In this document: positions 1-64,000 of the stretch, piece after piece | How the letters are laid out: each line of letters opens with the position of its first letter | Numbering within the stretch: position 1 is the first letter of the stretch | NCBI GenBank assembly: GCA_027340875.1 | Contig: DAIENX010000008.1 | Span: 32,001 to 96,000, forward strand | Direction of reading: 5' to 3' | DNA: 64,000 bases | Source: Elusimicrobiota bacterium | GTDB taxonomy: Bacteria; Elusimicrobiota; Elusimicrobia; Elusimicrobiales; UBA9959 | Position numbers and translations under genes: made by a program | The notes under the pieces: model-generated | What the model saw: only the letters and a program-made list of their open reading frames with translations | The model's database searches: none | Told to the model about the DNA's origin: nothing

Positions 1-528
1 TGGAAGGGGAAGCCTTTCATCGAGCATGTCTGCGACGCGCTGCGGCGCGCCGGGATCGAGGACAGGATAGTGGTCCTCGGCAGCTCCTCTCACGAGGTGC
101 TCGCGGGGTGGACTCCGGCGGGGGAGAAGGTGATAGTCAATCCTCATCCTGAGCACGGCCAGCTCTCCTCGCTGCGCGCCGGGCTGGAGGAAGCCTCGGA
201 GTTCTCCGAGGCCTTCATGGTCTGCCTGGGGGACCAGCCCACGATAGACGTGGAAACCTACAGGCGGATAATAGAGTCCTGGGGCGAGAACCGGGACGCC
301 ATAGTCATCCCGCGAACGATAAGGACGGCGGACTCGAAGTTGAAGCGCGGCCACCCGGTAATAATACCGTCCGCGTACCGGCACCTGTGCTTCGAGGGTC
401 CGCTGGAGAAGGGGCTGCACTGGGTGACGCACCACGACTCCGCCAGGGTCTCCGATCTGGACGTGAAGGACCCGGAGATAATCCGCGACTTCGACACTCC
501 GGAAGATTACGCCTCGCTGCGGCAATAA
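1..528 (+). CDS. mocA: Molybdenum cofactor cytidylyltransferase / NTP-transferase family (5' end outside window)
   Basis: Frame is open from base 1 (WKGKPFIEHV...). Motifs NP..EHGQLSSL, CLGDQP, RGHPV and DFDTPEDY are typical of MocA. xdh context. Confidence 0.85.
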   Translation, partial: WKGKPFIEHVCDALRRAGIEDRIVVLGSSSHEVLAGWTPAGEKVIVNPHPEHGQLSSLRAGLEEASEFSEAFMVCLGDQPTIDVETYRRIIESWGENRDAIVIPRTIRTADSKLKRGHPVIIPSAYRHLCFEGPLEKGLHWVTHHDSARVSDLDVKDPEIIRDFDTPEDYASLRQ

Positions 529-543
529 CCCCCTACCGACATC

Positions 544-1776
544 ATGTTCCCTCTGCTCGTGCTTTCCGCGGTCTTCCTGCTGATAGCGGTGCGCCAGATC
601 GGCCGCTTCCGGCTGCCCATGTGGCAGGTCATGTGCGGCGGCGCCGCCGCAGTGCTGCTTTCAGGCGACATCGGGCCCTCCGCCGCGCTGGCCGCCGTCG
701 ACCCGGACGTGATGCTGTTCCTGTTCGGCATGTTCGCCGCGGGACAGGTAATGGAGCAGAGCGGCTGGCTGGCGCACGCGGAATACGAGGTGTTCAAGCG
801 CGCCGGCACCGAGTCGGGCCTGCTGCTGACGCTGGTGCTCTTCATGGGCCTGGCCTCTGCCCTGCTGATGAACGATACTCTGGCCATAGCGGGCACGCCG
901 GTGGTGCTGCTGCTGGCGCGCAAGCACCGTATAGCTCCCAAGCCGCTGCTGCTAGCGCTGGCCTTTTCCATCACGGTGGGGAGCGTTATGAGCCCCATCG
1001 GCAACCCTCAGAACCTTCTGGTCGCCGTGAAGGGCGGCGTGCAGGCCCCGTTCCTTACCTTCCTGCGCTACCTGGCCGTGCCCACGCTGCTGAACCTGCT
1101 ATTCGTATTTTTCCTGGTACGCGGCTTCTACCGCGACGAGTTCGGTCAGGCCGGGCTCAGCCATTCCCAGGAACCTGTCAGGGACGCGGCGCTGGCGCGC
1201 CTGGCCAGGATAACGGCGTGTACGCTGGCCGCGGCGATAGCAGCCAAGGTCCTGTTCGTATCCCTGGACCCGCGGCTGGATTTCAGGCTGACCTGGATAG
1301 CCCTGGCCGCCGCGGCGCCAGGACTTGTCTTCAGCCCGAGGCGCTTCGAGATACTGCGTCGGCTGGACTGGGGCACGCTCGCCTTCTTCGCCGGGATGTT
1401 CGTGCTGACGCGCGCGGTCTGGGACACCGGATTTTTCCAGGGGCTGATAGCCCGCGCCGGTCCAGCGGCGTCGGGGGCCGGCCCGGTGATGATCGTCAGC
1501 GTGCTGCTGAGTCAGCTGATCTCCAACGTGCCGCTGGTGGCGCTTTATCTGCCGGTGCTGACGCACTCCGGGGCGGGGACGCGCGAACTGATGGCCCTTG
1601 CCGCGGCGTCTACTTTCGCCGGGAACCTGTTCGTGCTGGGGGCCGCGAGCAACGTGATCATCATCAGCGGAGCCGAGAGAAAGAGCGGCGAGACAGTGAC
1701 GTTCCTGGAATTCGCCCGGGTCGGGATTCCGCTGACCGCTATAAATGCCATAATATACTGGCTGTTCCTGAGGTGA
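544..1776 (+). CDS. ArsB/NhaD (IT superfamily) anion transporter, YbiR-like
   Basis: 410 aa, many TM segments. Motifs LMNDT, SPIGNPQN, LSQLISNVP, AGNL..LGAASN. Confidence 0.85.
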   Translation: MFPLLVLSAVFLLIAVRQIGRFRLPMWQVMCGGAAAVLLSGDIGPSAALAAVDPDVMLFLFGMFAAGQVMEQSGWLAHAEYEVFKRAGTESGLLLTLVLFMGLASALLMNDTLAIAGTPVVLLLARKHRIAPKPLLLALAFSITVGSVMSPIGNPQNLLVAVKGGVQAPFLTFLRYLAVPTLLNLLFVFFLVRGFYRDEFGQAGLSHSQEPVRDAALARLARITACTLAAAIAAKVLFVSLDPRLDFRLTWIALAAAAPGLVFSPRRFEILRRLDWGTLAFFAGMFVLTRAVWDTGFFQGLIARAGPAASGAGPVMIVSVLLSQLISNVPLVALYLPVLTHSGAGTRELMALAAASTFAGNLFVLGAASNVIIISGAERKSGETVTFLEFARVGIPLTAINAIIYWLFLR

Positions 1777-1784
1777 GATAGGCA

Positions 1785-3272
1785 ATGGCTGAAGCAGAAC
1801 AGGAAAAGAAGAAAAAGAAGCTGGCCGTAGGCCTGATGACCTTCGCGGCCATTCCTTACTGGCTCGGCACGGTGGGGGAGGCCTTCGCGAAGACGTACAT
1901 GGCAGTCTTCGGAACGGGGGATCCTGGCAAGCTGCACGGTTCCGGCTCGTTCAGCTTCGGCACGATAATCCTGCTCGGCTATATCTGGGCGCGTCCCGCC
2001 ATTCTGTACAAGAGAAATCCGACCCCCGAACTCAGGAAAAAGGTCCTCAGGCGGTTGAACCGCATCCATCTCCACGCCGCCGTGCTGCTGCTGCTCTCGA
2101 CCCTGCCCGCGCTGGCGCTCGCGGCGGTCTTCAGGGGATCGGTAACGGAAGGAATAGTCCCGGCCCTTTCGCTTTCGCTCTTCGCGCAGCTCTGCATCCT
2201 GCCTATCATCATCGACTGGATAAGGGCCAGGAGCAGTCAGACGATGGAGCTGCTTTACGAGGGAGAGGACCTATACTCGCTGCGCCCGGGCTTCTCTATA
2301 CCGCTGGCACTTAAAGTGGCGCTGCTCATTCTCTCCTGCGCCCTCCTTCCGTTCGCTCTCGCCGCCGGCGCCTTGTGGTCCGGCGCGGCTACCAAGGTCT
2401 GGTCCGGCCCGTTCCTGAACCTGATGCTGATGTGCGCCGCCACCCTGCTGATGGGCCTGGGAGTCGTCTTCTACGGCATACAGCGCCCGATGGACGGCCT
2501 TATAGGCCGCATGCGGCGCCTGGCCTCCGGGGATTTCTCAAAGACGCGCATTTACTTTTCCGATGAAATAGCCCGCCTTAAGGCCGGCTTCAACGAGATG
2601 GCCGAGGGGCTGAAGGAGCGCGAGGAGCTGCAGGACACCTTCGGCAAGTACATGTCCATAGAGATAGCGCGCGAGCTGATCAAGAACCGCCGCGTGGACC
2701 TGGGCGGCGAGACCATAGAGGCCGCCGTGATGTTCTGCGACATCCGTAACTTCACCACCCTCTCCGAGAGCATGAGCGCCGCCGGGGTGGTGGAGTTCCT
2801 CAACAACTATTTTCGTTACGTGACGCCGGCCATAACTCTTCACAACGGGGTCATCAACAAGTTCATCGGCGACGCCGTTATGGCGGTATATACTCCCCGC
2901 CTCGGCTCTTCGGACTACGCGGCCGACGCGGTGCGCTCGGCCCTCGCCATGCGCCGGGCGCTGGCCGAGTTCAACGCCTCGGGCAAGGCGCCGGGGGAGA
3001 TACGATTCGGCATCGGGATACATTCCGGCAAGGTCGTGGCCGGAAACATAGGCACATTCTCCCGCCTCGAGTACACTTTCATAGGCGACACGGTCAACAG
3101 CGCCTCCAGGCTGCAGGCCAAGACCAAGGACTATGCCACCGACATCGTGATAAGCGCGGTCGCCATGGAAAAGGCCAAGGGCTCCATCGGGGCCTCGGCC
3201 GCCTTTCAGCCGCTGGGGAAAGTGTCGCTGAAGGGCAAGGCGGAAATGATAGAGCTCTACAAGGTAGCCTGA
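1785..3272 (+). CDS. Membrane-bound class III adenylate cyclase with HAMP domain
   Basis: TM helices, HAMP (DEIARLKAGFNEM), catalytic motifs FCDIRNFT, KFIGDAVMA, YTFIGDTVNSASRL. Confidence 0.9.
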   Translation: MAEAEQEKKKKKLAVGLMTFAAIPYWLGTVGEAFAKTYMAVFGTGDPGKLHGSGSFSFGTIILLGYIWARPAILYKRNPTPELRKKVLRRLNRIHLHAAVLLLLSTLPALALAAVFRGSVTEGIVPALSLSLFAQLCILPIIIDWIRARSSQTMELLYEGEDLYSLRPGFSIPLALKVALLILSCALLPFALAAGALWSGAATKVWSGPFLNLMLMCAATLLMGLGVVFYGIQRPMDGLIGRMRRLASGDFSKTRIYFSDEIARLKAGFNEMAEGLKEREELQDTFGKYMSIEIARELIKNRRVDLGGETIEAAVMFCDIRNFTTLSESMSAAGVVEFLNNYFRYVTPAITLHNGVINKFIGDAVMAVYTPRLGSSDYAADAVRSALAMRRALAEFNASGKAPGEIRFGIGIHSGKVVAGNIGTFSRLEYTFIGDTVNSASRLQAKTKDYATDIVISAVAMEKAKGSIGASAAFQPLGKVSLKGKAEMIELYKVA

Positions 3273-3721
3273 TGTACAGACATACTCAGAACGGAAAGCT
3301 GATGATATTGTCCGCGATCGGCCTGCTGGCCGGCGGGATAGCGGCGATGGCCGCCACCGGGCAGCGCGCGGTCTTCTACGTCCTGGCCGCCACGGCCGCT
3401 TTCGTCTACTTCGGCTTCCGGGACCTGACCGTAGAGGTGGACCACGAGGCCGTGCGTATCAGGTTCGGAGCAGGGCTCTTCAGGAAGGAGTTCCGGCTCT
3501 CCTCGATAACGGCTGTGACGCAGGTGCGCAACAGCTGGCTCAGCGGCTGGGGCATCCATTATATCGGCGGCGGCTGGCTCTACAACGTGGACGGTCACGA
3601 TGCCGTGGAGCTGCGTTTCGCCTCAGGCGGCCGGGCCAGGATCGGTACCGACGAGCCGGCCACGCTGGAGACCGCCATTAGGGAGCGTCTGGCAGGTTGG
3701 AAGAACCAAAGCGGGGTCTGA
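3272..3721 (+). CDS. Hypothetical membrane protein (2 TM plus possible bacterial PH-like domain)
   Basis: 149 aa ORF overlapping the upstream stop (TGATG). GWGIH and IGTDEP motifs. Confidence 0.6.
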   Translation: MYRHTQNGKLMILSAIGLLAGGIAAMAATGQRAVFYVLAATAAFVYFGFRDLTVEVDHEAVRIRFGAGLFRKEFRLSSITAVTQVRNSWLSGWGIHYIGGGWLYNVDGHDAVELRFASGGRARIGTDEPATLETAIRERLAGWKNQSGV

Positions 3722-3724
3722 TCC

Positions 3725-4534
3725 ATGAAAGAACAGAAGAACATCATAAAACTCCTCTCCGAGGCTATAGATTCCGGCCGTGCCGCAGCTTTCGTCACTG
3801 TCATCTCCGTGGACGGCTCCACCCCGCGCGAGGCCGGCGCTAAGATGCTGGTCTTCCCGGACGGCGCCATAGAGGGCACCATAGGCGGCGGCTCGGTGGA
3901 GGCGCTGGTGATAAGGCAGGCCGTCGACTGCCTGCGCAAAGGGGAGGGCGGCAGGTTCGTCTTCGACCTGAAGCCCACCGGCAACACCGGCATGATCTGC
4001 ATGGGGCGGATGGAGGTTTTCGTGGACGTCTATAAGAACCCGTTCAGGGTACTGATACTTGGCGGCGGCCACGTCGGGGTGAAGATCGCGGAGGCCTGCC
4101 GTCTGGCAGGCTATCCGTTCATGGTCGCCGACGACAGGAGCGAGTTCGCCAACGGGGAGCGCTTCCCGGGGGCGCTGGCGGTGATAAACGAGCTTCCGAA
4201 TAAAGCGGTGGAGGCCGCGGGAGTCGACGCCGAGACTTACATCGTCATCGTTACCCGCGGCCATGCGCTGGACCGCGAGTGCCTCGAGGCCGCCATGAGC
4301 ACTTCCGCTCCGTACATAGGCATGATAGGCAGCAAGGACAAGGTGGGAGAGGTTTTCAGGCTGCTGGCCAAGAAGAAGCTCTATCCTCTCAAGGACCGCC
4401 GGGTGCATTCCCCGATAGGCCTCAACCTGGGCGGCAAGACCCCCGGTGAGATAGCGGTCTCCGTGCTGGCCGAGATCATGATGGTCCATTATAAGCGCGA
4501 CGCGGCCCATATGAGGGACAAGGCCGTCGCCTGA
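3725..4534 (+). CDS. xdhC: XdhC/CoxI family Moco-insertion chaperone
   Basis: GSTPREAGAKM, GTIGGG, MICMG, VTRGH..D, YIGMIGS, PIGL..GGKTPGEIAVS. Confidence 0.92.
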   Translation: MKEQKNIIKLLSEAIDSGRAAAFVTVISVDGSTPREAGAKMLVFPDGAIEGTIGGGSVEALVIRQAVDCLRKGEGGRFVFDLKPTGNTGMICMGRMEVFVDVYKNPFRVLILGGGHVGVKIAEACRLAGYPFMVADDRSEFANGERFPGALAVINELPNKAVEAAGVDAETYIVIVTRGHALDRECLEAAMSTSAPYIGMIGSKDKVGEVFRLLAKKKLYPLKDRRVHSPIGLNLGGKTPGEIAVSVLAEIMMVHYKRDAAHMRDKAVA

Positions 4535-4683
4535 CGGTCACGTTTCGAGCTGACGCCCGCCTTATGAACCCTAAATATGATATAGTATGAAAAGCCGCGC
4601 CATGTGCAGTCCGGCGCGCGGCTGGCGGTTCGCAGCCAAATTAAGGTCCGTATAGAGAAAGCGGAGATCCAGGGTAAGGGGAT

Positions 4684-5955
4684 ATGAAAAAAATCACTAA
4701 AGCGCTGTTAGCGGTAATGCTGCTCGGCTTGGCTGCCGGAGCGTACGCGGAGGATAAGTACGATCAGTTGGCGAAAGAGCTGACCGAGGCCGGCACCTCC
4801 ATCCAGGGCAAGAAGATCGCCATCATACCGTTCTCGTACGCTGACGCCCGCGAAAAGGCCAGCAAGGACGGCTCGGTCATAGCCGAGCGCCTGACGATAA
4901 AGATGATCAACATGCACAAGTTCGAGATCATCGAGCGCAGCGTCCTGGACAAGGTCATGAACGAGCTGAAGCTCCAGTCCTCCGGGATGATAGACGCTTC
5001 CAGCGCGCAGCAGCTCGGCAAAGTGCTGGGCGTGGAGGCCATAGTGACCGGCACGCTGGTGGAGACCTCCGGCGGCCAGATAGAGGTCAATGCCCGCATG
5101 ATCAAGACCGAGACGGCCCAGGCGATCGGCGCCTCCCAGGTGACGGTGGAGAAGAACTGGATCGGCGACGTTTCAGCCGCCCCCCAGGCGCAGCCCCAGA
5201 CCTACCAGCAGCCGGCCTACGAGCAGCCTGTGGCCAAGCAGGTCTACCGCCGTCCGCGCGGTCCTAACGAGTACGGCTTCTTCGACGTCTTCTTCGGCGG
5301 CGGCTCCAAGAAGATAGACCTTACCTACGAGAACTCCAGTCGCGGCGTCTACATGACCGAGATCGGCTTCGCCCCGGTAGGCATCTCCAACGGCCCCTAC
5401 TCGCAGATAGAGCTGCCGAAGATGACCGGCACCGGCATAGGGCCCTTCGGTATACGCGTAGGCGGCTTCGGCAACGGCCCCGTGGGCGGGGACTTCGAGT
5501 TCTCGGTGACGCAGAACGTAGTGCAACCGCAGACGGTGTCCGGTACCCGCAACGGTGTCACGACTACGTTCCGGCTGCCCACTACGGACAATTACCTGAC
5601 GATGACCTCGTTCGGCATGAGCGGAGACCTGCTGTTCCGTGTCACGACCCCGAAGGTGGACCCCTACTTCGGCATAGGCCTGGGCATGTCGCTGAACAGG
5701 ATACAGCTTCCTTTCGCCTACGGCTTCACCAACTCTTCCGTATTCTCCCGGCCGGTGGACGACTTCGGCCTGGGCTTCATGCTCCGCGTGCCTTTCGGCG
5801 CGCGCTTCAAGCTGAGCCCGAAGACCCAGATCGTGACCGAGCTGCGCTACGAGCTCAACCGCGTCAGTTTCACGCGCGGCAGCATTTCCGGTGAGAGCGA
5901 CACGATCGTGGCGCAGGGAGTGCGCTTCCTGATCGGCATGGGCTTCGGCTTCTAG
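4684..5955 (+). CDS. Secreted protein: FlgO/CsgG-like domain, Q/P-rich linker, predicted outer-membrane beta-barrel
   Basis: Signal peptide; IIERSVLDKVMNELKLQSSG motif; amphipathic beta strands ending in a terminal Phe. Confidence 0.7.
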   Translation: MKKITKALLAVMLLGLAAGAYAEDKYDQLAKELTEAGTSIQGKKIAIIPFSYADAREKASKDGSVIAERLTIKMINMHKFEIIERSVLDKVMNELKLQSSGMIDASSAQQLGKVLGVEAIVTGTLVETSGGQIEVNARMIKTETAQAIGASQVTVEKNWIGDVSAAPQAQPQTYQQPAYEQPVAKQVYRRPRGPNEYGFFDVFFGGGSKKIDLTYENSSRGVYMTEIGFAPVGISNGPYSQIELPKMTGTGIGPFGIRVGGFGNGPVGGDFEFSVTQNVVQPQTVSGTRNGVTTTFRLPTTDNYLTMTSFGMSGDLLFRVTTPKVDPYFGIGLGMSLNRIQLPFAYGFTNSSVFSRPVDDFGLGFMLRVPFGARFKLSPKTQIVTELRYELNRVSFTRGSISGESDTIVAQGVRFLIGMGFGF

Positions 5956-6148
5956 TCCTGTAGCTGTTTTCGCCGGGGAGCCGAAAATCCCCGGCGCCCG
6001 GCCTTCCGGGCGGCAGAGTTTCTGCCAGACTGCAAACGGCCGGTCGCGTCCCTGACGGGGCGCCCGGCCGTTCTTATTCCTGCTATAGCCCGGACGCGGC
6101 GGCTGGAGCCAAAACCGCCCGGGACTGACCCGAAGGAAAGTGCTCAAA

Positions 6149-7528
6149 ATGCTGAATTTCATCCTCAACAAGGAAATCGTCCGGACCGAAGAGCGGCCGG
6201 GGATGGTCCTGCTGGAATTCATCCGCGACGTCAAATGCCTTTCCGGCACCAAGGAAGCGTGCCGCGAAGGGGAATGCGGCGCATGCACCGTGCTGATAGG
6301 CCGCCGCCGGCCCGACGGTACTGTTTCATACAAGGCCTGCGCCTCCTGCCTGCTTCCCGTCGGCGACGTCGAAGGCTGCCACGTCGTTACCGTGGAAGGC
6401 CTCACCGGCCCCGCCCTGACGCTGGTGCAGAAGCTCATCGTGGATAACAGCGCCTCGCAGTGCGGCTTCTGCACTCCAGGCATAGTACTTTCGCTCACAG
6501 GGTTCTGCCTCGGCGCTGAAAAGCTCTCTTACGAGGCCGCGCTGGACGCTCTGGACGGCAATATCTGCCGCTGCACGGGCTATGCAGCCATACGCGGCGC
6601 CGTGCGCGCCCTGTGCGAGGCTCTTTCTAACGTGGACGTTCCTCCGCAGAAGCGCCTGAAGTCGCTGATCGCCGCCGGCGTAGTGCCTGGTTATTTCGGG
6701 GAGATGTCCGCCCGCCTGGCGGAACTTAAGGCATCCGCGGCCGCTCCAGGGAAGAACGCCGTGCTGGTGGCTGGCGGTACCGACCTGTTCGTGCAGAGGC
6801 CGGAGCAGCTGTTCGACAGCGAGCTCTGCTTCCTGTCTAAGCGTGCCGACCTGGATTATGTGAAGGAAGACGGGGATGTCCTGCGCGTAGGCGGGGCTGT
6901 CACGATAGAGGATTTCCGCCTGTCCGCCCCGGTGCGGCGGCATTTCCCGGCCCTTGAGAAGGACCTGCTGCTCCACTCCTCCGCCATACTGCGCAACAAG
7001 GCCACGCTGGCCGGGAACGTCGTGAACGCCTCCCCTATCGGCGACGCCGCCATAATACTGCTGGCGCTGGACGCCAGGCTGGTTATCTCGGGGGAAAGCG
7101 GGAAGAGGGAAGCGCCTCTCTCAAAGTTCTTCCTCGGTTATAAGAAGACGGACCTCGTCTGCGGCGAGCTCGTCAGCGAGATAGTCATACCGCTGCTGCC
7201 TCCGGGAGCGCGCTACAGTTTCGAGAAGGTCTCCAACAGGACCACTCTCGACATCGCGGCGGTCAATTCTGCCCTGCGCCTGACCACCGGACCGGACGGC
7301 TCTATATCCGACCTGCGCGTCTCCGCCGGCGGCGTGGCCCCTTTTCCGCTGCTGCTGGAGCTCGGCGCGTTCAAGGGCCGCAGGCCGGACGCCGGGACCG
7401 CCAAAGCCGCGGCCAGAGCGGCCGAGGATGCCGTAAAGCCCATAGACGATATCAGGGGCTCGGCGGAGTACAAGAAGCTGCTGCTGGGCCGCATCGTGGA
7501 AGCGCACTTTTCCGTGGAGGCCGCGTGA
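6149..7528 (+). CDS. xdhA: Xanthine dehydrogenase small subunit (2x[2Fe-2S] + FAD)
   Basis: GTKEACREGECGAC, QCGFCTPG, GNICRCTGY, AGGTDL, NASPIGD. Alternative GTG start at 6140. Confidence 0.9.
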   Translation: MLNFILNKEIVRTEERPGMVLLEFIRDVKCLSGTKEACREGECGACTVLIGRRRPDGTVSYKACASCLLPVGDVEGCHVVTVEGLTGPALTLVQKLIVDNSASQCGFCTPGIVLSLTGFCLGAEKLSYEAALDALDGNICRCTGYAAIRGAVRALCEALSNVDVPPQKRLKSLIAAGVVPGYFGEMSARLAELKASAAAPGKNAVLVAGGTDLFVQRPEQLFDSELCFLSKRADLDYVKEDGDVLRVGGAVTIEDFRLSAPVRRHFPALEKDLLLHSSAILRNKATLAGNVVNASPIGDAAIILLALDARLVISGESGKREAPLSKFFLGYKKTDLVCGELVSEIVIPLLPPGARYSFEKVSNRTTLDIAAVNSALRLTTGPDGSISDLRVSAGGVAPFPLLLELGAFKGRRPDAGTAKAAARAAEDAVKPIDDIRGSAEYKKLLLGRIVEAHFSVEAA

Positions 7529-9777
7529 AGAACGACGATATGCTGATGCACGTCCGCGGCGCCTCGCTGTTCGTGGACGATATTCCGGCCCCCGGCTGTC
7601 TTCACGCCGTTCTGTTCACCTCTCCGGTCGCGCGCGGCAGGATCCGCTCCATAGATATTTCCAAGGCCGTCGCGGCGCCAGGGGTAGCGGCGGTATATAC
7701 GCACAGGGACGTGCCCGGCCTGAACCAAGTCGGCCATATCCTGAAAGACCAGCCGCTGCTGGCCGTGGACAGCGTCGAATATATCGGCCAGCCCGTCGCT
7801 TTGGTGGTGGCCGAGACCCAGCGGGCCGCGCGGAAGGCCGTGAAGCTCATAGAGGCCGACATAGAACCGCTCGAGGCGGTGTTCAGCCCGCGCGAGGCGG
7901 CCGCCAAAGGCCTGATACACGGGCGCAGGCGCGAGCGCGTGACCGGGGACCCGGCGGCCGTCTTCGCGAAGTGCAAATACGTCGCCCAGGGCCGGCTTTC
8001 GAGCGGACCGCAGGAACATTTCTATTTCGAGACCCAGCGCGCGCTGGCCGTGCCGGGCGAGCACGATACCATCAAGGTCTATGCCAGCGCGCAGTCTCCC
8101 GGCGCCTTCCACCATCATCTGGCCGAGGTGCTGGGTATCCCGATGCACAAGGTGGAGCTGGACATACGGCGGCTTGGCGGCGGCTTCGGCGGCAAGGAGT
8201 CCACCGCCGTCTGGATAACGGCGCCGGCCCTGGCGGCTTTCCTGCTCAAGCGGCCGGTGAAGCTGGCCCTTTCCCGCGCCGAGGACATGGCCACCACCGG
8301 CAAGCGGCACGCCTACGAGTACGATTATAAGCTGGGCCTGGACGCGGAGGGGAAAATCCTCTCCTACGAGGTGGATCTCTTCCAGCATGCCGGCGCCTGC
8401 GCCGACATTTCTCCGGCGGTGCTGGGGCGTTCTTTCCTCCACGTTTCCGGCTCTTATAATATCCCGGATCTTAGGGTTTCGGGAACCAGCTGCCGCACCA
8501 ATATCCCGCCCAACAACGCTTTCCGCGGCTTCGGCGTGCCTCAGGCCGTGTTCGCTATCGAGGCGGCGCTGACCCACGCGGCGGGGCTGATGGGCGTGCC
8601 CGCCGAGGAGCTGAAGCGCCGCAACCTGCTCAAGGACGGGGACTCCCTGGCCTACGGGGTGAAGCTCGAGGGAGTGAACGCCGGGCGCTGCTGGGAGGCC
8701 CTTGATAAGCAGACCGGCATCTCGGCGCGCCGCGCCGCGGTGGCGGAGTACAACCGGACGCATTCCGGCAAAAAGAAAGGCCTCGCGGTAGTGCCGGTCT
8801 GTTTCGGCATCTCCTTCGCGCAGACCGCCCTCAACCAGGCGGGCTCGCTCGTCAACATCTACGTCGACGGCAGCGTTTCGGTCAGTACCGGCGCGGTGGA
8901 GATGGGCCAGGGCGTGAACGCCAAGATCCGCATAGTCGCCGCCAGGACCCTCGGCGTGCCGGTGGAAAGGGTGCGGGTCGATACCACCAATACGTCCCGC
9001 GTCCCGAACGCTTCGCCTACCTCGGCCAGCTCCGGCGCCGACCTCAACGGCATGGCTACCAAGTACGCCTGCGAGCGCCTGCGCGAGCGCCTGCTCGAGT
9101 TCGCCGCCAGGCATCTCAGCTGCGACGACCCTGCCAAGGTCTCGATCCGCGACGGCGAGGTCTTCGTCGGAGAGAAGGACCCGGTCATGACCTGGGACAG
9201 GCTTGTCGCGGCCGCGCAGTGGGCGCGCGTGGACCTGTCCGAGCACGCTTTCTACGCCACTCCTAACCTGCATTACGACCCCGAGACGGAGCTGGGCCGG
9301 CCTTTCGCCTACTATTCATACGGGGCCTCGCTGACGGAGGTGCTGCTGGACTGCGCGCGCGGCACTTATTCTGTGGAGTCCGTGGACGTGGTCCAGGACG
9401 TGGGCGAATCCCTCTCCCCGGAGATAGACCTGGGCCAAGTCCAGGGTGCCGTAGTGCAGGGCATCGGCTGGTGCACGCTGGAGCAGATAAGGTACGCCTC
9501 CGACGGCAGGGTGCTGACCGGGGCGAACTCCTATAAAGTGCCGGACATCAAGTTCGTGCCGGATAATTTCAACGTAACCCTGCTCAGGGATTCCTCCAAT
9601 CCTTTCGCGGTCTGCAATTCCAAGGCCGTGGGCGAGCCGCCGCTGATACACGGCCTGGGCGCCTACCTGGCCCTCGCCGACGCACTAAACGCCGCCGGGG
9701 CCGCCGGGCCGCTGCCGCCGCTCCCGCTGACCCCGGAGAAAACCTTCATGTATCTGAACGGGAAGGGCGGGAAATGA
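7525..9777 (+). CDS. xdhB: Xanthine dehydrogenase molybdopterin-binding subunit
   Basis: QEHFYFE, GGGFGGKES, AFRGFGVPQ, EMGQG, SKAVGEPP. Overlaps the xdhA stop (GTGA). Confidence 0.92.
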   Translation: MKNDDMLMHVRGASLFVDDIPAPGCLHAVLFTSPVARGRIRSIDISKAVAAPGVAAVYTHRDVPGLNQVGHILKDQPLLAVDSVEYIGQPVALVVAETQRAARKAVKLIEADIEPLEAVFSPREAAAKGLIHGRRRERVTGDPAAVFAKCKYVAQGRLSSGPQEHFYFETQRALAVPGEHDTIKVYASAQSPGAFHHHLAEVLGIPMHKVELDIRRLGGGFGGKESTAVWITAPALAAFLLKRPVKLALSRAEDMATTGKRHAYEYDYKLGLDAEGKILSYEVDLFQHAGACADISPAVLGRSFLHVSGSYNIPDLRVSGTSCRTNIPPNNAFRGFGVPQAVFAIEAALTHAAGLMGVPAEELKRRNLLKDGDSLAYGVKLEGVNAGRCWEALDKQTGISARRAAVAEYNRTHSGKKKGLAVVPVCFGISFAQTALNQAGSLVNIYVDGSVSVSTGAVEMGQGVNAKIRIVAARTLGVPVERVRVDTTNTSRVPNASPTSASSGADLNGMATKYACERLRERLLEFAARHLSCDDPAKVSIRDGEVFVGEKDPVMTWDRLVAAAQWARVDLSEHAFYATPNLHYDPETELGRPFAYYSYGASLTEVLLDCARGTYSVESVDVVQDVGESLSPEIDLGQVQGAVVQGIGWCTLEQIRYASDGRVLTGANSYKVPDIKFVPDNFNVTLLRDSSNPFAVCNSKAVGEPPLIHGLGAYLALADALNAAGAAGPLPPLPLTPEKTFMYLNGKGGK

Positions 9778-10019
9778 AGAAGAAGATCACGGTGCGCTAC
9801 TTCGCTATGATGGGCGAGAAGCGCGGCACGCAGAACGAGACCTACGAGACCGAGGCCGGGACCGCCAGGCAGCTGCTGCACGAGCTGCAGGCCAACAAGG
9901 CGCTGCCGCTGACTACCAACATCTCCCGCGCCGTGGTCAACGACAAGTTCGTGGACTGGGACGCCTCGATAAACGACGGAGATCTAGTCATCCTGATGTC
10001 GCCTTTCTCCGGCGGGTAA
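9774..10019 (+). CDS. moaD: MoaD/ThiS family sulfur carrier
   Basis: 81 aa ubiquitin-like protein, VRYFA near the N-terminus, C-terminal SGG. Confidence 0.8.
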   Translation: MKKKITVRYFAMMGEKRGTQNETYETEAGTARQLLHELQANKALPLTTNISRAVVNDKFVDWDASINDGDLVILMSPFSGG

Positions 10020-10037
10020 TAATGCTGTGCGGAAATG

Positions 10038-10075
10038 AAGGCGCCGCCTCTCCGGAACCGGAGAGGCGGCGCCTT
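10038..10075. terminator. Bidirectional terminator between convergent operons
   Basis: Perfect 18-bp inverted repeat AAGGCGCCGCCTCTCCGG-AA-CCGGAGAGGCGGCGCCTT. Confidence 0.8.
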
Positions 10076-10089
10076 TCTGTGCCGGGTTT

Positions 10090-12435
10090 CTACTTCTTTC
10101 CGGAGGCCTTTATCGCCTTCAGCACCTTTTCCGGCGTGAGGGGGAACTCGCGCAGGCGCACGCCGGTGGCGTTGTACAGGGCGTTGGCGAAGACCGGGGC
10201 CGCCCCGTTGATGGAGACCTCGGACACGCTCTTGGCGCCGAAAGGCCCGGTGTCCTCGTAGGAGGGCACCAGGATGATCTTGAGCGGCGGCCGGTCGCGC
10301 ATCGAGTAGATGTGGTAGTCGGCGAAGGACGCGTTCTTCATGCGCCCCTTCTCGTCGAACAGGTACTCCTCGGTGAGCGCGTAGCTGATGCCGTTCAGCG
10401 TGCCGCCCTCGGTCTGCCCTTCCGCCAGCGCCGGGTTCACGGCGGTGCCGCAGTCTATCGTGGAGACGTAGTTCAGGACCTTGATGAAGCCGGTCCAGGT
10501 GTCCACCTCTATCTCCGCGAAGTGCGCCGCGAACGGAGGCGGGGATTTCTTCGTGATATGCGAGGCCGTGCCGATGATCTGGTACTGGTCCTTCTGGTAC
10601 AGCGTGTACTTGGCGATGTCGCCGTAGCTGACCTTTTTTTTCTCATCCTGTTTGCTGTGGACGGCGGAGTTCTCGCAGAACACCTCCTCCACCGGCAGGC
10701 CCAGCATCTCGGCGCCGCTCTTCAGCAGCTGCCTCTTGGCGTCGGCCGCGGCCTTGCGCACCGCTTCGCCGGAGAGGTAGGTGGTCGAAGACGCGTACGC
10801 GCCCACGTCGAACGGCGTGATGTCGGTGTCGGAGGAGTAGACGATCATCTTGTCCGTAGTAGTTTCCAGTTCCTCGGCCGCTATCTGCGCGAGCACCGTG
10901 TCCGAGCCGGTGCCCAGGTCGGTGGCTCCCATCAGCAGGTTGAAGGAACCGTCGTCGTTTATCTTGATGGAGGCCGCGCCCATGTCGATGTCCGGTATCG
11001 ACGAGCCCTGCATCAGGCAGGCCATGCCGATGCCGCGGCGGTAGCGGCCGGTCTTGCCGCGCCAGTCCTGGCGCTTGTCCCAGCCTATGGCCTCGGCGCC
11101 CTGCAGTATGCACTCGGCGAGCGCGTTGGAGCCTACGGTCATCGGCGTGCCCTCGCGGCCCTCGCCCAGCGCCGCGAAGATGGGGGAGCCCTCGCCCTCG
11201 CGGATGTGGTTCATCTGCCGGAACTTCATCGGGTCCATGCCTATGGCCTCGGCCATCTGGTCCATCAGGGATTCCATCGCGAAGAAGGCCTGCGTGGCGC
11301 CGAAGCCGCGGTACGCGCCGGCTACGGGGAGATTGGTGTAGTAGGACTTGCCGTCGAACCTGATGTTCTCGCAATGGTAGAGCGGCAGCACCTTGGAGCC
11401 GGCGCAGGAGACCACGGTGAGCCCGTGGCCGCCGTAGGCGCCGGTGTTGTTGATGGCTTCCATATCTATCGCGGTGATAGTACCGTCCTTCTTCACGCCG
11501 GCCCGCAGGCGGATGCGGAACGGGTGACGGGTGCGCCCCGTGCGGAAGGTCTCCTCGCGGTCGAACTGCCAGATGCACGTGCGGCCGGTGCGCAGCGCGA
11601 ACATCGCGGTCACGTCGTCCAGCAGCACCTCCTGCTTGCAGCCGAAGCCGCCGCCTATGCGGGGCTTGATCACGCGGACCTTCTGTACCGGCACGTCGAG
11701 GGTCTTCGCCACTATGCGGCGGCAGTGGAACGGCACCTGCGTGGAGGTGGTGATCACTATACGGCCGGAAGGCGCTATCGCCGCCATGGAGGTGTAGGGC
11801 TCTATGGGACAGTGCTGGGCGTACGGGGTCTCGAAGGTCTGGTCGAAAGTGAAGTCGGCTTCCTTCATGCCCTTCTCGAAGCTGCCGGCCTCGCAGGCCA
11901 CGTGGGCCACCAGGTTCTTCTTCGGCTCGTACGGTATCGGTATCGGCACGTGGGCTTCCGGCTCGTCGTGTATGACCGGGGCGCCGTGGGCCATGGCCTC
12001 GTCCAGCGAGAATACAGGCTTGAGCAGCTCATACTCGACCTTTATAGCCTCGAGGGCGGCGAGGGCCTGCTCCTCGGTTTCGGCCGCGACGGCCGCCACG
12101 CGGTCGCCCACGAAGCGCACCTTCGTGTCGAACATGAAGGTGTCGTACGGCGACGGCTCCGGAAATCCCTGCCCGGCGGTGCAATGCGGTATGCGCGGCA
12201 CGTTGCCGTGCCAGAGCACGGCCTTCACCCCGGGCATCTTCTCCGCTTTGCTGACGTCGAGCTTCTTGATGCGGGCGTGGGCGTGGGGGCTCCACAGCAT
12301 TTTAATGACAAGCGCGTCGTTCGGTACGAAATCCGCGACATAGGAATCCTTGCCGAGCGCCAGCTGCAGCGCGTCTATCTTGGTGACGGAGTGGTTGACC
12401 TGCTTGAAGTTCTTCGCTTTTTCGTGCCTGTTCAT
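10090..12435 (-). CDS. Molybdopterin-dependent oxidoreductase large subunit (CoxL/XdhD-like)
   Basis: Start set at MNRHEK (overlaps upstream stop). Motifs SPHAHA, GGGFGCKQE, AYRGFGATQ, DLGTGSDT, GPFGAKSVSE. Confidence 0.88.
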   Translation of the reverse strand: MNRHEKAKNFKQVNHSVTKIDALQLALGKDSYVADFVPNDALVIKMLWSPHAHARIKKLDVSKAEKMPGVKAVLWHGNVPRIPHCTAGQGFPEPSPYDTFMFDTKVRFVGDRVAAVAAETEEQALAALEAIKVEYELLKPVFSLDEAMAHGAPVIHDEPEAHVPIPIPYEPKKNLVAHVACEAGSFEKGMKEADFTFDQTFETPYAQHCPIEPYTSMAAIAPSGRIVITTSTQVPFHCRRIVAKTLDVPVQKVRVIKPRIGGGFGCKQEVLLDDVTAMFALRTGRTCIWQFDREETFRTGRTRHPFRIRLRAGVKKDGTITAIDMEAINNTGAYGGHGLTVVSCAGSKVLPLYHCENIRFDGKSYYTNLPVAGAYRGFGATQAFFAMESLMDQMAEAIGMDPMKFRQMNHIREGEGSPIFAALGEGREGTPMTVGSNALAECILQGAEAIGWDKRQDWRGKTGRYRRGIGMACLMQGSSIPDIDMGAASIKINDDGSFNLLMGATDLGTGSDTVLAQIAAEELETTTDKMIVYSSDTDITPFDVGAYASSTTYLSGEAVRKAAADAKRQLLKSGAEMLGLPVEEVFCENSAVHSKQDEKKKVSYGDIAKYTLYQKDQYQIIGTASHITKKSPPPFAAHFAEIEVDTWTGFIKVLNYVSTIDCGTAVNPALAEGQTEGGTLNGISYALTEEYLFDEKGRMKNASFADYHIYSMRDRPPLKIILVPSYEDTGPFGAKSVSEVSINGAAPVFANALYNATGVRLREFPLTPEKVLKAIKASGKK

Positions 12436-12959
12436 TTCCCGGCCCCCTTGGCGGAGGTTCTCTTGGCGGCGGGCTTGCCGCCTTCCGCGGCGCGCCTGTC
12501 CAGGGTCCTGCGCAGGGCAACCCAGATCTTCTCGTAGCCGGTGCAGCGGCACAGGTTGCCGTCCATATATTCCTTCACGATCTCGTCCTCGAAGGTCTTC
12601 TCGCTCTCCATCAGCGCGGTGGCGCTCATGACCATGCCCGGGATGCAGTAGCCGCACTGGACGGCCCCGGCGGCGACGAGCTCCTTCTGGAAATCCGACG
12701 GGTTGTCGAAAGTGCCGGCGCTCTCGATGGTGCGCACCTCGCGGCCCTCGGCCTGCATCGCGTAGAGCAGGCAGGCGTAGGTGGCGCGTCCGTCGAGCAG
12801 GACGGTGCAGGCGCCGCAGGTGCCCTGGCCGCAGCCGTACTTGGTGCCGCGGTAGCCTTCGCGGCGCAGCAGCGAGAGGAGCTTCTCGTCGGGGCGGGTA
12901 AGGAAAGTTTTCTTTTCCCCGTTAAGGGTAAAGCTGACGGGGTGCGTTATCTTGTGCAT
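12432..12959 (-). CDS. (2Fe-2S)-binding subunit (CoxS/CutS family)
   Basis: GTKYGCGQGTCGAC, QCGYCIPG, GNLCRCTGY. Confidence 0.9.
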   Translation of the reverse strand: MHKITHPVSFTLNGEKKTFLTRPDEKLLSLLRREGYRGTKYGCGQGTCGACTVLLDGRATYACLLYAMQAEGREVRTIESAGTFDNPSDFQKELVAAGAVQCGYCIPGMVMSATALMESEKTFEDEIVKEYMDGNLCRCTGYEKIWVALRRTLDRRAAEGGKPAAKRTSAKGAGK

Positions 12960-13804
12960 TATTCTACCCTCCCGCGGGCGAACTTCGCCGCCCGTTCCAG
13001 GGCGTCCAGCACGGAGACTTCAGCCAGCTGTCTTATATAATCGGCGCTCATCCCTTCCCCGCCGACCCATTTCGCCGAAGCGCCAGCCGCCGCGGCGGCC
13101 GCCTCGAAGGTCGCGGGAGAGGCCTCCTTCCCCGCGAGCGCCGCCTCCACGGCCTTCAGTCGCTGCGGGAACGGTATGCCGCTGCCTGCGGCCACGCGCG
13201 CTTTTTTTATCGTCCCGCCGTCCAGCTCCAGCAGGGCGGCTATGGTCACGAGCGAGAAGGCGGCCGCGTTGCGTGTGGCTTTCACCGAGCCGAAGCCGTG
13301 GTGCGCCTTCAGCACCGGGATCTTCACCGCGGTCAGGATCTCCCCGTCCCTGAACAGCCTGGCGGGCTGGGAGGAAAAGTATTCATCGGCGGGTATTTCC
13401 TTCTCCTTGCCTGAGTAGATGACCATGCGCGCGTCCATCGCTAGCAGGACCACGGGGAGGTCCGCCCACGGGAAGACCCGCGCGATATTGCCGCCTATCG
13501 TGGAGACGTTGCGTACCTGATGGGTGGAGATGCGGCGGCAGATCTCGTGCATGGCCCAGCGCGGGCCGCGGTGGCGCTGGATGTCGGAAAGCGGGGTCGC
13601 GGCGCCTATGACGAAGAGATCTCCTTTCTGCTTTATGAAGGACAGGCCCAGGCGCGTTATGTCCACCGCCGTTATGGGGGTTTTGCCCTGCATGAAATGC
13701 AGCGCGGTGCCCCCGGCCAACGGCATACCTTTCGGCCCCAGCGCGCGCAACGCTTTTCGCGCTTCGGCGAGGGTAGAGGGACGGATAAATTCGCAAAGTT
13801 TCAT
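12959..13804 (-). CDS. FAD-binding subunit (CoxM/YgfM family)
   Basis: RPSTLAEA, LAGGT, QVRNVSTIGGN. Confidence 0.88.
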   Translation of the reverse strand: MKLCEFIRPSTLAEARKALRALGPKGMPLAGGTALHFMQGKTPITAVDITRLGLSFIKQKGDLFVIGAATPLSDIQRHRGPRWAMHEICRRISTHQVRNVSTIGGNIARVFPWADLPVVLLAMDARMVIYSGKEKEIPADEYFSSQPARLFRDGEILTAVKIPVLKAHHGFGSVKATRNAAAFSLVTIAALLELDGGTIKKARVAAGSGIPFPQRLKAVEAALAGKEASPATFEAAAAAAGASAKWVGGEGMSADYIRQLAEVSVLDALERAAKFARGRVE

Positions 13805-13922
13805 ATTGGTCGGCTTCCTGAACAGCGGATTGGATTTCGACTAAATATAGCAGATTTGCCGAGCAGGATAAAGCCGCTCCGAGGCCAGGCGCGGAGGACC
13901 GGGGAGGCGGCATCGGGAGTGC

Positions 13923-13952
13923 TTGACACCTCCCCCCGGGGCGGTATAGACT
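13923..13952 (+). promoter_or_regulatory. Sigma70-type promoter, probably giving a leaderless mRNA
   Basis: TTGACA (13923-28), 18 nt, TAGACT (13947-52); ATG 5 nt later. Confidence 0.6.
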
Positions 13953-13957
13953 GTTCT

Positions 13958-15415
13958 ATGGGGCTTATGGATATGGAGCATAACAGCGACGCACAGCCGG
14001 TCCTTCCGCACGAGAAGGCCACGCGCATCAACCTGGACAAGCGCTTCTACGGCACCTTCGCCGAGATAGGCGCCGGCCAGGAGGTGGCGCGCTGGTTCTT
14101 CGTGGTCGGAGGCGCCTCCGGGACGCTGGCCAAGACAATCTCCGCCTACGACATGGCCTTCTCCGACGCCATCTACGGCAAGGCCGAGCGCTACGTCAGC
14201 CGCGACCGGCTGGAGAAGATGCTGGAGTACGAGTACGCGCTGCTGCTGGAACGGCTGGCGGCCGACCGCGGCGGGACGGACTGCTTCTTCGCCTTCGCGA
14301 ATACCGTGGCCGCCCGCAGCTACCTCGGGAAGAAGGACTGCCACGGCTGGATGGGCATAAAGTTCCAGGGCGCTCCGAAGGAAGAGCCTTCGGAGATAAT
14401 CCTGCACGTCAACATGCTGGACAAGGAGAACGTGCAGCAGCAGGTGGCCCTCGGGATAATCGGCGTCAACCTGACCTACGGCGCCTTCTACCTCAGCCGC
14501 GAGCCGGAGAAGCTGATAGCCTCGCTGCTGGACGGTCTGTCGCGGGACAGGATAGAGGTGGACATGATCCGCTTCTCAGGGCCGCGCTTCAGGAGCGTGG
14601 ACAACAGGCTGATGACGCTGCAGCTGGTGGCGCAGGGCCTGACGGGGGCGGCGCTGATAGGCGCCGACGGCGGCGTGCTGCAGCCTTACGAGGTGCTCCG
14701 CAAGAAGAACATCCTGATAGAGCGCGGCAGCTTCCGCCCCGTGACCAAGGTCAACATCGACATGCTGGAGGGGGCCCGCTGCCAGTTCCAGGGAGATGTG
14801 GGGGTGGGAGCCGGGGATACCGTGGAGCTCATGGAGATAACGATGAGCAACCTGCTAAGCTCCGGCGAGATAGACCACTGCGATTTCCTGGCCCGCGCCG
14901 ACACTATAAACGCCGTCGGAAAGATGGTGCTGATCTCGGACTACGCCCAGTATTACAAGCTGGCCAACTACCTGCAGCGCTATACGAAGAAGCGCATAGG
15001 GATAGTCATGGGCCTGCCCAGCCTGAAGAAGCTGTTCGACGAGAAGTATTACGAGTCCCTCGACGGCGGCATCCTCGAGTCTTTCGGCCGGCTGTTCAAG
15101 AACGACCTGAAGGTCTACGTCTATCCGCAGATCGGATCGGAGCCGGGCCAGGTGGTGACCTGCGACGATTTCTCCATGGCCGGCGACCTGGAGCACCTGT
15201 TCCGCTACCTGTCCGATAACGGGCGCATCGTCCCGATAAAGGCCTTCAACAAGGATTGCCGGGGCGCCGTGTCGGGCGAGATAGTTGGCAAGATAGTATC
15301 GGGGGACGATTCCTGGGAGGAGATGGTGCCCCCCGAGGTCGCCAAATGCATCAAGGAACGCAGCTTTTTCGGCCACAAACGCTGGTGCGAGGAGGGGGAG
15401 AGGAAGGGCGCCTGA
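13958..15415 (+). CDS. Conserved uncharacterised protein with possible CinA/PncC-like N-domain and nucleotidyltransferase-like C-domain
   Basis: YGTFAEIGAGQEVAR, GGASGTLAKTISAYD, ERGSFRPVT. No signal peptide or beta-barrel pattern. Start could also be 13967 or 13973. Confidence 0.6.
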   Translation: MGLMDMEHNSDAQPVLPHEKATRINLDKRFYGTFAEIGAGQEVARWFFVVGGASGTLAKTISAYDMAFSDAIYGKAERYVSRDRLEKMLEYEYALLLERLAADRGGTDCFFAFANTVAARSYLGKKDCHGWMGIKFQGAPKEEPSEIILHVNMLDKENVQQQVALGIIGVNLTYGAFYLSREPEKLIASLLDGLSRDRIEVDMIRFSGPRFRSVDNRLMTLQLVAQGLTGAALIGADGGVLQPYEVLRKKNILIERGSFRPVTKVNIDMLEGARCQFQGDVGVGAGDTVELMEITMSNLLSSGEIDHCDFLARADTINAVGKMVLISDYAQYYKLANYLQRYTKKRIGIVMGLPSLKKLFDEKYYESLDGGILESFGRLFKNDLKVYVYPQIGSEPGQVVTCDDFSMAGDLEHLFRYLSDNGRIVPIKAFNKDCRGAVSGEIVGKIVSGDDSWEEMVPPEVAKCIKERSFFGHKRWCEEGERKGA

Positions 15416-15435
15416 ACCTGCGTTCGGGGAGTAAA

Positions 15436-15463
15436 GAAAAAGCCCGCACAGGCGGGCTTTTTC
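15436..15463. terminator. Bidirectional intrinsic terminator
   Basis: GAAAAAGCCCGC-ACAG-GCGGGCTTTTTC between convergent genes. Confidence 0.85.
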
Positions 15464-15484
15464 CTTTTTCTGGCCCGGGCCGAG

Positions 15485-15982
15485 CTACTTGACCACCGGC
15501 CAGCCCGCCGCTATCCAGGCGTTGATGCCGCCCTCGATGTGGTGGATGTCGGTGAAACCCATGTTCTTCATTATGCCCAGGGTTATGCCGCTGCGGTGAC
15601 CGGAACGGCAGTAGATCAGATATTTCGCGCTCTTGTCCAGCTTGGCGAGCTGGTCCTTGAAGTCCGGGGCGTAGTAGTCCATGGTCATGCTGACGGCTTC
15701 CAGGTGGCCGGCCGCGTATTCCTCCGGCGTCCTGATGTCTATCACTATCGGCTTCTTGGCCTCTATGAAGTAGTGGGCCTCGTCCGGCTTTATCTCCACC
15801 GGGAAGTCGCAGTTGCCGGGCTTGGGGTCCGCGGCCGAGGGCTGGGGGGCCTCCGGCGCCGCGGCGAAGAGGGACGCCGCCGGTACGGCCTTGGCGCTCC
15901 CGCAGAAAATGGCGCTCAGGTCCAGCGCGCGGGCCATGGCCGCCGCCGAGACAATCAACATAAAAGCAATGAACATCCTCAT
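15485..15982 (-). CDS. Exported rhodanese-domain protein
   Basis: Signal peptide; IDIRTPEEYAAGHL, YCRSGHRS, IEGGINAW. Confidence 0.88.
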   Translation of the reverse strand: MRMFIAFMLIVSAAAMARALDLSAIFCGSAKAVPAASLFAAAPEAPQPSAADPKPGNCDFPVEIKPDEAHYFIEAKKPIVIDIRTPEEYAAGHLEAVSMTMDYYAPDFKDQLAKLDKSAKYLIYCRSGHRSGITLGIMKNMGFTDIHHIEGGINAWIAAGWPVVK

Positions 15983-16087
15983 GGATAACCTCCGGGTCGA
16001 ATGCTGACCGATGCGTATATTTTAGCAAAAAGTCCGGCCCCGTAGCCTGAGCGGGCCCGGCCGAGTTTTGGTATCATATAGATATAT

Positions 16088-17773
16088 ATGGCGAAGAGAC
16101 CAGGCTTCACCGTGATGCTCGCCTCCGCTGCGCTGGCCGTGCATCTCTTCGCCGGCCTTTCCTTCATCTTCTCCTCCTCGGCCACCTACGACGAGACGGT
16201 CCACCTGGCGAGCGGCTACTCTTACCTTAAGACGGGCCGCTACGCGATGAACATCATGGACCACCCGCCGCTGGCCGAGATGCTCTCCGCCCTGCCGCTG
16301 ACCTTCATGAACCTGAAGTCGTTCACGGCGCATCCTTATTTCGCGAACTCCATGCCGTACCATTACGGCGACCTGTTCCTGTACGAGAATACCGTTCCGC
16401 CGGAGCGCATCCTCAATGCCGCCAGGTGCTTCATTTTCCTGGTCTGGACCTCCGTCTTCGCCTTCTTCATCTGGTTCCTGGCCTCGCGGCTGGAGCCCGG
16501 TCCCGCCGCCGCGTTCAGCCTGGCCGTCTTCTCGCTGATGCCGGTCTTCATCTCCAACGACGCCCTAGTGACCACCGACGCGGCCGCCGCGGCCTTCTAT
16601 TTCGCCTCCTTCGCCGCCGGCTGGTATTTCACGGCGGGCGGTCCCGGAGCGGCCTCTCTGTGGCGGCGCGCGGTCCTGGCCGGCGTCCTCTCGGGGCTGG
16701 CGCTGGTCTCCAAGTTCAGCATGTTCATAGTGCCGCCGATGGTCGCCGCTCTCTGGCTGGCGGATAATTACGCTTCCAGACGGATGCCGCCAGCCAGGCT
16801 GGCGGGTTATATCACCGTCTACGCGGCCGCCTGCGTGCTGGCTGTCGCGCTGGTCTACAAGTTCGACCTCGGGCTCTACTGGAAGGGGCTTTACGCCACT
16901 CTGACCCGCCTGGACCAGGGGCGTTCCTCGTTCGCCTTCGGAAGCCATTCCGTCAGCGGGGTCTGGTGGTATTTCCCGGCCGCGCTGCTGGTGAAGACGC
17001 CCTTGGTGGCGCTAGGGGCGGCCGCAGCTGGGATCTGGCTGACGGCGAAGAACTTTCGCCGCGACTACCTCTGGCTGCTGGTCCCGCCGGCGGCATTCTT
17101 CGCGGCGGCGCTGACCGCCAAGGTGCAGATAGGCTACAGGCACATAATGCCGGTGATGCCGTTCCTGGCCGTGCTCGCCGGACTCGCCCTTTCCAGGCTG
17201 CCAGGCAAGAAGGGAACCTGGCTGGCTTCCGGCCTCCTCCTCCTGAACGCCGCGTCGGTGCTGCGCGTCAACCCCTATTACCTGTCATATTTCAACGAGG
17301 CGGCCGGCGGCCCGTCCAGCGGTTACCGGCTGTTGACCGACTCCAACCTGGACTGGGGACAGGACGTGCCGGCGCTGGCGCGTTACCTGGCCTCGCGCGG
17401 GAACCCGCCGCTCATCTTCTCCTATTTTGGCGTCGCCCGCCCGGAAAGCCGCGGGATAGGCTATGTCCCGCTCGGCGTGGTCTCCAACGTGGAGCTGAAG
17501 GGGACGGGGGCGCAGGTCTGCTCCATGAAGGAGGTCCTGCTGGCCGTTTCCGTCACTAATTTACAGAGCACGTATTACGCGGACAAGAGCACCTACGACT
17601 GGCTGAAGGACAGGAAGCCGCTATTCGACGCCGGCAATTCCATTTTCCTCTACGACCTGACCTCGGACGGTCCCGGCCTGCGGAAGCTGGCCGCGCTGTT
17701 CGACAGGGAGGGGCGCGATCAGGAGGCCGACTGCCTCTACGAGAATGCTGCCAAAGCGGAGAGAGCACCATGA
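16088..17773 (+). CDS. GT-C fold glycosyltransferase family 39 (PMT/ArnT-like)
   Basis: TYDE and DHPPL motifs in the first loop, many TM segments, DSNLDWGQD. Confidence 0.8.
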   Translation: MAKRPGFTVMLASAALAVHLFAGLSFIFSSSATYDETVHLASGYSYLKTGRYAMNIMDHPPLAEMLSALPLTFMNLKSFTAHPYFANSMPYHYGDLFLYENTVPPERILNAARCFIFLVWTSVFAFFIWFLASRLEPGPAAAFSLAVFSLMPVFISNDALVTTDAAAAAFYFASFAAGWYFTAGGPGAASLWRRAVLAGVLSGLALVSKFSMFIVPPMVAALWLADNYASRRMPPARLAGYITVYAAACVLAVALVYKFDLGLYWKGLYATLTRLDQGRSSFAFGSHSVSGVWWYFPAALLVKTPLVALGAAAAGIWLTAKNFRRDYLWLLVPPAAFFAAALTAKVQIGYRHIMPVMPFLAVLAGLALSRLPGKKGTWLASGLLLLNAASVLRVNPYYLSYFNEAAGGPSSGYRLLTDSNLDWGQDVPALARYLASRGNPPLIFSYFGVARPESRGIGYVPLGVVSNVELKGTGAQVCSMKEVLLAVSVTNLQSTYYADKSTYDWLKDRKPLFDAGNSIFLYDLTSDGPGLRKLAALFDREGRDQEADCLYENAAKAERAP

Positions 17774-18534
17774 CTAAAATACTGAAGCCGCTTATTATGC
17801 TGGTCATAACGGCGGCGGGCGGTTATGTGTGGATGACGATAATGGCCGGAGCGAAGAAGGACGCCTGTTTCGGCACCATGGGCAAGCCGGCTGTGGACGC
17901 CTGCTCGTTCATCATCCGCTGGCGCGGGGGGAGCGCGAAGGCCGATGCCCTGTACCGCCGCTCGCGCCTGTACGCGAACGGGGAATCCTGGGACGCCGAG
18001 AAAGCCGATCTCGAGGCGCTGCTGGCCATGAAGGATTCCGGCGACCTGAACAAGGAGAGGCTGAGCAACGTCTACGTCGGGCTCGCGCTGATCTACACGC
18101 GCAGGGGAGACGATTCCGCCGCGAGGAAATACTCGGAGCTCGCCGTGCAGACCGGGAACGCCGGTCAGGGCGTCTACGTTTCGCTGGCTGGAGCCTATAT
18201 CGAGGCCAAGCAGTACAAGCAGGCGGTCGATCTCCTGCTGGGCGCCTCGATCCCGGAGGCAGAGAAGAAGCATCCGTACTATAACGCCCTGGCATCCGCC
18301 TACGGCGGGATGGGGGACTATGCGCGGGCCTATTACGCCCTCAAGAAAGGGCTCGCTGTGAACGCTCCGCGGGCCGAGCTCGCCGCCACAGCCAAGCAGA
18401 TGGGCCTGGTGTGCTTCGAGCTGAAGCGTTACAAGGAGGCCGAGACGTATCTTGGCTACGCCCAGCGCGCCGGTGCCGAATGCCCGGAATGCCCGCTGTT
18501 GCTTACCACTATAAGGGAATCCCTTATGCCATGA
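17770..18534 (+). CDS. Membrane-anchored tetratricopeptide repeat protein
   Basis: N-terminal TM and helical TPR-like repeats (YYNALASAYGGMGDYARA); ATGA overlap with upstream gene. Confidence 0.7.
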   Translation: MTKILKPLIMLVITAAGGYVWMTIMAGAKKDACFGTMGKPAVDACSFIIRWRGGSAKADALYRRSRLYANGESWDAEKADLEALLAMKDSGDLNKERLSNVYVGLALIYTRRGDDSAARKYSELAVQTGNAGQGVYVSLAGAYIEAKQYKQAVDLLLGASIPEAEKKHPYYNALASAYGGMGDYARAYYALKKGLAVNAPRAELAATAKQMGLVCFELKRYKEAETYLGYAQRAGAECPECPLLLTTIRESLMP

Positions 18535-18701
18535 GGATATTTATTTTCAAATGAAAGGCATTGGAACGCGGAGTCACGGCCTGTGGCGCGCGCTCCTGGA
18601 GAAAAGGCGACAATTACGACTGGCATATAAATTGATTTAGAGGTCTGCAAAGCGCGCCCGTATATAGTGCGAAGCGCCGCTCCGGCTGACGAATAACGAC
18701 T

Positions 18702-19991
18702 ATGCGAAAAATACTTCTGACCATAACCTTGCTGGCGGCCGCCGCCAGAGCCATGGCCGGTACTTTCACTGCCAAGACCTATATAGAGGCCGCGCTGGCG
18801 GCGTCCCCTTCAATGAAGTCCGCGGAGGAGTCCTTCCGGCAGGCCGAGAACGGCTACAAGACGTCGCTACTCGACGCGGCGCTCCCCTCGCTGACCCTGA
18901 CGCTGGGCGAGACGTTCTATGACGATCAGGACACCAGGCTCAGGGCCTCCAAGACCGACGTGACCTCTTCCCTGTCCGCGTCCTGGAATCTCTACGACTC
19001 GGCTTCCAGCCCGGCTCGCCGCATAAAGACGGCCCGCCTGGACTTCGAGTCCTCGAAGCTGGTCCTGCTGAAGGCCAAGCAGGACGAGGCGCTGAAGGCC
19101 ATGGCACGATTCTATGCGCTCTACTCGGCCCAGCAGCTCACCGTGATAGCGAAGGCCAACCTGGCCTCCCGCGAGCGGCAGTACAAGGACACCAACGAGC
19201 AGTTCAATTCCGGCACGCGCAGCCGCATAGAGGTGACGCAGAGCGAGGGCGACAAGCTGCGTAGCGAGCTTTCCGTAGCCCAGGCCGAGGCGGCAGAGGT
19301 CAAGGCCCTGATGGCTTTCAACGAACTTATCAACGCGGACCCTGAGGCCGCGCAACAGGTCTCGGTGAGCACCGAGGCCCCGGTGATAAAGCTGCCTATG
19401 CCGCGGGAGGACGTGGAGCTCGCGCTGCGGGATAACCTCGCTATCCGCATACAGCGCCTTTCGCTGGAGAAGGTCCGCTTGACCTACAGGACCTCCGTCA
19501 ACTCCGCTTTGCCCAGGCTGAGCCTGGACGCTTCCTGGACTAGGACCGGGCTGGGGGTCCTCGGCATCCCCTCCGGCGCCGGTCAGGGGAACCCGTCGTA
19601 CGCGCTAGGGGCCTCCCTGCGCTTTCCGTTCGGCTTTCTCGGGGCCCAGAACTATCTTAGGACCAGGACGGCCGCCTCGCAGCTGACCTCGTCCGAACTG
19701 AACCTGGAGAACAGCGTCAGGGCCATGAAGACGGCGGTGCTGACATCGCAGAAGGACATAGAGCTGCAGGTGAAGTCCAGGCAGCTGTTGGAGTTCCAGG
19801 TCAAGGCCCAGCGGGATACCACCGATAACCTGTTGAACGAGTACTCGCTGGGAGGCGCATCCTTCCTCCAGCTGGACAGCTCGCAGGCGAAGATGCTGGA
19901 CGCGGGCAATAGCCTGGTGGGGGCGGTCAACGACCTGGACCTGGCGCTGTTCAACTACAGGGCGCTGCTGGGCGAGAGGATATGGGAGTAA
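18702..19991 (+). CDS. TolC family outer membrane efflux protein
   Basis: Signal peptide, duplicated helical repeats (G..SRIEV, G.ASFLQL), precedes MFP and ABC genes. Confidence 0.85.
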   Translation: MRKILLTITLLAAAARAMAGTFTAKTYIEAALAASPSMKSAEESFRQAENGYKTSLLDAALPSLTLTLGETFYDDQDTRLRASKTDVTSSLSASWNLYDSASSPARRIKTARLDFESSKLVLLKAKQDEALKAMARFYALYSAQQLTVIAKANLASRERQYKDTNEQFNSGTRSRIEVTQSEGDKLRSELSVAQAEAAEVKALMAFNELINADPEAAQQVSVSTEAPVIKLPMPREDVELALRDNLAIRIQRLSLEKVRLTYRTSVNSALPRLSLDASWTRTGLGVLGIPSGAGQGNPSYALGASLRFPFGFLGAQNYLRTRTAASQLTSSELNLENSVRAMKTAVLTSQKDIELQVKSRQLLEFQVKAQRDTTDNLLNEYSLGGASFLQLDSSQAKMLDAGNSLVGAVNDLDLALFNYRALLGERIWE

Positions 19992-20002
19992 CGGAGAGCA
20001 AG

Positions 20003-20919
20003 ATGAAAAATATCGTGAAACATTCCAAGTGGCTGGCCGGCCTCGCGCTTCTGTCGGCGCTGGGCCTGGCGGGCTATGTGCGCTACGAGAGGATGTCGGT
20101 CCGCAGAGACCTCTCGGATTTCATCCGCGAGGCCAGCCGCGGCGACCTGAAGCTGGACCTGCAGGAATCCGGGGAGCTGGTCTCAAGGGATTCGGTGGAC
20201 GTTTTCCCTCCCGGGCGCGGCTTCATAGTCGAGGTGCTTAAGAAGGAGGGCGAGTACGTCGATAAGGGCGAGAAGATACTCATGTTCAAGGGCGGCGAGC
20301 GCATAGACTCCGACCAGTACAAGCCCGTGCCGATAGCGGCCTCGCGCGCAGGCCTGCTGACGCGCTGCATAGACCGCTACGGGAGGACATCCGACGAGGT
20401 GCGCGAGGGGAACCGCGTGGACAACGCCAGCAACTGCGTCATGCGCATAGTCGACATGAATACGCTGGCGGTGAACCTGCAGGTAAGCGAGCTTAATATC
20501 TTCAAGCTTAAGCGCGGCATGCCCGTCTCTTTGACCTTTACCGCCATACCCGGCATGAAGTTCTCCGGCAGGATATACGTGATAGCTCCGATGGCCGAGT
20601 CCAAGAACAGCGGCTGGATGGGCGGCGGCTCCAAGGTCTTCCGCGTAGTTATAAACCTGGAGCACCCGGACAAGCAGCTGCGCGTCGGCATGAGCGCCGT
20701 AGTGACGGCCGACCTGAAGGCCAAGAAGGACGTGCTGAAGGCCCCGATAGAGACGCTGTTCCAGGAGGGGCTGAACTATTATGTCTACCGGCAGAAGAAG
20801 GGTTATGAAGCGGATAAGATACAGGTCTATCCCGGCATGAGGTCCGAGGCCGAGGTGGAACTGGCGGGGCAGGTGAAGCCCGGGGACAAGCTTTTTACCG
20901 TCCTGCCGGAGACGCTTAA

Positions 20920-20923
<4 letters not shown>
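20003..20923 (+). CDS. Periplasmic adaptor (MFP/MacA family) lacking the alpha-hairpin
   Basis: N-terminal TM, lipoyl half-motifs (KEGEYVDKGEKI), VSELNIFKLKRG, LRVGMSA. Confidence 0.8.
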
Positions 20924-21581
<658 letters not shown>

Positions 21582-21585
<4 letters not shown>

Positions 21586-22886
21586 GAGAACTTTTCAACG
21601 CGGCGCGCACCGGCATCACCGAGATCTGGGCCCACAAGACCCGCTCGGCGCTGAGCTTCCTGGCCATAGCGGCCGGCTCCGTGGTGTTCATCGACGCGTC
21701 CTCCGCCATAGTGAACACCTATTCCAGCCTCAGGTCGCAGCGGGAGGTTTCCGGCATCGCGCGCATGAAGGTGTCGGCCAACAGCGCGATGAGCTTCTCG
21801 GACCCGGACGCCGGTTACCGGGAGTCCCCCAAGATAACGTACGACGACGTGCTCGAGCTGAGCAGAAGGATCCCCGGTCTTTACATGGTCTCCCCGGAGG
21901 AGCGCGTCTACTGGAACGTCGTGAGCTACGGGGGCCGGCGTTACATAGCCAGTACCTACGGAGTGACTCCCGACTGGACCAAGCGAGATTTTACCTATAA
22001 GCTGCGCGGCCGCTTCATAAACAAGTACGACATGGAGCATAAGCAGCGCGTCTGCGTGCTTATCCGGAAGGCGCCGCCTCCGCCGCGCAACGACCTGCAG
22101 AAGACCTGGGAGAAGGGGTGGGGGAACATCACCGGTCCTTTCGACAACCTGTTGTCGCACGGCGACATGCTGGGGAAGACTGTGAATATGGGCGGGCTCA
22201 CTTTCACCGTGGTAGGCGTGCTGGACCAGCTGCCGTATTCCGAGCGCCCCGACACCATCCTCGGGTATAACAGGGACTCCCAGGTCCTGGCCCCGCTGAC
22301 TACCCTGGACAGCTACAGCAGCAGCTTCCGCACTGCCGATACGCTGGACGTCAATATAGACACCGGCGACGAGGCCACCTTCGGCGAGACGATGCGGAAG
22401 ATACGGAACTTCTTCAAGATACGCTTCGGCAGCGAGGACGCCTTCCTGCTGGAGGACCAGATGGGCATGATACGCGAGACCATCGCCAAGAGGATCAAGA
22501 ACGCTCTGGTAACGATATCCCTGGGCATGCTGGCCTTCCTGGCCGGCGGCATAGGCATCATGAACGTGACCCTTGCCACCGTGTTCGCCCGCACCAGGGA
22601 GATCGGCATACGGCGGGCCATAGGCGCCAGTCGCAGGGATATCATGCTGCAGTTCATGGTCGAGGCGGTAATGCTCGGTACCATAGGCGGCGTGCTCGGT
22701 TCCGCGCTGGGCTGGCTTTGGGACGGACCGATAAAGGTGATACTGGGGATGGGCGGCAGTCACATAGAGGCCTGGATCCCGCTGGCTTCGGTCCTGATAG
22801 CCGCCTTTACCGCTTTCGCCTTCGCCATCTACCCGGCCTGGGTAGCGGCCAGCCTGAATCCCGCCGACGCGCTGCGCGCGGAATAG
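21582..22886 (+). CDS. ABC transporter permease (MacB/FtsX family)
   Basis: GGIGIMNV, RTREIGIRRAIGA, QFMVEA, YPA..AASLNPADALR. Confidence 0.92.
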
Positions 22887-22887
22887 C

Positions 22888-23394
22888 GTGAAGCCGGTAA
22901 GGTCCTTTCCTCCCTCGGCGGGCCGTTCGGCCCGCATCCTGGTCCTGGGCAGCATGCCGGGCGAGGCCTCTCTGCGCGCCGGGCAGTATTACGCCCACCC
23001 GCGCAACGCCTTCTGGCTGATAATGGAGGATATCTTCGGTCCGGCCGGCCCCGTATACTCCCGCAGGCTCGCCCTGCTGAAGCGCAACGGAGTGGCGTTG
23101 TGGGACGTGCTCGGTTCCTGCGTCAGACCGGGAAGCTCCGACGCCGCAATAAGACGCTCCTCCATCCGGCATAACGATATCGCAGGTTTCCTTTCGGCGC
23201 ATCCAGGGATAGAACGGGTGGTCTTTAACGGCTCCAAGGCGGAGGAATGCTTCAGGCGCCGCGTTCTGCCGGACCTTCCTGTCCGGTTTTCACGTCTGGA
23301 ATACCTGCGCCTGCCTTCCACCAGCCCGGCGTACGCCTCGGTCCCGTACTCGGCCAAGCTGAGCGCCTGGCGCCGGGCCCTGACCCGGGAGTGA
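22888..23394 (+). CDS. Hypoxanthine (deoxyinosine) DNA glycosylase, UDG family 6
   Basis: ILVLGSMPG, QYYAHPRNAFW, LWDV, FNG, LPSTSPA. Confidence 0.88.
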   Translation: MKPVRSFPPSAGRSARILVLGSMPGEASLRAGQYYAHPRNAFWLIMEDIFGPAGPVYSRRLALLKRNGVALWDVLGSCVRPGSSDAAIRRSSIRHNDIAGFLSAHPGIERVVFNGSKAEECFRRRVLPDLPVRFSRLEYLRLPSTSPAYASVPYSAKLSAWRRALTRE

Positions 23395-23431
23395 ATTCCG
23401 GGCCGCGGCCGTCAATTTGTATACTGATATC

Positions 23432-24130
23432 ATGCACCTCCTCAAGCGCGTTCTGCCGTTGCTGCTTTCGCTGTCTCTGGGCGGCTGCGGAGCCAAGTTC
23501 TATCTGCTCCAGCTGTTCGGTCCCGACCACCACTACGTCGGCTCCGCCCAGGCCGTGGCCTCCATCCCGGCCCCGCCGGCGCCCGGTTCCCCGCAGGACC
23601 TGGCCGATATAGCCGTCCTCCGCGACTGGCAGACGAAACGCACCGCGGACGACTGCGCGGCCGCCAAGGCGCAGTCACGCGCCGACTATGACGCCTTCTT
23701 CGGCGGGGTCTCCCCGTTCCCGGACCCGCTGCCTGACGAGGCCTCCTCCATACTTTTCTGGGTCTATTATGACGGCTCCAGGGCGGCTTCTGCGGCGAAA
23801 AAGAAGTTCGGCCGGTCGCGGCCTTTTCTGCGCTACCGCGACCTCAAGCCCTGCTTGGGTACCGTATCCGGGCTGGCCTATCCCAGCGGGCATGCCACGG
23901 TCTCCAGGCTGCTAGCGCGCGTACTTTCGGACGTCTACCCGCCAGGAAGGGCGGAGATCATGGCCAGGGCGGACCAGGCCGCCCTTAACAGGGTCATAGG
24001 CGGGGTCCACCACCCATCCGACATCGAGGCCGGCAAGCGCCTTGGCGACGAGCTGTACGCGGAGCTCCTTACTCAGGATTCCTTTCGCGCCGATCTGGAG
24101 AGGCTGAAAAAGCTGGTCGTAAGGAAATAG
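23432..24130 (+). CDS. PAP2/class A acid phosphatase lipoprotein (PhoN-like)
   Basis: Lipobox LGGC; K-x6-RP, YPSGH, R-x5-H-x3-D motifs. Confidence 0.88.
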   Translation: MHLLKRVLPLLLSLSLGGCGAKFYLLQLFGPDHHYVGSAQAVASIPAPPAPGSPQDLADIAVLRDWQTKRTADDCAAAKAQSRADYDAFFGGVSPFPDPLPDEASSILFWVYYDGSRAASAAKKKFGRSRPFLRYRDLKPCLGTVSGLAYPSGHATVSRLLARVLSDVYPPGRAEIMARADQAALNRVIGGVHHPSDIEAGKRLGDELYAELLTQDSFRADLERLKKLVVRK

Positions 24131-24147
24131 CCCCGGCGGGACGTGAA

Positions 24148-24176
24148 AAAAGCGCGCGGCTAAGCCGCGCGCTTTT
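24148..24176. terminator. Bidirectional intrinsic terminator
   Basis: AAAAGCGCGCGGC-TAA-GCCGCGCGCTTTT between convergent genes. Confidence 0.85.
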
Positions 24177-24198
24177 CTTTTGCCGCCCGATCGGGGGG

Positions 24199-24360
24199 TC
24201 AGCTCTCCGGCTCGAATTCCTCCTTGCCGGCGCCGCAGACGGGGCAGACCCACGTCTCCGGAAGCTTGTCGAACTCCGTGCCGGCGGGGACATTGTTGTC
24301 CGGGTCGCCGACAGCCGGGTCATAGACGTAGCCGCAGAGCTTGCACACGTATTTCTTCAT
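24199..24360 (-). CDS. Rubredoxin (53 aa; absent from the ORF track)
   Basis: Manual translation [61 protein letters not shown]. Confidence 0.97.
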
Positions 24361-24396
24361 TTATCCTCCTGGGATCTTTTCGATCTTGTTCCCGGC

Positions 24397-24777
24397 TCAG
24401 GCCTTCCAGAGCCCGTGCAGGTTGCAGTATTCCCTGGCCACGAGGGTTTTGGGGGTGAAGCACAGGCAGAACACGGCCTCCGGGGCCATGCCCGGCTTCA
24501 GGTATTCGCGGAATATCTTGCCGTCGGCGATCAGCTCTATCCACTCGATGAAATGTTTCTCTTCCATCGGGTGGGCTACGGAGCCTACCTTTACTTTTAC
24601 TCCCTTCTCGGTCTTCTCTATGACCGGGACGTGCTTCTCTTTCGCGGCATCCACCGTGTTCTCCGCGAAGCGCTTCATCTCCTTGCCGCAGCAGACCAGC
24701 GCCCCAGCGCCGCCGTGCAGTACTTCAACGATGTTGCCGCAAAGCTCGCATTTGTAGACCTGCATCCTTTCTATCAT
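24397..24777 (-). CDS. dfx: Desulfoferrodoxin (2Fe superoxide reductase)
   Basis: [11 protein letters not shown] (centre I); [21 protein letters not shown] (centre II). Confidence 0.95.
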
Positions 24778-24811
24778 GGCATTATCCTCCGTGTTGGGTT
24801 TTAGGCGCCGC

Positions 24812-25357
24812 TCAGACCAGCGCCTTGAGTGCGGTCAGCACCTCTTCGTAATTCGGCTCCTGCGCCACCTCCGGCACGAGCTGGGCGTACTTGACCAGTC
24901 CGTCCTTGTCCACGATGTAGACGGCCCTGGCCAGCAGGCGCAGGTCCTTGATCAGGAGGCCCCAGCCCTTGCCGAAATCCGCCTTCTGGTAGTCCGAGAA
25001 GGTCCTGACCGCCTTTACTCCGGCGGCTCCGCACCAGCGCTTCTGGGCGAACGGCAGGTCCATGCTGACCACTATGACGCCGACGTCGGGGCCGAGGGCT
25101 TCGGCTTCCTTGTTGAACCGGCGGGTCTCCAGGTCGCAGACGGGGGTGTCGAGGGAGGGGACCGAGATCACCACCGTGACCCTTCCGCCGTAGGTGCGGG
25201 AGAACTTCATCGGCAGCATGTCGTTGTCCGTCACCTTGAAGTCGGGGGCCGGCGCTCCGACCTTTATCTCCTCCCCGACGAGCGCCATCGGGCGTCCCTT
25301 CATCGTGACGGTACGCTTCACGGCCTCTTTAGTGGATTCTTCGTTGTTCTCTTCCAT
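24812..25357 (-). CDS. tpx: Thiol peroxidase (atypical 2-Cys peroxiredoxin)
   Basis: [26 protein letters not shown]. Confidence 0.93.
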
Positions 25358-25374
25358 GGTCCCTCCTTCCTTGA

Positions 25375-25947
25375 TTACCAGTTCTCGGCCAGCAGCTCGA
25401 AGTGCGCCTTCGGGTGCGCGCAGGCCGGGCAGTTCTCCGGGGCTGAGTCGCCCTCGTGGGTGTAGCCGCAGTTATGGCAGCGCCAGACCACCTTCCTGTC
25501 CTTCCTGAACACCTTGCCCTCCTGAACGTTCTTCAGGAAAGCGAGGTAGCGGGTCTCGTGGTATTTCTCCGCCACCGATATGGACTCGAAGGTCCTGGCC
25601 ACCGGCTCGAAGCCCTCCTCGCGGGCGGTCTTCGCGAAATCCTGGTAAAGCGTGGTCCATTCCATGTGCTCGCCGGCCGCCGCGGCCTTCAGGTTGGCGG
25701 CGGTGTCGCCTATGGTGCCGGCCGGATAGCTGGCGGTTATCGTCACGTCGCCGCCCTCGAGGAATTTGAAGAAGCGCTTGGCGTGCTCTTTCTCGTGGCC
25801 TGCGGTCTCCTCGAAAGCGTTAGATATCTGCACGTAGCCCTCTTTCTTCGCGGCCGCGGCGAAGTAAGTATAGCGTTTGCGCGCCTGCGATTCCCCCGCG
25901 AAGGCGGCAAGAAGATTCTTCTCGGTCTTGGAACCTTTGAGATTCAT
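25375..25947 (-). CDS. rbr: Rubrerythrin
   Basis: AFAGESQAR, EKEHA, AEKYHE, C-terminal CHNCG..CPACAHP. Confidence 0.95.
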   Translation of the reverse strand: MNLKGSKTEKNLLAAFAGESQARKRYTYFAAAAKKEGYVQISNAFEETAGHEKEHAKRFFKFLEGGDVTITASYPAGTIGDTAANLKAAAAGEHMEWTTLYQDFAKTAREEGFEPVARTFESISVAEKYHETRYLAFLKNVQEGKVFRKDRKVVWRCHNCGYTHEGDSAPENCPACAHPKAHFELLAENW

Positions 25948-26028
25948 GACTTCCTCCTGTATCTATGTAGCACGAACTGCCGGTACCCAACCGGCAGCTG
26001 AGAGAGAGCTAATATTCTACTAAAAATC

Positions 26029-26784
26029 TCAGGTGTTGTTGCCCCGTATGCCGGCGCGCGTGAGAGCGAAGTCGTACTTGACCGGGTCGGACGGCTCTAT
26101 GCTGCTGAAATAGGCGGTTATCTCGGCTGCCGTCCTCATCGAAGTGTCCTTCCTGCGGGTTATCCCCATGCCCATCGAGACCTGGCGCATATGGGTGTCG
26201 AGGGGGATTATCAGCTTGGAGGGGGAAACCCCGGTCCAGACGCCGGGGTCCACGGAGTCCTTCCGTATCATCCACCGCAGGAAGAGGTTCACCCTCTTGA
26301 ATGAGCTTTTATGCTCCGGGCAGGGGGTGAGCGTGGGAGCGCAGGCTTTGCGGTTGAAGGCGTTGATGAAACGGTAAAGGGCCTCTTCCACGTTCGGCTC
26401 ATCGGGCCGGTAGCCCTTGAGAAAAAGCTTTTCCAGGGAGCCGTGCGAGGTCAGCGCTTCCTTTATGTTGAGCAGGAACACCGCCATCTCCTCGCCGGTG
26501 GTGAAGCGGTGCTTGAAGCCGGAAAGGGCCTTCGTGATCGCGGCCGGGGGGGTGTTCTTTATCCACGCCGCAGGGGAGTTCCCCATGGGGGACAAGACCT
26601 TCTCCACGCTCTTGAGTATCTGGTTGACGTTGCCGTAGGCCAGGCAGGCGGCTATCAGGCCCACTACCTCGCGGTCCGCCGCGCTCCTGTAGCGCCAGAC
26701 GAACTCCAGCGGGTCCGGGTGTATGTATTCCGGCCGGTTCATCTCCCGGTAGATCTTCTCCAGGTATTTCCGTGAGGGAGGCAT
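26029..26784 (-). CDS. TIGR02757/DUF2400 family protein
   Basis: DPL, LAYG, KR.NLFLRWM.R, IIPLDTH, DPVKYDFAL. Confidence 0.88.
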   Translation of the reverse strand: MPPSRKYLEKIYREMNRPEYIHPDPLEFVWRYRSAADREVVGLIAACLAYGNVNQILKSVEKVLSPMGNSPAAWIKNTPPAAITKALSGFKHRFTTGEEMAVFLLNIKEALTSHGSLEKLFLKGYRPDEPNVEEALYRFINAFNRKACAPTLTPCPEHKSSFKRVNLFLRWMIRKDSVDPGVWTGVSPSKLIIPLDTHMRQVSMGMGITRRKDTSMRTAAEITAYFSSIEPSDPVKYDFALTRAGIRGNNT

Positions 26785-26805
26785 GGGATAATTATAGCGA
26801 AAAGC

Positions 26806-26840
26806 AGCCGGGCAGAGGCTCTCTCCTTCCTCCGCCCGGC
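26806..26840 (-). terminator. Probable terminator of the norZ-rrf2 operon
   Basis: Minus strand GCCGGGCGGAGG..CCTCTGCCCGGC followed by TGCTTTT. Confidence 0.55.
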
Positions 26841-26853
26841 CTTTCCGATCCTG

Positions 26854-27270
26854 TCAGTTCCTTTCTTTAGCCGGCCTGGTGAAACTGCTTATCCGGGTCT
26901 TCAGCACCGCCTCGAAGCGCCTGTTGGTCTCGTTCAGGAAGCCCCTGAAAGGGCAACGGGTCCTTTTGCAGTGCTTCGAGCCCATCAGGCAGTTGGCGTA
27001 TTCGGCCTTGCCTTCGATGGCGTCGACCACGTCGCCTACGGTGGCGGCGCCGCCCCTGGTGGTCAGCCTGAAGCCGCCTTTCGGGCCGCGCACCGGGGCC
27101 ACCAGGCCGCTCCTGGTAAGGCGCTGCATCACCTTGGCCAGGTGGTTGTAGGAGACCCCCAGCTCTTCGGCGATGTCGGGCGTGGTCCTCAGCCCCTCGC
27201 TCTCCGCTATCACTTCCACGGCGTGCAGCCCCAGTATGGCGGCTTCGGACATGTTCAGCAGCAGTTTCAT
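26854..27270 (-). CDS. Rrf2 family transcriptional regulator with 3 Cys (Fe-S, NsrR/IscR-like)
   Basis: wHTH with VRGPKGGF; C-x6-C-x4-C near the C-terminus. Confidence 0.9.
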   Translation of the reverse strand: MKLLLNMSEAAILGLHAVEVIAESEGLRTTPDIAEELGVSYNHLAKVMQRLTRSGLVAPVRGPKGGFRLTTRGGAATVGDVVDAIEGKAEYANCLMGSKHCKRTRCPFRGFLNETNRRFEAVLKTRISSFTRPAKERN

Positions 27271-27284
27271 CGGGTTCCAGTCCT

Positions 27285-29549
27285 TTATATAGGCCGGCAG
27301 GACCCCGCTTTGTAGACTTCCTGGTCCTCGGCGCAGTGTATCGGCCTTATTTTAGCATAGGTCTTGAGCAGGAACCAGAACAGCAGCACCGCGCCGATGA
27401 TGACCATCGTGTCCGGGATCGCGCGCAGCTCCAGCAGTTTCTCTATGACGGGGATGCTGTAGAACGACGCGCTCCTGGCGGCCCAGACGCCGTGCTTGTA
27501 GGCCAGCGCCGTCTGCGCGAGGCCCACCGGCAGCAGCGTTATCGCGCACATAAGGGCAAGTCCGGAGTTCAGCAGCCAGAAGGTCCACGACAGCAGCTTG
27601 CCGTCCCAGGCCTCGTCGCTGACGAGCGAGCGCCAGGAGAACAGCAGGATGGCCAGCGACAGCATGCCGTACACGCCGAACAGCGCGGCATGGCCGTGGT
27701 TGGCCGTCAGGTACGTGCCGTGCTCGAAGTAGTTCACCACCGGCAGGTTGATCGTGAAGCCGAACACGCCGGCCCCCACGAAGTTCCAGAAGCTGGAGGC
27801 GGTGATGAACAGCAGCGGCCACCGGTACGGGAACTGGCGCCCGGAGTCCTGGATGGCCTTGTACTCCATCCACGCCCGGACCACCAGCAGGATCAGCGGT
27901 ATGGGCTCCAGCGAGGAGAAGACCGACCCCAGCGCCAGCCAGTAGGACGGGCCGCCGTACCAGTAGTAATGGTGCGCGGTGCCGATGATGCCGCTGGCGA
28001 AGACCAGCGTGGCCGTGAAGTAGGCCACCTTCATCGCCTCCTTTTTGTCGGCCAGGCCGAGCATCACCAGGAACATCGAGATCACGGCCACGCCGAAGAA
28101 CTCGAAGATGCCCTCTACCCACAGGTGCACCACGAACCAGCGCCAGTAGTCGGCCACGGTCAGGTGGGTGCCCTTGCCGTAGAACAGGCCGAAGCCGAAG
28201 AAGCCCACCACCATGATGGCGCTCAGCACGTAGAAGGCCACCACGCCGCTCTCGTCGGCCTTGGGCCCGTAGAGGCGGTCCTTAAGTCCGCGGTACACGA
28301 TCAGCAGCCAGGCTATCAGGCCGACGAACAGCAGTATCTGCCAGAAGCGGCCCATCTCCAGGTATTCCCAGCCCTGGTGGCCGAACCAGAACCAGGCCTT
28401 CTCGCTGAAATAGCCGTTTATCCCGAGGGCCGTGCCAGCCAGGCTGCCGACGGCCACTATAAGCACGGCTCCGAAAAGCAGGTTGACCAGCGTACCCTGC
28501 CCGCGCGGCTCCCTGCCGCTTATGACCGGGGCCAGGTAGATGGAGGCGCCTATCCAGGTGGCCGCTATCCAGAGTATAGCCAGCTGCAGATGCCAGCTCT
28601 TCGCGAGGCTGTAGGGGACCAGCTTCGCCACGATAGCGGGGTAGAAGCTGGCCGGGCTGGTGGTGTAATGGGCCAGCAGGCCGCCCATCAGCGTCTGCAC
28701 TATGAAGAGAAGAGAGACCACGAGGAAGAACTTGGCCGCCTTCACCTGGCTGGAGGTCAGCGGCAGCTCGGTCAGGGCCTTGGCTATGGCCTCGCTCTTG
28801 GTCTCGCCGTAGAAAAGGTGGTACCGGTGCACGACGTAGATGACCAGGCCCAGGACCAGGAACAGCCCTATGACGGAGATCACGCTCCAGATGAAGGAGC
28901 CGTCGGACATAGTGTTGCCTACGCTGGCGTCGGGAGGCCAGTTGTTGGTGTAGGTGATGTCCTCGCCGGGCCTGTCGGTGCCGGCCACCCAGGCCGTCCA
29001 GAAGAAGAACTTGCTGATGGCCGAGGCTTCGGCCTCGGTCTTGACCGTATCCGGCAGGAAGCCGTAGCCCTTATCGCCGTTCCGGAGCATGCCGCTCCAG
29101 TGTTCGGTGACCTTCTGCAGGGCGTAGGCCCTGGCGGGGGAGACCAGCAGGGTGCGGGAGGACGGGTCGTAGGTGTTGGCCTTTATCTCCTTTATTACGG
29201 CGGCGTCCACGGAAGCCTTCTGCTCCGCCGGCAGGGCCTCGTAGGCGGAGCCGTACTTGCCCGCGTAGAAGTCCCGCATGTAGACGCCGGTCAGGTGCAG
29301 CGTCTCGGCCGAGAACTCCGGCCCGCGCAGCGTGCCGTGGCCCCAGACGCTGCCGTGGTCCATCAGGCCGTACTTCTGGTAGACGCCCTGTCCTTCCAGG
29401 ATATCCCCGCCGGTGGCCAGCGTGGCCTCCCCGGAAACTATCCTGTCAGGGTAGGGGGCGAGCTTGCGCATGGCGAAGTAGCCTCCGCCGAGAAGCGTAA
29501 GCATCGAAAGCACGAAGCTTGCGACGGCTAATCTTTTTAATCCTTGCAT
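27285..29549 (-). CDS. norZ: Quinol-dependent nitric oxide reductase (qNor)
   Basis: GSVWGHG, YTNNWP, HLWVEGIFE, GTAHHYYW, LEPIP, HGHAALFGVYG; SD AGGAGAGG. Confidence 0.93.
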   Translation of the reverse strand: MQGLKRLAVASFVLSMLTLLGGGYFAMRKLAPYPDRIVSGEATLATGGDILEGQGVYQKYGLMDHGSVWGHGTLRGPEFSAETLHLTGVYMRDFYAGKYGSAYEALPAEQKASVDAAVIKEIKANTYDPSSRTLLVSPARAYALQKVTEHWSGMLRNGDKGYGFLPDTVKTEAEASAISKFFFWTAWVAGTDRPGEDITYTNNWPPDASVGNTMSDGSFIWSVISVIGLFLVLGLVIYVVHRYHLFYGETKSEAIAKALTELPLTSSQVKAAKFFLVVSLLFIVQTLMGGLLAHYTTSPASFYPAIVAKLVPYSLAKSWHLQLAILWIAATWIGASIYLAPVISGREPRGQGTLVNLLFGAVLIVAVGSLAGTALGINGYFSEKAWFWFGHQGWEYLEMGRFWQILLFVGLIAWLLIVYRGLKDRLYGPKADESGVVAFYVLSAIMVVGFFGFGLFYGKGTHLTVADYWRWFVVHLWVEGIFEFFGVAVISMFLVMLGLADKKEAMKVAYFTATLVFASGIIGTAHHYYWYGGPSYWLALGSVFSSLEPIPLILLVVRAWMEYKAIQDSGRQFPYRWPLLFITASSFWNFVGAGVFGFTINLPVVNYFEHGTYLTANHGHAALFGVYGMLSLAILLFSWRSLVSDEAWDGKLLSWTFWLLNSGLALMCAITLLPVGLAQTALAYKHGVWAARSASFYSIPVIEKLLELRAIPDTMVIIGAVLLFWFLLKTYAKIRPIHCAEDQEVYKAGSCRPI

Positions 29550-29574
29550 GTTCCTCTCCTTCCTAATTAGATAA

Positions 29575-29612
29575 CAGGTACTAGAATACCAGAATAGCGC
29601 GGCGGCTGTCAA
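29575..29612 (-). promoter_or_regulatory. norZ promoter with a palindromic candidate Rrf2 operator over the -10 box
   Basis: Minus strand TTGACA-18nt-TATTCT; dyad CAGGTACTAGAATACCAG at 29575-29592. Confidence 0.5.
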
Positions 29613-29745
29613 GCGCGCGTCGGAAACAGGATGCCGCCCCGTTATGGCCCGCACCGACGGGAGGGGATGCCAGGATTTGTGCCGTGGAACTTAAAATCGT
29701 AGAATATCTGCGTAGTACTACCCACTTTCCAGTTGCGAGGTGCTT

Positions 29746-30270
29746 ATGCTGAAGGCAGCGATCATCATGGGAAGCGATTCAGACCTGGGAGTACTGTCGG
29801 CAGCCGCCAAAGTCCTCGAGCAGTTCAAAGTACCCTTCGAGATAAAGATACTGTCCGCCCACCGCACCACCGAGGCGGCCCTCTCGTTCGCCGCCGACGC
29901 TGAAAGCAACGGCTTCGGCGTCATCATCGCCGGAGCCGGCGCCGCCGCGCACCTGCCCGGCGTTCTGGCCGCGGCCACGGCGCTGCCGGTAATAGGCGTG
30001 CCGGTGAACGCCACTCCTCTGGCCGGCATGGACGCGCTGCTCTCCATAGTCCAGATGCCTCCCGGCATACCGGTGGCGACGGTGGGGGTGAACAACGCCA
30101 AGAACGCCGGCCTGCTGGCCGTGCAGGTGCTGTCGCTCACCGAGAAGCGCCTGCGGACCGAGTTCAAGGCGGACAGGGAGATGATGAAGGCCGGCGTGCT
30201 GGCCAAGAACGCGGAGCTGGAGAAGATAGGCTATAGGAAATACCTGGAAAAGACCGAAAAGAAGAAATAG
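29746..30270 (+). CDS. purE: N5-CAIR mutase (class I PurE)
   Basis: IMGSDSD, SAHRT, AGAAAHLPG, QMPPGIPVATV. Confidence 0.96.
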   Translation: MLKAAIIMGSDSDLGVLSAAAKVLEQFKVPFEIKILSAHRTTEAALSFAADAESNGFGVIIAGAGAAAHLPGVLAAATALPVIGVPVNATPLAGMDALLSIVQMPPGIPVATVGVNNAKNAGLLAVQVLSLTEKRLRTEFKADREMMKAGVLAKNAELEKIGYRKYLEKTEKKK

Positions 30271-30319
30271 CAGTCGGCCGCGGCGCTGACCGGCAGTCTA
30301 CCTTAATTTAAAGAAGGAG

Positions 30320-31198
30320 ATGAGCATGTCCGAGCTGAAGTTGATACATAAGGGTAAAGTCAGGGACCTCTACGCTGCGGGGGAGAAGTATCTTCTGATA
30401 GTCTCTTCGGACAGAATATCGGCGTTCGATTTCATACTCCCCACTCCAATCCCGGGCAAGGGCGCCCTCCTCAACAGGATAAGCGAGTTCTGGTTCTCCC
30501 GGACGTCCGGGATAATAAAGAACCATATAGTTTCCACTGATATAGACGAGATACGGAAGCGGGTGACCGCCCCGGAAGGCTTCGACTGGGAGTACATGCG
30601 CGGCCGGGCCATGCTGGTGCACCGCACCAAGCGCGTGGACTTCGAATGCGTGGTGCGGGGATATATAACGGGCTCCGGCTGGAAAGAGTACCGGAAGCAG
30701 GGCAGCGTCTGCGGCATAAAGCTGCCGGCCGGCCTGAAAGAGGCCGAGAAGCTGCCTGAGCCGATATTCACCCCTACCACCAAGGCCGACCAGGGGCACG
30801 ACGAGAGCGTAACTTTCGAAACGATGGCCGCCGCCCTGTCGCCCGGCCTCGCGGAGACCATAAGGGAGAAGAGCATCGCCCTCTACAAGTTCGCGACGGA
30901 GCACGCCGGGAAGCGCGGCATACTGCTGGCGGACACCAAGTTCGAGTTCGGCCAGCTGGACGGCGAGCTTATCCTGATCGACGAGGCGCTGACTCCCGAT
31001 TCCTCCCGCTTCTGGGACGCGGCGAAGTACAGGGTCGGGACCAGCCCCGACAGCTACGACAAACAGTACGTGCGGAACTGGCTGGAGGGCAGCGGCTGGG
31101 ACAAGAAGTCCTCTCCGCCGCTGCTGCCGGCCGAAGTGGTGAGGGGCACCCTCGAAAAGTACGAGGAGGCCCTGAAGAAACTGACCGGAGCCGGGTGA
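30320..31198 (+). CDS. purC: SAICAR synthetase
   Basis: GKVRDLY, DRISAFD, ECVVRGY, DTKFEFG, TPDSSRFW, DKQ. Confidence 0.97.
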   Translation: MSMSELKLIHKGKVRDLYAAGEKYLLIVSSDRISAFDFILPTPIPGKGALLNRISEFWFSRTSGIIKNHIVSTDIDEIRKRVTAPEGFDWEYMRGRAMLVHRTKRVDFECVVRGYITGSGWKEYRKQGSVCGIKLPAGLKEAEKLPEPIFTPTTKADQGHDESVTFETMAAALSPGLAETIREKSIALYKFATEHAGKRGILLADTKFEFGQLDGELILIDEALTPDSSRFWDAAKYRVGTSPDSYDKQYVRNWLEGSGWDKKSSPPLLPAEVVRGTLEKYEEALKKLTGAG

Positions 31199-31221
31199 AC
31201 TGCCACCCGGCTTCTTCTTTT
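31189..31221 (+). terminator. Terminator-like hairpin overlapping the purC stop
   Basis: AGCCGGGTG-AACTGC-CACCCGGCT followed by TCTTCTTTT. Confidence 0.6.
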
Positions 31222-31500
31222 ATCGCATGATGAGATTGAAAATGAGAGCGCAGGATGCGAAGTTGGGGGCCTGGCAAGGGTATGGCCCCGTCGGGCACGC
31301 GGTCGCGCACTGGGCTATGCCCGTGCCGCATCAGGAGCTATGCTCTTCAGGCGGCCACCGTGCATAACTCATCACGGGGAACTGTCGCTGCGCTCCATCC
31401 CCTCGTCGTGCTTACGCAAGCTCCTTCCTCCGTGACGGCCCTCCGAGCCCATACCCTTGCCACCCCTCCACTATTCATGCTCAATGGAAAAGAAGAAGCC
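31209..31500. repeat. Structured intergenic element, copy B (MITE/REP-like, nested inverted repeats)
   Basis: 13-bp outer IR 31209-21/31488-500; 14-bp inner IR 31272-85/31449-62; motifs shared with 37748-37880 and 54173-54305. Confidence 0.7.
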
Positions 31501-31518
31501 TGATAGCAGGTGAAATAA

Positions 31519-31965
31519 ATGATAATCGAGATAACCACCAAAGTGAAGTACGCGGAAAACGAAGAGAGCGGCTTCATCGGGCGCATGGCGCATGCCGGCC
31601 TGAAGGTCCGTGCGGCGCGTCTGGCGCGCCTGTACCGGGTGGACGCGGCTTTCAGCCGGGCCGAGTTCGACAAGCTGGGCTCCGAGTTGCTGACGGACAG
31701 GATAACCGAGACCTACTCGCTCTCGCGCCCGCGCCCCGGCCTGAAGGGCTGGCGCGTAGAGGTCTGGCTGAAGGATTCCGTCACCGACGTGGTGGGGGAG
31801 AGCGTGAAGGGGGCGGTAGCCGACGTGCTCGGCAAAGAGCCGTCCGCCGTCCGCTTCGGCCATGCCTATTACGTCGACTGCCCCTCGGAGAAGGCGCTGC
31901 GGCGCGCCGTGGCCGGGACCCTGGTGAACGAGACGGTCAACAGGTTCGGGATACAGAAGATATGA
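31519..31965 (+). CDS. purS: PurS-like FGAM synthase subunit (two tandem PurS-type domains)
   Basis: 148 aa; LLTDRITE and VTDVVG..LVNETVN resemble PurS repeats; ATGA-coupled to purL. Confidence 0.7.
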   Translation: MIIEITTKVKYAENEESGFIGRMAHAGLKVRAARLARLYRVDAAFSRAEFDKLGSELLTDRITETYSLSRPRPGLKGWRVEVWLKDSVTDVVGESVKGAVADVLGKEPSAVRFGHAYYVDCPSEKALRRAVAGTLVNETVNRFGIQKI

Positions 31966-34346
31966 ACGACAAGCTTTCCTGTTTCAATTCCCTCAAGGCC
32001 GGTGAGCTGGCGGCGATGGACAAGGCCGCCGGCTGGTCCCTCAACGGCATGGAGCTGGCCGAGGCGCAGAGCCAGTTCAGGCAGATGGGGCGCCAGCCCA
32101 CCCGCGGCGAGCTCGAGACCATAGCCCAGACCTGGTCCGAGCACTGCAAGCACAAGACCTTCTCGGGCCCCGTAGCTTTCCGCGACGGGAAGAAGGTGCG
32201 GAAGTACCGCAACCTGTTCAAGGAGACCATCGTAAAGGCCACGAAGACACTGAACAGGAAATGGTGCCTTTCCGTCTTCACCGACAACGCCGGCATAGTG
32301 GAGTTCGGCAAGAGCGGCAAATGGGGCCTGGCCTTCAAGGCGGAGACCCACAACCACCCGTGCGCGGTGGAACCCTACGGCGGCGCCGAGACCGGCGTGG
32401 GCGGCGTGATACGCGACATACTCGGCGTGGGCCTCGGGGCCAAGCCGGTGCTGAACACGGACACTTTCTGCTTCGGCAGGCTCGACAGCGATAAGAAGCT
32501 CCCGAAGCATGCCCTCTCCGCAGAGCGCGTGATGCGCGGGGTGGTGGAAGGCGTGCGCGATTACGGCAACCGCATCGGCATCCCTACGGCCGCAGGCGGC
32601 CTCTACTTCGACGACGGGTACCTGCTGAACCCTCTGGTCTACGTGGGTTGCGCCGGGCTGATCCCTGTCGACAAGATACATAAGCGCGTGGTGCCTGGCG
32701 ACCTGATAGTCTGCATAGGCGGGCGCACCGGCCGCGACGGCATTCACGGCGCTACCTTCTCCTCCGCGAACATCGAGGAGGAGACCTCCTCCTCGGCGGT
32801 GCAGATAGGACACGCGGTGAACGAGAAGAAGGCGCTCGACGTGCTGATGCGGGCACGCGACCTCGGCCTTTATAACGCCGTCACCGACTGCGGCGCCGGG
32901 GGCTTCTCCTCCGCCATCGGCGAGCTGGGCTCCGAGACCGGCGCGAGGGTAAGGCTGGAAAAGGCCCTGCTGAAGGACACGCGCATAGAGCCCTGGGAGA
33001 TATGGGTCTCCGAGTCGCAGGAGAGGATGATCCTTTCCGTACCGAAGAGGAACCTGAAGAAGCTGGCGGCCATACTCGATTCCGAGAACTGCGAATACTG
33101 CGTGCTGGGCGAGTTCCCCGGGGACGGGCGGCTGCTGGTCACGCACGGCGGGGAGCGGGTGGTGGACCTGCCGATGGCCTTCCTGCACGGCGGGGTGCCT
33201 AATTTCGAGAAGCCGGCCGTGCGGCGGCCCGTGAAGGTGAGCTCGAAACCGCCGGTATCCCCGCGGCAGCCCTGGGGAGCGGTCCTTAAGGACCTGCTGG
33301 CCCACCCCAACGTCTGCTCCAGGCATTCCGTCATAACGCAGTACGACCACGAGGTGCAGGGCGGCACGGTGGGCAAGCCGCTGCAGGGCCGCTACGGCGA
33401 CGGTCCCGGCGACGCCGCGGTGATCTGGCCCCAGGCGGCCACCCTGGACCAGCGCGACTTCTGCGGCTTCGCCGTCAGCCACGGCTTCAGCCCCGCGGTA
33501 GGCAGGATAGACCCCTACCAGATGGCGCTGCATTCCATCGACGAGGCCGTGCGCAACCTGCTCTGCGCAGGCGCGGAGATCTCCCGCACGGCCATCATGG
33601 ACAACTTCTGCGCGGCCAGCCCGCGCGACCCGCGCGTGATGGGCGACCTCGTGCTGGCGGCCGAAGGCTGCCGCGACGCGGCCATAGCCTATGGCGCGCC
33701 GTTCATCTCGGGCAAGGACAGCTTCTATAACCAGTCCACCGGCGCCGACGGCAGGGAGTACCAGATACCGATCTCGCTGCTGGTCTCGGCCACGGCGCCG
33801 GTAGACGACGTCAGGGACATACTTACCATCAACTTCAAGGAGCCCGGCAACCCGGTCTACATCGCCGGCTCGGCGCTGAAGGGCATGGGCGGGTCGGTCT
33901 ACGCCGAGACCGCGGCCGCCGGCAACAATGCCGTGCCGAAGCTGGACATGAAGGCCGCCGTGAAGCTTTACGCCGCGCTGCTCCGGGCGATAAAGGCCGG
34001 CTGCGTGGCCGCGGCGCACGACGTGTCTCAGGGCGGCCTCGGCGTAACGCTGGCCGAGATGGCCTTCTCCGGCGGCTTCGGAGCGGAGATAGACCTCTCC
34101 GCCGCCCCGCGCGAAAAGGGCCTTACGGCCCTGGAGCTCCTTTTCGGGGAGAGCCCGGCCAGGCTGGTGCTGGAGGTCGTGAAGGACCGGGAGGCCGAGT
34201 TCCTCCGGCTGATGAAAGGCCAGCCCGCCGCGGAGATAGGGCAGGTGACGGAAGAGGGGATGCTTGCCGCCGGAGATGGCGGAGCGGAGCTTTTCAGAGA
34301 GGATATAGTGGCGCTCAAGGCCTGCTGGAAGAGGGAGCTGATATGA
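31962..34346 (+). CDS. purL: FGAM synthase subunit PurL
   Basis: QTWSEHCKHK, KAETHNHP, GRDGIHGA, TDCGAGG, SESQERM, QYDHEV, SGKDS, HDVSQGG. Confidence 0.97.
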   Translation: MNDKLSCFNSLKAGELAAMDKAAGWSLNGMELAEAQSQFRQMGRQPTRGELETIAQTWSEHCKHKTFSGPVAFRDGKKVRKYRNLFKETIVKATKTLNRKWCLSVFTDNAGIVEFGKSGKWGLAFKAETHNHPCAVEPYGGAETGVGGVIRDILGVGLGAKPVLNTDTFCFGRLDSDKKLPKHALSAERVMRGVVEGVRDYGNRIGIPTAAGGLYFDDGYLLNPLVYVGCAGLIPVDKIHKRVVPGDLIVCIGGRTGRDGIHGATFSSANIEEETSSSAVQIGHAVNEKKALDVLMRARDLGLYNAVTDCGAGGFSSAIGELGSETGARVRLEKALLKDTRIEPWEIWVSESQERMILSVPKRNLKKLAAILDSENCEYCVLGEFPGDGRLLVTHGGERVVDLPMAFLHGGVPNFEKPAVRRPVKVSSKPPVSPRQPWGAVLKDLLAHPNVCSRHSVITQYDHEVQGGTVGKPLQGRYGDGPGDAAVIWPQAATLDQRDFCGFAVSHGFSPAVGRIDPYQMALHSIDEAVRNLLCAGAEISRTAIMDNFCAASPRDPRVMGDLVLAAEGCRDAAIAYGAPFISGKDSFYNQSTGADGREYQIPISLLVSATAPVDDVRDILTINFKEPGNPVYIAGSALKGMGGSVYAETAAAGNNAVPKLDMKAAVKLYAALLRAIKAGCVAAAHDVSQGGLGVTLAEMAFSGGFGAEIDLSAAPREKGLTALELLFGESPARLVLEVVKDREAEFLRLMKGQPAAEIGQVTEEGMLAAGDGGAELFREDIVALKACWKRELI

Positions 34347-35086
34347 AGAGACCCAGGGCTATAATCCTGCGCGGCACGGCTACCAACTGCGACATAGAGA
34401 CCGCCTCCTCGTTCCGCTACGTCGGGGCGGACCCGGAGCTGGTCCATATCAACCAGCTGCTTTCCGGAGAGAAGAAGGTGCTCGACTACGACCTGATGGC
34501 CTTTCCCGGCGGCTTCTCCTACGGGGACGACATCTCGGCGGGGAAGATCTACGCGGTTAAGATGTCCAAGCTTTCCGGGGATTTCGGGAAGTTCATCCGC
34601 GGCGGCCGTCCCGTCATCGGCATCTGCAACGGCTTCCAGATACTGGTGAAGACGGGCTTCCTGCCGGAGAACCCGCGCAACGCCCAGGTCTCCACGCTTT
34701 ACACCAACGACTGCGGCCACTTCCTCGCGAAGTGGGTGAAGCTTAAGGTGAACCGAAAGAGCCCGTGCATCTTCACCCGGGGCCTGCCCGACGAGATAGA
34801 GCTGCCTATGGCGCACGGCGAGGGCAAGTTCATAGTCGAGGACAAGGCGGAGCTCGCGCGCATCACGTCCGGCAACCTGCACGCGCTGACCTACTCGGAG
34901 AACCCGAACGGCTCCATGCTCGACATTGCGGGAATTGCCACGCCGTCGGGTACCTGCTTCGGCCTGATGCCCCATCCCGAGCGAAACTTCTTCTCCTGGC
35001 AGAGCCCCGACAGGCCGGCCGCGGCGCGGGAAGCGGAGGCGGCCGGGTTCCATTTCTTCAAGAACGCGGTAGACTACGTGAGGTAG
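34343..35086 (+). CDS. purQ: FGAM synthase glutaminase subunit
   Basis: PGGFSYGD, GICNGFQ, AHGEG, MPHPER. Confidence 0.97.
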   Translation: MKRPRAIILRGTATNCDIETASSFRYVGADPELVHINQLLSGEKKVLDYDLMAFPGGFSYGDDISAGKIYAVKMSKLSGDFGKFIRGGRPVIGICNGFQILVKTGFLPENPRNAQVSTLYTNDCGHFLAKWVKLKVNRKSPCIFTRGLPDEIELPMAHGEGKFIVEDKAELARITSGNLHALTYSENPNGSMLDIAGIATPSGTCFGLMPHPERNFFSWQSPDRPAAAREAEAAGFHFFKNAVDYVR

Positions 35087-35089
35087 AAC

Positions 35090-36472
35090 ATGTGCGGAAT
35101 ATTCGGCATTACCGGTACCAGGGACGCCTCCAGGCTGGCCTACGTCGGGCTCTTCACTCTGCAGCACAGGGGCCAGGAGTCGGCCGGCATCGTCACCGAC
35201 GCCGGCGGCAGCCTGATGCAGCATACGGGGATGGGCCTGGTCAACGAGGTCTTCAACAACGAGGCCCTGCAGAGGCTGGAGGGAACGAGCGCCATAGGGC
35301 ATATACGCTATTCCACCGCGGGCTCCAGCCATATAACTAACGCCCAGCCGCTGGTGCTCAAGTCCTCGCTCGGCCTGGTGGCCGTGGCGCATAACGGCAA
35401 CCTGACCAACGCGGATGAGGTTAAGGCCAGGCTGCAGAAAGGCGGCGCCATCTTCCAGTCGTCGAGCGACAGCGAGGTGATACTGCACCTGGCGGCCCGC
35501 TACCGCGGCCGCACGCTCGAGGCGACGCTGGCGCAGAACCTGCCGAAGCTGACCGGGGCCTACTCCTTCCTCTTCATGGCGCCGGGCAAGGTGATAGGCG
35601 CCAGGGACCCTTACGGCTACCGGCCGCTGGTGCTCGGCAGGCTCGGGCGCTCCTATATCCTGGCTTCGGAGACCTGCGCTATAGAAGTCGCCGGGGGCAC
35701 CGTGGTGCGGGAAATAGAGCCGGGGGAGATGGTGACTATCTCCGGGGGGAAGCTGAAGTCCATACGCTTCGCCAGGCCCAGGAAGTTCACCCGCTGCATC
35801 TTCGAGCAGGTATATTTCGCGAGGCCGGACTCCGTGGTGGCCGGCCGCACCGTGCACAAGGTGCGCTACGAGATAGGCGCCATGCTGGCCAGAGAGCTCC
35901 GCGGGATAAAGGCGGACATCGTGTCCGGAGTGCCGGATTCCGGCACCGTCTACGCCCTGGGCTTCTCGAAAGAGTCCGGGATCCCTTACCAGGGCGTCTT
36001 CATGCGCAACCACTACACCGGCCGCTCGTTCATACAGCCGGACCAGCGCCTGCGCGAGTTCACCGCCCACCTGAAGCTTTCCCCTATACGCGACGTGATA
36101 AAGGGGAAGACCATCCTCATCATCGACGATTCCATCGTGCGCGGCACCACCTCGCGCAAGATAGTCGCCAACCTCAAGAGGGCCGGCGCCGGGAAGGTAA
36201 TAATGGCCTCGGCCTCTCCGCCCATCATCTCGCCGTGCTATTTCGGGATAGACATACCTACGAGGAACGAGCTGATCGCGAGCCGCCTCAGCGTGGAAAG
36301 GGTGCGCCGCTTCATCGGCGCCGACGGCCTGCATTACCTCACGCTGCCCAGCCTCATCGACGTCTGCGGCAACAGGAGCGACTGCAATTTCTGTGCCTCC
36401 TGCTTCTCAGGGAAGTACAATCCCGGAGAGACGTCACGCGCCGGGGCAGGGGCCGGGAGGATGGGCCTGTGA
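35090..36472 (+). CDS. purF: Amidophosphoribosyltransferase (Fe-S type)
   Basis: MCGI, LQHRGQES, RYSTAG, HNGNL, DDSIVRGTT, cluster Cys (CIFE, PCYFG, CASC). Confidence 0.97.
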   Translation: MCGIFGITGTRDASRLAYVGLFTLQHRGQESAGIVTDAGGSLMQHTGMGLVNEVFNNEALQRLEGTSAIGHIRYSTAGSSHITNAQPLVLKSSLGLVAVAHNGNLTNADEVKARLQKGGAIFQSSSDSEVILHLAARYRGRTLEATLAQNLPKLTGAYSFLFMAPGKVIGARDPYGYRPLVLGRLGRSYILASETCAIEVAGGTVVREIEPGEMVTISGGKLKSIRFARPRKFTRCIFEQVYFARPDSVVAGRTVHKVRYEIGAMLARELRGIKADIVSGVPDSGTVYALGFSKESGIPYQGVFMRNHYTGRSFIQPDQRLREFTAHLKLSPIRDVIKGKTILIIDDSIVRGTTSRKIVANLKRAGAGKVIMASASPPIISPCYFGIDIPTRNELIASRLSVERVRRFIGADGLHYLTLPSLIDVCGNRSDCNFCASCFSGKYNPGETSRAGAGAGRMGL

Positions 36473-37719
36473 ACGTGCTGATAATCGGCTCCGGAGGCCG
36501 CGAGCACGCGCTGGTCTGGAAGATCAAGCAGAGCCCGCTGCTCGGCAGCCTCTACTGCATACCCGGCTCGGCCGCCATCTCGGAGCTGGCCGAGTGCCCG
36601 GAGATAGGCCAGGACGACCACGAAGCCGTGTACGGCTTCTGCGCCGCCAAGAACGTCGGGCTGGTGGTGGTAGGCCCGGAGGCCCCGCTGGCGAAAGGCC
36701 TGGCCGATTACCTGACCGGGAAGGGGATAAAGGTGTTCGGTCCTTCGCGCAAAGGCGCCATGCTCGAGGCCTCCAAGCAGTTCGCCAAGGAGTTCATGGA
36801 CCGCAACGATATCCCGACCGCGGGGTTCAAGGTCCTCTACTCGCCGGCGGCGGCCAGGGAGGCCGTCTCAGCGAACAGGAACTATCCGGTGGTCATAAAG
36901 GCCGACGGTCTCGCCGCCGGCAAGGGCGTGCGCATCTGCGCCGATGAGGCCGAGGCCCTGGCAGCCGTAGAGGACTTCATGGAGAAGCGTCTTTTCGGCG
37001 CCTCCGGGGCCAAGATAGTGATGGAGGACTTCCTCACGGGTCCGGAGGCCTCGGTGATGGCCCTCACCGACGGTGAGAGCGCGCTGCTGCTGCCGGTCTC
37101 GCGCGACCACAAGCGCCTGCTGGACGGCAACGCCGGCCCCAATACCGGGGGGATGGGCGCGGTCTGCCCGGTCCAGCTGAGCGAGGCGGAGGAGCGGGCG
37201 GTGACCTCCGAGGTCATACAGCGCTTTCTCGACGGACTGAAGCGGGAGCGGATCTTCTTCCGCGGCGTGATCTACGCCGGGCTGATGCTTACGCCTTCGG
37301 GCCCCAGGGTGCTGGAATTCAACGTGCGTTTCGGCGACCCGGAGACCCAGGTGCTGATGCCGGCCATCAAGAGCGACCTGCTGCCTCTGCTGGCCGCCTG
37401 CGCCGACGGTAGGCTGGAGGGCAGGGAGCTGGAGCTGACCGGAGGCACCTGCGTCACCGTGGTGGCCGCGGCGGCCGGCTACCCCGACGCCCCGGAGAAG
37501 GGGAGGCCGATAACCGGCCTTTTCGCGCCGGCAGAGGGCGTGCAGATATTCCACGCCGGCACCGCCAGGAAGGACGGCTCCTACGTCACGGCCGGGGGGC
37601 GGGTCCTCGCCGTCTCGGCCTGCGGCGCCGACCTTGCCGCCGCCAGGGAGAAGGCTTACGCGGCCCTTTCCTCTATAAAGTTCGAAGGTATGCAGTACCG
37701 GAAGGATATAGGTCTTTGA
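36469..37719 (+). CDS. purD: Phosphoribosylamine-glycine ligase
   Basis: GTG start overlapping the purF stop; GSGGREHA, GPEAPL, KADGLAAGKGV, GPNTGGMG, EFNVRFGDPE. Confidence 0.97.
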   Translation: MNVLIIGSGGREHALVWKIKQSPLLGSLYCIPGSAAISELAECPEIGQDDHEAVYGFCAAKNVGLVVVGPEAPLAKGLADYLTGKGIKVFGPSRKGAMLEASKQFAKEFMDRNDIPTAGFKVLYSPAAAREAVSANRNYPVVIKADGLAAGKGVRICADEAEALAAVEDFMEKRLFGASGAKIVMEDFLTGPEASVMALTDGESALLLPVSRDHKRLLDGNAGPNTGGMGAVCPVQLSEAEERAVTSEVIQRFLDGLKRERIFFRGVIYAGLMLTPSGPRVLEFNVRFGDPETQVLMPAIKSDLLPLLAACADGRLEGRELELTGGTCVTVVAAAAGYPDAPEKGRPITGLFAPAEGVQIFHAGTARKDGSYVTAGGRVLAVSACGADLAAAREKAYAALSSIKFEGMQYRKDIGL

Positions 37720-37747
37720 TGGCATGTGCCCGAGGAGTCGCTGTAGC

Positions 37748-37880
37748 GCACGGGCTTCGGTGTATAGGTTCTTCGGCACGGGGTCGCGCACACCGTGCGC
37801 GCCCCTCCTCACTCGGCCCTCGCGCTACGCAAGCTCGGGCCTCTGCGAAGGCACTCAGAACCTATACCCCTCGCCCATGC
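37748..37880. repeat. Structured intergenic element, copy A
   Basis: 11-bp IR GTATAGGTTCT/AGAACCTATAC enclosing a ~75-nt core (37777-37851) that differs from 54201-54276 at about 9 positions. Confidence 0.8.
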
Positions 37881-37915
37881 GAACTTGTATGCGGCCGTAA
37901 AACTTTGGAGGCTGA

Positions 37916-38884
37916 ATGATCACCTATAAGAAGAGCGGAGTGGACATCAAGCTGGCGGACAAGTTCACGGAATTCCTGCAGAAGAAGTCGAAGGCCATAG
38001 GCGGCTTCGCCGGCCTGATGCCGGTGAAGGAGACCCGCAACGAGTACAGCATAGTCGCTTCCACCGACGGGGTGGGCACGAAGCTCAAGCTGGCCTTCCT
38101 GCTGGACAAGCACGACACCATAGGCATCGACCTGGTGGCCATGTGCGTCAACGACCTGGTCTGCTGCGGCGCGCGGCCGATGCTCTTCCTCGACTATTAC
38201 GCCACGGGCAAGCTGGACCTGGCCAGGTCCAAGAAGATCATCGAGGGCATAATGGAGGGCTGCCGGCAGGGGGGATCCGTTCTGCTCGGCGGCGAGACCG
38301 CCGAAATGCCTGGCTTCTACCAGAAGGGCGAGTACGACCTGGCCGGCTTCTCCGTGGGCATAGTGAAGAACTCCGAGGTCCTGGACGGGCGCAAGGTCCG
38401 GGCCGGCGACGCGCTGGTGGGCCTGCCGTCCACAGGCTTCCATTCCAACGGCTTCCCGCTGGTGCGCAAGGTCCTGGACAGCCGCAAGCTGCTGAAAAAA
38501 TACGCCAAAACCCTGCTGACCCCGACGAAGATATACGTCAAGGACGTCAACACGCTGCGTGCCGCCCTGCGCCGGGGAGACATGGACGTGCTGGCGCTGT
38601 CGCATATAACAGGTTCAGGCATACCCGGCAACCTGCCGCGCGTGCTGCCTAAGGGCGTGGGCGCGGTGGTCTTCAAAGATTCCTGGCGGGTGCCAGCCGT
38701 AATGCGGGAGATACAGAAGCTAGGCGGCATACCGGAGAAGGACATGTGGGATTCTTTCAACATGGGCATAGGCATGATAGCCGTGATGCGGCCCGCGGCG
38801 GTAAAGACCGCGCTGAGGACTCTGAAGGGCGCCAGACTTATCGGCGAGGTGGTGAAAGGAAAGAGCGAGGTTGTTCTGAAGTGA
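37916..38884 (+). CDS. purM: AIR synthetase
   Basis: TYKKSGVD, TDGVGTKL, GGETAEMP, HSNGF, HITG, FNMGIG. Confidence 0.97.
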   Translation: MITYKKSGVDIKLADKFTEFLQKKSKAIGGFAGLMPVKETRNEYSIVASTDGVGTKLKLAFLLDKHDTIGIDLVAMCVNDLVCCGARPMLFLDYYATGKLDLARSKKIIEGIMEGCRQGGSVLLGGETAEMPGFYQKGEYDLAGFSVGIVKNSEVLDGRKVRAGDALVGLPSTGFHSNGFPLVRKVLDSRKLLKKYAKTLLTPTKIYVKDVNTLRAALRRGDMDVLALSHITGSGIPGNLPRVLPKGVGAVVFKDSWRVPAVMREIQKLGGIPEKDMWDSFNMGIGMIAVMRPAAVKTALRTLKGARLIGEVVKGKSEVVLK

Positions 38885-38893
38885 TGTTCAGGG

Positions 38894-38985
38894 GCGCCCG
38901 GGGTATCCCACCGAGCGCCCGTTGGGGAGGGGAACCGCGCAACGGTCCCCTGCAGTCCGGGCGAGCGGGGGAATACCCCGGGCGC
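38894..38985. repeat. Long palindromic intergenic hairpin
   Basis: 13-bp IR GCGCCCGGGGTAT/ATACCCCGGGCGC with nested CGCCCG/CGGGCG and AGGGGA/TCCCCT stems. Confidence 0.75.
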
Positions 38986-39005
38986 ACAGAGTATCAGGAG
39001 ACGCA

Positions 39006-41165
39006 ATGAAAAATATCGTCGTATTCGCATCCGGCGGCGGCACCAACCTGCAGGCCCTTATCGACGCGGCAGCCGGGAGCAGGCTGGACGGCAGGATAGT
39101 GCTGGTGATATCCAGCAGGAAGGACGCGGTGGCCCTCGAAAGGGCAAGGAAGGCCGGCATCCCCTGCGAGGCAGTTTCCCCCAAGGATTTCGCTGAGAAC
39201 AATTTCGACAGATATCTCGCCGACGCCTGCAGGGCGCACAAGGCCGAGCTGGTCTGCCTGGCCGGCTACATGCTGAAGCTGGGCCCGGAGATGCTGAAGG
39301 AATACAAAGGCCGCATACTGAACGTGCATCCGGCCCTGCTTCCCTCGTTCGGCGGCAAGGGCTACTACGGCATGAAGGTGCACGAGGCGGTGCTGGAGGC
39401 GGGCGCCAAGGTGAGCGGGCCCACCGTGCATTTCGTCGACGAGAATTACGACCGGGGGCCCATAGTCATGCAGCAGCCGGTGCCGGTGCTCCCCGGCGAT
39501 ACCCCCGAGACGCTGGCGGCCAGGGTTAACGCCGCCGAACTGGCCATCTACCCGAAAGCCGCGGCCCTTTTCTGCGCAGGCAGGCTGTCCATCAAGGACG
39601 GCCGCGTCGAGATAGCCGGGCCCGGGCCTGAAACGGGAAAGGTCCGCAGGGCGCTGCTGTCCGTCTCCGATAAGACCGGTCTTCTGGACTTCGCCCGCGG
39701 TCTGGTGAAAGAGGGCGTGGAGCTGGTGTCGACTTCCGGCACCTATAAGATGCTGAAGGACGGCGGCGTGCCTGTGCGGGCCCTGGAGACCATGACCGGC
39801 TTCCCGGAGATGCTGGACGGCCGCGTGAAGACGCTGCACCCCATGGTGCACGGCGGCATACTTTACCGGCGCGACAATCCGGAGCACTCGGATACCGTTT
39901 TCAGGTTCGGCATTGAGCCGCTGGACATGGTGGTGGTGAACCTCTACCCGTTCGCCGAGACGGCCAAGAAGGCCGCTCCGTGGTCAGACGAACTGATAGA
40001 GAACATCGACATAGGCGGCGTGGCCCTGCTGCGGGCCGCGGCCAAGAACTGGCAGTCCGTGGCCGTGCTGACCAGCCCGGCGGACTACGCGCCGGTGCTG
40101 GCCGCGCTGGCGGAGGGGAAAGGCGCGCTGCCCGAAACCCTGAAGAAGGAACTGTCGGTCAGGGCCTTCGCCCACACGGCGGCCTACGACGGGGAGATAA
40201 GCCGTGCGCTGACCCCGGCGGCCGGATTCCCTGACAGGCTGGAGATAAGGCTGAAGAAAATCCATGACCTGCGCTACGGCGAGAACCCGCACCAGGCCTG
40301 CGCGCTCTACACCCGCGGCGAGAGGCCGCCGTTCGCCCAGCTGCAGGGCAAGGAGCTGTCCTTCAACAATATCCTGGACGCCTACGGCACGTATCAGGCG
40401 GTGCAGGACTTCGAGAAGCCCGCCTGCGTCATCTTCAAGCACGTGACGCCCTGCGGCCTCGGCACCGGCTCTGACGTGGCCGAGGCCTTCGAACGCGCCT
40501 GGCGCACCGACCCGCTGTCGGCCTTCGGCGGCATCATAGCCGTCAACCGGAAGCTGGACGGCCGGATAGCCGACTTCCTGGCGAAGAAGTTCGTGGAGGT
40601 CATCTGCGCCCCGGATTACGACGAGAAAACGCTGGAGGTGTTCTCGAAGAAGGCCAACCTGCGCCTGCTTAAGTGGGACGCTTTCCCTAAGGGACACCGC
40701 GTGCTGCGCTCGGTGGGCGAGGAAGTGCTGGTCAGCGGCGACGACGACAGGCTGCTGGGCGATAAATGGGAGGTCCCTACGAAGCGCAAGCCCACGCCGC
40801 AGGAAGAGGAGGCGCTCCGCTTCGCCTGGGCGGCCGCCAAGTACGTGCGTTCCAACGCCATAGTCCTGGCCGATCCCTGCCAGACCGTCGGCATAGGAGC
40901 CGGGCAGATGTCGCGGGTGGACTCGGTCTTCATGGCCGGCCACAAGCTGGAGGCTTTTTTGAAGGACAACCCCAGGCCGGGGACGCTGGTGATGGCGTCG
41001 GACGCCTTCTTCCCGTTCCCCGACGCGCTAGAGGAGGGGGCGAGGCTCGGCGCCACCGCGGTAGTGCAGCCGGGCGGCTCGGTGAAGGACAAGGAAGTCA
41101 TAGAGGCGGCGGACCGCCTGGGCGTGGCGATGGTGCTGACCGGCATGCGCCATTTCCGGCACTAG
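39006..41165 (+). CDS. purH: Fused PurN (GAR transformylase)-PurH (IMP cyclohydrolase/AICAR transformylase)
   Basis: One 719-aa frame: ASGGGTNLQA, LAGYM, NVHPALLP (PurN), then ALLSVSDK, GRVKTLHP, IDIGG, RYGENPHQ, KH..PCG, SDAFFPF (PurH). Confidence 0.95.
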   Translation: MKNIVVFASGGGTNLQALIDAAAGSRLDGRIVLVISSRKDAVALERARKAGIPCEAVSPKDFAENNFDRYLADACRAHKAELVCLAGYMLKLGPEMLKEYKGRILNVHPALLPSFGGKGYYGMKVHEAVLEAGAKVSGPTVHFVDENYDRGPIVMQQPVPVLPGDTPETLAARVNAAELAIYPKAAALFCAGRLSIKDGRVEIAGPGPETGKVRRALLSVSDKTGLLDFARGLVKEGVELVSTSGTYKMLKDGGVPVRALETMTGFPEMLDGRVKTLHPMVHGGILYRRDNPEHSDTVFRFGIEPLDMVVVNLYPFAETAKKAAPWSDELIENIDIGGVALLRAAAKNWQSVAVLTSPADYAPVLAALAEGKGALPETLKKELSVRAFAHTAAYDGEISRALTPAAGFPDRLEIRLKKIHDLRYGENPHQACALYTRGERPPFAQLQGKELSFNNILDAYGTYQAVQDFEKPACVIFKHVTPCGLGTGSDVAEAFERAWRTDPLSAFGGIIAVNRKLDGRIADFLAKKFVEVICAPDYDEKTLEVFSKKANLRLLKWDAFPKGHRVLRSVGEEVLVSGDDDRLLGDKWEVPTKRKPTPQEEEALRFAWAAAKYVRSNAIVLADPCQTVGIGAGQMSRVDSVFMAGHKLEAFLKDNPRPGTLVMASDAFFPFPDALEEGARLGATAVVQPGGSVKDKEVIEAADRLGVAMVLTGMRHFRH

Positions 41166-41166
41166 G

Positions 41167-42261
41167 TCAGTCCATTACCGGGAAGTAGACGGTGAAGACG
41201 GCTCCTCCGCCCGGTTTGTTGTCGGCGAAGATATGGCCGTTGTTCTGGTGGATGATGCCGTAGACGGAGGAAAGGCCGAGCCCGGTCCCCTTGCCCTTCG
41301 GCTTGGTGGTGAAGAAAGGCTCGAATATCCGGGGGAGCACGTCCTTGGGGATGCCCGGGCCGGTGTCGGAGATCTCGAATACGGCGTATTTCTCTCCTAG
41401 GAGCGAGTGCGGCACTCCGTCCGGTCCTGCGGTAAAGGTCTTTATCTTGATGGCGCCGTTGTCGGACATGGCGTCCTTGGCGTTGACGGCGAGGTTCATG
41501 ATGGCCTGCTTGAAGTGTTCCGGTTCTATCTTGACCTTGGAGGGCACCGGGTCCAGGTCGTAGGCGAGGGTGACCCCCTTGCCCAGCAGGCCGGACAGCA
41601 GCGGCTTGATCTCGTCCACCGGCTCGTTGAGCGTGGTGACCACCGGCCTGCTCTCGTGCTTGCGGGCGAAGATCATCAGGTTCTTTATCAGCGCGGCGGA
41701 TTCCTTGGAGGAGCGCAGGATCTCGGACGAGAGCTTATGGCCGACCGAGCCCTCCTTCAGGTCCTCCATGATCAGCTCCATGGAACCGATGATGACGGTC
41801 AGCAGGTTGTTGAAGTCGTGGGAGATCTGGCCCGCCAGCAGGCCAAGGGATTCCATCTTCTGGCTCTGGTTAAGCTGGGACTCCAGCTGGATCTCGCGGG
41901 TGACGTCCCGGCGGGTGGAGAAGTAGTACTGGATCTTCCCGGAGGCGTCGGTGATGGGGCAGATGCGCTGCTCGTCGAGGTAGAGGCTCCCGTCCTTGCG
42001 GCGGTTGACGAGCCGGCCGCGCCAGGGCTTGCCGGAGCGGATCGTGGTCCAGAGGTCGCGGTAGAAGGCCTGGTTATGCTCCCCGCTCTTGAGCAGACTG
42101 GCCTTCTTGCCGACCGCCTCGGCGCTGGAATAGCCGGTAAGGACCTCGAAGGCCGGATTGACGTAGAGTATCGTGGCTGTAGGGTCCGTAAGGAAGAAGA
42201 CCTCGCAGGCCTGGTCCAGTGCCACGATAAGCGCTTCCTGCAGTTCCATGCCGGTCTTCAT
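41167..42261 (-). CDS. Cytoplasmic PAS-domain sensor histidine kinase (no receiver domain)
   Basis: YVNPAF..TGYS (PAS), HDFNNLL (H-box), NLAVNA, DTGPGI, FTTK, GTGLGL. Confidence 0.92.
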   Translation of the reverse strand: MKTGMELQEALIVALDQACEVFFLTDPTATILYVNPAFEVLTGYSSAEAVGKKASLLKSGEHNQAFYRDLWTTIRSGKPWRGRLVNRRKDGSLYLDEQRICPITDASGKIQYYFSTRRDVTREIQLESQLNQSQKMESLGLLAGQISHDFNNLLTVIIGSMELIMEDLKEGSVGHKLSSEILRSSKESAALIKNLMIFARKHESRPVVTTLNEPVDEIKPLLSGLLGKGVTLAYDLDPVPSKVKIEPEHFKQAIMNLAVNAKDAMSDNGAIKIKTFTAGPDGVPHSLLGEKYAVFEISDTGPGIPKDVLPRIFEPFFTTKPKGKGTGLGLSSVYGIIHQNNGHIFADNKPGGGAVFTVYFPVMD

Positions 42262-42288
42262 GGGGATATTGTAGCAAAACTTGGCGAA

Positions 42289-42361
42289 TTTACATGTCCG
42301 GAGCTTATGTGTTAGAATTAATCGCAAGACCCGCGTCTTGCACCGACGCGGGTATTCTTTT
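42289..42361 (+). promoter_or_regulatory. purB-purA promoter and leader with alternative antiterminator/terminator hairpins
   Basis: TG-n-TAGAAT 42310-18; GCAAGAC/GTCTTGC (42324-41) overlaps ACCCGCGTC/GACGCGGGT (42329-53) followed by ATTCTTTT. Confidence 0.55.
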
Positions 42362-42370
42362 GGAGGGCAT

Positions 42371-43771
42371 ATGCCGGAGCGCAACATAAACGCGGTAAGT
42401 CCCCTTGACGGCAGGTACGCCGCTAAGATGGGGGGGCTGACGCGGGTCACCGGCGAGGCCGCCCTGGCCCGCTGCCGGGCCCTGGTGGAATGCCGCTACC
42501 TGGCCAAGCTGTGCGCGACCCCCGGGGTGAAGGCCCGCCGGCTGACTGCGGCGGAGAACGCCCTCCTGGAGAAGCTGCCCCTCCTGTCGGATTCCGACGT
42601 CAGGAAGGTCGTAGCTATCGAGGAGACCGGCGCCGGCGGCATCCCGGCCACCAGGCACGACGTCAAGGCCGTGGAGTACCTGCTGAAGGACAAGCTCCGC
42701 CGCGCCGGCATGGGCGATCTGCTGGAGCTGGTGCATTTCGGCCTTACCTCGGAGGACGTCAATAATATCTCCTACGCGCTGATCCTGCGCGCCGGCGTGC
42801 GCGGCGAGCTGATACCGGCGCTGGATTCCATACTCGCTTCTCTGGACGAGCTGGCGCTTAAGTACGCCGACGCCCCTCTGTTGGCCCGCACCCACGGCCA
42901 GCCGGCCGTGCCGACGACCTTCGGCAAGGAGTTCCGCGTCTTCCACGCCCGCCTGGCCCGCCAGGTATCCCAGCTGGGTTCGGCGCGCATCGCGGCGAAG
43001 CTCAACGGCGCCTCCGGCAACTACAACGCGCACGTGGCCGCCTACCCCGTAGTGGACTGGCAGAAGTTCTCGCGGGAGTTCATAGAGAGTTTCAACTCCG
43101 GCCCCGGGCCGGACCTGGAGTTCAACCCGTTCACCACGCAGATAGAGCCGCACGACAGCTACGCCGAGCTTTTCGACGCCCTGCGCCGCGCGAACACGAT
43201 ACTGCTGGCCTTCTGCCAGGACATGTGGCGCTACATCTCCGCCGGTCTGGTGAAGCAGAAGGCCGTGGCCGGGGAGGTCGGCTCCTCCACTATGCCGCAG
43301 AAGGTGAACCCCATACACTTCGAGAACGCCGAGGGCAACCTCGGAGTGGCCAACGCGCTGCTGGGCTTCTTCTCCGCCAAGCTGCCGGTTTCCAGGCTGC
43401 AGCGGGACCTTTCCGACTCCACGGTGGAGCGTAATTTCGGCGCCGCGCTGGGGCACTGCGTCTCCGCGTACGGCTCCATACTGACCGGCCTGTCGCGCGT
43501 TTCGCCCGACCCTGCCGCCGCGGAGGCGGAGCTGGGGTCTCACCCCGAGGTGCTGGCCGAGGGCATTCAGACCATACTCCGCCGTGAGCGGGCCAGCGGT
43601 CCCTACGAGCTGCTCAGCAAGTGCACGCGGGGCCGCAGCGTGACCGCCGCGGAGATGAACGCTTTCATAGACGGCCTCGAGCTCAAGCCCGCGGTGAAGA
43701 CCGAGCTCAAGCGCCTTACGCCCCTTAACTATACGGGGCTTTCTGCCAAGCTAGCGAGGACCAGGAGGTAA
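42371..43771 (+). CDS. purB: Adenylosuccinate lyase
   Basis: SPLDGRY, HDVKAVEY, RTHGQPA, SSTMPQKVNP, SRLQRDLSD; GGAGG SD. Confidence 0.97.
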   Translation: MPERNINAVSPLDGRYAAKMGGLTRVTGEAALARCRALVECRYLAKLCATPGVKARRLTAAENALLEKLPLLSDSDVRKVVAIEETGAGGIPATRHDVKAVEYLLKDKLRRAGMGDLLELVHFGLTSEDVNNISYALILRAGVRGELIPALDSILASLDELALKYADAPLLARTHGQPAVPTTFGKEFRVFHARLARQVSQLGSARIAAKLNGASGNYNAHVAAYPVVDWQKFSREFIESFNSGPGPDLEFNPFTTQIEPHDSYAELFDALRRANTILLAFCQDMWRYISAGLVKQKAVAGEVGSSTMPQKVNPIHFENAEGNLGVANALLGFFSAKLPVSRLQRDLSDSTVERNFGAALGHCVSAYGSILTGLSRVSPDPAAAEAELGSHPEVLAEGIQTILRRERASGPYELLSKCTRGRSVTAAEMNAFIDGLELKPAVKTELKRLTPLNYTGLSAKLARTRR

Positions 43772-43772
43772 C

Positions 43773-44789
43773 ATGCCAGTAGATATAGTGGTGGGCGGCC
43801 AGGCCGGGGACGAGGGCAAGGGGAAGATCACGGCCTACCTGGCCGCGAAGAACGATTACGACTACTCCATACGCGTCGGCGGTCCCAACGCCGGCCATAC
43901 GATCTTTTACAACGACAGGATCTACACGCTGAAGACCACCCCTGGCGGCTTCGTCAACAGGAAGACGAAGCTGGTCCTCGGCGCCGGCACCTACATAATA
44001 CCTGAATGGCTGGAGAAGGAGATGAAGCTGACCGGCACGGCCGGCCGCTTCATCATAGACCCTCACGCCGTCATAATAGAGCCGCGCCATACGGAGGCGG
44101 AGCGCGGCGACCCTCGCATGATGGGCAAGATCGGCAGCGTCGGGACAGGCCTGGGCGCGGCGGTGCGCGACAGGGTGGACCGCAAGAAGCTGATGTTCGC
44201 CAAGGACCACCCGCGCCTGAAGAGATTCGTGAAGGACGTGCCGGAGCTGCTGAACAAGGCGCTGGCCAAGGGCTCCCGGATGCTGCTCGAGGGCACGCAG
44301 GGCATGAAGCTCTCCAACCTGCACGGCGAGTACCCCTTCGTGACCTCCCGCGACACCACGGCCTCCACCTTCATGGGCGAGGCCGGCCTCGGCCCCAAGT
44401 ACGCCGGGGACGTTTACGCCGTCTTCAAGCCGTACGTCACGCGCGTCGGCCCAGGTCTGGTGGCGAAGGAGATGAAGGACAAGAAGAAGCTCAATAAGTA
44501 CCATACCGCCGGCCGAGAGGTGGGCAGCGTCAGCGGGCGACTGCGCCGGGTGGGGGAATTCGAGATGAACGTCGCGCTTCAGACGGTGCGCATAAATTCC
44601 GCCACGAAGCTCGCTATAACCCACATAGACATGCTCGAAGGCGCGGACCTGAGCCGCGGCGTGAAAAGCTTCACCGGTGAGGCGCGGAAGTTCATGGCCA
44701 CGCTGGATAAGGTCTGCGCGGCCTACCCGTATCCCAAGGTCAGCCTGATCTCGTACGGCCCTGGCCTGCACGAGGTGCTGGAGCTGTAG
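43773..44789 (+). CDS. purA: Adenylosuccinate synthetase, short (archaeal-length) form
   Basis: GDEGKGK, GPNAGHT, EGTQG, YPFVTS, TRVG.G, GR.RR; 338 aa. Confidence 0.9.
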   Translation: MPVDIVVGGQAGDEGKGKITAYLAAKNDYDYSIRVGGPNAGHTIFYNDRIYTLKTTPGGFVNRKTKLVLGAGTYIIPEWLEKEMKLTGTAGRFIIDPHAVIIEPRHTEAERGDPRMMGKIGSVGTGLGAAVRDRVDRKKLMFAKDHPRLKRFVKDVPELLNKALAKGSRMLLEGTQGMKLSNLHGEYPFVTSRDTTASTFMGEAGLGPKYAGDVYAVFKPYVTRVGPGLVAKEMKDKKKLNKYHTAGREVGSVSGRLRRVGEFEMNVALQTVRINSATKLAITHIDMLEGADLSRGVKSFTGEARKFMATLDKVCAAYPYPKVSLISYGPGLHEVLEL

Positions 44790-44850
44790 CGCCCTGCTTT
44801 CGCCGGGTTTTCAAAAAATGCTATTATTGATGGGCAGTCATACCACAAAT

Positions 44851-44922
44851 GCCGCGGTAGCTCAGTGGTAGAGCACTGGTCTGAAAAACCAGGTGTCGTT
44901 GGTTCGATCCCAACCCGCGGCA
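44851..44922 (+). tRNA. tRNA-Phe (GAA), CCA not encoded
   Basis: Full cloverleaf: GCCGCGG/CCGCGGC acceptor, GCTC/GAGC D arm, CTGGT-CTGAAAA-ACCAG anticodon arm, GTTGG-TTCGATC-CCAAC T arm. Confidence 0.97.
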
Positions 44923-44944
44923 TAGTCTATTTCGGGAGGCGGCC

Positions 44945-45313
44945 ATGACCCTCCATAACAAGATCCTGATAGCCGACGACGACGCGGAGATGCTCGAGAC
45001 CCTCAGCTCCATGCTGGAGGGGGAGGGCTATCAGGTCGTAAGGGCGGAGAACGGGGAAGAGGCCGTGGAGCTGGCGCACAAGGAGCTGCCCGCGCTCATC
45101 ATGCTCGACATCCATATGCCGAGGATGGACGGCCTTACCGCCTGCCACGAGATCAAGACGGCCGCCGTCACGAAAGCCATCCCCGTGGTCATGCTGACCG
45201 TCGAGGGCAGCATCACCGAGATACAGCAGGCCATCAATTACGGCGCCAAGACCTATATCACCAAGCCTTCCAGCAGGGAAGAGATACTGAAGGTGATAAA
45301 AAGCGTGCTCTGA
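44945..45313 (+). CDS. Single-domain response regulator (CheY-like)
   Basis: ILIADDD, LDIHMPRMDG, MLT, ITKP. Confidence 0.93.
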   Translation: MTLHNKILIADDDAEMLETLSSMLEGEGYQVVRAENGEEAVELAHKELPALIMLDIHMPRMDGLTACHEIKTAAVTKAIPVVMLTVEGSITEIQQAINYGAKTYITKPSSREEILKVIKSVL

Positions 45314-45332
45314 GCGGTAACGGCGAGGAGCA

Positions 45333-45366
45333 AAAAAACAAGGGCCCCTACGGGCCCTTGTTTTTT
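45333..45366. terminator. Bidirectional intrinsic terminator
   Basis: AAAAAACAAGGGCCC-CTAC-GGGCCCTTGTTTTTT. Confidence 0.9.
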
Positions 45367-45393
45367 ATCCGATCCGGGGAAAGCCCCCCGGAG

Positions 45394-45999
45394 TTACTGG
45401 CCGATGTTCACTACCAGGTCCTTGGCCAGCGCGTCCGTGACGTCCATGATGGCGCTCTGGATAATGGCCTCAGGCTTGGCCAGCTCGCCCATCTTTCCGC
45501 CGAAGGCGTGCTTCTCGGAGGACTTGGCCTTGCCCACGGCCCGGCCGGCGCCTATAAGCTCGCCGGTCTCCAGGTTGACCATGCGCGCCTCCACCGCCAC
45601 TTCGACTTTCCTGTCCGTTTTCTCCGCTATCTTGACGCTTCTCCATTCGTCCTTCACCGAGAGGGCGGTGACGGAGCCGAGTACCGCGAAGCGCGCGCCT
45701 ATCTGCTTGCCGACCTGGGCCGCCGTCGCGGAGTCTATCACTCCGGAGGAGGCCAGCTTCAGTTCCGCGAGGGCGGCGTCGACGCGGGCGCGCTCGACCA
45801 GCCTTACCCTGCCGGTCTTCATCAGCGACGCCGTCAGCGCGTCCTGGAGCCCGGAGACGCTGGAGGCGTACTGCGGGTCGGCGGCCGAGTAGACGAACGG
45901 CATAACGCAGGCCAGCGGGCGCTGCGCGAAAGGTATCTGGGTACTGGCGCAGGCGCCTGCGAGCAGCAGGACAGGCAGTAACGATCTGAAGTTTTTCAT
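45394..45999 (-). CDS. CsgG/HfaB family lipoprotein
   Basis: Lipobox (AGAC); LVERARVDAALAELKL..SG motif; ARMVNLETGE. Confidence 0.8.
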   Translation of the reverse strand: MKNFRSLLPVLLLAGACASTQIPFAQRPLACVMPFVYSAADPQYASSVSGLQDALTASLMKTGRVRLVERARVDAALAELKLASSGVIDSATAAQVGKQIGARFAVLGSVTALSVKDEWRSVKIAEKTDRKVEVAVEARMVNLETGELIGAGRAVGKAKSSEKHAFGGKMGELAKPEAIIQSAIMDVTDALAKDLVVNIGQ

Positions 46000-46112
46000 G
46001 CGGTCTTCTCCCCTAAAACGCGGTATGCAGAGATTCTAGCAAAAGTTCCAGCGGCGGATAGTGTAAAATATCGGTTGGGCCGGCATTCGGCCCGCTAGGA
46101 GGGTTTAAAGAA

Positions 46113-46742
46113 ATGTCCTTATCAAGATTGGCGGCCGTCCTGTCCGCGATGCTGGTCTTAGGTGCGGCTTCCGCCGCTGACTCGCGGGCGGGCTGGACCC
46201 CGTTCAAGGTGCAGACTTCGCCTGGAGGCTGGGACTGGCCGGAGGACGCCGACACGGTGGCCGGCCTTGTCTTCAACTTCAAAGGCGATACTTCCAGGAT
46301 ATACGGCCTGCAGCTGGGCTGGATAAACGGCTCCGATTCAGCCGCCGGGATCCAACTCTCGCTGGCCTACAATCTGGCGGCCGACGGCGTTTACGGCCTG
46401 CAGGCCTCTCCGGCCGTGAACTTCGCCGACCGGCAGTACGGGCTGCAGCTCGGCGCCTGGAACAGCGCCAATCGCTCCATGGGACTTCAGGCGGCCTGGC
46501 TGCGGAACTGGAGCGACCGCGGCGGGGGGCTGATGGCGGCGCCCGTGAACGTGACGAAGAGCGCGATGAGGGGGATACAGGCCGGAGTGGTCAACCGCAG
46601 CGACGGGGATATGAGCGGGATACAGCTGGGGCTGCTGAACATCTGCAGGGGCACGTTGAAAGGGCTGCAGCTGGGCTTCGCCAACATAGGCGGGCAGAAC
46701 GCGCTGCTGCCGTTCGCTATCGGCTTTAACGCAGGGTTCTAG
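46113..46742 (+). CDS. Exported protein with G(L/I)Q.G..N repeats (LA_2272-like)
   Basis: Signal peptide; about eight GxQxGxxN repeats; C-terminal Phe. Confidence 0.75.
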   Translation: MSLSRLAAVLSAMLVLGAASAADSRAGWTPFKVQTSPGGWDWPEDADTVAGLVFNFKGDTSRIYGLQLGWINGSDSAAGIQLSLAYNLAADGVYGLQASPAVNFADRQYGLQLGAWNSANRSMGLQAAWLRNWSDRGGGLMAAPVNVTKSAMRGIQAGVVNRSDGDMSGIQLGLLNICRGTLKGLQLGFANIGGQNALLPFAIGFNAGF

Positions 46743-46749
46743 GCCGCGT

Positions 46750-47925
46750 TCAGCCGACCCGCAGCAGCACGAAGTGCAGGTACTCGGATTCGGGCATGTT
46801 CAGCAGGACCTGGTGGTCTTTGGCCTGGCCGCGCAGTTCCGCTATGACCGGCGTGCGGCCTGCCCTGGCCGAGGCCGACGACAGCGTTTCCAGCAGCGCG
46901 GCGCGGGAGATGTGGTGCGAGCAGGTCGAGACCGCCAGGTAGCCGCCGCCGGGCAGGGCCTTCAAGGCGGCCGCGGCCATGCGCGAGAGCATTTTCAGCG
47001 CCTGCGGGAGATGCTTCTTGTTGCGGACGATGTTGGGCGGGTCCAGCAGGATGAAATCCGGGTTTTCCGGCAGCTGCCCGGCTTCCATGGCCTCCAGCAG
47101 GCGCTCCGCCTTCTCCTTCCTGAAGACTATCTTGTCGGCCACGCCGTTGAGCCTGGCGTTCTCCTGCGCGCCCTCTATGGCCTTCTCCGAGGAATCCACG
47201 CCCCAGACAGCGGCGGCGCCGGCCTTCGCGGCGGTGATGGCGAAGGCGCCTAGGTAGGTGTGCAGGTCGAGAACCTTGCGCCCCGCGAAGAGCGGGGCCA
47301 GCGCGGCGCGGTTCTCGCGCTGGTCGAAATACCAGCCTGTCTTCTGCGCGCCGGCCATCGGCACGCGGTAGCGCAGGCCGTTCTCCTCTATCTCCGCGGA
47401 GTCCGGCATGACGCCGAAGGCGGTCTCCTCGTAGGAGAGCAGGCCCTCGAGCTCCCGGAACTGGTGCGTGTTCTTGTAGAGGATGCCGCGCGGGCGCAGC
47501 AGGTCGGTAAGCGCGGCGGTTATCTCGCCCTTTAAAAGTTCCATTCCCGCGGAAAGTATCTCCGCGACCGCGTAGTCGCCGTACCTGTCCACCACCAGCC
47601 CCGGCAGCCCGTCGGATTCTCCGAAGCAGAGGCGGCAGGCCCGGTCAATTCCCAGCTCCTCGCGGTAGCGGAGGGCGGCGGCGAGTCGCTCGCGGACGAA
47701 GTCCCGCGGAGCCTGCGGAGTATCCTTGGCCAGCAGGCGCATCGAAATGAGGCTGCGCGGGTTGAAGAACCCTACGCCGGCCGGCCTTCCGTCGGGATAG
47801 GCCAGGCCGCAGACGGTGCCGGGGAGGATGGAGGTGTCCACGGTCTGCAGCTCGTTGGAGAATATCCAGGGATGGGCGGAGGCCCTCCGCCTTACCGCCG
47901 CGGATTTAAGTTTGAGGATGTTCAT
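46750..47925 (-). CDS. rlmI: RlmI/RlmK family SAM-dependent rRNA methyltransferase
   Basis: HPWIFSNE (PUA), ESDGLPGLVVD, QKTGWYFDQRENR, LDPP. Confidence 0.8.
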   Translation of the reverse strand: MNILKLKSAAVRRRASAHPWIFSNELQTVDTSILPGTVCGLAYPDGRPAGVGFFNPRSLISMRLLAKDTPQAPRDFVRERLAAALRYREELGIDRACRLCFGESDGLPGLVVDRYGDYAVAEILSAGMELLKGEITAALTDLLRPRGILYKNTHQFRELEGLLSYEETAFGVMPDSAEIEENGLRYRVPMAGAQKTGWYFDQRENRAALAPLFAGRKVLDLHTYLGAFAITAAKAGAAAVWGVDSSEKAIEGAQENARLNGVADKIVFRKEKAERLLEAMEAGQLPENPDFILLDPPNIVRNKKHLPQALKMLSRMAAAALKALPGGGYLAVSTCSHHISRAALLETLSSASARAGRTPVIAELRGQAKDHQVLLNMPESEYLHFVLLRVG

Positions 47926-47926
47926 A

Positions 47927-48712
47927 TTATTGGTCCAGCGAGACTATGGCTTCCACCGGGGCGCCTATCTTGACGTCGAAGCTGCGGGCGAAACTGCCGT
48001 TCCTGACCGAGAACTCGAGGAAGCCGAACGAGCCTATCAGGGCCAGCGGCTCTCCCTCCGCGACCGAGGCGTACGTCAGCTTGAGGCCCTTGAGCATGCG
48101 GCCGCCGGCGTTGAATACGCCGCGGGCTCCGACGTATTCGCGGGCGATATTGGTTATCACGTTCCCGAAATGGTCGATGGCTATCACCTGACCGGTTATC
48201 CTGTTGCCGGCCTTGACCGGCTGGGGGAACGGGAAACGGCGGTAATCCGGGAACAGCGGGCCTATCTTCGCCTCCGGGAGGCCCTTGGCTATGGCCGCCG
48301 CGACCGGGGCCATGATATCCCTGCCGTGGAACGTGGAGCTGATCGTCTCCATGAAAAGGGAGGAGTTGTTGATGAAGCGTGCGTCGCGGATCTTCTCCTT
48401 CTGGTCGACCCAGCTGATCAGGCCGTTGTCCGGGGCGATGAACTGGTGGTACGCCGTCCTGGTCCAGATTATGCCGCGTCCCGTGCCCACTGTCGGGTCC
48501 ACCACGCAGAGGAAGAGCGTGCCCTTGGGCATGTAAGGGGTGGCCGCCATCAGGTAGAAGGCGGCCGTCTGTATGTCCTGCGGGGGGATCTGGTGCGTTA
48601 TGTCGATTATCGTGACGCCCGGCGCCTTGGAGAGCAGGACGCCCTTCATAGCGCCCACGAACGGGTCGTGGGTGCCGAAATCGGAGATAAGTGCTATGTG
48701 CTTGGTCTTCAT
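47927..48712 (-). CDS. SAM hydroxide adenosyltransferase (DUF62 family)
   Basis: SDFG..D, VVDPTVGTGR, PDNG, STFHGRD, DHFGN. Confidence 0.9.
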   Translation of the reverse strand: MKTKHIALISDFGTHDPFVGAMKGVLLSKAPGVTIIDITHQIPPQDIQTAAFYLMAATPYMPKGTLFLCVVDPTVGTGRGIIWTRTAYHQFIAPDNGLISWVDQKEKIRDARFINNSSLFMETISSTFHGRDIMAPVAAAIAKGLPEAKIGPLFPDYRRFPFPQPVKAGNRITGQVIAIDHFGNVITNIAREYVGARGVFNAGGRMLKGLKLTYASVAEGEPLALIGSFGFLEFSVRNGSFARSFDVKIGAPVEAIVSLDQ

Positions 48713-48786
48713 CGTTAAGATCGGGGACGCCGTGCCGAGGTCGGCGCTCCTGAGGGGCTACGGCGCGCCGCCTGGCGCGGGTGAGG

Positions 48787-49383
48787 CTATTCGTGGCCGT
48801 GGACGCGGTGAACGGTCGAGCCGGGGATCGTGAGCGGCAGCTTCTGCCGGCAGAGCGGGCAGTTGTCGGGCGGGAAGAGCTGCAGCGGGTAGGAGATCAG
48901 GCCGCGCACCGGCACGTTGAGCGGCAGGTCGCCGGTGGAACGGTCGACTATGGCCACCACGCCTATCACCTTGGCTCCGTAGCCGCGGGCCAGGCTGATG
49001 GCCTCGGCGCAGAGGCGGCCGGAGTTGAGGACGTCGTCCACCACCAGCACGCGCTCGCCCTCGGAGATCTTGAAGTCGCGCTTGAGCACCATGACGCCGT
49101 TGATCTTCTCGGTGAAGATGGAGCGCGCCTTCTTCACGCGGGCGACTTCCTGGCCGATGGCCATCGAACCTACTGAGGGGGAGATCACCACGTTGATCTC
49201 CTGAGGGAACTTGGCGGCCATCTCCTTAGCCACCTTCTGGGCTAGGTGCGGGTACTGGAGCACCAGGGAGGGCTGGATATAGGTCTGGGTGTGGAAGCCG
49301 GAAGGTATCTGGAAATGGCCGTTCAGTATCGCGCCGTGCTCCTGGAGCAGGCCTACCACGTCGAATTTTCCCAGTTTTGACAT
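48787..49383 (-). CDS. pyrE: Orotate phosphoribosyltransferase-like protein (divergent)
   Basis: GHF..SG.H..Y, VLVVDDV, IVDRS, C-terminal CPLC..PGS. Confidence 0.65.
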   Translation of the reverse strand: MSKLGKFDVVGLLQEHGAILNGHFQIPSGFHTQTYIQPSLVLQYPHLAQKVAKEMAAKFPQEINVVISPSVGSMAIGQEVARVKKARSIFTEKINGVMVLKRDFKISEGERVLVVDDVLNSGRLCAEAISLARGYGAKVIGVVAIVDRSTGDLPLNVPVRGLISYPLQLFPPDNCPLCRQKLPLTIPGSTVHRVHGHE

Positions 49384-49385
49384 CG

Positions 49386-51566
49386 TTATTTTCCTCCCGC
49401 GAAACTGTCTATCCTGTTGAAATCTATGTTCGCGCCTTTCTGCGCTGCTTCCCGGATGATCCTTCCGCTGTCCTTGGGGCTGATCATCTTGAACTCCGGC
49501 GCGGTCATCTTGCCCTCGAGCGTGAAGGCCAGGGCCGGCTTGCCGCTGGAGTCCGTGAGAGCCTCCGGCAGGCTGCCCATGGAAGAGTACTTACCAGACA
49601 TTGTATAAATTTTTACCTTCATGGTCTCGTTCTTAAAATCCAGCATGCCGGAGACGAAGGCGGAGAAGTCCTTGCCTTCCATGTAGAAGTTCTTTATCTC
49701 CACCTTGCCGTCGTCCACCGAGTAATCGCCGCCTATGGAGTTGAAGGACACGTCCTTGACCTTGTAGTCGAACTTGAGCGCGCCGACGCGGTTCATCCGG
49801 TGGATGAAGGTCAGCGGCAGTGAGAAGAGGTAGTAGACATGGTCCTCCTCGGAAGTCTTCTGCACGTCGTAGAACGTGCCGGCGCCGGCCTTGACGGAGA
49901 TGTCGCCCTTTATCTTCGAGATGTCCCCGGATATGTCCTTCAGGGTGCCGGCCAGGTAGAAATCCTCGGCGTTCATATAATCGTGGCGGAAGCGGCCGGC
50001 CTTGTAGAGCACCTTCACGGAGGAGTATCCGATAGGGATGGAGTTCTTCAGCTTCTTGAGCCAGGCGAGGTCGGAGTCGAACTCCGGCATGCCGACGCGC
50101 GGGCCCCGCAGGTCCCGGATGTCGAAGACCAGCTTCTTGAGGCTCGAGAAGAGGAGGTCTTCCGAATATCCGATGAAGTCCACGCTGCGCTCCGCGGTCA
50201 GCGGCCGTCTGATGACGGCCCTGCCCTTGGCAGGGCCGCCGTTGAATTTGCCGGAGTACTTCAGCAGGAAGCCGTCCTTCAGGAACTCGGTGTCGAGCTT
50301 CAGGCCGGCCAGGGTGTTATCGCCGAGCACCAGTCTCCCGCGGGAGGTGGAGATGTAGCTGTTCCGGATGTCGTCCGAGATCAGCGCGGCGAGGTCGAGA
50401 TTGGAGACGTTCAGCTTCCGGTATGAGAAGCCGGCCCCGGCGGTGTTGAGGAAGGCCCTGGAGAAGACAGGCCTGCCGTCGCGCGAGGCCAGCCGCAGGC
50501 GTACCTGGGCCTTGCCGACCGGCTTGTCCAGCGGCAGCACCGCCCCGTAACCTTTCAGCTTGTCCAGGGCCACCGGGGGGGCGGAGATCATGAAACTGTA
50601 GGTCAGGGTGGACCTGGACAGATCGAAGTCGCCCTCAGCCTTCAGGTCCAGCGGCTTCACGGAGACCGTCACCCTGGCCGAGGCTGTGGAGGGGAAAACG
50701 GAGCTTATCTCCCAGGCCGACTGCGGCGCCGAGAACCGGAACGGCGAGTCGAACAGGTAGGCGAGGTCGGTGTTCCTGAAGGACGGCACTTCCGCCCTCA
50801 GGGAGAGCTCGGGGCGCCGGAGGTTCTTGACGTCGCCGGTGAAGCGGATGGTCTTGTCGAGCAGCGTGATGTCGGCCTTGAGGTCCTTGAGGCGCGATTC
50901 CTCCCAGTCGAAGCCGGCCAGGTTCACGCTGCCTTCCGCGTAGAGCCTGCCGGTCACCGGTTTGCGGAAGGCGTTGCTCTTGAAGAACACCGAGGCGTAG
51001 AAAGAGGTGTCCGTTCCCGGCTTGAAGCCGCTGAGGGTCGCGTTCAGGTTGTCGAAATTGTAATGCTTTCCGCTCTTCAGCAGTGAAACCTCGAGGCGGC
51101 CGTCCTTGATCTCGGCCGTATTGATGCTTTCCAGCAGGCCGCCTTTGCCGTTCTGGCGGTACGCGGCCAGGATGTCGCTTACGTTCCAGTTCCCGTCGCC
51201 CCGCTTCAGCAGCGTGATGGAAGGGGAAACAAGCACCACGCTGTCTATCTCCAGTTTGCGGTGCAGCAGCGGCGGCAGGCGGTAGGTGGCGTAGATATAT
51301 TCCGCTTTCAGGAAGTCCACGGCCTCCGGGCCCGGCTCTACCACGCTGAGGCCCTTGATCTTTATCTCACCGGTGTAGGATAGCCTGGCCCACTCTATCT
51401 GTACCGGGCGTTTCATGATCTGCTGGAACTGATCGGTGACTATGGCCTTGACGTCGTCGGGCTTGAACATGACCCTGATGGTGAACATGGCGGTGGCAAC
51501 GAGGCCGGCCGCCAGTATAAGCGGCAGGAAAATGACCCGCAATATCACCTGCTTGAACAGTTTCAT
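49386..51566 (-). CDS. AsmA family protein
   Basis: N-terminal TM, L..P.I.L.K..DG.WN.SD motif, extended beta-rich body. Confidence 0.75.
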   Translation of the reverse strand: MKLFKQVILRVIFLPLILAAGLVATAMFTIRVMFKPDDVKAIVTDQFQQIMKRPVQIEWARLSYTGEIKIKGLSVVEPGPEAVDFLKAEYIYATYRLPPLLHRKLEIDSVVLVSPSITLLKRGDGNWNVSDILAAYRQNGKGGLLESINTAEIKDGRLEVSLLKSGKHYNFDNLNATLSGFKPGTDTSFYASVFFKSNAFRKPVTGRLYAEGSVNLAGFDWEESRLKDLKADITLLDKTIRFTGDVKNLRRPELSLRAEVPSFRNTDLAYLFDSPFRFSAPQSAWEISSVFPSTASARVTVSVKPLDLKAEGDFDLSRSTLTYSFMISAPPVALDKLKGYGAVLPLDKPVGKAQVRLRLASRDGRPVFSRAFLNTAGAGFSYRKLNVSNLDLAALISDDIRNSYISTSRGRLVLGDNTLAGLKLDTEFLKDGFLLKYSGKFNGGPAKGRAVIRRPLTAERSVDFIGYSEDLLFSSLKKLVFDIRDLRGPRVGMPEFDSDLAWLKKLKNSIPIGYSSVKVLYKAGRFRHDYMNAEDFYLAGTLKDISGDISKIKGDISVKAGAGTFYDVQKTSEEDHVYYLFSLPLTFIHRMNRVGALKFDYKVKDVSFNSIGGDYSVDDGKVEIKNFYMEGKDFSAFVSGMLDFKNETMKVKIYTMSGKYSSMGSLPEALTDSSGKPALAFTLEGKMTAPEFKMISPKDSGRIIREAAQKGANIDFNRIDSFAGGK

Positions 51567-52258
51567 GACCTGATATATATTTTAGCAGTATTGACCAGAT
51601 GCAGAGCGGCCGAATAGATGACGGAATATACGTAGCCTTGCGCCCGCAGGACGTGCCCGGCGTAAGCCTTCAGGCTCAGGAGGCCGGGGAACAGCAGCTT
51701 CAGCGCGGCCGCGAGGCCCAGGCAGTTGAGCAGCAGCAGCAGCGGCATCGAGAATAGCGGCCCGCCGGCGTTCCGGAGGTCGCTCTGTACCGGGCCGGCC
51801 AGGATATCTGCGGTATGAAGCAGGTGGAACGCCAGCGTGAAGCCTGCGGCGGCCAGGAACCACGGACGCAGTTGGGAGACGTCCCAGAGGCGGCCGGCGG
51901 CCCAGTAGGCGGCCGACACGGCCAGCGTATAGAACGGCACGAAATAGGGGGCAAGAGAGATGAAGGCGTTGCTGGAGTCGGTGAGGACGTAGCCGCTGTT
52001 CTTCCTGACGGAGATCTTGCGCACCCTGACGCCGCTGAATACGGCGGCCAGGGCGTGGGTCAGCTCGTGCGCGGCGACGTACAGGCTCTTGCCGCGGCCG
52101 GTCCAGTGGAAGGCCAGGCAGAGCAGCGCGCCGGCCAGCAGAGGGAGGGTCACGGAGAACCTGCCCAGTGCCGGCGCCAGCACCGCGCCGGTGGCCCAGG
52201 CCCCGGCGAGGGCGGCCGGGGCCAGCGCTATGCCGATGGCGGGCTTCAGGAAGCGCAT
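51563..52258 (-). CDS. Membrane metallopeptidase-like protein (M50-like, HEXXH)
   Basis: HELTH, ISLAPYF, QSD. Alternative TTG start at 52264. Confidence 0.65.
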   Translation of the reverse strand: MRFLKPAIGIALAPAALAGAWATGAVLAPALGRFSVTLPLLAGALLCLAFHWTGRGKSLYVAAHELTHALAAVFSGVRVRKISVRKNSGYVLTDSSNAFISLAPYFVPFYTLAVSAAYWAAGRLWDVSQLRPWFLAAAGFTLAFHLLHTADILAGPVQSDLRNAGGPLFSMPLLLLLNCLGLAAALKLLFPGLLSLKAYAGHVLRAQGYVYSVIYSAALHLVNTAKIYIRS

Positions 52259-52260
52259 GG

Positions 52261-52728
52261 TCAACGGAGCATCCAGTCCTCGGCGGTGACGCCTCGGCGC
52301 TTCAGTTCCTCTTTCCAGGCGGCCAGGGCGGAGTCCGCTTTGGCCGAGGCTTCCGCGGCCCAGGGGTTAAGGGGGGAACGGAAATCCTCGGCCGCGGTCC
52401 TGTACCAGATATAGGCCTGTTTGGCTGAGCTCTCTTGGAGACGGAAATCGCGTTCCGCGGCGGCCAGCTCTGTCTGCCTCGCGGTCTCGGCCGCTGACAG
52501 CCTGCCGGCTTCGGCGTCGCGGGTTATCTTCTCGGCCCGCGATTTGTACAAACCGTCGAAATACGCCTTCTTGTCGTCGGGGCGGGTCAGCCAGTAATAG
52601 AACTTGTCGCCCCGCTTCATGGCGGAGCGGGAGCGCAGCGCCAGGTCGGCCGCGGCCAGCAGAAAAAAGGCCAGGACCGCGAGCGCGGTCCAGGCCGTGT
52701 ATCTGAGGGCGCGGCTGCGCGCTGGCAC
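52261..52728 (-). CDS. Hypothetical membrane-anchored helical protein
   Basis: 155 aa ORF packed between neighbours; N-terminal TM. Confidence 0.6.
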   Translation of the reverse strand: MPARSRALRYTAWTALAVLAFFLLAAADLALRSRSAMKRGDKFYYWLTRPDDKKAYFDGLYKSRAEKITRDAEAGRLSAAETARQTELAAAERDFRLQESSAKQAYIWYRTAAEDFRSPLNPWAAEASAKADSALAAWKEELKRRGVTAEDWMLR

Positions 52729-52730
52729 GC

Positions 52731-53150
52731 CTACCTCCTGAGCTGGGGCTGTGTCTTGAGGATCTTGTGGAGCAGCGAGATGAGTATCTGCGGCTTCACG
52801 GGCTTCTCTATGAATTCCCTGACGTTGGGCTCCTGGCGTATCATGTCGGAAGTGGAGCGGTCCGTGTAGCGGCCGGTGATTATGACTATCGGTATGCTGC
52901 CGGTCTCGTCGGCCTGCAGTTCGCGCAGGATCTCGAAGCCGCCGAACTTGGGGAGCATCAGGTCGAGCAGGATGATGTCCGGGTTGACCGCCTTGGCCTT
53001 GGAGAGGGCCTCCTCTCCGTCCGCCGCTTTCTCTATGCGGAAGCCTTCCTTCTTGACTATGAACTCGATAAGCTCCCGGACCGAGTCGTCGTCGTCGACG
53101 ATCAGCACCAGTTTATCGGCAGGCCGGCCGAAAGCGGGATTGTTGTCCAT
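52731..53150 (-). CDS. Single-domain response regulator
   Basis: VLIVDDD, LDLMLP, IITG, EKP. Confidence 0.92.
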   Translation of the reverse strand: MDNNPAFGRPADKLVLIVDDDDSVRELIEFIVKKEGFRIEKAADGEEALSKAKAVNPDIILLDLMLPKFGGFEILRELQADETGSIPIVIITGRYTDRSTSDMIRQEPNVREFIEKPVKPQILISLLHKILKTQPQLRR

Positions 53151-53176
53151 TAATTACCTCGATGCTCCCCGCGCGG

Positions 53177-53407
53177 CTAGATGTTGGTGGTGACCAGGGT
53201 CTCGGTGGTCTGCACGCCGTGTATGCCGCGCACTTCGCGGACTATCAGTCCGCTGAGCTTGTCGATCGTGTCGGACTCGGCCACCAGGATGGCGTCCCAG
53301 CCGCCGAAGGTCATATAGACGTCCTTGACGCCGCGGATGCTCTTGATCTGCTGCACGGCCTTCTGTTCGAGGCCTGCCACCAGTTTGCAAAGCACGAAAG
53401 CTATCAT
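53177..53407 (-). CDS. Stand-alone Lrp/AsnC ligand-binding (RAM) domain protein
   Basis: 76 aa, TFGGWD, IHGVQTTETL; no HTH; GGAGG SD. Confidence 0.85.
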   Translation of the reverse strand: MIAFVLCKLVAGLEQKAVQQIKSIRGVKDVYMTFGGWDAILVAESDTIDKLSGLIVREVRGIHGVQTTETLVTTNI

Positions 53408-53449
53408 GAGTTTGTCCTCCTGGGCTATGCCTGTGCCGTATCGGACGGC

Positions 53450-54151
53450 CTAGATCCGCTCGTTCCACTCGCGCGTGGCGTATTTGGACGCCGCCAGCTC
53501 CGCGGTCCTGCTGCGGGCCTGGTCCGGCATTGCGGCGGTCTCCCACTGCAGGCCGAATTCCCCGCCCAAAGCGCTTATCACGGCGTTCCGGTGCGGACCC
53601 GAGTCGGCCCTGGCGTCCGGGGCCTGGAAGGAAGCCTGATAGAGCATGTAATCGCCCAGCTTGCGCAGGGCTCCTCCCAGTACCTTTTTACCATTATACA
53701 AAATATCCATATTCACCGGTTTTGAGAAGCAGTCCATGACCGGGTCGTTTACGGCATAGTCTTGCGTCTTCTCGCTCAGCAGCCCGAAGCCCGCCCCGCG
53801 GCGGGCGTATTCCGCGGTTATCGCGCTGTGCAGGCGGTCGTAGACCTTGCCGGGCTCGAAGTAGACTCCGGGGGAGTGGAAGATGAACGAGAAGGTCAGA
53901 TCGGTCTCGTGGAATACTATGCCGCCGCCGGTGGGTCTGCGGACTATGGAGGCGATGGTGCAGCCGGCCGCGGCCACGGCCTCGCCGACGGCCCGGCGGC
54001 GCTGGGAATAGCCGAAAGTGATGCCGCGGTCCTTCCAGTTGAAGAAGCGCAGGACGTATTTAGCGGGCAGCGCCTCGCAGAGGGCCTCGTCGGCCGCCAT
54101 CTGCTCGTAGACGTCCAGCGGCTGCGTCTCTATTATCAGTCCCTTTTCCAT
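53450..54151 (-). CDS. Lipoate-protein ligase / octanoyltransferase (LplA/LipM family)
   Basis: MAADEAL, RRPTGGG, CF, GKKVLG; downstream of the gcv genes. Confidence 0.85.
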   Translation of the reverse strand: MEKGLIIETQPLDVYEQMAADEALCEALPAKYVLRFFNWKDRGITFGYSQRRRAVGEAVAAAGCTIASIVRRPTGGGIVFHETDLTFSFIFHSPGVYFEPGKVYDRLHSAITAEYARRGAGFGLLSEKTQDYAVNDPVMDCFSKPVNMDILYNGKKVLGGALRKLGDYMLYQASFQAPDARADSGPHRNAVISALGGEFGLQWETAAMPDQARSRTAELAASKYATREWNERI

Positions 54152-54172
54152 AACACTTCAATGTTCGCTATT

Positions 54173-54305
54173 CCGGCCCCGCAGGTGTCGTGTCGCAAAA
54201 CACGGCGTCGCGCACACCGTGCGCGCGCCTCGGCACTCGGGCCTCGCGCTTACGCAAGCTCGGCCCTCCGCGACGGTTTTGCCGCCCCGACACCTCCGGT
54301 GCCGG
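54173..54305. repeat. Structured intergenic element, copy C
   Basis: IRs AGGTGTCG/CGACACCT and GCAAAAC/GTTTTGC around a core homologous to 37777-37851. Confidence 0.8.
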
Positions 54306-54312
54306 GCAAATC

Positions 54313-55761
54313 CTACCAGCGAAGGTTCGGCTGGCGGGCGGCCTGCACTTCGTCGAGGCGCTTGACCGGCTGCGTCACCGGCGCGTCCTTCAGCGTCTGC
54401 GGGTCCGCGACGCCCTGCGCGTGTATGTCCCTCATCGCGGCGACGAACTCGTCCAGCGTCTCCTTGGACTCGGTCTCCGTCGGCTCTATCATGATGGCCT
54501 CGTGGACTATCAGCGGGAAATACACCGTGGGGGCGTGGAAGCCGCGGTCCAGCAGGCCCTTGGCCACGTCCAGCGTCTTAAGCCCCTTGTCGGTCATGTC
54601 CTTGCCGGGCGTCAGCACGCACTCGTGCATGCAGTACTCCTTCGAGTACGGCGGGTAAAGGTCCTTCAGCTTCGCCGCCACGTAGTTGGCGTTGATTATC
54701 GCGGCCTCGGCTATTCCGCCCAGCTCCTTCGCGGAGTGGGCCAGCATGTACGCGTAGGCCCGGACCAGTATCCCTGTGTTCCCGAAGAAGGCCTTCACCT
54801 TGCCTATGCTGCGGCCGTCGCCAAAGTCGGAGACGTACCCGCCGTTCTCCTTTTTTACGGTCGGCACGGGCAGGAACGGGGCGAGGTGCTTCCGGCAGAC
54901 TATGGCGCCCGCTCCGGGGCCGCCGCCGCCGTGAGGCGTGGAGAAGGTCTTGTGGAAGTTGAGGTGCATCATGTCCACGCCGAGGTCGCCCGGCTTCACC
55001 ATTCCTATCAGCGCGTTCAGGTTGGCGCCGTCCATGTAGAGCAGCGCGCCGGCGTCGTGCACGGCCTTGGCTATCGCCTCTATGTTGCTCTCGAAGATGC
55101 CCAGAGTGTTGGGGACGGTCAGCATCAGCACGGCGGTCCTGGGCCCGAGGTGCTTCTTCAGCTCCTCGACGTCCAGCCGGCCGTCCGGCTTTGAGGCGAT
55201 GTTGACGGTGGTGAAGCCCATCATCGACGCGGTGGCCGGGTTGGTGCCGTGCGCGGAGTCCGGCACGATGATCTCGGTCCTGTCCTTCTGGCCTTTGTCC
55301 TCGAAGTAGGCCTTGGCCAGCAGCAGGCCGGTGAACTCGCTGTGCGCGCCGGCGGCGGGCTGCAGCGTTATGGCGTCCAGGCCGCAGAGCTCCGTCATGC
55401 GCGAGCCCAGGTCGTGCAGCAGCTCCAGGGTCCCCTGCGAACAGCTGTCGTGCGCGAGCGGATGCAGCGCGGCGAAGCCTTCCAGGCCGGCGGCCTCCTC
55501 GTTAAAGCGAGGGTTGTACTTCATCGTGCAGGAACCGAGCGGGTAGAAGTGCGTATCGACGGAGAAGTTCAGGCGCGACAGGCGCGTATAATGGCGCAGG
55601 ACGTCGAACTCGGAAAGCTCGGGCAGCTTCGGCGCGGTCTTCCGGCGCAGGCCGGCGGGGATCTTCCCCTTCGCGCGCAGCGGGTTCTTGCAGAACAGGC
55701 CGCGGCGGCCGGGGTCGGACCTCTCTATGCTGAGACTGTTGTCGGTCACGGAGCAGATCAT
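54313..55761 (-). CDS. gcvPB: Glycine dehydrogenase subunit 2
   Basis: YPLGSCTMKYNP, SAHGTNPA, DGAN, NFHKTFSTPHGGGGPG, IEPTETESK. Confidence 0.96.
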   Translation of the reverse strand: MICSVTDNSLSIERSDPGRRGLFCKNPLRAKGKIPAGLRRKTAPKLPELSEFDVLRHYTRLSRLNFSVDTHFYPLGSCTMKYNPRFNEEAAGLEGFAALHPLAHDSCSQGTLELLHDLGSRMTELCGLDAITLQPAAGAHSEFTGLLLAKAYFEDKGQKDRTEIIVPDSAHGTNPATASMMGFTTVNIASKPDGRLDVEELKKHLGPRTAVLMLTVPNTLGIFESNIEAIAKAVHDAGALLYMDGANLNALIGMVKPGDLGVDMMHLNFHKTFSTPHGGGGPGAGAIVCRKHLAPFLPVPTVKKENGGYVSDFGDGRSIGKVKAFFGNTGILVRAYAYMLAHSAKELGGIAEAAIINANYVAAKLKDLYPPYSKEYCMHECVLTPGKDMTDKGLKTLDVAKGLLDRGFHAPTVYFPLIVHEAIMIEPTETESKETLDEFVAAMRDIHAQGVADPQTLKDAPVTQPVKRLDEVQAARQPNLRW

Positions 55762-57089
55762 ATGGCCTCCTTGACGGCGGCTTCGAGCTTCAGGATGTCG
55801 GCCCCTGTCTTGGTCTCGGTGGCGCAAACGAGCAGCGTCTCTCCGAGCTCGGGGTAGAGCGGTGCGAGAGGCAGGCCGATATCGATGCCTTTCGCGGCCA
55901 GCACCTTCTCGCGCAGCGCCGCGGCCGAGCCCGGCACCGCCAGCACGAACTCGTTGAAGAAGGGGGACTTGAACCTGAGCGAGCAGCCTTTGACCGCCGA
56001 GAGGCGCTCGGCGGCGAAGGCCGCCGCGCCGGCGTTGGCCTCGGCCAGCTCTTTCAGTCCCTCGGGACCGTAAAGCGCCGAGTAGATGGTGGCGGAGAGC
56101 GCGCAGAGCGCCTCGTTGGAGCAGATGTTCGAAGCGGCCTTGTCGCGGCGGATGTGCTGCTCGCGGGCCTGCAGCGTCAGCACGAAGCCGCGCTTGCCGT
56201 CCTTGTCCTTGGTCATGCCGCAGATGCGCCCCGGCATCTGGCGGACGTGCTCCTTTTTGCAGGAGAACAGTCCCAGGTAGGGGCCGCCGTAGGCGAGCGG
56301 CAGGCCCAGGCTCTGGCCCTCTCCGACGGCGAAGTCGGCGCCGTATTCTCCGGGAGCGGCGAGGATACCGAGGCTGACCGGATCGGCCGCCGCGACGAGC
56401 AGCGCGCCGGCCTTCTTCGCCAGGTCCGAGACGCCGGCCATGTCCTCTATGACCCCGAGGAAGTTGGGGGTCTGCACGGCGAGGCACGCCGCGCCCTCGA
56501 GCAGCCCGGGCAGCGCGGACTTGTCCATCGCGCCGTCCTTCATCGGGACCTTGACGTAGGAGTAATCGGGGGAGTGGGCGAAATAGGTCTTCAGCGTGTC
56601 CATGTACTGCGGGTTCACTCCGGCCGAGTAGACTATCTTCTTCCTGCCGGTCACGCGCACCGCCGCGCGCACGGCCTCGGCGAAGGAGCTCGCGCCGTCG
56701 TACATCGACGCGTTAGCGCAGTCCATGCCGTACAGCGAGCAGACCGTGCTCTGGAACTCGTAGATGGCCTGCAGCGTGCCCTGGCTGGCCTCGGGCTGGT
56801 ACGGGGTGTAGGCGGTCAGGAATTCCGTGCGGGAGGTGACCGCCTTGACCACGGCAGGCGTGTAACGCTCGTAGGCGCCGGCGCCGAGGAAGCTCAGCGG
56901 CCGGCAGTTGTTCTTGGAAAGCTCGGAGAGCCTGGCCGCGGCCTGGGCCTCGTCGAGGCTCTGCTGCGGCAGGTCGAGCTTGGGCCAGAGGAACTTGGAG
57001 GGGACCTGCTTCACCAGGTCCTCGAAGGAGGCTGCGCCGATGGCGCGCAGCATCTCCTTCTTGTCCGCTTCGGTATGGGGAATGTACAT
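55758..57089 (-). CDS. gcvPA: Glycine dehydrogenase subunit 1
   Basis: MYIPHT, TAYTPYQPEASQG, NASMYDGA, REQHIRR..SNICSN. Confidence 0.96.
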   Translation of the reverse strand: MYIPHTEADKKEMLRAIGAASFEDLVKQVPSKFLWPKLDLPQQSLDEAQAAARLSELSKNNCRPLSFLGAGAYERYTPAVVKAVTSRTEFLTAYTPYQPEASQGTLQAIYEFQSTVCSLYGMDCANASMYDGASSFAEAVRAAVRVTGRKKIVYSAGVNPQYMDTLKTYFAHSPDYSYVKVPMKDGAMDKSALPGLLEGAACLAVQTPNFLGVIEDMAGVSDLAKKAGALLVAAADPVSLGILAAPGEYGADFAVGEGQSLGLPLAYGGPYLGLFSCKKEHVRQMPGRICGMTKDKDGKRGFVLTLQAREQHIRRDKAASNICSNEALCALSATIYSALYGPEGLKELAEANAGAAAFAAERLSAVKGCSLRFKSPFFNEFVLAVPGSAAALREKVLAAKGIDIGLPLAPLYPELGETLLVCATETKTGADILKLEAAVKEAI

Positions 57090-57138
57090 GGGGGCTCCTG
57101 CTGTGAACGAAGGGAAAGCTGCCCGGGAGGCAGCGTCG

Positions 57139-57182
57139 CCGCGTCCGTCGCCGGGGAGCTGGTCCTCCGGCGACGGACGCGG
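57139..57182. repeat. Perfect 16-bp GC-rich hairpin between gcvH and gcvPA
   Basis: CCGCGTCCGTCGCCGG / CCGGCGACGGACGCGG. Confidence 0.8.
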
Positions 57183-57195
57183 GCGGCGGGGAACG

Positions 57196-57582
57196 TCAGT
57201 GCGAGGCCTGCTTCAGGAATTCCTGATAAGCGTTCCAGTCCATCAGCGAGGCGGACTCGCCCGGATCCGACGGCTTCATCTTGAAGATCCAGCCGTTCTC
57301 CAGCGGGGACTGGTTGAGGAGGGCCGGATCGCTGGTGACGGCCTCGTTGACCGCCGTGACCTCGCCCGAGACCGGCGCGTAGATGTCGAAAGCCGATTTC
57401 ACCGATTCCACCACGGCGCAGGGCTTCTCCTTCTCGAGCTTCTGGCCCACCTTGGGCAGCTCCACGAAGACCACGTCGCCCATCTCGTGCTGGGCGTGGT
57501 CGGAGATGCCGACCGCGGCTTCGCCGCCGGGGTGGAACCACTCGTGCGTCTTGGCGTATTTCACTTCTTCGGGTTTGGGCAT
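57196..57582 (-). CDS. gcvH: Glycine cleavage system H protein
   Basis: HEW, GISDHAQ..GDVVFVELP, lipoyl Lys in VESVK. Confidence 0.97.
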   Translation of the reverse strand: MPKPEEVKYAKTHEWFHPGGEAAVGISDHAQHEMGDVVFVELPKVGQKLEKEKPCAVVESVKSAFDIYAPVSGEVTAVNEAVTSDPALLNQSPLENGWIFKMKPSDPGESASLMDWNAYQEFLKQASH

Positions 57583-57621
57583 GTTATTCTCCTTGCGGAA
57601 CTATAGCTGAAAACGTCCGGC

Positions 57622-58749
57622 TCACTTGCCGGTGTAGAGGTCCTTGCTGAAGGCGGTCCCCTTGTGGAACGGCACGCGGGAGACCTCGGCCTTCACGCGG
57701 CGGCCGTGTATCTCCACCTCGAGCGCGGTACCCGGCTTCAGGTCCGGCGGGACGAGGTAGCCGACGCCTATGCCTTTCTTCAGCGTGGGGGAATAGGTGT
57801 CGCTGGCCAGGTCCCCGGCGTGCGCGCCGTCCTTGAAGACCTTGCAGCCGGGGCGCGGGACGCCGCCGGTGAGGGTGAGTCCGGTGAGTTTCCTGCCCAC
57901 GCCGCCCTGCTTCTGCGCGGCCAGCACCTCGCGCCCGATGAAATCGCCCTTGTCCAGGGATACCACCCAGCCGTAGTTGGCCTCGTAGGTGGTGTGCTCG
58001 TCGTCCACGTCCTGGCCGTAGAGCAGGTAGCCGGACTCGAGGCGCAGCGTGTCGCGGGCGCCTAGTCCGCAGGGGACTATGCCGTAGGGCTTGCCCAGCT
58101 CCATCATCTTTTCCCAGACGCGGTCTATCACCGAATGGGGAGCGGTAACCTCGAAACCGTCCTCTCCGGTGTAGCCGGTGCGGCTGACGTAACAGTGCTC
58201 GCCGAAGAGGTCCTTCTCCACTATGCCGAAGCGCGGCAGCTTCAGCGCCTCGGGGGCGAACTGCTCGAACATCAGCGGTACCTTGGGCCCCTGCACTGCG
58301 ACCATCGAAAAATCCTCGCTCCGGTTCTCTATCTTCACCAGCATCCTGGCCGACTGGGCCTTGAACCATTCGTAATCCTTGGTCGATGTCGCCGCGTTGA
58401 CTATCACGAGATAGCGGTCGGCCGCCAGGCAGAAAGCGATGATGTCGTCCACCAGGCCGGCCTTCTCGTTGGTGACGTGGGAGTAGACTCCTTTGCCGGG
58501 GGTGGCCTTGCGCAGGTCGTTGGCGTTGGTCAGCTGCAGCAGTTTGAAGGCGTCGGCGCCTGTCACGAAGACCTGGCCCATGTGGGAGACGTCGAAGATC
58601 CCGGCGGAGGCGCGTACGGCCTCGTGTTCCTTCAGGATGCCGGCGAACTGTATAGGCAGCTCCCAGCCGTGGAAGTCCACCATCTTACCGCCGTACTTCC
58701 TCATGGTCTCGTTGAGCGCGGTTCGGCGAAGGGTGGTTTCGGTGGACAT
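57622..58749 (-). CDS. gcvT: Aminomethyltransferase (T protein)
   Basis: FDVSHMG, SRTGYTGEDGFE, GLGARDTLRLE; GGAGG SD. Confidence 0.97.
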   Translation of the reverse strand: MSTETTLRRTALNETMRKYGGKMVDFHGWELPIQFAGILKEHEAVRASAGIFDVSHMGQVFVTGADAFKLLQLTNANDLRKATPGKGVYSHVTNEKAGLVDDIIAFCLAADRYLVIVNAATSTKDYEWFKAQSARMLVKIENRSEDFSMVAVQGPKVPLMFEQFAPEALKLPRFGIVEKDLFGEHCYVSRTGYTGEDGFEVTAPHSVIDRVWEKMMELGKPYGIVPCGLGARDTLRLESGYLLYGQDVDDEHTTYEANYGWVVSLDKGDFIGREVLAAQKQGGVGRKLTGLTLTGGVPRPGCKVFKDGAHAGDLASDTYSPTLKKGIGVGYLVPPDLKPGTALEVEIHGRRVKAEVSRVPFHKGTAFSKDLYTGK

Positions 58750-58832
58750 GGCTCCTCCAGTCACTCTGTTTTTCTTATCGGGAATAATAAATTTATAACA
58801 AATTTACGAAAAGGCGGGCAAGGACGGCGGTC

Positions 58833-58915
58833 TGACATGCGCTCCGTTCGCTTATGGCCGTGCGCTCCGGCCGCGCGGTTCCTGCGCACTAAAATCGCTC
58901 ACGGAGAGCATGTCA
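58833..58915. repeat. Nested palindromic element in the divergent gcvT / gre-like spacer
   Basis: TGACATGC/GCATGTCA and CTCCGT/ACGGAG enclose two small hairpins. Confidence 0.6.
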
Positions 58916-58973
58916 TCCCTGGGTATTAACGGGAGTTTATTGCGGAAATTCCGGTATTTTGTATTATGGGGGT

Positions 58974-59477
58974 ATGAGCAGGGCTTTCGTTAAAGAGGAC
59001 GGCTGCGAGGGCGGGGAGCCGGTCAGGCGGCAGGCTAGCGGCAAACCCAACTACGTGACGCCCGAAGGCCTGGAAGCGCTTAGGGCCAGGGCGTCCGGGC
59101 TGGCCTGGAAGCGCGCGGAACTGGTCTCTAGACAGCGGCCCGACGAGCCGAGGGGCCTGGAGCTGAGGCAGGCCGAGGTCGACCTGGAATACTACGAATC
59201 CCAGCTGAAGCGGGCCATCCTTGTGGACAACCGCGGGCTGGACGCCCGGGACGTGCGTTTCGGGGCCGTAGTCTCTGTCGTGGAGGAAGGCGGCGCCGCC
59301 AGGGAATACCGCATAGTGGGCGAGGATGAGGCGGACCCGGCCTCGGGCAAGCTCAACTGGAGCTCGCCGCTGGCGGCGGCGCTGCTCGGCGCTTCTTCAG
59401 GCGCCAAAGTGGCCCTGCCCAGGAAAGGCGGCGCGGCGCAGATAGAGATATTGTCCGTCTCCTACCCCGACGTCTAG
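58974..59477 (+). CDS. GreA/GreB family elongation factor-like protein
   Basis: MSRAFVKE, YVTPEG, VRFGA, IVGEDEAD, SPLA.ALLG. Confidence 0.85.
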   Translation: MSRAFVKEDGCEGGEPVRRQASGKPNYVTPEGLEALRARASGLAWKRAELVSRQRPDEPRGLELRQAEVDLEYYESQLKRAILVDNRGLDARDVRFGAVVSVVEEGGAAREYRIVGEDEADPASGKLNWSSPLAAALLGASSGAKVALPRKGGAAQIEILSVSYPDV

Positions 59478-59508
59478 AATAGTCGGGCTCGGGTCCGGGC
59501 CGTCCGCG

Positions 59509-60912
59509 TCACAGCGGGAGCTTGAATGTGAACTCGGACCCTTTTCCCGGTTCGCTTTCCACGGATATCGTTCCTCCGTGCAGTTCCACGATCCTCTTGG
59601 CGATGGCCAGGCCGAGGCCGTGGCTGGCTTCCCCGCCGGTAGGCGCCGCGCTTCCCCTGAAGAACGCGACAAAAAGTTTAGAGAGCTCTTCTTTCCTCAT
59701 CCCGAGCCCCTGGTCCTTCACACAGACCGCGAGGAGGCTTTCCTCTTTTTTCGCACCGAGCGTGACCGTAGTCCCTGGCTGGGAATACTTGATGGCGTTG
59801 GTGAGCAGGTTGTCCAGGACCTGCCGGATGCGGTCCGGATCCAGGCTGGCCGAGCCGATATCGGCCGGAACGGCCTCTTTCAGCGCTATCCCTTTCTTGC
59901 CGGCTATCAGCGCGTTGAAATCCAGGGCCTTCATCAACAGCTCCCTCACATCGGTCTCGCGGATGCGCAGTTCCACGCGTCCGCTGTTGATCTTGGAGAC
60001 GTCGAGCAGCTCGTTAATGAGGCCGAGCATCTTCTCCGACGACTCGGTTATCAGGTCCAGGGGTTTGGAACAGGAGGGGGCCTTGACCTCCTCCTTCAGC
60101 ATGTTCGCCAGCCCGATGATCCCCGAGATGGGGTTCCTGAGGTCGTGCGCTGCCATGCCCAGGAACTTGTCCTTGGTTTCGTTCAGCGCGGCCAGCTCGC
60201 TCTTCTGTTTCGACAGCCGGTCCATCAGCCGCCATATCAGGAAATAGATCGTCAGTACGAATAGAGCGAGGAGCAGGGCCGTGAGAACTACCATCGTGGC
60301 GAAGTTCCGGCGTATGTTACGCGCCACGGAGCCGAAAGGGAGGATGACGCTGATGGCGCCCATGACGTCCCCGGTCCTGTAGTGCTGGTCCGCGTGGCAG
60401 GAAAGGCAGTCCGGCTCGGCGTAGAGCGGCCGTATCAGCCTGTATTGCACGTTCCCCGGAGAGCCGGTGATCTCGTTCAGTTCCAGAGTTCCGCTCCCGA
60501 ACGTGGCCAGCGCGCCACGCTCCCAGTCATCGGGAGAATTCCGGGGGTTCAGCGGCCGGAGGCTGGTGAGGTGGAAGGTGAAGCCCCTTTCCAGTCTGGC
60601 GCGCTCGGAGATCTCGCGGATCATCACCGTGTGGTTCTTTTCCGTATAGACCTTTCCGCGGCTGTCCCTGATGTCGTTGTAGTCCAGGTAACCAGGGGCG
60701 GACTTGCCCTTTTTTTCCACGAACACTCCGCCGTAGTCGATGTTCCACTGGCGGACCAGCGTGGTGAGATCGGAGAGGGTCGACGCATGCCTGTAGGCCT
60801 GCTCTCTTAGCATGGAGTCCTGTTTGAAGGCCATGCCGAGCATGACGGAGCAGATCGTGGTGGTCAGGATCAGCCCTGCGCCCATGACGTAGTTCTTCGC
60901 CGTGGTTTCCAT
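59509..60912 (-). CDS. Sensor histidine kinase with periplasmic c-type heme (DUF3365-like) domain
   Basis: Two TM segments flank [13 protein letters not shown] and [27 protein letters not shown]. Confidence 0.9.
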
Positions 60913-60921
60913 GTGGCCTCC

Positions 60922-61698
60922 TTATGGCCGCAGGTTCAACTCGATGCCCACGGGGCAGTGGTCGGAGCCCTGCACGTCGGGCAGGATGAAGGCGTCCTTT
61001 ACGAGGGACGCTTTTTCCTTGTTGATGAAGTAGTAGTCTATTCTCCAGCCGACGTTCCGCTCGCGGGCGCGGGTCTTGTAGTCCCACCAGGTGTACTGGT
61101 CCGGCTCGGGGTGGAAGGCCCTGAAGGTGTCCACCCAGCCCTTGCCGGAGATCTTGTCCAGCCAGGCCCGCTCCACCGGCATGAACCCCGAGTTCTCCGC
61201 GTTCTCCTTCGGGCGCGCGAGGTCTATCTCGTTGTGGGCGGTGTTGACGTCGCCGCAGAAGATCACGGCCTTCCCGGTCTTGCGCAGCTTCTCTATATGG
61301 TCGAGAAAGGCGTCGTAGAAGTCCAGCTTGTACTTGAGACGCTCGGGGCCCTGGCCGCCGTTAGGGAAATAGACGTTCAGCAGGTAGAACTTCGGGTACT
61401 CGAGCGTTATCACGCGGCCTTCCGAGTCGAAGCGCTCCACGCCGAAGCCGTTGGAGACCTCCAGGGGCTCCTGCCTGTAGAAGGCCGCCACGCCGCTGTA
61501 GCCCTTGCGCTCGGCGCAGTTCCACGCGTACTTGTAGCCGGGGAAGTCCGTGTCCGCCGGGGAAAGTTGCTCCGGGCAGGACTTCACCTCCTGCAGGCCC
61601 AGGACGTCGGCGCCGCAGCCGTTGATGAAGGCGCCGAACCCCTTCTTCAGCGCGGCCCGGTAGCCGTTGACGTTCCAGGAGAGCAGCTTCAGGGGCAT
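60922..61698 (-). CDS. xth: Exodeoxyribonuclease III / AP endonuclease
   Basis: SWNVNG, LQEVK, GYSG, GDVN.AH, GWRIDY, SDHCP. Confidence 0.96.
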   Translation of the reverse strand: MPLKLLSWNVNGYRAALKKGFGAFINGCGADVLGLQEVKSCPEQLSPADTDFPGYKYAWNCAERKGYSGVAAFYRQEPLEVSNGFGVERFDSEGRVITLEYPKFYLLNVYFPNGGQGPERLKYKLDFYDAFLDHIEKLRKTGKAVIFCGDVNTAHNEIDLARPKENAENSGFMPVERAWLDKISGKGWVDTFRAFHPEPDQYTWWDYKTRARERNVGWRIDYYFINKEKASLVKDAFILPDVQGSDHCPVGIELNLRP

Positions 61699-61699
61699 A

Positions 61700-63064
61700 T
61701 CATTTCTGCAGAGCCTCGTGTATGGCCTCGGCCATCGTCGGGTGCGCGTAGATGATATCTTTCAGGTCCTTCTTCTTGAGCCTGAGCTTGACGGCCAGCG
61801 CCAGCACGTGGACGAGTTCCGTGGCCGGGCCTCCCACTATCTGCGCGCCTATGACCGTATCGTCCGCGGCGTCGAAGACCAGTTGCGCGAAACCTTCCGT
61901 CTCGTAGGCGGCTACGGCTTTGCCGATGCCGAGGTAGAAAGAGCGCGCCGTCTTCGCCGTCAGCCCCCTGGCCTCGGCCTGGGCCTTGTTCAGGCCCACC
62001 GAGCCGACCTCCGGCCAGGCGTAGACGCATTTGGGAACGATGGAGTCGTCGAAGGCATGGTCGCCGCCCATAATGTTCTCCGCCGCTATCTCGCCCTGGC
62101 GGGTGGCGGAGTGGGCGAGCAGGGAGATGCCGTTAACGTCGCCGACGGCGTATACGCCGGGAACGGAGGTACGCATGCGGTCGTCCACCTTGACCCCTTT
62201 CCTGTCCCAGGCCAGGCCTAGGGCCTCCAGCCCCATCCCGGTCAGGTCCGCCGCGCGGCCCGCGCCCACCAGTATCTCCTCGGCCTCCAGCTTGGAGCCG
62301 TCCTCCAGTTCCACGGTCTTGAGGCCGGGACCGGCCTTGATCGAGGCGGTCTTTTTCCCCAGGTGGAACTTCACGCCGCGCTTCTCGAAGGACGAGCGCA
62401 GCGTCCTTGTGACCTGAGGGTCCTCCCCGGCGAGTATGTCCGGCAGCAGCTCCATCACCTCCACTTTCACTCCGATGCCGTTGAAGAAGCAGGCGAACTC
62501 CAGGCCTATCACGCCTCCGCCCACTATCAGCAGGGACTTTGGCAGGCGCGGGAGATCGAAGATCCTGTCGGAATCCGTCAACGCGTCCTTGAAATCGCGG
62601 AAAGGAGGGGGGAACGACGGGCGCGTGCCGGCGGCGAGTATGGCCGCGTCGAAAGGGAACCTGGCCGCTCCACCGGGACCGGTGACCTCTATCTCCCCGG
62701 GACCCGCGAAGGCGGCCTTGCCGCGGATCACCGGTATCTTCCTGGCCTGGAAGAGCTTCTCCAGCGAGGAGCGGAGCTTGAGAACGACCCCGGCCCGCCT
62801 GGCCTTCACCTTCTCCCAGTCGAGCATGTCCGGGGAGAAATTGAAGCCGGAGGCTTCCTTCATCAGGCCGCGCAGACCCTCGAAGGCGTGAACCCGGTGG
62901 GCCGTGTCCAGGAAAGCCTTTGAAGGTATGCAGCCCCGGTTCAGGCAGGTGCCGCCGAAATCGGACGACTCCACTATGGAAACTTCGGCGCCCAGCTCCT
63001 TTAGGCGCAGCGCGGCCGGGTAGCCGCCTGGCCCCGAGCCGATGACTACGATCTTCTTTGGCAT
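61700..63064 (-). CDS. lpdA: Dihydrolipoyl dehydrogenase (likely GCS L protein)
   Basis: GSGPGGY, GGTCLNRGCIPSK, GGGVIGLE, HPTMAE. Confidence 0.95.
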   Translation of the reverse strand: MPKKIVVIGSGPGGYPAALRLKELGAEVSIVESSDFGGTCLNRGCIPSKAFLDTAHRVHAFEGLRGLMKEASGFNFSPDMLDWEKVKARRAGVVLKLRSSLEKLFQARKIPVIRGKAAFAGPGEIEVTGPGGAARFPFDAAILAAGTRPSFPPPFRDFKDALTDSDRIFDLPRLPKSLLIVGGGVIGLEFACFFNGIGVKVEVMELLPDILAGEDPQVTRTLRSSFEKRGVKFHLGKKTASIKAGPGLKTVELEDGSKLEAEEILVGAGRAADLTGMGLEALGLAWDRKGVKVDDRMRTSVPGVYAVGDVNGISLLAHSATRQGEIAAENIMGGDHAFDDSIVPKCVYAWPEVGSVGLNKAQAEARGLTAKTARSFYLGIGKAVAAYETEGFAQLVFDAADDTVIGAQIVGGPATELVHVLALAVKLRLKKKDLKDIIYAHPTMAEAIHEALQK

Positions 63065-63065
63065 G

Positions 63066-64000
63066 TTACTCTCCTGTCACGGGGTAGATGTCGAGCAGGA
63101 ACTTCTCGACCGCCATCAGGCCGTTCTTCAGCTTGGTGGAAAGCGTCTGGGAGAGCAGCGGCTCTATCTTCGGCTTGCGCAGCGGACCCGAGGCCGCGAG
63201 CGAGAGCCGGTTATCGCCTATGGCGGCTTCCAGCTGGGCGTTCGCGGTGGCCGAGCTGCCGTCAATGGAAAGGGAAGCGTTCAGGTCCATGAAGTTGGAG
63301 CGCAGCAGGATATCCTTGAGCGCGAGCACCGAGTCGTCCAGCGAGAAGCCTGCGCTTATGGTCCTGACCTCCACGTCCTCCACCGTCGGGGCGGGTTTGC
63401 CCATCGCGGCGGAGAAGAGCTTCAGGCTCTCGGCCACGCGCTTGCGGGCCGTCCCCTCGCTGGCCGGGACCACGAGGTTCTGGGCGCTGATCGAGGCGGT
63501 GTATTTTTTCTCGCCCAGCGGCTTGCGTATGTTCAGCAGGTCCCAGTCCGCCAGCAGCCTCTCTAGCGTGACCGCCCCATAGACCACCTCGTCGGCCTTC
63601 AGGGTGCCCTTGGCGGAGGACAGTCCGCCGTAGTCGAAGTTCGCGTCGGCGTAAAGTCCGAAGTTTGAGGAGACCAGCTTGCCTCCGTACACGGTCTTCA
63701 GCCTGCCGTCGGCCGCGAAGTTGTAGTTGCCGCCGTAGGCCGAGTAGTGGGAGAGACGGATATTGGTGCGCTCCATCGAGACGGACGCGCCGGTCTCGGC
63801 CATGTCGGCCTCTACGGTGGCGTTCCTGATGACGAGGTCGCTGATGTTCCAGGTGAGGTGGAGGCCTTTCGACGTGTCCGGCAGCAGGCGGAGGATGTCC
63901 TCGAAGTCCCAGCGGCCGCCGCTCTTCCTTATCTTTATGAGCGGGCTCTCCAGCGTGATCTCGGAGAAATATACCTTGTCGCGCAGCAGGTCCGCCAGGC
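63066..64000 (-). CDS. AsmA-like protein (5' end outside window)
   Basis: Frame stays open to the window end (EITLESPLIKIRKSGGRWDFEDIL); C-terminus SGPLRKPKI. Confidence 0.6.
   Translation of the reverse strand, partial: LADLLRDKVYFSEITLESPLIKIRKSGGRWDFEDILRLLPDTSKGLHLTWNISDLVIRNATVEADMAETGASVSMERTNIRLSHYSAYGGNYNFAADGRLKTVYGGKLVSSNFGLYADANFDYGGLSSAKGTLKADEVVYGAVTLERLLADWDLLNIRKPLGEKKYTASISAQNLVVPASEGTARKRVAESLKLFSAAMGKPAPTVEDVEVRTISAGFSLDDSVLALKDILLRSNFMDLNASLSIDGSSATANAQLEAAIGDNRLSLAASGPLRKPKIEPLLSQTLSTKLKNGLMAVEKFLLDIYPVTGE

Follow-up and report, generated by a model that had tools for sequence, protein, structure and literature searches.

In bacteria, nucleotide pools are known to control the choice of start site at pyrimidine genes, and two such systems stand closest to the locus described here. 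In the attenuator of Bacillus subtilis pyrG, CTP-sensitive reiterative transcription prevents formation of an intrinsic terminator by way of the 5′ end of the RNA (available portions of PMC7039003 and PMC4448216). In pyrC and pyrD of Escherichia coli and Salmonella, two 5′ nucleotides decide whether a hairpin forms, and the start follows an NTP ratio (available portion of PMC6524683). A eukaryotic parallel is yeast IMD2, and perhaps ADE12, where the choice between a G start and a downstream start decides termination at a gene of a purine branch point (available portions of PMC11323793 and PMC2525842). Bacterial purine genes are described as being under repressors and riboswitches (available portion of PMC13328217); purine riboswitches and PyrR-type attenuators likewise place terminator/antiterminator leaders before nucleotide genes.

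Here we analyze the leader of purB-purA in a 64,000-nucleotide stretch of an Elusimicrobiota genome (contig DAIENX010000008.1, positions 32,001 to 96,000), hereafter the window, whose own numbering we use throughout. Judging from its sequence and conservation, we are confident that this leader is a real two-state attenuator. We lean, if only modestly, toward its being set by a GTP/ATP-dependent choice of start, and the balance of the evidence tips slightly in favor of a bacterial sensor of the GTP:ATP balance, ∼40 bases long and free of protein and aptamer, in which a two-base shift of the start would toggle a terminator before the AMP branch. The first-pass annotation of this DNA, which proposed such a switch, knew of no description for purB/purA; neither did the literature we searched contain one, or any bacterial purine case, its scope leaving outside most subscription journals, supplements and the main attenuation reviews. 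The available portions of PMC12709180 and PMC13328217 contain no bacterial purine case. The two-state leader before purB-purA is apparently undescribed.

The purB-purA locus

The purB gene, encoding adenylosuccinate lyase, lies on the plus strand at 42371–43771, with its ATG at 42371 (NF006764, 572 bits against a cut-off of 446). It is followed on the same strand by a gene for a short archaeal-type adenylosuccinate synthetase, purA (43773–44789; best family NF003295, 340 bits, below the cut-off of 368), which begins 1 base past the end of purB. PurA makes AMP at the expense of GTP. Wherever a leader-bearing locus was checked for it, purA comes after purB. The pairing is of an archaeal-type purA (43773–44789) with a purB of the E. 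coli type.

The two genes are downstream of the pur operon and of a divergent gene for a PAS histidine kinase (41167–42276, minus strand). The kinase promoter is leaderless, with a −10 box at 42273–42268 and its ATG (42261) at position 7, positions being counted from the −10 box; it stands back to back with the purB promoter, an arrangement kept in many relatives. Further upstream, purN and purH domains share one open frame (38922–41165), so that PurN and PurH are apparently fused. Many relatives carry an ACGACGG/ACGTCGG box just upstream of the −35 element of the pur operon promoter (29650–29745; loci L206–L235), a possible site for some regulator in a genome where no PurR was found.

Two mutually exclusive folds

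All elements of the leader noted in the first-pass annotation are present where it placed them, on the plus strand. A −35-like hexamer, TTTACA (42289–42294), lies 18 bp ahead of an extended −10 element, TG-T-TAGAAT (42310–42318), which is kept in orthologues, and this promoter is the sole sigma-70-like site in 41500–43000 (1 found vs 0.4 expected). A spacer, or discriminator, of 5 nt (TAATC, 42319–42323) follows, and its length is always 5 nt in leader-bearing orthologues. The inferred alternative starts occupy 42324–42327: G at position 6, which would lead to read-through, C at the modal position 7, and A at positions 8 and 9, which would lead to termination. A 7-bp 5′-end helix, GCAAGAC/GTCTTGC (42324–42341), would act as antiterminator. 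The intrinsic terminator (42329–42361) comprises a 9-bp stem (42329–42353) and the tail ATTCTTTT (42354–42361), and the scan that found the promoter also calls a terminator here. The tail is imperfect in the window genome (6 T in 8), and most relatives have a cleaner T run. By sequence, an intrinsic terminator stands between the promoter and the first gene in both the window and the orthologues. The Shine-Dalgarno sequence, GGAGG (42362–42366), is kept in orthologues and lies outside both folds of the window leader.

In the window sequence the 5′ arm and loop of the terminator overlap the antiterminator helix, which bears out the claim that the two folds exclude one another, and the pair is conserved ahead of purB-purA. 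In the window and in orthologues the 5′ end of the leader pairs with a pyrimidine-rich segment on the terminator's 5′ side. For the 5′ helix, folding of the leader's first 22 nt gives −10.3 kcal/mol (z −4.9), a value reached by none of 200 shuffled sequences; for the terminator, the 38-nt leader gives −17.6 kcal/mol (z −4.8), reached by 1 of 200. A start at G42324 had been said to yield the full 7-bp helix and an A start a shorter one; the calculated helix energies are −10.3 kcal/mol from the G start and −3.3 from A8.

The leader is present in a single copy in the window genome. When 5465 −10-like sites across the whole genome were scanned for a −10 box with a nearby terminator and ribosome site, five candidates emerged, and inspection by eye found an overlapping 5′ helix in only one, the purB leader. 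A perfect 6-base complement of the hexamer beginning at position 6 accompanies 11 of the 288 extended −10 sites in the genome, 0/28 purE promoters and 0/25 guaA promoters of relatives; the corresponding figure for purB leaders, 26/31, is partly circular because that set was picked by motif.

Distribution among relatives

We gathered orthologues of purB from 61 relatives and 80 members of the family, together with further upstream regions, and called the leader by reading the DNA upstream. Of the genus's genomes, 30 extend far enough upstream of purB to be assessed (G027, G004 and G096, whose sequences end too early, were left out), and in 25 of these the leader precedes purB-purA; the hairpins, whose lack of conservation the first-pass annotation would have taken as contrary evidence, persist in most of the assessed genomes. 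The five genomes lacking it (G033, G093, G012, G002 and G019) show, by eye, no equivalent leader with another 5′ sequence. These genomes are kin, and the counts therefore reflect persistence, not independent origins.

The leader was found in 0 of 16 assessable loci of other genera of the family and in 0 of 4 of the order's other families, most of which are leaderless. Outside the genus it occurs in G097, of a sister genus, and in G264, of another order, the purB-purA cassette there being 61% and 78% identical to the window's. G264 has the same purB/short-purA cassette with its leader (purA at 413–1438 of locus L405), and the relatives of G264 that were searched do not have this purB type: a purB protein search of 80 of the 94 genomes of other orders within the class returned it from G264 only. 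The leader appears to travel between orders with the cassette, and its presence there is perhaps due to transfer or to binning.

Wider pattern searches gave little beyond these loci. Across the phylum there were 153 matches in 126 of 401 genomes, and of the 50 extracted and read only those in G264 and G036 were full leaders, the rest looking like chance or coding sequence. In the family of G264, 30 of 78 genomes matched, which is about the control level, and the −10 box was correctly placed in 0 of the 28 matches read outside G264. The metagenome search gave at least 119 loci; among the matches listed, six precede a visible purB start, one resembles the purB leader but runs into the end of its contig, and the others look like chance. 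A purB search of genome contigs returned 80 loci, mostly distant and proteobacterial, with too short an upstream region at L062. Two metagenome loci, L250 (501–620) and L247 (501–600), have a −10 box, a GCAAG helix at position 6 and a later terminator-like hairpin, whose 3′ arm in L250 also complements the 5′ end.

A conserved register at the 5′ end

We tabulated 31 leaders, from 27 genomes and four metagenome loci. In all 31 a G stands exactly six bases after the −10 box, and the antiterminator helix starts there. A pyrimidine stands on either side of this G, the downstream one leading into AAGA; these columns are circular where extraction demanded G[CT]AAGA. The spacer has A at position 2 in 30/31 leaders and a pyrimidine at position 5 in 31/31; position 7 is C in 30/31 and U in L009. 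Watson-Crick pairing is found in 31/31 leaders at positions 6–9, 30/31 at position 10 and 26/31 at position 11, and at position 5 in only 7/31 (23/31 counting G-U). The full pairing at position 6 and sharp drop at position 5 indicate that the helix starts at the G.

The inner helices and terminator stems vary in sequence, yet both folds are kept. In L035, L020 and L385, for instance, both folds are retained with different inner and terminator sequences; in L020 and L022 a downstream GCAAG competes directly with the 5′ GCAAG; and in long variants the antiterminator holds an additional CCC/GGG helix inside. The loops vary in length and sequence, and that of L009 holds a 40-nt insertion. Inside the leader of L009 (1362–1480) sits a palindromic insertion that leaves both folds intact, as do the palindromic insertions between terminator and ribosome site in L007 and L299. 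The check on covariation suggested by the first-pass annotation came out in part: both folds are kept and the outer helix shows one compensatory change (C-G to U-A at position 7, in L009), but in a 21-row alignment to which L009 does not belong, pairing is 98% and the outer helix has no covariation, so its invariance could instead reflect recognition by a protein.

Where transcription would start

Leaderless genes are frequent in the window genome, and most other genera have a leaderless purB. A count over 1677 crude gene starts of the window genome, where the background is ∼10, puts the leaderless ATG at position 7 in 63 cases, position 8 in 30, position 9 in 23, position 10 in 21 and position 6 in 2. 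At the 288 extended −10 sites, purines are enriched at position 7 and pyrimidines at position 6. Both patterns can be set beside the described preference of polymerase for starts at position 7 and at a purine following a pyrimidine (available portion of PMC5730371). The same portion of that source reports that purine-rich discriminators shift the start upstream and that NTP levels affect start choice; in a looser count, the window genome's leaderless genes showed no effect of the discriminator on start position.

The purB promoter departs from its neighbors in the purine pathway. In the same genomes the base at position 7 is instead G in 24/27 purE and 18/23 guaA promoters, and of the three only the purB promoter has a pyrimidine at position 7 with flanking purines that are each preceded by a pyrimidine. 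The G6-Y7-A8-A9 register is conserved, but position 6 is rare among leaderless genes (2 against 63 at position 7) and so looks disfavored as a start in the window genome. We expect A8 to be the default start and G6 a minority start, which would suit a switch that ample ATP keeps off. Use of G6 is the weakest link in this reading, for which the conserved pairing is the one line of evidence.

Start-dependent termination in simulations

The terminator stem is the more stable of the two, and the first-pass annotation cautioned that any switch would have to be kinetic. Calculated barriers for refolding from antiterminator to terminator average 11.7 kcal/mol for transcripts begun at G6, 7.2 at position 7, 5.2 at A8 and 4.5 at A9, and the barrier for G6 exceeds that for A8 in 28 of 28 distinct leaders, a set in which some terminator stems are shortened by the extraction rule and L405 is not included.

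We then simulated base pairing stochastically on a growing chain, as that annotation had suggested, at an assumed 50 nt/s with a 0.2 s dwell and on two time scales; pseudoknots, polymerase pausing and NusA are omitted from the model and its clock is assumed. For the window leader, simulated transcripts terminated in 0/60 and 0/37 runs from G6, 1/60 and 3/25 from C7, 15/60 and 54/56 from A8, and 53/60 and 60/60 from A9. In silico, then, G starts read through and A starts mostly terminate, which answers the kinetic caution within the model. A start at C42325, an option absent from the earlier proposal, behaves like the G start. Five of the seven orthologues simulated gave 0–14% termination from G6 and 100% from A8 (L003, 0/6 and 11/11; L020, 1/30 and 30/30; L004, 3/21 and 30/30; L031, 0/30 and 30/30; L034, 0/5 and 15/15). 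The switch is weak at A8 in the other two, with 0/30 and 1/9 for L035 and 0/4 and 0/2 for L405 in a first run, and, from G6, A8 and A9 respectively, 0/20, 7/20 and 7/20 for L035 and 0/11, 1/9 and 11/14 for L405 in a rerun. In the model, termination depends on the start position. A start-dependent termination switch is thus feasible by simulation, whose reach stops short of its occurrence in cells.

Proposed mechanism and alternatives

The leader sequences establish two conserved folds and a fixed G-Y-A-A register. Had transcription always begun at A, the G-C pairs would not have been kept; had it always begun at G and nothing else acted as input, the terminator would not have been. Both states must therefore occur, and start choice is the simplest input. 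With a pyrimidine at position 7, polymerase would pick either G6, beginning with GTP and then CTP, or A8/A9, beginning with ATP twice. Ample ATP would favor the A start and leave a 5′ helix of only 4–5 weak pairs; the terminator would form and an RNA of ∼35 nt would be released. Should ATP fall relative to GTP, a larger share of transcripts would start at G, and their two extra 5′ G-C pairs would allow the helix to form before the 3′ arm of the terminator leaves polymerase. Too slow to displace, this helix would let purB-purA be transcribed. We infer that the G start is used and that ATP:GTP is the signal, the latter because PurA consumes GTP in making AMP; the sign of control originally proposed fits the pathway in the same way.

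The main rival holds that transcription always starts at G42324 and that a trans-acting factor, whether an RNA-binding protein, a moonlighting purine enzyme, or a small RNA or ligand, opens the 5′ helix or favors the terminator. The six 5′ bases are indeed invariant where the other stems vary, and a related GGUCUUG stretch is kept in many guaA leaders. No gene for a B. subtilis-type PurR, a PyrR or a LacI-type domain scored over its cut-off, although in a genome 92% complete this does not prove that such a regulator is absent; moreover, the variable loops, with 40 nt inserted in L009, imply no conserved ligand pocket, and Rfam 15 gave no match at gathering score, only three at chance level (E 2–7, the best 2.1). 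A trans-acting factor would also leave unexplained why the purB promoter alone combines a G at the off-modal position 6 with a pyrimidine at position 7. We regard it as unlikely.

Start switching could be real and yet answer to a signal other than ATP:GTP, such as CTP (through the C7 start or the first G-C bond), GTP alone by way of the stringent response, or primers or caps at the A start. That position 7 is both the modal start and almost always C, that the C7 start reads through when simulated, and that CTP:GTP sets the pyrC and pyrD start (available portion of PMC6524683) all speak for CTP, against which L009 has U at this position. The synthesis of AMP from IMP with GTP suits ATP:GTP, and we consider another signal improbable. 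It is more doubtful still that the leader is an unregulated divider, in which a constant mix of starts and a constant leak through the terminator would merely set the level of expression: five genomes of the genus, like the other genera, do without the leader, mostly with a leaderless purB, but a weaker promoter would serve equally, and two exclusive folds kept through many changes are more than a fixed level needs. We can hardly entertain an accident of sequence, a repeat element or a −35 box of a divergent promoter that mimics the helix, a reading that conservation already largely refutes. By chance alone, GCAAG/CTTGC pairs often lie near −10-like hexamers in the phylum and in metagenomes, and palindromic repeats do occur in the pur gaps of this lineage. 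The full architecture, however, is found only ahead of purB, and the leader's single copy rejects a repeat. A divergent −35 box is rejected because the minus strand lacks a −10 correctly spaced from it; the divergent gene is served by a leaderless promoter of its own, 50 bases off.

For the GMP branch, a search for a mirror switch found no consistent start-dependent or opposite fold in guaA or purE leaders; guaB lies mostly behind guaA or other genes, and pyrG sits within an operon. In many guaA leaders (G000:C86:31700–31750; loci L176–L205) the stretch GGTCTTGAGGT is conserved over the ribosome site. The CAAGACC with which the purB leader opens near its 5′ end is complementary to the first seven bases of this stretch, a match that may be coincidence or a shared binding site.

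Comparison with known systems

If start choice by GTP and ATP does operate here, it would supply a purine case of a control established for bacterial pyrimidine genes, extending ‘repression without repressors’ to bacterial purines, with a nucleotide ratio read where the pathway branches at IMP, the genome having yielded neither PurR nor PyrR. The leader is small and could serve as a minimal ATP:GTP reporter. Covariance searches miss leaders of this kind because conservation lies in six bases at the 5′ end and in their spacing from the −10 box. From purine riboswitches and PyrR-type attenuators the purB leader differs in having no aptamer-sized conserved core, no Rfam match and no PyrR gene found.

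The yeast IMD2 system, so far as the available text describes it, uses Pol II with starts far apart and a protein-dependent Nrd1-Nab3-Sen1 terminator, with no RNA helix switch, and its sign is opposite: there the G start is the off state, and the product is GMP. The purB leader, if it works as proposed, would mirror it. The pyrG attenuator is alike in being protein-free, in pairing its 5′ end into the 5′ part of the terminator and in reading, as the purB leader would, an NTP at initiation. Its 5′ end, however, is lengthened by slippage on a GGG run; the window leader begins GCAAGA, with no such run, its extra pairs are templated and are gained or lost with the start position, and the pathway is that of purines, not pyrimidines. 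In pyrC and pyrD, according to the available text, the longer RNA masks the ribosome site, repressing translation in response to CTP:GTP, whereas in the purB leader the longer RNA would block a terminator and activate transcription, the inferred ratio being GTP:ATP. The purB leader would thus join pyrC-type start selection to pyrG-type antitermination: it would be a leader with a pyrC/pyrD-like input and a pyrG-like output, with neither the hidden ribosome site of the one nor the G run of the other.
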